A stretch of 29,048 bases of DNA. Origin: Candidatus Forterrea sp. (GTDB lineage: Archaea; Iainarchaeota; Iainarchaeia; Iainarchaeales; JAAZKV01). Below are positions 1 through 29,048 of the stretch, piece by piece. The stretch spans positions 1-29,048 of the forward strand of contig DYDN01000001.1 of assembly GCA_020717885.1 (NCBI GenBank), given 5' to 3'. Made by a program: the position numbers and the translations under genes. The stretch's first letter is position 1. Each line of letters begins with the position of its first letter. A model generated the notes under the pieces. The model did no database searches and was not told where the DNA came from. It saw only the letters and a program-made list of their open reading frames with translations.

Positions 1-159
1 AAAAACTGTGACAATCAAAGCACTAGCATACAATATTGAACACATCGGACGAATCATAAAAATTTGGCTTTACCTAGAAATCCAATAGGATTTCTACACC
101 GCCGCTCGTAAGCCAATTATTAAATATTCATTTGCTTTTATTGTTTAACGGGTGCAGAT

Positions 160-876
160 ATGCTTGAACTAAAAAACACTTCTTTTTTCCGCTCAGCAGT
201 GGAATCAATCTCCGCGTTTGTTCCGGAAGGAAATTTTCGTTTCTCTGATAAAGGAATTTTCTTTAAAGCAATTGACCCAAGCCAAGTAGTTCTTGTGGAT
301 TATTTTGTTGACAAAAAATGTTTTGACAAATATATGATTGAACCGAATTTTGTCGGGGTTGATTTGACAGAGCTAACAAAAATCCTTTCGCGCGTTATGC
401 CAAATGATAAAATGATTCTTGATATTTCAGATGCAGAGTTAAAAGTTCGTTTCGAATCAGAGATAAAAAGAAATTTTCGCTTACCTTTGATTGATGTTCC
501 TGATGAGGACCCAAAAGTTCCTGCGCTTGAGTATGAGGCAAAGGTAGAACTCCTCGCAATTTCATTAAAAGAAATTCTAAAGGATGCTTCACTTTTTGGA
601 AGTAGTATTGTGTTGAAGGTTTCTGAAGGAAAGTTCTTTGTTGAGGCGAAGGGCTCGCATGGTGTAATGGATGCGGAAGTAACAAAAGTATCACACATCG
701 CCTCAAAGAAAGAAGTTACCGCAAAATTCTCACTCAATTTCCTCCAAAATATTGTGAAGCAGGCTGAGAATGAGAAACAAATCACAATAGAATTGAAGAA
801 TGACTCCGCAATGCGAGTATCATACGCAATTGGCCCAAGCAGAATTGTTTTCTATTTAGCGCATATGATACTTTAG
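160..876 (+). CDS. pcn: DNA polymerase sliding clamp PCNA
   Basis: 238 aa; GIFFKAIDPSQVVLVD, FRLPLID, VTAKFSLNFL and FYLAH motifs typical of PCNA; first gene of a replication cluster. Confidence 0.95.
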   Translation: MLELKNTSFFRSAVESISAFVPEGNFRFSDKGIFFKAIDPSQVVLVDYFVDKKCFDKYMIEPNFVGVDLTELTKILSRVMPNDKMILDISDAELKVRFESEIKRNFRLPLIDVPDEDPKVPALEYEAKVELLAISLKEILKDASLFGSSIVLKVSEGKFFVEAKGSHGVMDAEVTKVSHIASKKEVTAKFSLNFLQNIVKQAENEKQITIELKNDSAMRVSYAIGPSRIVFYLAHMIL

Positions 877-975
877 GACTGCGTGCATCCTATCAGCGCC
901 ACCTCGTTTGCTTATTTCTTTTCCCAGCAATGTGCTTCCCTTATTTATTTAATGCTTTCCAAAGGAGTGTTATTC

Positions 976-2022
976 ATGGAGAAGCTTGTTTTTGCTCAAA
1001 AATTCCCTTTTTCCCAAACTGCGAGAAATTACTTAAAGCAAATTAATATTGACATGAACAAGCTTCCTGAGAGTGCGATTAAGCGTGCGGCGCTGATGGT
1101 GTCAAAGGCATTCTCTAGCGCAAACTATAGTTTTGATCCGATTAATGCTTCAAATGATTTATACGAGACAGAATTAATTGCTTTTCCAATAGCAAAAATG
1201 TTTGTTTCACTAATGCGTGCCTCAAATATGCGCGAGAAATTTTCAAAAATGATTCAGAAGAATGTTTTCTTGGAATTAATTGATGCGCAGAAATCAAAAG
1301 ATTTGATGCTTGAGCTGGCTGACGATTTGAAAATTAATTATTCTCTTTCTGAAGAAGATGGTTTTTTTGCTGAAGTTCCCTTGCTTACTTATCTTGGAGT
1401 ATATTTTGTTGATCCAGAAACAAAACTAATGAATAAGCCTCTTATAAAGGGAAAAGTTCTTTTAACAGAAAATGATTTTGCGCGTTTCATTTCCGAAGTC
1501 GCTTATGCAAAAGTATTTTCTTCTCTTCCGATTGATAAAATCCAAATACCAAAGGAGCTTTTGTCGCTCTCAAAGAGCATTGATTCGCAGCTTGTTGTAA
1601 TTGAGAAGAAGAATTTTGATGCGAAGATGCTTGGTAAAATTGATCCGAATCTTTTCCCGCCTTGTATGAGCGCGCTTTACACTGAACAGCTCGCGGGTAA
1701 GAAATTAAGTTATTTTGCGCGTCTTGCGCTTGTGTCTTTCCTTTACAAACTCGGGATGTCAAAAACAGAATTACTCTCCCTGCTTGCAAAGAGCCCTGAT
1801 TTTGATAAGAATATTGCGGAGTACCACGTTAATAGAATTTTTGACAAGGATCTTTCTCCCCCTGGGCACAAAAAAATTGAGGAATACGCTCTCGCCACTC
1901 CCGCATGTGTAAAAGAGTGTCGCGGTCGTCACCCGGTTCAGTATTATATCTCAAAACTTCGTGTGAGCAATCGAATGAGGAACATAAAAAAAGATGTGGC
2001 GGTGGGAAAAGATGTATCCTGA
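976..2022 (+). CDS. priL: DNA primase large subunit PriL
   Basis: FPPCM, PDFD and HPVQYY motifs of the PriL C-terminal domain. The ATG at 976 follows AGGAGTG, so it is preferred over the GTG at 883. Overlaps priS by 11 nt. Confidence 0.9.
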   Translation: MEKLVFAQKFPFSQTARNYLKQINIDMNKLPESAIKRAALMVSKAFSSANYSFDPINASNDLYETELIAFPIAKMFVSLMRASNMREKFSKMIQKNVFLELIDAQKSKDLMLELADDLKINYSLSEEDGFFAEVPLLTYLGVYFVDPETKLMNKPLIKGKVLLTENDFARFISEVAYAKVFSSLPIDKIQIPKELLSLSKSIDSQLVVIEKKNFDAKMLGKIDPNLFPPCMSALYTEQLAGKKLSYFARLALVSFLYKLGMSKTELLSLLAKSPDFDKNIAEYHVNRIFDKDLSPPGHKKIEEYALATPACVKECRGRHPVQYYISKLRVSNRMRNIKKDVAVGKDVS

Positions 2023-3175
2023 GCAAAATTCCAAAGAAGCATTATTCCTGCATAAGAATTTTGCCTCGTTTTATCAAAAAAACAAAATTGTTTCAGTTCC
2101 AGAGGTAAATCACAGAGAATTTGGTTTTGGCTTGTTTAAGAAAAAGATTGCGAATAGAAATATGTCCTTTTCCTCTGAAGGGGAAATGAACTCATTTTTG
2201 CGCGAGAGCGCCCCGCTTTTCTTTTCTTACTCAAATGCGTATTATAGTTTTCCTGCCCGCACTCCAACAACCGCCAAAGAATTAATTGGCGCGGATATTA
2301 TTTACGAATTTGATGCTGATGAGCTTGGGCTTGAAGTTGAGGAGATTAATGGCGTGCAGTGGTTTGAACCTCGTCACCTTGAGGAAGCAAAGAAACAGGT
2401 ATTCCGTTTAATTGATTTTATAGAAAACGACTTTGGTTTCCCTGCTAGCGAATTAAAAATTAATTTTTCAGGCAAAGCGGGTTTTCATGTTCACTTGCGT
2501 TCTGAGAGCATAAAGCATCTCAATAAGCAAGCAAGAATCGAACTTGTTGATTATCTTACTGGCCACAATTTGGATTTTGAGAAGCTGGGGTTCGACTTTA
2601 AAAAACACTATGGTCCGCTTGTAAAAAATGCGAAAGGGTTGTGGCAGAAGCGTCTCCTTTCTGGAATAAAAACTTATTTTGAGAACGATTCAAAAGTAAT
2701 CGCGAAAGTTTGTGGCGCTCCGCCAAAAAAACTTGCTCTTCTTACTGCTGATAAAAAGAAATTATTTGATTCTTTTGACAAGGGTCTCCTTCCTCGTCTT
2801 GATGGTAAGAAAAGTTCCGAGTTTTGGAAGAATGTGCTTAATGAAGTTCTCAAAGTGCAGCGTTCCCCGATTGATAGACAGACTAGTGTTGATTTGAGTA
2901 AAATTATTCGTGTACCTGAAACCCTTCATGGTGACACGGGGATGATTGCAAGAACAATTCCTCTTGAGAAACTTAAAGATTTTGATCCATTTATTGACGC
3001 GGTTGTGTTTGATGAGAAATTCTCTTCCGAGGGTGTGAAGGTGCATGTAATCAAAGCCCCAAAGTTCTCGTTGATGGGAAAAGAGTTCGGCCCGTACGAG
3101 GGCGTGGATGAAGTTTTGCCTCTGTTCGCCGCGATTTTCTTAATTGGTAAGGGCGCGGCGGTTCTTAGGCAGTAA
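2012..3175 (+). CDS. priS: DNA primase small (catalytic) subunit PriS
   Basis: REFGF, IYEFDAD (catalytic DxD), FSGKAGFHVH and IDRQTSVDLSKIIRVPETLHGDTG motifs; ATG at 2012 follows GGTGGG. Confidence 0.95.
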   Translation: MYPEQNSKEALFLHKNFASFYQKNKIVSVPEVNHREFGFGLFKKKIANRNMSFSSEGEMNSFLRESAPLFFSYSNAYYSFPARTPTTAKELIGADIIYEFDADELGLEVEEINGVQWFEPRHLEEAKKQVFRLIDFIENDFGFPASELKINFSGKAGFHVHLRSESIKHLNKQARIELVDYLTGHNLDFEKLGFDFKKHYGPLVKNAKGLWQKRLLSGIKTYFENDSKVIAKVCGAPPKKLALLTADKKKLFDSFDKGLLPRLDGKKSSEFWKNVLNEVLKVQRSPIDRQTSVDLSKIIRVPETLHGDTGMIARTIPLEKLKDFDPFIDAVVFDEKFSSEGVKVHVIKAPKFSLMGKEFGPYEGVDEVLPLFAAIFLIGKGAAVLRQ

Positions 3176-3266
3176 CTTCTTCTGCATAAGCCCCAATTGG
3201 TTTTTTTCTTTTGCTTTAGGGCGAAGTTTTTAAGTAGTTCGTTCGTGTTTATTTTGGGTTTGGGGT

Positions 3267-3803
3267 ATGAGAATTGATTATGACGAATTGAGGCGTATTC
3301 ATCGCCTTGAGAAGAACACTTCTAAATTAGTTGAGGTTGATGGGGATTTTATTGATTCTCTTGAAGAGTTTGTTGCGGTTGAGAAGAAAAAGTATCTTGC
3401 TTCTTTAAAGGAATTCTCAGCTTCTGATGCAAGGGAGTTCACTAATCTTAAGCGTGTGATTGAGGAAATATTCTTGATGCGTGAAAAAAAACTTTTGAAT
3501 AAGGCGCTCATTTCTTCTCACACAAAGGAAGTTGATGGGGAGAAGATGGCGAGTCAGGAGAAGGAGACATTCAAAAAACTTTTGCGCAACCTTGAGGAGC
3601 ATTACTCTATTTACGAATCACTTTTTGGCGAAAAGGAGAGGCGGGAGAGCGAGGCTGTTCGCGTTTCAATAATAAAAGATGTTCCTACTTTTGTTGGGAC
3701 GGATATGAAAGAGTATGGGCCTTTTAAAAGTGGTCAAGTTGTTGAGCTTCCCGCAAAGATTGCGAAGTTATTTATTTCGAGGAAGATTGCGGAAGAGAAG
3801 TAA
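3267..3803 (+). CDS. GINS complex protein (Gins15/Gins51-like)
   Basis: Helical A domain followed by a C-terminal B domain (IIKDVPTFVGTDMKEYGPFKSGQVVELP); syntenic after priS. Confidence 0.85.
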   Translation: MRIDYDELRRIHRLEKNTSKLVEVDGDFIDSLEEFVAVEKKKYLASLKEFSASDAREFTNLKRVIEEIFLMREKKLLNKALISSHTKEVDGEKMASQEKETFKKLLRNLEEHYSIYESLFGEKERRESEAVRVSIIKDVPTFVGTDMKEYGPFKSGQVVELPAKIAKLFISRKIAEEK

Positions 3804-3898
3804 TCTTCGAGTTATTTTTTATTTCTCAAAATATTGGACAATTCTTCGATTGAGGCACTTTTTTAAGGGTTTTTGAGGACTTTTTCTTTGTTGATAAT

Positions 3899-4660
3899 AT
3901 GGAATACCCCGCTAGAGATGATTTTGTTGTTGTGAAGGTTTCACAGATACTTGATTATGGTGCGTTTGTTGATTTGCTTGAGTATAAGAACGCGCGCGGG
4001 TTTGTTCACATTAGTAATGTTTCAAGCTCTTGGGTAAAAAATATTAGAAATTTTGTTAAAATTAATCAGGTTCGCGTTGCAAAGGTACTGAATGTTGATA
4101 TTGAGAAGCGCCAAATTGATCTCTCGTTTGCTGGAGTAAATCCGATGAGAGAGAGGCAGGTTCTTTCGCAGTTTAAGCAAATTAACCGCGAAGAAAAATT
4201 AATTGAGGTTCTTGCAAAACAAACTGGAAAACCATTTAATGAAGTTTGGGCTGCGGTTGCGGAGCCACTAATGCAGGAGAAGGGAACTCTTTCTGATGCA
4301 TTTGAAAAAATCGCTCTTGGGTATGATCCTTCAAAGGAACTCGCAAAGGAATGGATTGCCCCTGTAAAAGAAATGATTGAGAAGAATATTGTTGTTTCAA
4401 AGAAAGAGCTTTCGGGGCTGTTGAAAGTTAAATCTCTGTCCTCAAATGGTCTTTCTGACGTAAAGGAAATTATTGGTTCCGCCGAAGGTATTAAGGGCTG
4501 CGGAATTACTTACGCGGGCGGGGGGGCGTATAATGTTGCTTGTGCTGGTTTAACATTTAAGGAAGCTGATAAGATTATAACTTCCGCAATGAATGCCGCT
4601 GAAGTAAAAGCAAAGAAACTTGGGGCAACTTTTGAGTTTAAGCGCGCAGAGAAGAAGTAA
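3899..4660 (+). CDS. eif2a: Translation initiation factor aIF2 alpha subunit
   Basis: S1 domain YGAFVDLLEY...GFVHISNVSSSWVKNIRNFVK; DLS motif; C-terminal alpha/beta domain. Confidence 0.95.
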   Translation: MEYPARDDFVVVKVSQILDYGAFVDLLEYKNARGFVHISNVSSSWVKNIRNFVKINQVRVAKVLNVDIEKRQIDLSFAGVNPMRERQVLSQFKQINREEKLIEVLAKQTGKPFNEVWAAVAEPLMQEKGTLSDAFEKIALGYDPSKELAKEWIAPVKEMIEKNIVVSKKELSGLLKVKSLSSNGLSDVKEIIGSAEGIKGCGITYAGGGAYNVACAGLTFKEADKIITSAMNAAEVKAKKLGATFEFKRAEKK

Positions 4661-4756
4661 TTTTTTTAATGAATTTAGCCAGTCAAGGCGTGCTTCAAAA
4701 TTACCCCCCCAAAACTTTACCAGAGCTTTTTATTCCTTTTCATTAGGTATTCTTTT

Positions 4757-5536
4757 ATGCCCACAAAGATTCTTGTTCTAAAGAAGGTTCAATTCAAGGA
4801 CGCTGTATTAATTGTCGGCTTGCCCGGTATTGGTTTAGTTGGCAAAATCGCGGTTGATTATATGCTTAAGCAGCTAAAGACCGAAAGAATGGCAGAAGTA
4901 TTATCAGATTCTTTTCCTCCAAGTGTTCACACTAAAGATTCAAAAATTTCTTTAATTAAGGATGATGTTTTTCATTTGAATTTTAAGGGAAAAGATTTTC
5001 TTTTCCTTGCAGGTCCAATTCAGCCCGCTCTTGATTTTAAAATAAGTTCTTCACACGAGCATTATGAATTTTCAGAAACGCTTGTTGGATTTTTCAAAAG
5101 CATTGGAGTAAATGAAATAATTACTCTTGCTGGAATTAATGTAGGGGATAATAGATTAAACAAAAAACCCGAGGTAATTGTTGCTGCGATTGATGATGTT
5201 TCGCTTGAGACTTGGAAGAAACTTGGTGCAAAAGAGGATAAGAAGGAAGGACTAATTTCTGGCGCGGCAGGATTATTAGTTGGTGTTGCAAGATTGCACG
5301 GGATAAAAGGAGCATGCTTAATGGGCGAAACAAACCCGCAGCTCGTTTACGGGGATCATGGGAGCGCAAAGCAAATAATTGAGCTCCTCTCAAAGCGCTT
5401 TGGTTTTGGAACAAAAATGAAGAGCATAGAAAAAGAAGCAAAGACAATTGAGAAAGCGTTTAAAGAATTAAACAGTACTCTTGAGCCCGCAATTGAAGAA
5501 GAGAAATCAGAGAATGGTTTGAGTTACGTAAGGTGA
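4757..5536 (+). CDS. PAC2-family proteasome assembly chaperone
   Basis: IVGLPGIGLVGKIAVDY, ISGAAGLL and CLMGET motifs; conserved position after aIF2-alpha. Confidence 0.9.
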   Translation: MPTKILVLKKVQFKDAVLIVGLPGIGLVGKIAVDYMLKQLKTERMAEVLSDSFPPSVHTKDSKISLIKDDVFHLNFKGKDFLFLAGPIQPALDFKISSSHEHYEFSETLVGFFKSIGVNEIITLAGINVGDNRLNKKPEVIVAAIDDVSLETWKKLGAKEDKKEGLISGAAGLLVGVARLHGIKGACLMGETNPQLVYGDHGSAKQIIELLSKRFGFGTKMKSIEKEAKTIEKAFKELNSTLEPAIEEEKSENGLSYVR

Positions 5537-5556
5537 AGTAAGACCTCAAACAATAA

Positions 5557-6165
5557 TTAAAAATTTCCTAAACTAGTTTGTTTCTTCTTATCTTTTTTTT
5601 CATTTAGTAGTGATTTGAGTTTCACAAGTTCCTCTAAACCCTTTCTACCGTTTCTCAAATGGTACGCGGGGTGGTAAAGAAAGTGCATTTTTTTTCCTAA
5701 GTGTTCTCGTGTCTCTCCAACGCGCATCGCTTCAAGCCCGAACGCGCGCGCCGCACTTTTTCCAAGAAGAACAATTAATTCAGGGTTAATTGCGTTAATC
5801 ATTTTCATTGTGAGGGGTAAGAAGTAATCAATTTCTTGTTGTGTTGGTGGCCGAATCTTCTTCTCTTCGCTTAGTGGAATTATTGGCACAACATTCATTA
5901 TTGCGTAATCCTCTTTTCCCAGTTCCATATCCTTTACCCATTCTTCAAGCAAAGAACCGCTTCTCCCGACAAATGGTTTTCCTTTTTCATTCTCGCTAAA
6001 CCCCGGCGCCTCTCCGATGAAAAGTATTTTTGCGGTTTCTTCCCCTCTGCCAAAAACAATATGCCCGTTTGTATCAGTCACATTCTTGTAGAGGGCATGA
6101 GCTTTCGCATGCGCAATAAGTTCTTCTCGCACCGCGGCAAGTTTTGTGCTTTCATTTAGTTCCAT
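5557..6165 (-). CDS. udg: Uracil-DNA glycosylase, family 4-like, lacking Fe-S cysteines; C-terminal PIP box
   Basis: LFIGEAPGFSE, PFVGRSG, RPPT and YHPAY motifs; no Cys in the protein; ends QTSLGNF. Confidence 0.88.
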   Translation of the reverse strand: MELNESTKLAAVREELIAHAKAHALYKNVTDTNGHIVFGRGEETAKILFIGEAPGFSENEKGKPFVGRSGSLLEEWVKDMELGKEDYAIMNVVPIIPLSEEKKIRPPTQQEIDYFLPLTMKMINAINPELIVLLGKSAARAFGLEAMRVGETREHLGKKMHFLYHPAYHLRNGRKGLEELVKLKSLLNEKKDKKKQTSLGNF

Positions 6166-6222
6166 AACTTATTCCCATAGCAAAGAATTAAAGAATGTTT
6201 TTGCTTGGACAAACATTTTCAT

Positions 6223-6558
6223 TTAAACTAAAAGTCCAAAGAATTTGAGGAGAAGCATCGCCCCTATTCCCGCGGGTCCGAAGAGTACCGAGATAACAAA
6301 GCTTGGGACGAGGGGGAGTTGTACGTGGAAAATGTAGATGCTCACAAACCAAATGATTCCGCCGAGTATGCTGTTAGTGATTATTTTTTTTAGGAAGAAG
6401 AAAAGAAATATTGTTGCCGCGATGAGCACGATTGCAATTATTAGTACTGTTGGGTTGCCTACTAGGCTTAGTCCGATGTTTGTGGCGTCCGTTACAGGTT
6501 GGTTAAAGTTTATTCCTTTCGCAAAGTCGCTGAAGAGGTCCAAAATCACTATGCTCAT
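6223..6558 (-). CDS. Small membrane protein, BofA-like
   Basis: 111 aa with about three hydrophobic segments; NSILG...VISVLFGPAG pattern resembles the BofA family. Confidence 0.5.
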   Translation of the reverse strand: MSIVILDLFSDFAKGINFNQPVTDATNIGLSLVGNPTVLIIAIVLIAATIFLFFFLKKIITNSILGGIIWFVSIYIFHVQLPLVPSFVISVLFGPAGIGAMLLLKFFGLLV

Positions 6559-6647
6559 GCAGAATTATTGCATTATAGTTTTTTTAAAGCCATTGCACCA
6601 AAAACAGGTTTTTAAATTGAAGAGTGCGTGTTTATTTCTGTGATGGC

Positions 6648-7283
6648 ATGCCGAAGTTTTCTGATGAGCAAAAAAAGATTGCACTATTGTTGCTCTCCGA
6701 GCCAAAAACCGAGGAGGAGCTTCACAAGCAACTCAACCTTCCTTACGATAAGCTCGGCGTTGAATTAAAGCAGATGCTGAAACTTAGTCTCGTTCTCAAA
6801 GAGGGTTACCCCACAAGGTATAGATTGAGGCAGGATATTATTGATGAGCTTCAGAAGAGAAAAAAGATTAGCGAAGAGGATAAATTTAAAATAAAACTTC
6901 GCGCAATGATTGAACTGCGCGCAGTTGAAGAGAATTTACTAAAAAAACACTTGGATAAGATTGGAGAAGCATTGAAGAAAGAAGAAAAATTCACTATCTA
7001 CGGATTGAATAATGCGCCAATTATTGAGGAGGGTGAGATGTATGCCTCTTTTGTTGAAGTAACTCTTACAGTAAAGGATTTCCCTGCGCTAGTAATGTTC
7101 CTTTTTTACTACGGCCCTACTTCAATTGAGGTAATTAAGCCCTCAAAAATAGAGTTTTCCCAGTACGAGTTCCAAGAAGGACTTGTTTCGCTCTCAGATA
7201 TTTTCCAAAAGTACGCTGATTACTTTTCAAAGAAGATGACTAAGGCAGAAGTGGATAAGTTCTACAAAGAAATCTACTCTTAA
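6648..7283 (+). CDS. Winged-helix domain fused to an uncharacterised DPANN-type alpha/beta domain
   Basis: N-terminal wHTH-like segment (EPKTEEELHKQLNLPYDKLGVELKQMLKLSLV...RYRL); C-terminal YASFVEV...YYGPTSIEVIKP pattern; ATG 6648 preferred over 6624. Confidence 0.55.
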   Translation: MPKFSDEQKKIALLLLSEPKTEEELHKQLNLPYDKLGVELKQMLKLSLVLKEGYPTRYRLRQDIIDELQKRKKISEEDKFKIKLRAMIELRAVEENLLKKHLDKIGEALKKEEKFTIYGLNNAPIIEEGEMYASFVEVTLTVKDFPALVMFLFYYGPTSIEVIKPSKIEFSQYEFQEGLVSLSDIFQKYADYFSKKMTKAEVDKFYKEIYS

Positions 7284-7573
7284 TTTACGTTGCCCACTAT
7301 AACTTGGTACTATACCCCTAAGAATTTCACAGCTAACTACTACTATTATTACTTTAATATAATTAAGGGCGGTAGGCTAACTCAGATTAACTAAATCTTT
7401 GTAGTACAATTCTGAATCAAACTTTTTTCGTCATTGACAATCAACGAATACATTTCCTTCACGATTTCTTTTGAGGTAAAACCCTTTATTCCTCTCACAA
7501 ACCCCTCTTTTTTGGCAAAGAATCTCCTTTTCCGTCAGTATGCCTTTCACTCAGAAGAACCACTCCTATTAGT

Positions 7574-7683
7574 CAATTGACGTAAGGGTTTTCTGGTATT
7601 GGCGTATTTTTTCCCTTGATGGGCCCAATTGACGTAAAGCGCTTCGTTTCGCCAAGGGAAACCTTTTAAAGGCAAAGACGTAA
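7574..7683 (+). repeat. Direct repeats CAATTGACGTAA (7574-7585, 7626-7637) plus core GACGTAA (7677-7683)
   Basis: Read directly from the sequence; GACGTAA cores are spaced 52 and 46 nt apart and flank the putative TATA box of the S-layer gene. Confidence 0.8.
7655..7670 (+). promoter_or_regulatory. Putative BRE/TATA promoter of the S-layer gene
   Basis: AAGGGAAA-CC-TTTTAAA fits archaeal BRE plus TATA about 110 nt upstream of the ATG; SD GAGGTGA at 7764-7770. Confidence 0.6.
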
Positions 7684-7777
7684 CTAGTAGTCATGCCTTA
7701 TAGCTTAGCCTAGCCGCATTGTTGGCGGCGTAGCTAAAGCATAAAGGAATTATTTTTCGTTATGAGGTGAAAAACGA

Positions 7778-10372
7778 ATGAAAGGACTGAACATAAAAAA
7801 AATAGTTGCGATCGGATTAGGCGCAGCTTTGGTTGGATCAGCTCTCGCACCAGCAGTTATGGCTGGAGCATTTGAGAACTTGTCCACTAAGTTGACACAA
7901 AAAAGCTTGATCATAGATGCAACTACAGGCGCACCAGTTGTCGACATCGTTGTTGGAACAATCGGACAGCCTGCAGATGTTATCTGGGCAGGAAACATAG
8001 CCGCTAAAGTAGCACAAATGGCTACAATACCAGTTGCTGGCTCAGGAACAAAGACAGTTAATATAACTGTTGGCGGAACTAGCACAACAAGCGGCGCAGG
8101 AGAGACATTCGAAACCTACGCTGATTTCACATCACAGGAAAGCAAGTTAAACGCAATGACTGTGACAAACACAAAAATGCCTGGCTTGGTAAACAATCCT
8201 TCAGCTAAAGTGAAGTGGAACTCAACTTCCTATTCAACTACTTCGGTAAGCGAAGATTTGAATGCAGTAATGGACGTTGACTTCCAGGGAGAGAAATCCT
8301 CTTCAAAATACGCTGCTGGAGAACTCTACGCTTCGATTGACAAAGGGAAAATTTTCTACAATGTTAATTTAGGAAGCGGAATCCCAATCAACGTGGATAA
8401 GACCCAGCTTGATGGTAACTCGTACTATGATGTACAGATACCTTTCTTGGGCAAAATTTACAAGCTCGATGAGATAGGCGCATCAGAGAAGAGAATCGTA
8501 ATGTACGCTGATACAACCCCTACTGAATTACAAGTTGGGCAGTCAATCACTGTTACTCCTGCTACAGCTTACGCTGGAAAGGCAATGATAGTAGAATTGG
8601 TTGATTTGGTTCAGACTGGAACAGGAAACAATAATTACGAAGCTAAGTGGGCTTTGAAGATTGATGGCATAGTAAAGAAGTACGTGCAGAAAGCTCCTTC
8701 AACTGCATACAACTTGAAGGATGAGTTCGGCTCAAGCTACTTCGGAGACAACGTGTATGTAACATCAGCAGGATTAAACCTTGCAGCTAACAAGTACACT
8801 GCTACAGTAAGAATGGGCACAGAAAGACTTGAACTAAGGGATGGTCACGGGTTCCCATACACTGGAGACAGCTCAGTTGACTCAAAGCAGCCATGGGAAG
8901 TTGTTTTCGAAAAAAGTGGAAACAATTTGACAAAAATCAGCTTGAAGAATCAGTGGAAATATGATAAGACTGCTGGATCAGCTTCCGATACTTCAAAACA
9001 TGTTTTGAAGGTTGGAGAAGAAGTAGTTCTTCCTAACGACTTTGCAAAAATAAAGTTTGCTGGTTTCCAGACAAAGCCATCAACAGAAGTATTAATTGGT
9101 GACGTGTCAACAATTGACGGCGGCGGTATCCAATACGCTGATTTGAAAGGAACAACAATTAAAGTTCCATTCTACAAGCAGTTTGATTTGGATTATAACA
9201 AGCCAAGAATTACTTCAATCTCCGGTCAGGATTACACGTTCTGGTTGGATAGAAACTTAAACGGATATGTTGAAGTGTACTACATTAAGGGAGATTACAC
9301 TACAGCAGAAACTAGATCAGGAGCTACATGGTCAAGGGTAGTTGGAGCTGACAGCAACTTCCGGTACAATAGCGTTGTTGATGTAAACAACTTGCCACAG
9401 AACGCACAGATTGACCTTGGAATAAAAGACGGATCAGGAACAGAAGTGGATGTAAACTATCTATTGGTTGTTGACCAGTCTGACGAGAGTGCTGGATTAG
9501 TATTAGGTGCTAATACCTTCTATCTATACAACAAAGCAGTTGCGTCATCAGTTCCAAAGTTGGTGTTCATAGACTCAAACGTTCTAGGTACAGCAAGGGG
9601 CACAACACACTATGCTCCAAACACAGTAGACTTTATGACTACCTTGATGGATAATAACCTTGGTGCATACAGCTCTACAAAGTACGTGCCAGCGCACTTG
9701 AGATACTACGATAACAACGATAGTCTAACAAGTAAATTTGTTGACCTCTATGTAAGAACAGGCGACACAGCTACTGTTTGGAACTATGAATCTCTAAAGA
9801 ACGAGACTAACGCGACAATACCAGCACCAACAATGGATGCTAACTATTTCGGTTGGACTCACGCAATTAGGGGCGGATCAGAGTACTTCAAAGAAGCGTT
9901 GACTCAGGATGGAACATTGGTTGTTTCAGACAACTCAAAGTTCACACTAACAGTTCCTGAAGAAGTGCGAAAGCTCGAAGCATACTTGGGCTCAACAGGC
10001 ACATCAACAACTACAACTGGTGGAGTAAAATACACCGGAGTTGCTGTTAATGAGACCAAAGGCAATGTAACTGTTGACGCTATCTCAGGCGCTACAACTG
10101 GGGTTGCAGTAACAAAGGTTTCAAACATAGTGAAAGCAGACTCAGAATTCATTAGCGGTAAAGCTATACTTGTTGGTGGATGGATGGCTAACACTAAGGT
10201 TGCAAAATCCTTGATGGTTGATGCACAGACTCTAGAAGCTAGATTGACAAGCAGCGGAGATTACGTTTCAGCTGTTCTTGACAACGGCAGTATAGTAGTT
10301 GCTGGATGGACAGCTTCAGACACAGGAGTTGCTGCTCAGCAATTGATCTCAGCTCTTGACGGTCTAATTTAA
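7778..10372 (+). CDS. S-layer protein (Methanococcales/DPANN type)
   Basis: Signal MKGLNIKKIVAIGLGAALVGSALA; DIVVG...ADVIWAGNIAA N-terminal motif; C-terminal ILVGGWMAN and VVAGWTASDT motifs; Thr/Ser/Asn-rich; strong SD. Confidence 0.9.
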   Translation: MKGLNIKKIVAIGLGAALVGSALAPAVMAGAFENLSTKLTQKSLIIDATTGAPVVDIVVGTIGQPADVIWAGNIAAKVAQMATIPVAGSGTKTVNITVGGTSTTSGAGETFETYADFTSQESKLNAMTVTNTKMPGLVNNPSAKVKWNSTSYSTTSVSEDLNAVMDVDFQGEKSSSKYAAGELYASIDKGKIFYNVNLGSGIPINVDKTQLDGNSYYDVQIPFLGKIYKLDEIGASEKRIVMYADTTPTELQVGQSITVTPATAYAGKAMIVELVDLVQTGTGNNNYEAKWALKIDGIVKKYVQKAPSTAYNLKDEFGSSYFGDNVYVTSAGLNLAANKYTATVRMGTERLELRDGHGFPYTGDSSVDSKQPWEVVFEKSGNNLTKISLKNQWKYDKTAGSASDTSKHVLKVGEEVVLPNDFAKIKFAGFQTKPSTEVLIGDVSTIDGGGIQYADLKGTTIKVPFYKQFDLDYNKPRITSISGQDYTFWLDRNLNGYVEVYYIKGDYTTAETRSGATWSRVVGADSNFRYNSVVDVNNLPQNAQIDLGIKDGSGTEVDVNYLLVVDQSDESAGLVLGANTFYLYNKAVASSVPKLVFIDSNVLGTARGTTHYAPNTVDFMTTLMDNNLGAYSSTKYVPAHLRYYDNNDSLTSKFVDLYVRTGDTATVWNYESLKNETNATIPAPTMDANYFGWTHAIRGGSEYFKEALTQDGTLVVSDNSKFTLTVPEEVRKLEAYLGSTGTSTTTTGGVKYTGVAVNETKGNVTVDAISGATTGVAVTKVSNIVKADSEFISGKAILVGGWMANTKVAKSLMVDAQTLEARLTSSGDYVSAVLDNGSIVVAGWTASDTGVAAQQLISALDGLI

Positions 10373-10385
10373 ATAGTTTAATTAC

Positions 10386-10430
10386 AAAAGAGAAGGGGAA
10401 GTAATTCCCCTTTTCTTTTTTTGTTTTTTT
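10386..10430 (+). terminator. Hairpin plus U-tract terminator of the S-layer gene
   Basis: AAGGGGAA-GTAA-TTCCCCTT (10393-10412, extendable) followed by a long T-rich run. Confidence 0.8.
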
Positions 10431-10557
10431 TAATGATTTTTTTTTGTTGAATTCAGCCGCAGGCATTTAGTTTGTATTAATTATTAACAATTATTCAGCC
10501 TGGCTTTTTGCGCGCCATATGGGCATATTTTTATTCTTTTTGTATCCACTTTTTTGC

Positions 10558-11295
10558 ATGAAGCAGGCACAAGATTCAAAAGAAACAAGGAGAGTTCTTG
10601 GTAAAGGAATTATTCAGCCAAGGTCGTTTGCGGATAAGGGTCTTGAGTACGCTAAAGCAAGTGGTCCAGGGCGAAAGTCGCACGAGGCGGGCTTTGGAAA
10701 GAAAGTACTTTTTTTGGGCGCAATAGCCGTGTTTTTGGTTGTCGTTGCATGGGTTTTCATTGTTTTCTTGCCTAACCAATACCGTTTTTCCTTTGCGGTT
10801 AATGATGTTCCTTACTACTCAAATGATTATACTCCGACCGAGTTCTTTAACTTAGTAAAGGATTCAAATAATTTTGTGGTTTCAGTGGCTCTTCTTGATG
10901 GGAACACTGACCCGTGGACAGTTAATTCGATGAATCTCTGGTTAGTTGCATTTAACTCTAACCACAAAAGAACAGTTGTGGTTACCCAAGTTGTTGATGT
11001 TTTTGGCGATATAAAGAATTGTCTTACAAATGACGGCAATCTTTTGCAAAGTAGGGATATTTCAAAAGAAGAGTGTCTTGCGATTTTGGGAGAGTCCTCG
11101 GCGGTTAAAATAAATTTGCGCCCGAGTAATGAAAACAAGGTTGTTCTTTACACAAATAGGGCAGATATTTTTGCGCAGAGCGGAAGATTAAATTCTACAC
11201 TGAATTATTTAGTAATAAAAAATATTTTCCCTAATTTTGACACCACCCTTGCAATAATTAATGAGAAAATAAATGCTGTAAATCCTTCTAAGTAA
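10558..11295 (+). CDS. Hypothetical single-pass membrane protein
   Basis: Basic N-terminus, one hydrophobic segment (VLFLGAIAVFLVVVAWVFIVFL), then a soluble domain with two Cys; start at 10558 or 10519. Confidence 0.65.
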   Translation: MKQAQDSKETRRVLGKGIIQPRSFADKGLEYAKASGPGRKSHEAGFGKKVLFLGAIAVFLVVVAWVFIVFLPNQYRFSFAVNDVPYYSNDYTPTEFFNLVKDSNNFVVSVALLDGNTDPWTVNSMNLWLVAFNSNHKRTVVVTQVVDVFGDIKNCLTNDGNLLQSRDISKEECLAILGESSAVKINLRPSNENKVVLYTNRADIFAQSGRLNSTLNYLVIKNIFPNFDTTLAIINEKINAVNPSK

Positions 11296-11390
11296 GAAAG
11301 CACATTTTTTCGTCCCAAAAATACCTTATTTATTTTGCTTTTCAATCGACCCAAAAGCCTTTTATCCTCTTTTTGTAGCAATTTCTCTTA

Positions 11391-12716
11391 ATGTCCGAAA
11401 TAATGACGCTTAGCTCGCGCGACCGCGGTTTGCTTTTGTTTTTTCTTGTGGCGTTGCTTTTGATTGTGCTTGCTGCAAGTTTTTCCTGGCACCCGATTAT
11501 GTTAGTTGTTGCATTTAATGCGCTCTTCCTTTTCAACTTATTTCTTTATTTCATGCTTTACCTTAACAAAAAAGATTTTGGTGTTGCCCGTAAACCAAAA
11601 AATTTTCCTTCAATAGCAGTAGTAGTTCCAGTTTATAATTCTCTAAATACAATCACAAAGTGTCTTAAATCAATAAAAGAAATGAAGTATCCAAAAAAAG
11701 TTCAAATTATTGTGGTTGATGACTGCAGCACTGATGGTACTCGCGAGATTTTGGAGAAAACAAAAGGAATAATTCTTCTTAAGCATGAAAAGAATGCTGG
11801 TAAAGCAGCCGCATTAAGCACCGGAATAAAAAAAGCGGGTGCAAAATATATTGCGCTGATTGATTCTGATTCTTACCCTGAAAAAGAAGCCTTAATGAAA
11901 ATGATGGGGTACTTTTGGGACAAAAAAATTGCTGCGGTGACGTGTCTTGTTCTTCCTGACAAGAAAAAAACTCTTTTGCAAAAAATTCAATTTCTTGAAT
12001 ATCTTTTGGGATTTGGCCTGCACAACACTTTGCTCTCTTCAATAGGTTCAAGCTATGTTGTTCCTGGTCCGCTCACGATTTTTAGAAGAGAAGTTTTTGA
12101 TGTAGTGGGGAGTTTTGAGGCAGGTAACCTTGCCGAGGATATGGAGTTTGGTTTGCGCATGAAAAAGCACGGAATGAATATAGCTAATTGTCATGAGGCT
12201 CTTGTTCTTACTGACGTTCCTGCGACAATAAAAAATCTTTTTATTCAGCGCGATAGGTGGTACCGCGGCGCGGCGTTTAATTTCATAAGGTACAGGCAGT
12301 TAATTTTTAACAAAAAGAATCCCGATTTTGGATTCTTTATGATGCCGTTTCTTTTTTTCACCCAAGTGCTGATAATTGCAGTACTTTTAAGATTAATCAT
12401 TTTCTCTTTTAGGGATATTTTAATCTTCCTTAATATTGCCGCAACGTATCTTTCTCTTGGCGGCTCGGTTTCAGTTGGATTCATTCAATCCCCCATTCCT
12501 CCATCAGTACTTTTTTTCATAATAACCTACATTTGTGTTGCGGCGTATTTTTGGCTCTGCTTTAAAACAGCTAAGTATAAGCCAAAACTTTCTGATTTTG
12601 TTCCGCTTCTAATACTTATTTTTATATACCCTTATTTCATTAGTTTTATCTACTCTCAAGGGTATTTTAAGGAAATTTTCGGGGTGAAAGCAAAATGGCG
12701 AAGAGTGTCTACTTAG
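11391..12716 (+). CDS. Processive family-2 glycosyltransferase (PgaC/IcaA/cellulose-synthase-like)
   Basis: VVDDCSTD, IDSDS (DxD), AEDME and QRDRW (QxxRW) motifs with N- and C-terminal TM helices. Confidence 0.9.
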   Translation: MSEIMTLSSRDRGLLLFFLVALLLIVLAASFSWHPIMLVVAFNALFLFNLFLYFMLYLNKKDFGVARKPKNFPSIAVVVPVYNSLNTITKCLKSIKEMKYPKKVQIIVVDDCSTDGTREILEKTKGIILLKHEKNAGKAAALSTGIKKAGAKYIALIDSDSYPEKEALMKMMGYFWDKKIAAVTCLVLPDKKKTLLQKIQFLEYLLGFGLHNTLLSSIGSSYVVPGPLTIFRREVFDVVGSFEAGNLAEDMEFGLRMKKHGMNIANCHEALVLTDVPATIKNLFIQRDRWYRGAAFNFIRYRQLIFNKKNPDFGFFMMPFLFFTQVLIIAVLLRLIIFSFRDILIFLNIAATYLSLGGSVSVGFIQSPIPPSVLFFIITYICVAAYFWLCFKTAKYKPKLSDFVPLLILIFIYPYFISFIYSQGYFKEIFGVKAKWRRVST

Positions 12717-13336
12717 CTGCAATGATTGCAACAATTGCAATAATCCTTGTGGGGTTCTTCTCAGTTTCCGTTGCGGATGATGCAAAAGCTAAACAGTTTA
12801 ACAGCGAGATAAATCAGTTTGTTCTTGAGAATGAGCTCCAATCATCTTTTGCGGATTTTGATGTTAATAACAAGGAAGTTTATTGCACGATTGTTCAGCA
12901 GGGGATAGCGAATCTCTCAAAGAGTGCAAGTATTTTTGAGGCACAGCTCTCAACATTTAAGGAGAACTCATTTAACACAACTGAATTTTATTCAGTAAAA
13001 AGAAATTATCTTCTCACAAACATGATTTTGTTTAGGAGTTTTTTAAGGGCGAGAGAGTATTGTGATTTTAATACAAAACCAGTATTGTTCTTTTATGCGG
13101 AAGATAAATCCTGTGAAGAAGAGTGCGGGGTTATTGGTGCACAGCTCTTTGATTTAAAGGATTGTAACTCATTTAGAGCATTTAATTTCCCCTACAATTG
13201 GCCAACATATGAATTCATAAAAATACTTGAAGTTAAATATGGTGTGGATAAACCCGGGACCCTTGTTATTGATGGGGAGAGAATTGATTCTCTTCAGCCA
13301 AAAGAGGTTCTTGCTAAAAAACTTGGTTGCGTTTAA
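12695..13336 (+). CDS. Membrane-anchored protein with a C-terminal thioredoxin-like domain
   Basis: N-terminal TM; VLFFYAEDKSCEEECGVIG and YGVDKPGTLVIDG resemble the thioredoxin fold; overlaps the GT2 gene by 22 nt. Confidence 0.55.
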   Translation: MAKSVYLAAMIATIAIILVGFFSVSVADDAKAKQFNSEINQFVLENELQSSFADFDVNNKEVYCTIVQQGIANLSKSASIFEAQLSTFKENSFNTTEFYSVKRNYLLTNMILFRSFLRAREYCDFNTKPVLFFYAEDKSCEEECGVIGAQLFDLKDCNSFRAFNFPYNWPTYEFIKILEVKYGVDKPGTLVIDGERIDSLQPKEVLAKKLGCV

Positions 13337-13350
13337 GCGGTTGGTTTCTA

Positions 13351-14688
13351 ATGAAGCATGTGCCCAAAAAGAAAGGAAAGTTTTCAGTTGAGCTGTTCAT
13401 TGCAAAAGCGATTGAGCTTAAGTGGCTAGTAATATCATTTGTTCTCTTTATTTCCCTACAACTATTCCACATAGCGTTTGTTCATTGGGATAAAGTTGCG
13501 TATGTTTTTGGCGGAAAGTGGTTTTGCGGCAACCAGATATATTTTGAGTTTATTCGCCCCCCTCTCCCCTCTTTTCTTAACTGTATTTTTGGTGCGCAGG
13601 ATTACTCAATATTAATCACAACCGCATTCGCATGCATTGTTTATTTTGCCGCAGTAATTTTGCTTTACTCTGCCCACAAAAAAGAACTTAACCAAGGGAT
13701 CTTCGCGTTATTCGCGTTTTTGTTTCCCGCAATTCTCTTTAATTTTAACTTCGGTTCCGACTTGCTTGCGGTTGGTTTCTTAATGCTCGCGCTTGCAGTA
13801 AAGGGGCCAGTAAAGAAAGGTGCATTTTTTGCTCTTGCTACACTTTCTCGATACAATTTCCTTATCTTCGGGTTAGTTTTGTTCTGGCATGAGAGAAAAA
13901 ACCCGAAGAGAATTGCAATTATGCTTGCTCTTCTTGTATTGCTTTGGATTCCCTGGATGATTTTTAATTATCTTTACTCCGGAAACCCATTTTTTAGTAT
14001 TTATGAATCCTCCGTGTTGAATGTTTTGAATAAAGGTGCGGCGCAGCCATTTTCAATTGAACAAATATTTATTTTAGCGCTTTTTGTAATCTCACTTTTT
14101 GCAGTTAACATAAAAAAGCTTCTTTCAAGTGCAAAAATTCAATTAGGCGTGCTTGCCGCATTGATGTTTATTTTCGCTGCGGTAAAAGAAACACGGTTTA
14201 TGGGGATTTTAGTTCCAGTGCTTGCGTTTAATGCGGCAAAGGCATCAAATCATAATAAGAAAATAAGATTGTTTTTCCTTATAGTATTTGGTTTTGCGTT
14301 TGTTGCTGTGTTCTACGGGGTTTTTACAAAACCCTATTTTATTTCAGAGTTTAATACTCCTGCCGATGATTTTGTGAAGCAGTGCCGTGTTGCAAGCGAT
14401 AAGTGGGTTTTCTTTTATGATAAGGGAATTGTTGCTGAGTGCCTTGTGGATATTCACTCCTGGAAAGAGTTTGTTTCTGGTGGCGGAAATATTGTGCTAT
14501 ATGATAAAACTGGTGTCGATTTGACTGGTTTTAATGTTGTTGACCGCGGAGATTATGTGATTCTAAAATCAGATTCCTGCGCTCCTCAGCCAAAAAAATA
14601 TATTTCGGGCTATTTGAGGATGAGTGTTGTTAAGTGGCTGCGCGATACCAATTCAAAAATTTATGATTACTCTGATTGGGTTGAGTAA
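13351..14688 (+). CDS. Polytopic GT-C type glycosyltransferase (PMT/ArnT-like)
   Basis: WDKVAY...YFEFIRPPL first loop, LATLSRY, LWIPWMIFNY and KETRF motifs; many TM helices. Confidence 0.7.
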   Translation: MKHVPKKKGKFSVELFIAKAIELKWLVISFVLFISLQLFHIAFVHWDKVAYVFGGKWFCGNQIYFEFIRPPLPSFLNCIFGAQDYSILITTAFACIVYFAAVILLYSAHKKELNQGIFALFAFLFPAILFNFNFGSDLLAVGFLMLALAVKGPVKKGAFFALATLSRYNFLIFGLVLFWHERKNPKRIAIMLALLVLLWIPWMIFNYLYSGNPFFSIYESSVLNVLNKGAAQPFSIEQIFILALFVISLFAVNIKKLLSSAKIQLGVLAALMFIFAAVKETRFMGILVPVLAFNAAKASNHNKKIRLFFLIVFGFAFVAVFYGVFTKPYFISEFNTPADDFVKQCRVASDKWVFFYDKGIVAECLVDIHSWKEFVSGGGNIVLYDKTGVDLTGFNVVDRGDYVILKSDSCAPQPKKYISGYLRMSVVKWLRDTNSKIYDYSDWVE

Positions 14689-14722
14689 TTATTTTTTTGT
14701 ATTGGCTTTGTTCCTGCAAAGT

Positions 14723-15991
14723 TTAGAATATTTCTTCTTTGAGTAATTCCCTCAGCACAGTTGTTGCATAATTTCCTTTTGAAAGGAAGAATGATATTAC
14801 AAGCACTTTTTTTCCTTCGTTAAAAATATCATCTTCAATTTTTTCAAGTTTAAAGTTCTCCGCACGAAGAACAATTTCTTTTCTCTCGCCCTTGCTTGAG
14901 AGTTCGCTTAATTTATTTGTCTTAAAACTTTCAAATGTAAGTTCCTCATTTTTCATTACTTCGCGCTCAATTTCTCCGGCCTCTCCTTCTGCGTAAACAC
15001 TTTCAAATCCCGGGAGTATTATTGCGGGTACTCCATTAACAAGCACATCCCCGTCTATTTTTTCAAGCGCCTTTGCCCCGTATTTTGTAATTCTCTTTGT
15101 TAGTATTTTGTTAAAAATATCGCTTTGTACTGCATGAGTGAATAAGTATCTCATTTTTTCAGGGAGCTCAGTAAATGCTCCTGCAAAATCATTTGGGTAG
15201 TTTACTAAGTGATTTAGCATTGCTTTCTCTGCCCTTGTTTCCATTGGGAATTCCCGCAGCGCTTTTTTGTAGTCCCTTGTTTTCGCAAGATTTATTCTCG
15301 CCTGCTTTATTTCTTCTTTTTCTTCTTCATATGTGTCAGTGAGGTAGAGCATTACAGCCTCTTCAAACTTTCCAAGGAGTAATAGTTTTCCAACCCTGTG
15401 TGTGATTTGCCTTTTTCCTCCAAATCTTTGGTTTCCATAAAAATTCGGCAAGCCAACCTCGTTCGCCTCTCTTCCAAATTCCTCAACAATCTTGCGGATT
15501 TCTTCCTCGCTCTGTGCGATTTCCCTAATAGTTATTATAAATTGATTTCCCTTTAGTTCCCCAAGTTCCACGCGTTTATTATTCCAAATAGGATTTCGTA
15601 TTTCAATTCCCTTTACCCCAAATCTTTCAACCAGCCCCGCATCAGGCATATAGATACTAATTCTTTGGCAGGTTATTGCGCGCTTGTCCTTTAGTCCAGC
15701 GTACCCAATTCTTTTTTTGCTTACATTTAGCCCGCGTGAGATTATTGCCATTGCGGCGGATGAATCAGTATTTATTTTTTCCATGTCAAGGAGTAAGTGT
15801 TCTTCATCTTTTCGCTCTGGAACTTTCATTTCGCGTTGTTCTCTTTCTTCCCAACTTTTATTGAATCTCTGTGCCTTGCACACATACCCGTCAGTAAGTA
15901 CTTCTTCTACAATAAAATCAGCGTATCTTTGCTTTACCCTGCCTTTTAGTGCGGGGGTTGTTGTTAAGTATTCACTCATATTCATCATCAA
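14723..15991 (-). CDS. truD: tRNA pseudouridine synthase TruD (Pus7 family)
   Basis: DFIVEE, GYAGLKDKRAITCQ (catalytic Asp), GNQFIITIR, PNFYGNQRFG and GNYATTVLRE motifs; exact start among several Met codons is uncertain. Confidence 0.95.
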   Translation of the reverse strand: MMMNMSEYLTTTPALKGRVKQRYADFIVEEVLTDGYVCKAQRFNKSWEEREQREMKVPERKDEEHLLLDMEKINTDSSAAMAIISRGLNVSKKRIGYAGLKDKRAITCQRISIYMPDAGLVERFGVKGIEIRNPIWNNKRVELGELKGNQFIITIREIAQSEEEIRKIVEEFGREANEVGLPNFYGNQRFGGKRQITHRVGKLLLLGKFEEAVMLYLTDTYEEEKEEIKQARINLAKTRDYKKALREFPMETRAEKAMLNHLVNYPNDFAGAFTELPEKMRYLFTHAVQSDIFNKILTKRITKYGAKALEKIDGDVLVNGVPAIILPGFESVYAEGEAGEIEREVMKNEELTFESFKTNKLSELSSKGERKEIVLRAENFKLEKIEDDIFNEGKKVLVISFFLSKGNYATTVLRELLKEEIF

Positions 15992-16037
15992 GATTTATCC
16001 CAGAAACTATAAATGTCAAAACCTTGTTCTTTAGTTA

Positions 16038-17297
16038 CTAAACTTTATACCTTAGCAGTGCAGCAAGTCCGCCAAACCCATCATAGAATTGTTTTCCTTC
16101 GTTTGTCTCGGTGCTAATTACACGCACCGTCGCTCCGCATTCCTTTGCCCGATCAATCATATAATCAAGGTAGCTTATTTCTTCGAGTGTTTCTACTCTT
16201 GAATCACATTTTGTGCATCTCATTTTTGATTCTTCAAATGTTTCAGGTTCTTTCACAATTTCTATCTCCGAGTTTTCGCAGTGTTCGCAGTATTTTCTAA
16301 AAACAATCCAAGGAATATCTTCAGAGATTATTAGTACATTCGCTCTTCTATCATCCAGCGCTTTTTCAACTTCTGCTTGTCCGTAAGTCGCAAGTCCGTC
16401 GCGGGCAACTTCCCCAAGGAACTTGTCAAGTATTTGTCTTTCTTTTACTAATTCCGAATCTTTTAAAAGTTCCTGGCTTTTTTGCACGAGTTCGCGAACC
16501 CCTCCCTCATCAGTATATGCAGTATCAATTACTCCGATTACTCTTTTTTCAAGTTCGTGATGTAACACTTTTTTCTCCATGAAATAGTTCTTTGTCATTC
16601 CTGGTCCGCCGATTAGTACTCCGCGTATTCTTGGTATGTATGGCTCAAAGTATGAATTAAATTTCTCCGCGGATTTTTTAAAAAAATCCTGCATTGCTTC
16701 TTCTCTTAATCTTTCAAATCTCTGTGAGGATTGTCCTCCTGCTCTTGATTTTCCTGGCACCATTGATGTGAAGTGCCCGAGGATTTCATATTTTTTTCCA
16801 ACAAGTTGCCCAACAGTTGCCTCATTCTTGTCAATCACCATTATTGCGTAGAAATCATTTGGCGCCATCATTTCCTTTAAGTGGTCAATGTGAAATGCCG
16901 AGTCGCACCAGTAGAGTTTTACTTTTAATGGTCTTACTGGTGTTACTGTGAATAATCTAATGTCGCTTCTTCCTTCGCTTTCGCTAATGTTTCCAGCAAA
17001 TACCACTAGTCCAGTTGGGGGGAGTTTAAAGTTAATGTTCTTTAAGAATCCAATTATTTTGCGCAGTGCCCCTTGAACGTTTTTTCTTGTGCTTGGGCTT
17101 TTGATGTTCCCGCTTTGGTTAATTTCTTCGCTTAGTGTATTCATTACTGTGCTTCTATCAGTTCCGGGGGGGATGTACTGGGTGATTAGTTCAGTGTGTC
17201 TTCCTCTAATAGCCTCAAGCATTTTGAGTTTTTTCTTGAATACCGCCATGTCCGCCTCATTCACTTCTTCAAGTACGTGGTGTGGTGCTCCAGCCAT
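16038..17297 (-). CDS. prf1: Peptide chain release factor aRF1
   Basis: NIKS, YWCDSAF and AGGQSSQRFERL motifs; CxxC/CxxC minidomain. Confidence 0.97.
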   Translation of the reverse strand: MAGAPHHVLEEVNEADMAVFKKKLKMLEAIRGRHTELITQYIPPGTDRSTVMNTLSEEINQSGNIKSPSTRKNVQGALRKIIGFLKNINFKLPPTGLVVFAGNISESEGRSDIRLFTVTPVRPLKVKLYWCDSAFHIDHLKEMMAPNDFYAIMVIDKNEATVGQLVGKKYEILGHFTSMVPGKSRAGGQSSQRFERLREEAMQDFFKKSAEKFNSYFEPYIPRIRGVLIGGPGMTKNYFMEKKVLHHELEKRVIGVIDTAYTDEGGVRELVQKSQELLKDSELVKERQILDKFLGEVARDGLATYGQAEVEKALDDRRANVLIISEDIPWIVFRKYCEHCENSEIEIVKEPETFEESKMRCTKCDSRVETLEEISYLDYMIDRAKECGATVRVISTETNEGKQFYDGFGGLAALLRYKV

Positions 17298-17436
17298 AAA
17301 ATCATCTTTCTTTGTTTTGTTTCATGCCCAAGGAGTAAGGTATTTAAACTCCCTAAAGTATATATCTTCGGTTTGGTTATCTTTAAAAGCTTTGGATTTG
17401 GCATTAATTTTGGGAATAAATAAGGCTGGTGAATAG

Positions 17437-18294
17437 ATGTTTGATTTGTTTGAAAAGTTTGATGGAACACCAAAAGCTGAATCTTCTTCCCAAACCCAAA
17501 ATGATCCATATGCTTCATTAGGACCAAATTCCGCCCCCTCAACTTCATACTCTCAGCAAGGATATTCCTCAAGCAAAAGAACTTTTGTTTTGAGTGTGGG
17601 GGGGAGTGTTTTCTTTAATGAGAAGCTTCGCGCGCCCGAGATTGCGAAGTTCTGTGAGATTTTAAATGAATTAATTCGCGAAGGTTTTCAGTTTGTTATT
17701 GTTGTTGGCGGAGGAAGAGTTGCAAGAGTGTATCAGGCTGGGGCAAAAGCGCTTGGTGCGAATAATTTTGAGCTTGATGAGGTTGGTATTTCTATTTGCA
17801 AAACAAATGCGTTGTTTTTTACTTATGGGGTAGAGAACGCTTGGAAGGGCGTGCTTACTGACCCAAAAGAAGCGGAGAGAACATTGCTTTTGAACAAGAC
17901 CCCTGTGTTTGGAGGGACCACCCCTGGTCAGACCACCGATGCTGTTGGGGCAATTATTGCAGAACTCTTGGGCGCGGATTTTATTAATTTGAGTAATGTT
18001 GACGGGATTTACTCTGCTGACCCTGCAAAAGAGCCTAACGCGAAAATGTACAAAGAGCTAACTCATGTGAAGATGGTTTCTCTCTTAAAAGCGCAGGCAT
18101 CAAAGCCCGGCGGGCACTCTTTTGTTGATGCGCATGCTGCAGCAATACTTGACCGAAGCAAAATAAGAGGGTTTTTCATTAATGGTTCTGACCAAGAGAA
18201 TTTCAAGAACCTAGTTCGGGGGATGGATTTTAAGGGAACAATTGTTCAGACCCTCTCCGCTGATGAAAGAGTGAATGATGAAGAAAGAGAATAA
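17437..18294 (+). CDS. pyrH: Archaeal UMP kinase with an N-terminal low-complexity extension
   Basis: VLSVGGS, VVGGGRVAR, DEVGI, PGQTTDAV and NVDGIYSADP motifs; SD GGTGA before ATG 17437. Confidence 0.92.
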   Translation: MFDLFEKFDGTPKAESSSQTQNDPYASLGPNSAPSTSYSQQGYSSSKRTFVLSVGGSVFFNEKLRAPEIAKFCEILNELIREGFQFVIVVGGGRVARVYQAGAKALGANNFELDEVGISICKTNALFFTYGVENAWKGVLTDPKEAERTLLLNKTPVFGGTTPGQTTDAVGAIIAELLGADFINLSNVDGIYSADPAKEPNAKMYKELTHVKMVSLLKAQASKPGGHSFVDAHAAAILDRSKIRGFFINGSDQENFKNLVRGMDFKGTIVQTLSADERVNDEERE

Positions 18295-18325
18295 TTTTAG
18301 TTAGTTTAACTTTTTTTCAAATTAT

Positions 18326-19312
18326 TCAATAAATTAGTTCTAATTTGTACTTTTCATAATCCTTTTTTCCAAGCAAGTACTCTACTTCTGGATAATTAAT
18401 TATCGGTTTTTTGTAATTCAAATAATCATCAATGCTTATCCTTGGGCATGCAGTGTTAATGTATGCCCCCGCTTCTATTCCAAGGAGCGCTTCTTGTGAA
18501 ATAAAATCCATTGTGTAAATTCTAGCGGTTTTTCCTTTTTTCTCAAGTTCTTTTTTTATTCTCTCGGCTTCGCTTGCCCTATTCTGTCCTTCTTTTGTTG
18601 TTACAAGTATTGCATAGCTATTCGCTTCTTTTGCCTTTTCAATTAACATTATTCGTTTTCTAAAAAAAGCATCCTTCTCTTCTTCAAGCGGGCGTATTTG
18701 TAAATCAATTGGATTAGCGATTAGTACTTTTTTTCCAGTCGCAAAGTGTATTCCAAGCGGGTGGAATAATCCGTCCCCAAAGTAAATTATTGTACTCGCT
18801 TTTGTTTCAGCAGATGAGTAATTGCATCCAAGTGCCTGTCCCTCTTCCACTCTTTTTCCTTTTTCAATTCTAACTTTCACTTTAATTTTCTCAAGTTCTT
18901 TTTTTAGAAGCGGTAAATAATGCAAGAATTGCGCGGTTGTTACAATGCACACTTCATTAATTTTCTCATCGTGCAAATATTCAATAATTATTTTTACTAT
19001 TCTCTCAAATCTTTCTCCAAGTTCATATTTTAGCGGAGCATAAACCGTTGGAGTGCTTGTTTTTTTCACATACTCCGTGTGTCCTAGGTGTAGTATTGCA
19101 TCGCACCCCATTCGTTTCGCTTCATCTTGTTTTAAGTCACATGCCCCAAAGCACGGGTCCATGGATGTAACAACTTCAAATCCCTTTTCCTCAAGTTCAG
19201 CAATAATTCCTTCAGTTTTTGTTTTCAACCCTTCAGGTACTTGTAAAAATACCCGCTTCGCATGAAATTTCTTGAGTTGTTTTGTTGCATCGCTTAGTTC
19301 TAGTTTGAGCAT
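18326..19312 (-). CDS. dph2: Diphthamide biosynthesis enzyme Dph2
   Basis: LQVPEGLK, PCFGACD, LGCNY, GDGLFH and TACPRISIDD motifs; the three Fe-S Cys are retained. Confidence 0.95.
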   Translation of the reverse strand: MLKLELSDATKQLKKFHAKRVFLQVPEGLKTKTEGIIAELEEKGFEVVTSMDPCFGACDLKQDEAKRMGCDAILHLGHTEYVKKTSTPTVYAPLKYELGERFERIVKIIIEYLHDEKINEVCIVTTAQFLHYLPLLKKELEKIKVKVRIEKGKRVEEGQALGCNYSSAETKASTIIYFGDGLFHPLGIHFATGKKVLIANPIDLQIRPLEEEKDAFFRKRIMLIEKAKEANSYAILVTTKEGQNRASEAERIKKELEKKGKTARIYTMDFISQEALLGIEAGAYINTACPRISIDDYLNYKKPIINYPEVEYLLGKKDYEKYKLELIY

Positions 19313-19380
19313 AAAATAACCCTATTTCGCAATAATTAAGTAGTTTTGGTTTGGGGGCGTATTTTGGGGTGTTTTGCCGT

Positions 19381-22300
19381 TTATCTAGATTTTTTATAGT
19401 GTTCAAGTATTTTCTTTTTCTCTTCCATTATAACGGTTTTTCTTATTTCATCAACCGCATCAATATTTGCGGACACAGAATCTATTCCGTACCAAATTAG
19501 TTTTGTCACCATCTCTGGGTTGCTTGCGGCTTGTCCGCAGATGCTTGTTTTTACTCCCGCGGGTTTGCACTTTTTTATTACATATTCAAGTTGTCGTAAT
19601 ATTGCGGGATGAAGCTCAGTAAAATTCTTCTGCACTTTCTCATTATTCCTATCCATTCCTAGTGTTAGTTGTGTTAAATCATTTGTTCCAAATGAAACGA
19701 ATTTTATGTGGGGTATGAGTTCATCAATTATCCATACTGCTGCGGGGGTTTCCACCATTACTCCAATATCAACTTCTTTTTGCAGTCCAATCTCCTCAGC
19801 GATTTTTTTCGCCCCAAGTACTTCATCAAGGCTTACAACAAATGGTAGCATTACTCCAACATTCTTTAGTCCTTCAGAATGTAATTCCTTTATTGCCATT
19901 AGCTGTGCTTTTAGTAGTCTTGGTTCATCAAGGTCTCTTCTTATTCCGTGCCACCCAAGCATTGGATTCTCTTCTTTTGGTTCCTTATTCCCGCCGATGA
20001 GTTCTTTGTACTCATCGCTTCGTGCGTCAAATGTTCTAAACCAAACGGGTCCGCTAAATTTCTCCGCAACTACACGTATTCCTTTTTTCACAACATCCTT
20101 TAGCTCAAGGTCTTTGTTTTGCCTAATGAATTCAGCGGGGTGCATTCCTGATGAAGTTATCATGTGTTCGGCGCGTAGTAGTCCTACTCCATCAGCCTTT
20201 GTCGCTGCTGCTTGTTCTGCGGCGTCAGGGAGCGCTACATTTACTTTAACTTTTATTGAAAGGTCCTTTAGTACATCAAGTAGTTCTTTTTGTTCTTCTT
20301 TTTTTTGCTCCTCATTCATTTCTTTGTATTTTAGTTTCCCAAATTGTGTTTCAATTACTTTTACTCTTAATTTCTCTTCAACACTCATTTCTTTTTGTTC
20401 GCTCGCCTCTTCAAGTTCTTCTTCAAGTTCATCAATTTCTGCTTCTTCAAACATTTTGATTTCTTCTTTTGTGTGTGTTATTTCTACTTTTCCAGAGTAA
20501 ACTTTTCCTGTGAATCCATCAATTGTTACTTCCTGTCCGTCGCTTAACGTTTCGGTAGCGTTTGATGTTCCAACAACGCATGGTATTCCTAGTTCGCGTG
20601 ATACAATCGCGGCATGGCAATTGTTTACTACTAAAGGTGTTAAGTTTTTTGTGAAGACAAGGTAGGTGTGATTATCGCCAATAGTAATATTGTATACTTC
20701 TCCTTGACTCTCAGTTCCAATTTGGGTGACTCTTTGCATTCTCAAGTCGCTATCAATAAGTTTTCTTATGTTTTGGTCTTTAACTAGCTGGAGTTCTTTT
20801 TCTGAAACGTATAAATTTTTCAAAGCCCTTTCTTTTACTCGGTAAGGTACACTTGAAGCTTGGAGTTGATTCGCAGAAAAAAATCTTGTTTGTATTATTC
20901 TCTCTTTTAAAACTCCTTTGACTCGTTTAGTGTATAATAGTATTTTCTCCAACTTTTCTACTATTTGCACATTGTAAATCGTTCTGTTCGTTGTTACTTG
21001 TGGGATAGTTCCAATTCTCAGGCAGGCGGTAACCACTCCTTGAAGGAGGGTTTCTTCTGAAACATAAATATTTATCCTATTATTGTGGAAGCATCCGTCC
21101 CCATCTATTACTCCTGCTAAGAAATTATATGCGATTTCTTCGCTTCCTTGAATGAGTGTTTGGACAACTTGTTGTTCTTCTGTATTCATTTCATGCGCAA
21201 TTTGTTTTGAGTATAAACGGTGTGCTGTTGCCGAGCCTTCAACTTTGTGCCCGCGTATTGACCCTGAGGAAATTTTCTTTTCTGAAATAGCAAATTCTTT
21301 ATTAAAATTACTTTTCGCACAGTCGTTCATATATTCAATGAATTCTCTTTTTTCAGGTGTGTTTTTTTGTATAAATTGGACTTCGCCATGCGTTCTTGAC
21401 TGGTAAACTGAGCCGTCCGTCATTATCCCGCCTAAGAAATAAGCCATTTTTTTATCTTTCTCAGAGGCGTCCATCAAAGCGGGAACATGTTGTGCAACAC
21501 ACACCATTTCGTTGTTTCTCAGCATTTCTTGTATTGGGGTGTCTTCGAGTTCCGCATTTCTAACATTAATCATTTTGTGGTCTGGTGTAATCGTTAGTGT
21601 ATTGTGGGTAATTTTCCCCGATTGGGACACACTTATTGTTATTGTGGGGGAGTTTCTTTTCATTGAGAAAATAATCGGTTTCCACTCAGTTTTCATTGTT
21701 TGCTTGTTGAAAGAAATTACTTCTAACCCGTTAAATCCTTGTTCATGTATTTGTTTAAATGTCATAAACCCTTTGTTAGTCAAAACCTTTGTTTCCCCAT
21801 CAAAACAAGTTCTTCCGCCTTCATTTGTAATTATTCCTTTTGCTTTTTTCATTACAGGTACCCAGGAGGGAGAGGTCATTTTTGTTACCAAAACATCTCC
21901 AGTTTGTACTTTTTCAATATCCTCAATCTCGGGCACGACTTTCACAATTCCAGTTACTACTCCTGGCGCAGCGGCAAGTCCTTCCAGTATTGGTTTTTGT
22001 GTTGTCTCAACTGCTTGCCCCAAAACTTTTTTCTCAAGTGTTGTGATTGGTCTTGCTTGCACAATAAATAGTTCGTTGTGTTCCATTGCCCATTCTATAT
22101 CCATTGGCTTTGAGTAATGTGCTTCAATTTTTTTTCCTATTTTTGCCAGTTCCAATATTTTTGCATCACTCATCTTTTGCATGGAAGCTTTTCCTGGCCC
22201 AAGGTTTATGCGTACATTTTGTTTTCGCTGTAAATTCTTCGAATTTACGGCGCCCGCAAAGCCTTGCTTTGCTTGGTCTTCTTTAATAAGCATCCATTCT

Positions 22301-23031
22301 TGTTTATTTATTTTCTTGGAAACAATTTTCTCGCCGGTTTTATTAACAACATAATTATCCGGGGTAATGCTTCCTGATACAACCGTTTCTCCTAAGCCAA
22401 ATCCTGCTTCAATAATTACTTTATCTAAATCCCCCGTTGGATCAGCAGTAAACATTATTCCGCTTACTTCACTCTCAACCATTTTTTGCACAACCGCGCA
22501 TAAACCAACTTTTTCTGTTCCAAATCCTTGTTTTTTTCTATAATATACTGCGCGTGCTGTGAATAGGGAAGCCCAGCATTTTTGTACCGCTGCTACAACC
22601 TCTTTTTCTCCTTGGATATTTAAGTAAGTTTCCTGCTGTCCTGCGAATGATGCTTCGGGCAAGTCTTCTGCTGTTGCGCTACTCCTTACTGCAACTAGTG
22701 CGGGGGCTCCTTGGCTTAATATTTTATAATTCTCCATTATTTCTGTTCGTATTTGCCCCGGCATTCTGGTTTTTTCTATTAGTTCGCGGATATTTGCGCT
22801 CACCATTTCGAGTTGTTGGGTGTTCTCAACATCAATTGCATCAATTGAGTCCACAATTTTTTTCTGTATCCCCATGTCCCCAACGAACTTAAAGTATGCT
22901 CCGCTTGTAACAACAAAGCCGTTTGGCACGGGAAAATTAGAATTAACCATTTCGCCTAGGGACGCTCCTTTTCCGCCTACGCTAGCAACATCATTCATGC
23001 TTATTTCTTGGAACCAGAGAATGTTTTTCAT
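19381..23031 (-). CDS. ppsA: Phosphoenolpyruvate synthase (pyruvate, water dikinase) precursor containing an intein
   Basis: VGGKGASLGEM, VRSSATAED...SFAGQ (ATP-grasp), GGRT/CHAAIVSRE (phospho-His), GLLRAEH, FGTNDLTQ and SICGQ; about 820 aa after splicing. Confidence 0.95.
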   Translation of the reverse strand: MKNILWFQEISMNDVASVGGKGASLGEMVNSNFPVPNGFVVTSGAYFKFVGDMGIQKKIVDSIDAIDVENTQQLEMVSANIRELIEKTRMPGQIRTEIMENYKILSQGAPALVAVRSSATAEDLPEASFAGQQETYLNIQGEKEVVAAVQKCWASLFTARAVYYRKKQGFGTEKVGLCAVVQKMVESEVSGIMFTADPTGDLDKVIIEAGFGLGETVVSGSITPDNYVVNKTGEKIVSKKINKQEWMLIKEDQAKQGFAGAVNSKNLQRKQNVRINLGPGKASMQKMSDAKILELAKIGKKIEAHYSKPMDIEWAMEHNELFIVQARPITTLEKKVLGQAVETTQKPILEGLAAAPGVVTGIVKVVPEIEDIEKVQTGDVLVTKMTSPSWVPVMKKAKGIITNEGGRTCFDGETKVLTNKGFMTFKQIHEQGFNGLEVISFNKQTMKTEWKPIIFSMKRNSPTITISVSQSGKITHNTLTITPDHKMINVRNAELEDTPIQEMLRNNEMVCVAQHVPALMDASEKDKKMAYFLGGIMTDGSVYQSRTHGEVQFIQKNTPEKREFIEYMNDCAKSNFNKEFAISEKKISSGSIRGHKVEGSATAHRLYSKQIAHEMNTEEQQVVQTLIQGSEEIAYNFLAGVIDGDGCFHNNRINIYVSEETLLQGVVTACLRIGTIPQVTTNRTIYNVQIVEKLEKILLYTKRVKGVLKERIIQTRFFSANQLQASSVPYRVKERALKNLYVSEKELQLVKDQNIRKLIDSDLRMQRVTQIGTESQGEVYNITIGDNHTYLVFTKNLTPLVVNNCHAAIVSRELGIPCVVGTSNATETLSDGQEVTIDGFTGKVYSGKVEITHTKEEIKMFEEAEIDELEEELEEASEQKEMSVEEKLRVKVIETQFGKLKYKEMNEEQKKEEQKELLDVLKDLSIKVKVNVALPDAAEQAAATKADGVGLLRAEHMITSSGMHPAEFIRQNKDLELKDVVKKGIRVVAEKFSGPVWFRTFDARSDEYKELIGGNKEPKEENPMLGWHGIRRDLDEPRLLKAQLMAIKELHSEGLKNVGVMLPFVVSLDEVLGAKKIAEEIGLQKEVDIGVMVETPAAVWIIDELIPHIKFVSFGTNDLTQLTLGMDRNNEKVQKNFTELHPAILRQLEYVIKKCKPAGVKTSICGQAASNPEMVTKLIWYGIDSVSANIDAVDEIRKTVIMEEKKKILEHYKKSR
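20620..21807 (-). mobile_element. Intein (396 aa) with a LAGLIDADG homing endonuclease in ppsA
   Basis: Starts CFDGETKVLT after GGRT; block B TPDH; FLGGIMTDG and FLAGVIDGDG motifs; VYNITI..HTY block F; ends VVNN before extein Cys-His. Confidence 0.95.
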
Positions 23032-23105
23032 GTTGAATTAAAGAGGTTGTTGGATTTTAAAAGGGTTGCTGTACTCTTTTCGCGATAGAAAAGAATCCTG
23101 GGTTT

Positions 23106-23303
23106 TTACTCAACAAGCGCTATTTGCCCGTTCTTTAATATGTAAGTGCTTTCTTTTATTTTCATCGCCCTGCTGTTGTTAAAATCTATTATTCCTGTGG
23201 TTCCCTCAAGCCCGCTTATTCCACTAAGCACCACTTGCCCTATCTCAAATGGTTTGAGTACGTCCCCATGCTCATCAAAAGTGATTTTGATTTTACTGCT
23301 TTT
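23106..23303 (-). pseudogene. Start-less 65-codon remnant resembling the C-terminus of a Liv-type ABC substrate-binding protein
   Basis: My own translation: KSSKIKITFDEHGDVLKPFEIGQVVLSGISGLEGTTGIIDFNNSRAMKIKESTYILKNGQIALVE*. The frame is closed upstream by TAA TAG (23304-23309) and has no start codon at its 5' end. Confidence 0.5.
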
Positions 23304-24708
23304 CTATTACAATTACTTGTCCGTGGTTTGCTTTTACTTGCACTATCCACCCGTCTTTTAGGATGCGGGTCGCATTTTTTGTTCCAACTATGCATGGGAG
23401 TCCTAATTCTCGTGAAATTATTGCTGCATGGCATGTAACTCCGCCCTCATCAGTGACTATTGCGACTGCTTTCTTCATTGCTATAACATATTCCGGTCTA
23501 GTCATTGATGCCACTAGAACATCGCCTTCATTAACTTCTTTTATTGATTCAAGCGTCGTGCATATTTTTACTGGGCCCGTTGCGGTGCCAAGGCTTGCCG
23601 CCATTCCGCTTATTGTTTCAATATTTTCGGTTTGTTTGTGCATTGCTTCATAAAATTCATTAAATTCTTTACCAGATATTGCTTTAACACTTCCAAATTT
23701 TTTAATAAATACCACTCCATTTATGCGTTCGTTTGCGGTTTTTAGCAGGGTTCCATCTTTTAGTAAATTAACGTTTAATTCTATTGGGAGTAAATATTGC
23801 AATAAGCGTTCTTCAATTCCAAATCTTTTGGATATTTCCAGTATGGCTCTGCAGGTTATATAGACCATTTTTAGATAGTTCTTTTTTCTCTCATCCTGCC
23901 AATTAGTTAAAAAATCAATTAGGCTCACGATTTTGTTCTCTTTGTCTTTGAATCCAACTTTTTGTGCCAGTTCTTTTTTTTGCTTTTGTATTTCTAAAAA
24001 ATCCGGTTTTTTGAAGGTATTAAGCTCATCTGCCATCTGGGCTATTGCTTTTTGCGTTATTTTTGTGCTTTCAGCGATATTTGCGTTTATCCAGTAAAAT
24101 TTCTCAAAAAACTCTTTGAATAGTTTCTCTTTTCTTTCAGGACTCGCGTGTTTTATTTCCCAAAGGAGTTCGTCTCTTTCTGATAAGAAGGATTGTTTTG
24201 TCGGAGTAGATAACACTGAGAAAGATTTGTTTGATTCTTTTTTCTCAAGTGTTTTTGGAAGAATATTTCTTAGTTCATTCTCAAGTGTTAGGGATAAACC
24301 CTCAATAAGGTGGGCTGTTCCAATTGTTGTGTCCATCGCGCCTGAAAGCGATTGTGCAAAGGCAATTAATTCGGGGTCATTGAATTCTGTCAGCTTGCTG
24401 TCGCTTGTTTTAATGATGTCTTTTATTTTTGAAACCTCTCCTTCGTATTGTTCTTTCTTTTTAACAAGATAATTTTTGTCCTTTTCAAGATTAGCCAGTA
24501 CAGTTTTTGGTATTCTTTCCAAGTCTTCGATTAAGTAGTTTAGTTCGCAGTAGTCCTGTTTAAATGAAATAGCAAGTGTCTTGTATGTGAAACCCAATCC
24601 TTTTTGCATTCCCTCTATTGAGCAGCCATCCACAACCATAAATGGTCGCCAAGTAAATGCTTGCCGGTACCAAGGTTGTTTTGTAAGATTTTCAAGTTCT
24701 TGCTGCAT
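23293..24708 (-). CDS. Stand-alone PEP-utiliser: helical N-terminal domain plus C-terminal phospho-His swivel domain (paralog 1)
   Basis: C-terminal GMAASLG...GDVLVASMTRPEY...TDEGGVTCHAAIISRELGLPCIVGT; no ATP-grasp or TIM-barrel motifs. Confidence 0.85.
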   Translation of the reverse strand: MQQELENLTKQPWYRQAFTWRPFMVVDGCSIEGMQKGLGFTYKTLAISFKQDYCELNYLIEDLERIPKTVLANLEKDKNYLVKKKEQYEGEVSKIKDIIKTSDSKLTEFNDPELIAFAQSLSGAMDTTIGTAHLIEGLSLTLENELRNILPKTLEKKESNKSFSVLSTPTKQSFLSERDELLWEIKHASPERKEKLFKEFFEKFYWINANIAESTKITQKAIAQMADELNTFKKPDFLEIQKQKKELAQKVGFKDKENKIVSLIDFLTNWQDERKKNYLKMVYITCRAILEISKRFGIEERLLQYLLPIELNVNLLKDGTLLKTANERINGVVFIKKFGSVKAISGKEFNEFYEAMHKQTENIETISGMAASLGTATGPVKICTTLESIKEVNEGDVLVASMTRPEYVIAMKKAVAIVTDEGGVTCHAAIISRELGLPCIVGTKNATRILKDGWIVQVKANHGQVIVIEKQ

Positions 24709-24718
24709 TTATTTCGCC

Positions 24719-25432
24719 TCACCTAAGTATTTGGCTTAGCTGTGTTGTAACATCAAATGGTCTGCCGCGGAACTTCATTATTGTTTGTCCGTTTGGCATG
24801 TGAAAGAAAAGCATGGCTTCTGTTTCTTTTAGGGTTTCGCCTTGCGCAGGTTTATTCTTTGCTCGTGATCCTTTCGGTTTTATTGCTCTGTAATCTGTTC
24901 CAAGAGATTTCATTACCGCGGCTTCAAACCATGCGCTTGTAATGTTTAAATGGAATGGTCTCTTTTTTGCGGCTATTAGGGCAGTTGTTTCTGGAATACT
25001 TCGTTTTAATATTCTATCTCCAACAACAGTCGCACGCTCAAGCACAGTTTCGGGTATTCTCCCGTCAATCCAATCAGCAAGCAAAGCCGCATCCGATTTT
25101 GTTTTCTCCAAAGCCACCATTGCTTCAGGATTTTTTATGCAACCAAATCCTAGGTCGCTTCTTAATCTCATTTGTCTCTCTTTTTTGCCTTTGAAGTTGC
25201 TTCTGGCAATTCTTGCGGTGGTGCTGTGCCTAATTTGGTCCCCGTGGCTTGTCACTAGTTTGAACCCTTTAGGGAGATTTCTTCCCGCCCATGCTGCTTT
25301 TCCCCAGCCAGTTCTGCTTAATCCTGATTTTCCCTTTCCTTTCAGCGAGTGCCTTCCTATTGCGGTTATTCCGCTTGCATTCTCAATTAGGTTGCTTGTT
25401 TTAAGGTTTGAAATTTTTCTTGCTAAGGGCAC
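24719..25432 (-). CDS. Divergent histidine phosphatase (PGM/SixA-like) fold protein
   Basis: ITAIGRHS (RHG motif), LSRTGWGKAAWAGRNL, TS...RHSTTA, W..G....E......R and NITSAWFEAAV at the second-His position (His replaced by Ser); GTG start after GGTGA. Confidence 0.6.
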   Translation of the reverse strand: MPLARKISNLKTSNLIENASGITAIGRHSLKGKGKSGLSRTGWGKAAWAGRNLPKGFKLVTSHGDQIRHSTTARIARSNFKGKKERQMRLRSDLGFGCIKNPEAMVALEKTKSDAALLADWIDGRIPETVLERATVVGDRILKRSIPETTALIAAKKRPFHLNITSAWFEAAVMKSLGTDYRAIKPKGSRAKNKPAQGETLKETEAMLFFHMPNGQTIMKFRGRPFDVTTQLSQILR

Positions 25433-25498
25433 TTTATCACCATAAATAATAACTAATTAACTTAATTTAAATGATGTTTCTCTTTGAACTGTGCATTT

Positions 25499-27061
25499 TT
25501 AGCGTAGTTTCACAATAGTCCCGTTGTCAAGGTTTATTTCCACCATGTCTCCTGTCCTTAGTACTTCAGTGGCAATTTTAGTTCCTACGATGCAAGGTGT
25601 TTTTAGTTCTCTTGAAACTATTGCAGCGTGGGTGGTTATTCCGCCTTCGTTTGTGATTATTGCAAGGGCTTTTTTCATGAGTGGCACAAATTCGGGGCGC
25701 GTCATTCCTGTTACAAGTATTTCCCCCTGCTCAAAATAGTCTTTAGACGGGTCATAAAGTATTCTTACTCTTCCCCTTATTTTGCGTTTTCCTTCTCCTC
25801 TTGATGCAACCATTCCTTCAATGACTGATTTGGAAGTTAATTCTTCGCGTTGTTGTTTAAAATAATTCCAAACAAATTCGCTTTCTTTGCCAACTACAAA
25901 CTCGGTTTTTGGTTCATCGCCTTTAAGGTAAGAGACATATGCTGCAGAATATCTTTCAGTTAATACGTTTTGAGTAAGCCTTTTTTGTTTCTGAAATAAA
26001 TCAACGATTTCCGTTATTCTGTATTTGTATAATTCTTCAAGAGGCACCCCAAAGTCTTTCTCCGCTCTTGTTAATACAAGCCCTATACAATGTCCGAGTC
26101 TTTGGAGGCATACTTTTCTTGCATCTTGAAGAATTGAGAAGAATCTTATTAATTCAAAGAATTCCTGTTGGCTTTTTGATAATTTGTGCTGTTTTATGGC
26201 CTCTTCAATTAGGCCGATAATCTTTACTGGTTTTTCTTCAAGTCTTTTTTTCTCTAGTGTGATTTCGTCAATATTTTTCCCAGAAATTAAGTCGGAGGCT
26301 GAGTTAAAGAAGTATTTCTCGTCAAGTTGTACTGCTCTATTGAATCCGTTGTGCATCCACTGGAATCTAAAGGTGTGCTCTTTTAGAAGCCCCATGAATT
26401 TTTTGTTCTTTGATGCCTCTTCAAAGTTTTTATTAGATATTGCTTTTAGCAATAATTTATCATCCACAGACTTTAGTATGCTATCAAATAAGTCTATGCA
26501 TTCATTTTCCGCATTGGAGTGCTCTGTCGGCGTGCTGAGTAGTACAACAAGCTCGGACTGATTCATCTTTGTGTTCTTTGGGATGTGTTCTTCAAAATCC
26601 TTTGTGCCCAGTGCGTCCGCGCTGTCGGATATTATGGAATATCCATAAAACTCTTTTCCGAGGGCGTGTATTTTTTTATAAAGGTCAATAATTTTGTTAC
26701 TTTCCAAGCTTTGGAAGCCGTCTTTTAGTGACTCATTATATAGTCTTTCAATCTCAATTGAAACTCCATCAAATTTCTTCCTTTGTGAGAGCAGGTGCTG
26801 TTTATTCTCAGTCCATGCTTGCAGGAAGTGCTCAAACATTTTTATTGATTCGTCTGCTGGTTTTTGCTCAAAACAGTAATCTCCTTCGAATGAGTAGACA
26901 TTCATAGTGTAAAATTCTTTCTTATACGTGCGGGACGCTTCAAAGTGGCAAGTCTTCCAATGGTCCATAAATTGTATTGAAGCTTTTGCCTCTTCATGTA
27001 TCCATTTGTGTGAGTCAAGCATCTTTTTTATTTGCTCAATTGTAGGCTCCATAAGACTCAC
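25499..27061 (-). CDS. Stand-alone PEP-utiliser: helical N-terminal domain plus C-terminal phospho-His swivel domain (paralog 2)
   Basis: C-terminal GMVASRG...GEILVTGMTRPEF...TNEGGITTHAAIVSRELKTPCIVGT; start GTG 27061 or ATG 27052. Confidence 0.85.
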   Translation of the reverse strand: MSLMEPTIEQIKKMLDSHKWIHEEAKASIQFMDHWKTCHFEASRTYKKEFYTMNVYSFEGDYCFEQKPADESIKMFEHFLQAWTENKQHLLSQRKKFDGVSIEIERLYNESLKDGFQSLESNKIIDLYKKIHALGKEFYGYSIISDSADALGTKDFEEHIPKNTKMNQSELVVLLSTPTEHSNAENECIDLFDSILKSVDDKLLLKAISNKNFEEASKNKKFMGLLKEHTFRFQWMHNGFNRAVQLDEKYFFNSASDLISGKNIDEITLEKKRLEEKPVKIIGLIEEAIKQHKLSKSQQEFFELIRFFSILQDARKVCLQRLGHCIGLVLTRAEKDFGVPLEELYKYRITEIVDLFQKQKRLTQNVLTERYSAAYVSYLKGDEPKTEFVVGKESEFVWNYFKQQREELTSKSVIEGMVASRGEGKRKIRGRVRILYDPSKDYFEQGEILVTGMTRPEFVPLMKKALAIITNEGGITTHAAIVSRELKTPCIVGTKIATEVLRTGDMVEINLDNGTIVKLR

Positions 27062-27086
27062 GCAAAATACTATTAAATAATATTAG

Positions 27087-27752
27087 TTACTTCTTTAATT
27101 CAATCTCTTGCCCGGGATTTAGGATTATGCAGTTGATTCCAGCTTTTTTGAGGGCGTCTTTGAACGCGTTTGCGTTTGCTTTTATAGCATCGAAGGTATT
27201 GTAATGGATTGGAATAATATTTTTTGCCTTTAGCAGTTTTGCGGCTTCAACTGCTTGAGTGGCATTCATCGTGAATACCCCTTCTATGGGCAAAAAAGCG
27301 TAGTCGATTGGGTATTGTTCGCCAATTAGTTTCATGTCTCCAAACAAGCCCGTATCTCCCGCATGGTAAATAGTTATTCCTTCTTTTTGAAGTATAAACC
27401 CCGAAGGGTTTGAAGTAGCTGAATGGGTTGCAAAAGTCATCGTGATTTTCCACCCGTTTTGGCTTATAGTGCCCCCTATGTTTAAAGGATTAATTGCTAT
27501 GCCCTTTTGTGCAAATTCCATTGCCATATCAAAGTTGCAAACAATAGTTGCTTTTTTCTCAAGTGCCAGTTCTTCAACACCGAATAAATGGTCAAGGTGG
27601 CTGTGTGTTATACACAAAACCTCAAGGTTCTTGTCAGAGTCAGATAGTTCTGTGGGGGGTTTCATCCCGAATTGGGGTATTTCTTTAATCCACGGATCAA
27701 CCATTAGGTTGTCTATCTTTACTGTTGCGTGCCCAATAAACTTTGCTTTCAT
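27087..27752 (-). CDS. Metallo-beta-lactamase fold hydrolase (UPF0173/YtkL-like)
   Basis: FIGHA, VDPW, THSHLDH, YHAGDT and IPIHYNTF motifs; ATG 27752 follows AGGTGA. Confidence 0.9.
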   Translation of the reverse strand: MKAKFIGHATVKIDNLMVDPWIKEIPQFGMKPPTELSDSDKNLEVLCITHSHLDHLFGVEELALEKKATIVCNFDMAMEFAQKGIAINPLNIGGTISQNGWKITMTFATHSATSNPSGFILQKEGITIYHAGDTGLFGDMKLIGEQYPIDYAFLPIEGVFTMNATQAVEAAKLLKAKNIIPIHYNTFDAIKANANAFKDALKKAGINCIILNPGQEIELKK

Positions 27753-27814
27753 AATTTCACCTTTATTAAATCCTGCCTGCAAAGAAGTTAATAATTGCCC
27801 GCTATATAGCGGAA

Positions 27815-28462
27815 TCAGGCGCTTTTGGCAAGTTCTTTCATTAGGGCGCGCTCTGTTTTGCGTAAATGGTCTTTTAGTGTGCTGAATGGAATTCCTAGTT
27901 TCTTGCTTAATTCACTGAGGCTTATTCTTCTTGGGTATTCATAATACCCTGCTTCAACCGCTTTTTTCCACCAGTTAAATCCAATTGCATCAGATTCATT
28001 CAGCTTGGGCTGGAAGAATATGTTATATTTCCTTTTCTTTATGCTCAAAAGTTCAATAGTTGCGAAATCTTTTTTTGAGTTTACTTTTTCATAAAACTCC
28101 AAAAGATTTTCTTTTTTGTTGCTTCCTATTGTCCACCACTGGAAACCCTTTTCCTCAAGAATTGGTTCTAAAAAGAAAATATTTCTGTCAGAAACCATGG
28201 TGTGAAAGGACCTTATCGCGTCCTGGGTAAAAAACAATTGGTCTCCCTCGCGGTGAATAACTTTAACTCTGGGTTCTTTAGACACTTCCTCAATAACCTT
28301 TTCTTTGTCTTTCCCCCAAAAAGTAGCCACTCGCATTATTTTAGGCACTCCGTCTTCTTCAAAATTGTTAAGATACTGCGAAACCGCGTGCATATCATAC
28401 TTGTCGCATAACATTAGCAGCGGACTGTTTTTGTGCCAAACCTTGAAATGTGCAACCCACAT
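27815..28462 (-). CDS. Bat/HTH_10-type transcriptional regulator
   Basis: C-terminal AVEAGYYEYPRRISLSELSKKLGIPFSTLKDHLRKTE; N-terminal putative sensor domain; divergent from livH. Confidence 0.88.
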   Translation of the reverse strand: MWVAHFKVWHKNSPLLMLCDKYDMHAVSQYLNNFEEDGVPKIMRVATFWGKDKEKVIEEVSKEPRVKVIHREGDQLFFTQDAIRSFHTMVSDRNIFFLEPILEEKGFQWWTIGSNKKENLLEFYEKVNSKKDFATIELLSIKKRKYNIFFQPKLNESDAIGFNWWKKAVEAGYYEYPRRISLSELSKKLGIPFSTLKDHLRKTERALMKELAKSA

Positions 28463-28584
28463 TAAAATATCCCGCTAGATTTGGGCAAAATCTTTATTTA
28501 AGGGTTGCGCGGGAGGGGCTTTTTTGGAGGGGGGTTATTTTTAAGTATTGAAAAGCAGTTGTTTTGTAGAGTTTTGGTGTTGAA

Positions 28585-28950
28585 ATGTCGCTAGTATTGC
28601 AGCTCTTAATGAATGGCCTTATTGCGGGCGCGATTTATGCGCTTGTGGCTTCGGGGTTCTCGTTAATTTACTCGACAAATAAATTCGTGCACTTCGCTCA
28701 CGGCTCGGCTGTTGCAGTTAGCGCGTATTTCCTTTACCTGCTCTTCTCAATGCTCGGCTTAGAGTTCTTCTTAAGTATTTTTTTAGTGGTTCTTTTCGCA
28801 GGCGCATTTGGCTTGCTCATGGATAAAGCAGTTTATTCGCAATTACGAAAAAGAAAAGCTTCCGGTTTAATTCTTCTCATTGCGAGGGCTTTGTTGAAAG
28901 TCCGTGTTTTTGTTTGTAAAGGGGCTTTTTTATGCCCCAATAGTGTTTAG
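28585..28950 (+). pseudogene. livH: Truncated branched-chain amino acid ABC permease LivH (first ~100 codons)
   Basis: QLLMNGLIAGAIYALVASGFSLIY...FAHG...YSQLRKR matches the LivH N-terminus. Similarity stops at LLIA (28884) and is followed by an unrelated 21-aa tail; LivH is normally about 290 aa. Confidence 0.75.
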
Positions 28951-29048
28951 GTTATTGGGGTTTGGAGAACCAATTGAGGTGGTTTCCTGATGAATTGTAA
29001 TAGCTAATCTCTTAAATAATGGAACATTTTTGGCATAGCTTTAGTGTT
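28887..29048. mobile_element. Possible end of an IS5-family (IS903-like) element inserted in livH
   Basis: GGCTTTGTTGAA at 28887-28898 matches the first 12 nt of the IS903 terminal IR as I recall it, and begins exactly where LivH similarity ends; no transposase is visible in the window. Confidence 0.4.

What the first reader, a model, noticed from the sequence alone, without database searches (positions are those of the whole stretch)
24719..25432. Apparent ORFan is a divergent RHG-family phosphatase with the second His replaced
The motif order matches histidine phosphatase branch 1: R27-H28, L-S-x-x-G..A...G, R68...TA, W121...E132...R140, and the strand-helix NITSAWFEAAV, where the usual SH/TH His is Ser166. 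The protein is very basic, which would suit an acidic protein or nucleic-acid substrate. SixA, the known phospho-His phosphatase, belongs to this fold. It could be an active variant, a phosphotransferase or a pHis-binding pseudoenzyme.
Basis: partly seen in the sequence, partly recalled or inferred. Interest (0 to 1): 0.65.

Follow-up and report, generated by a model that had tools for sequence, protein, structure and literature searches.

The report
Remodelled histidine-phosphatase partner of split dikinases
This small, very basic archaeal gene encodes a divergent histidine-phosphatase-fold protein that has swapped one of the four "universal" active-site residues for serine and sits between genes for phosphate-carrying kinase modules, so it is probably their phosphate-removing partner.

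Summary
The ORF at 24719-25432 (-) is real and is not an orphan. It belongs to a family of about 40 representative clusters, found in 73 of 201 genomes of its DPANN archaeal phylum (same order as Ca. Iainarchaeum). Members are annotated as hypothetical.

- **Fold:** AlphaFold2 (pLDDT 96) with Foldseek (TIGAR, PGAM5, PhoE; E about 1e-6) and profile comparisons (hhalign 94%) place it in the histidine phosphatase superfamily, branch 1.
- **Active site:** R27, H28 and R68 are invariant. Ser166 sits where the second core His should be. Most relatives keep that His. The Ser clade arose once, and only it has His/Gln at position 69 and a longer, more basic loop, which suggests remodelling rather than decay.
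- **Context:** the only recurrent neighbours are PEP-utilizer "swivel" (phospho-His) proteins. The 471-aa neighbour models as the substrate-binding plus swivel half of a rifampin-phosphotransferase-like dikinase.

I read it as the phosphate-removing or phosphate-accepting partner of these modules, acting through phospho-His28. Its substrate (dikinase product or swivel phospho-His) is unresolved.

Earlier notes of this scan describe the same dikinase and phosphatase pairing on other DNA (CPR bacteria). I found no paper describing it.

The parts
24719..25432 (-). Gene for the 237-aa divergent histidine-phosphatase-fold protein (P0001)
   Evidence: ORF. AF2 pLDDT 96.2. Foldseek top 50 are all His-phosphatase superfamily. 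Family of about 75 sequences.
25349..25354 (-). Codons AGG CAC for R27-H28, the RH(G) nucleophile dyad at the end of strand beta1
   Evidence: Read from the sequence. Invariant in the family except in two incomplete sequences. Aligned to canonical RHG.
25226..25231 (-). Codons AGG CAC for R68-H69. R68 is the second phosphate-pocket arginine. H69 is specific to the Ser clade.
   Evidence: R68 is invariant. Position 69 is H or Q in 14 of 15 Ser-clade members and in 0 of 58 others.
24935..24937 (-). Codon AGC for Ser166, at the position of the canonical second core histidine
   Evidence: Family alignment has His here in 53 members, Ser in 15 and Q/R/N in 5. hhalign extended alignment puts it on the canonical IVtH histidine.
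24818..24820 (-). Codon GAA for E205, a family-specific, nearly invariant Glu at the start of strand 206-211. It is a candidate alternative acid/base.
   Evidence: Its role is inferred only, because the tools return no model coordinates.
24821..24904 (-). Loop 177-204, which is lengthened and enriched in Lys/Arg in the Ser clade
   Evidence: Loop 177-205 has median length 29 aa in the Ser clade against 19 aa elsewhere. Median K+R is 7 against 4.
24718..24725 (-). AGGTGAGG: the gene's TGA stop lies inside a Shine-Dalgarno-like motif, 10 nt upstream of the ATG of the next gene (24708)
   Evidence: Read from the sequence. Suggests translational coupling (inference).
25499..27061 (-). Upstream neighbour, 520 aa: unknown N-terminal domain plus a C-terminal PEP-utilizers swivel (phospho-His) domain
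   Evidence: PF00391 at E 1.2e-22. Paralogue of the 471-aa protein at 26% identity.
23293..24708 (-). Downstream neighbour, 471 aa: substrate-binding plus swivel half of a rifampin-phosphotransferase-like dikinase (HpeH-like)
   Evidence: PF00391 at E 1.9e-24. AF2 pLDDT 89.8. Foldseek best match RPH 5fbu at E 2.4e-13. Aligns to residues 370-811 of an 812-aa PPDK_N-X-swivel protein.
19381..23031 (-). PEP synthase (PPDK_N + swivel + PEP-utilizers_C) with a LAGLIDADG intein in the swivel domain. It is the only ATP-grasp domain in the cluster.
   Evidence: Pfam.
27815..28462 (-). HTH_10 regulator. The same type of gene recurs beside two relatives of the phosphatase-like gene.
   Evidence: Pfam. 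Neighbour clustering.

Best explanation
The gene encodes a divergent branch-1 histidine-phosphatase-fold protein. It is a member of an uncharacterised, very basic family found in DPANN archaea.

The nucleophile dyad R27-H28 and the second arginine R68 are intact. I therefore expect it to bind a phosphoryl group and form a phospho-His28 intermediate (inferred, not shown).

In the window's clade the fourth core residue, the second His, has become Ser166. The same clade gained His/Gln at position 69, next to R68, and a longer Lys/Arg-rich loop before the invariant E205. I read this as a remodelled but functional phosphate pocket.

The gene is embedded among genes for rifampin-phosphotransferase-like dikinase modules, each a substrate-binding domain plus a phospho-His swivel domain. 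It appears translationally coupled to the downstream one. I conclude that it is the phosphate-removing or phosphate-accepting partner of these modules. It would take the phosphoryl group either from the modules' phosphorylated product (about 0.35) or directly from the swivel phospho-His in a SixA-like reset (about 0.25).
For: - **Fold:** AF2 pLDDT 96.2 and pTM 0.92. Foldseek top 50 are all superfamily members.
- **Homology:** PDB profile hits at E 6e-5. PF00300 hits in 8 of 33 relatives. hhalign 93.9%. ESM Atlas nearest clusters are His_Phos_1.
- **Conservation:** R27, H28 and R68 are invariant, and E205, D227 and T229 nearly so, including in all Ser-clade members.
- **Single origin:** the Ser clade is one branch (SH-aLRT 90) nested among His-bearing members.
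- **Co-changes in that clade:** position 69 is H or Q in 14 of 15 members against 0 of 58 elsewhere, and the loop is longer and more basic.
- **Context:** a swivel-domain ORF lies within 6 kb in 21 of 42 related loci and is immediately adjacent in about 16. These loci fall in at least seven separate branches of the tree.
- **Specificity of the neighbour:** it is the only widely recurrent neighbour family (17 loci). The window's genome has only 4 swivel ORFs in 758 kb, and 3 of them are in this cluster.
- **What the neighbours are:** RPH-like. Split dikinases of this kind, and pathways that phosphorylate and later dephosphorylate, are established (PMC12167813).
- **Precedent for phospho-His phosphatases in this superfamily:** SixA acts on phospho-His of NPr (title) and on PtsI and PfkA (PMC11974560).
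Against: - No biochemical data exist for any member.
- Half of the related loci show no swivel gene within 6 kb. One genus places the gene next to a DEAD-box helicase, and one relative sits beside an APH/choline-kinase-type gene.
- Genomes with the family average about 4.9 swivel hits (my hand tally from the per-genome tables), against 1-3 in most others. The link is not strict: some genomes with large arrays lack the family.
- Related genomes are not independent samples.
- The canonical proton-donor Glu is not conserved. D93 aligns to it only at low confidence.
- Loss of the second His could lower or abolish turnover.
- I could not check the geometry of H69, E205 and the basic loop relative to H28, because the model coordinates are not returned.
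- The swivel domains are not acidic (pI about 8), so the strong positive charge is not explained by docking to them.
Confidence: 0.55

Rival explanations
1. It is a phosphoryl relay or phosphotransferase, not a hydrolase. The swivel phospho-His would charge His28, as 2,3-bisphosphoglycerate primes dPGM. Without the second His, the phospho-enzyme would be long-lived and would pass the phosphate to a further, probably polyanionic, acceptor.
For: - The nucleophile and both arginines are kept, while the residue that helps transition-state stabilisation is lost.
- The superfamily includes mutases that work through a stable phospho-His (PMC12051542).
- HpeH alone catalyses phosphotransfer between substrates.
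- The high pI suggests an anionic partner.
Against: - Most family members keep the second His in the same gene context, so the context does not require its loss.
- No candidate final acceptor was identified.
- Full-length RPH-type dikinases phosphorylate their substrates without any relay (PMC4844700 abstract).
Confidence: 0.12
2. It is a catalytically dead pseudoenzyme that only binds phospho-His or phosphorylated ligands. It would act as a reader or regulator of the swivel modules.
For: One of the four residues described as conserved in all histidine family phosphatases is missing. The canonical Glu is not conserved.
Against: - R27, H28 and R68 are invariant across all 15 Ser-clade members. 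A pure binding protein would be expected to let the nucleophile drift.
- The clade shows co-changes that look compensatory.
- Position 166 also varies to Q, R or N elsewhere in the family with the rest of the core kept, so it appears to be the least essential core residue here.
- According to PMC11974560, no phospho-His reader lacking acceptor function is known.
Confidence: 0.1
3. It is an ordinary small-molecule phosphatase or mutase of central metabolism, for example dPGM-like and serving gluconeogenesis next to ppsA. Its position among swivel genes would be coincidental.
For: - PEP synthase lies 1.7 kb downstream on the same strand.
- The best structural matches are small-molecule enzymes with a helical cap: TIGAR, PhoE, phosphoserine phosphatase, RosC.
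- Half of the relatives lack a swivel neighbour.
Against: - Most recurrent neighbours are RPH-like modules that lack the PEP-binding domain, not PEP synthase.
- Adjacency recurs in at least seven separate branches, although swivel genes are rare in the genome.
- The genome has a separate canonical His_Phos_1 gene.
- Similarity to dPGM covers only the shared N-terminal core.
- The extreme pI is atypical for canonical relatives.
Confidence: 0.13

Closest known systems
Histidine phosphatase superfamily, branch 1 (Pfam PF00300 His_Phos_1): e.g. TIGAR, PhoE, PGAM5, phosphoserine phosphatase, RosC
   Same: Same alpha/beta fold with a helical cap. Same order of core motifs: an R-H dyad after strand 1, L-S/T-x-x-G...A...G in helix 1, and R-x-x-x-T-A at helix 2.
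   Different: - PF00300 does not detect it.
- It has RHS in place of RHG.
- The second core His is Ser166.
- The canonical Glu is not conserved.
- It has family-specific invariant residues E205, R222, D227 and T229 in a C-terminal R-G-x-x-F-D-V-T motif.
- pI is about 10.8, against about 8.5 for canonical relatives.
SixA, the bacterial phospho-histidine phosphatase of the same superfamily
   Same: Same superfamily. SixA's mechanism takes the phosphoryl group from a substrate phospho-His onto its own active-site His (PMC11974560). It acts on phosphotransfer proteins (NPr, PtsI), which are relatives of the swivel-domain world.
   Different: From general knowledge, SixA is a minimal protein of about 160 aa without the cap insertion, and it keeps both histidines. 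No SixA structure is among the 50 best fold matches. No specific sequence kinship was seen. A phospho-His substrate for this protein is an inference from context only.
Two-component RPH-like small-molecule dikinases (HpeHI; rifampin phosphotransferase), as the partner system
   Same: The 471-aa neighbour has the RIF-binding-like plus swivel architecture of HpeH and of the C-terminal two-thirds of RPH (PMC12167813). The Hpe pathway phosphorylates its substrate and later dephosphorylates it.
   Different: - Here two to seven divergent modules cluster around one histidine-phosphatase-fold gene.
- In this window no dedicated ATP-grasp subunit is present apart from PEP synthase.
- The substrates are unknown.
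- The papers I searched describe no histidine-phosphatase-fold partner.

Membership tests
Histidine phosphatase superfamily (branch 1) | PGM-like alpha/beta fold | tested here: met
   AF2 pLDDT 96.2 and pTM 0.92. Foldseek top 50 PDB matches are all superfamily members, best E 6.3e-7, probability 1.00, TM about 0.5.
Histidine phosphatase superfamily (branch 1) | Arg-His dyad (RHG motif) with the nucleophilic His after strand 1 | tested here: met
   R27-H28 follow strand 21-27. They are invariant in the family and align to RHG. The third residue is Ser, not Gly.
Histidine phosphatase superfamily (branch 1) | Second phosphate-pocket arginine (R58 in the Aquifex enzyme; PMC12051542) | tested here: met
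   R68 is the only fully invariant polar residue in A2. It aligns to the canonical RA..TA arginine.
Histidine phosphatase superfamily (branch 1) | Second core histidine (H149 in the Aquifex enzyme), described as conserved in all histidine family phosphatases | tested here: not met
   Ser166 occupies that column. 53 of 73 scored relatives have His. The protein is therefore a homologue that does not meet the catalytic-quartet definition, and I file it as a variant rather than a canonical member.
Histidine phosphatase superfamily (branch 1) | Acid/base residue (Glu or Asp; variable between families) | tested here: inconclusive
   D93 aligns to the canonical Glu only in a low-confidence stretch, and the position is not conserved. 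E205 is nearly invariant, but its position in space could not be checked.
Histidine phosphatase superfamily (branch 1) | Match to the curated sequence model PF00300 above its cut-off | tested here: not met
   No hit at E<=1 for this protein, and no match at this ORF in the genome-wide PF00300 scan. 8 of 33 relatives match weakly, best E 2.7e-5.
Histidine phosphatase superfamily (branch 1) | Phosphatase or mutase activity through a phospho-His intermediate | not testable with these tools
   Needs enzyme assays with an H28A control.
SixA-type phospho-histidine phosphatase | Minimal core without a cap insertion; dephosphorylates phospho-His proteins | tested here: not met
   A 60-residue three-helix cap (helices 102-111, 114-122, 134-154) is present. 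No SixA structure is in the top 50 fold matches. The substrate was not tested.
Partner of split RPH-like dikinases (an arrangement noted earlier in this scan, not a published family) | Recurrent adjacency to genes with a PEP-utilizers swivel domain and an RPH-like substrate-binding domain | tested here: met
   21 of 42 loci have such a gene within 6 kb and about 16 have it adjacent. It is the only widely recurrent neighbour family. The neighbour's fold matches RPH.

The most novel reading that the evidence does not exclude
The family is a dedicated protein phospho-histidine phosphatase, or phospho-His acceptor, for the swivel domains of dikinase modules. One enzyme would reset many different modules. 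That would make it an archaeal counterpart of SixA.

In the Ser166 clade, the lost core histidine would be functionally replaced by His69, which comes from a different structural element. This would be a migration of a catalytic residue within an otherwise fixed phosphate pocket.
Probability: 0.22. Interest if true: 0.75.

Novelty: new variant of a known kind. Interest (0 to 1): 0.55.

Why it matters
The four residues R-H-R-H are treated as the signature of every histidine phosphatase. Here a whole clade has lived without the second His while keeping everything else. It also shows clade-specific changes (His/Gln69 and a basic loop) that point to a definable compensation. A few mutants (S166H, H69A) and one structure could test this, and the result would show how essential that residue is.

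The gene also marks an uncharacterised system. In ultra-small archaea, and according to earlier notes of this scan in CPR bacteria, arrays of rifampin-phosphotransferase-like phosphate-carrying modules travel with one histidine-phosphatase-fold protein. Knowing whether that protein clears the modules' products or the modules' own phospho-His would say what these arrays are for. In genomes of about 1 Mb, such arrays are a large investment.

Tried and rejected
- **Single-sequence and small-alignment searches found nothing.** Pfam, NCBIfam and PADLOC scans of the protein gave no hit. The 3-sequence profile against PDB also gave nothing. Only the 33-sequence profile reached PDB phosphoglycerate-mutase-family chains.
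- **The search for related loci with the full alignment failed** because no stretch was conserved enough. The 9-sequence version found one genome locus.
- **Default hhalign aligned only the N-terminal 61 columns**. The second-His correspondence needed the low-mact extension, so it rests on that extension plus the family's own N-V-T/S-H column.
- **Defence-system reading rejected:** no PADLOC hits for the gene or its neighbours.
- **dPGM / central metabolism reading judged unlikely:** see the rival explanations.
- **Charge complementarity with the swivel domains not supported:** their pI is about 8.
- **Phylogenetic profile is only weakly informative.** Counts of swivel domains per genome do not separate family-positive from family-negative genomes well, because nearly every genome has PEP synthase.
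- **Four context look-ups gave little.** Three of the distant metagenomic members landed on contigs too short to help. The fourth showed no swivel gene but an APH/choline-kinase-type neighbour.
- **Bacterial-type promoter and terminator scans are uninformative for an archaeon**.

Full report
**1. The observation**

The window carries a 237-codon ORF with a GTG start on the minus strand at 24719-25432. A GGTGAT Shine-Dalgarno-like motif sits just upstream. The TGA stop is embedded in AGGTGAGG, 10 nt before the ATG of the next gene. Pfam and NCBIfam give no hit, even at E<=1, which explains why it looked like an orphan.

**2. It is a real, conserved gene and not an ORFan**

- A word-indexed search found two relatives at 52-56% identity.
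- An exhaustive phmmer search found 38 representative clusters at E<=1e-3 and 19 at E<=1e-10.
- A profile of 33 of them (A2) matched 73 of 201 genomes sampled from the window's phylum. About 45 of these were full-length matches.

The genome (758 kb in 85 contigs, 79% complete) is archaeal. The window encodes eRF1, TruD, Dph2 and an S-layer protein. One relative's contig is labelled Candidatus Iainarchaeum, and that genome is in the same order. Another relative is named "hypothetical protein [Candidatus Diapherotrites archaeon]". The family is therefore a DPANN (Iainarchaeota) family that public annotation leaves unnamed.

**3. Fold and homology**

With A2 as the alignment, AlphaFold2 gave mean pLDDT 96.2 and pTM 0.92. 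The order of elements is:

- strand 21-27, ending at R27-H28
- helix 40-51
- strand 58-63
- helix 67-79, starting at R68
- a three-helix insertion (102-111, 114-122, 134-154)
- strand 159-165, ending just before S166
- helix 169-176
- a long loop
- strands 206-211, 217-221 and 224-227
- helix 229-236

Foldseek against the PDB returned 94 matches at E<=1e-3. The 50 best are all histidine-phosphatase-superfamily structures: TIGAR at 6.3e-7, then PGAM5, PhoE, phosphoserine phosphatases, RosC, glucosyl-3-phosphoglycerate phosphatase and histidine acid phosphatases. TM-scores of about 0.45-0.6 and high rmsd indicate a divergent member.

Sequence evidence agrees:

- The A2 profile hits phosphoglycerate-mutase-family chains in the PDB at E 6e-5 over positions 22-85.
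- 8 of 33 relatives hit PF00300, best E 2.7e-5.
- hhalign of A2 against 22 canonical His_Phos_1 proteins from related genomes gives 93.9% probability and E 1.7e-7.
- The ESM Atlas feature search returns His_Phos_1 clusters (score 0.95).

It did not refute the reading.

**4. The active site**

[quoted passage not shown] An Asn and a Glu are described as variable. I tabulated 75 family members:

- R27, H28 and R68 are invariant, apart from two N-terminally incomplete sequences.
- E205, R222, D227 and T229 are nearly invariant and are specific to this family.
- The column of residue 166 reads N-V-T/S-H in most members, followed by E-A-V-F-E-R-L-T-G. That is the canonical "vsHg" strand-helix. The extended hhalign alignment places this column on the canonical second His with good per-column confidence.
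- Among 73 members scored at that column, 53 have His, 15 have Ser, 2 have Gln, 1 has Arg and 2 have Asn.

A maximum-likelihood tree rooted on canonical His_Phos_1 proteins gives three results:

- The new family is monophyletic (SH-aLRT 98).
- All Ser166 sequences fall on one side of a branch (SH-aLRT 90). They are nested within a starred clade whose other half has His.
- The Q/R/N replacements are scattered.

Ser166 is thus one derived substitution. The second His is the least constrained core residue in this family.

The canonical proton-donor Glu aligns with D93, but only in a low-confidence stretch, and that column is not conserved.

**5. Clade-specific co-changes**

Position 69, directly after R68, is His (10), Gln (4) or Leu (1) in the Ser clade. 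It is Ala, Thr, Ser, Gly, Val, Cys or Asn in all 58 other members, and never His or Gln. This position corresponds to the usually small residue of the canonical R-A motif.

The loop between L177 and E205 has a median length of 29 residues with 7 Lys/Arg in the Ser clade. Elsewhere it is 19 residues with 4.

All of this arose on one branch, so it is a single evolutionary event and cannot be tested statistically. It is the pattern expected if the pocket was rebuilt rather than abandoned. Whether H69 or a loop Lys/Arg reaches the phosphate site is an inference, because I could not obtain model coordinates.

**6. Charge**

The pI is 10.83 and the net charge is +25. The family median pI is 10.3. 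Canonical His_Phos_1 proteins of relatives have a median of 8.5. Only 1.9% of this genome's ORFs of 150 aa or more reach pI 10.5. Basicity is a family trait. The neighbouring swivel domains are not acidic (pI about 8), so the charge remains unexplained. A polyanionic substrate or surface is possible.

**7. Gene neighbourhood**

All of the following are on the minus strand, in order of transcription:

- an HTH_10 regulator (27815-28462)
- an MBL-fold protein (27087-27782)
- a 520-aa protein with a C-terminal PEP-utilizers swivel domain (25499-27061)
- the gene under study (24719-25432)
- a 471-aa paralogue of the 520-aa protein, 26% identical (23293-24708)
- PEP synthase with an intein (19381-23031)

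I fetched about 12 kb around 40 relatives and looked for swivel domains:

- 21 of 42 loci have a swivel ORF within 6 kb.
- About 16 have one immediately adjacent.
- One locus (L035) has seven.

Pfam shows three kinds of neighbour:

- X-swivel proteins of 370-520 aa
- PPDK_N-X-swivel proteins of 812-875 aa, which have the rifampin phosphotransferase architecture and no PEP-binding domain
- giants of 1168-1897 aa with two or three swivel domains

Clustering all neighbours within 4 kb shows the swivel family as the only widely recurrent one (17 loci). Next come SIMPL/DUF541 (6 loci, plus L001), an HTH_10 regulator (3 loci) and, in one genus, a DEAD-box helicase. The swivel-linked loci lie in at least seven separate branches of the tree. 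The window's own genome has only four swivel ORFs, three of them here. No PADLOC model matches.

**8. What the neighbours are**

The 471-aa protein aligns over residues 37-468 with residues 370-811 of an 812-aa PPDK_N-X-swivel protein (E 3e-41). Its AlphaFold2 model has pLDDT 89.8. The best PDB matches are rifampin phosphotransferase structures (5fbu, E 2.4e-13, TM 0.57), far ahead of PPDK and Enzyme I.

It therefore corresponds to the substrate-binding plus swivel half of an RPH-like dikinase. HpeH is the equivalent half in the two-component dikinase HpeHI. HpeH can transfer phosphate between substrates on its own, and in that pathway the phosphorylated intermediates are later dephosphorylated (PMC12167813).

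**9. Mechanism proposed**

*Shown:* the fold, an intact R-H-R triad, Ser at the second-His position, and recurrent linkage to RPH-like swivel modules.

*Inferred:* the protein binds a phosphoryl group in the R27/H28/R68 pocket and forms phospho-His28. It serves as the phosphate-removing or phosphate-accepting partner of the modules.

Two targets are plausible.

- **The modules' phosphorylated products.** In favour: the helical cap and the best fold matches are typical of small-molecule enzymes, and one relative sits next to an APH/choline-kinase-type gene instead.
- **The swivel phospho-His itself, in a SixA-like reset.** In favour: one phosphatase-like gene serves two to seven modules whose substrate domains are very different while their swivel domains are alike. 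SixA also dephosphorylates phospho-His on NPr, PtsI and PfkA.

I put these at about 0.35 and 0.25. A relay role gets about 0.12, a dead binding protein about 0.10, and an unrelated metabolic phosphatase about 0.13.

**10. Comparison with what is known, and novelty**

By descent and fold this protein belongs to branch 1 of the histidine phosphatase superfamily. It fails two membership criteria that I tested: the second core His, and the PF00300 model. I therefore file it as a new variant, not a canonical member. It is not SixA-like in architecture.

Full-text searches found no paper linking a histidine-phosphatase-fold protein to RPH-like dikinase arrays.

Earlier AI notes of this scan report the same pairing on other DNA, mainly CPR bacteria (e1-1278964, e1-1305595, e1-838511, e1-1568306). 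These notes agree with what I derived independently from the loci, but they are not independent evidence.

**11. Verdict**

The new information is fourfold:

- The protein belongs to a sizeable DPANN family.
- Loss of the second His is a single derived event with co-changes that look compensatory.
- The gene is a recurrent partner of split RPH-like dikinase modules.
- The substrate and the catalytic competence remain to be shown at the bench.

Noticed in passing
window 19381-23031 (-): PEP synthase carries a LAGLIDADG intein inside the swivel domain, immediately before the C-H-A-A catalytic histidine motif. It is the only ATP-grasp (PPDK_N) domain near the two ATP-grasp-less swivel modules.
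   Followed up: partly
L035 (G026:C7:45064-57810): Seven PEP-utilizers swivel-domain ORFs of 324-545 aa surround one histidine-phosphatase-like gene within 12 kb. This is a dense array of split-dikinase modules.
   Followed up: partly
L057:6805-12495, L054:1512-5921, L053:2322-5825, L059:6776-12682: Giant proteins of 1168-1969 aa sit directly beside the phosphatase-like gene. L057, L054 and L053 have one PPDK_N ATP-grasp domain and two or three swivel domains, i.e. fused multi-module dikinases. L059 (1969 aa) was seen only by its swivel match and was not Pfam-scanned.
   Followed up: partly
L001:3-704; L056:7596-8414 and equivalents in L028, L057, L058, L059, L063: A SIMPL/DUF541 protein recurs next to the phosphatase-like gene in seven loci. 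Its function is unknown.
   Followed up: no
window 27815-28462 (-); L004:6758-7423; L029:962-1633: An HTH_10 (bacterio-opsin-activator type) regulator recurs in three loci of the cluster. An MBL-fold gene recurs in two: window 27087-27782 and L029.
   Followed up: no
L044, L046-L049 (one genus): In this genus the phosphatase-like gene lies next to a DEAD-box helicase and an unknown 199-aa ORF, with no swivel gene within 6 kb. Given the family's high pI, an RNA-related role in some lineages is not excluded.
   Followed up: no
L098:6683-7660 (-): A His166-bearing relative (P0038) overlaps at its 3' end with a convergent APH/choline-kinase-family gene. It lies near a radical-SAM/PqqD pair and has no swivel gene nearby.
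   Followed up: no
L002:949-1257 and L096:1170-1481: A CutA1 gene lies convergent to the phosphatase-like gene in two unrelated metagenomic contigs.
   Followed up: no
G000:C80:12236-12745: The same genome has one canonical His_Phos_1 gene (198-aa open frame, PF00300 E 9e-37), so the divergent protein is not the cell's only member of the superfamily.
   Followed up: partly
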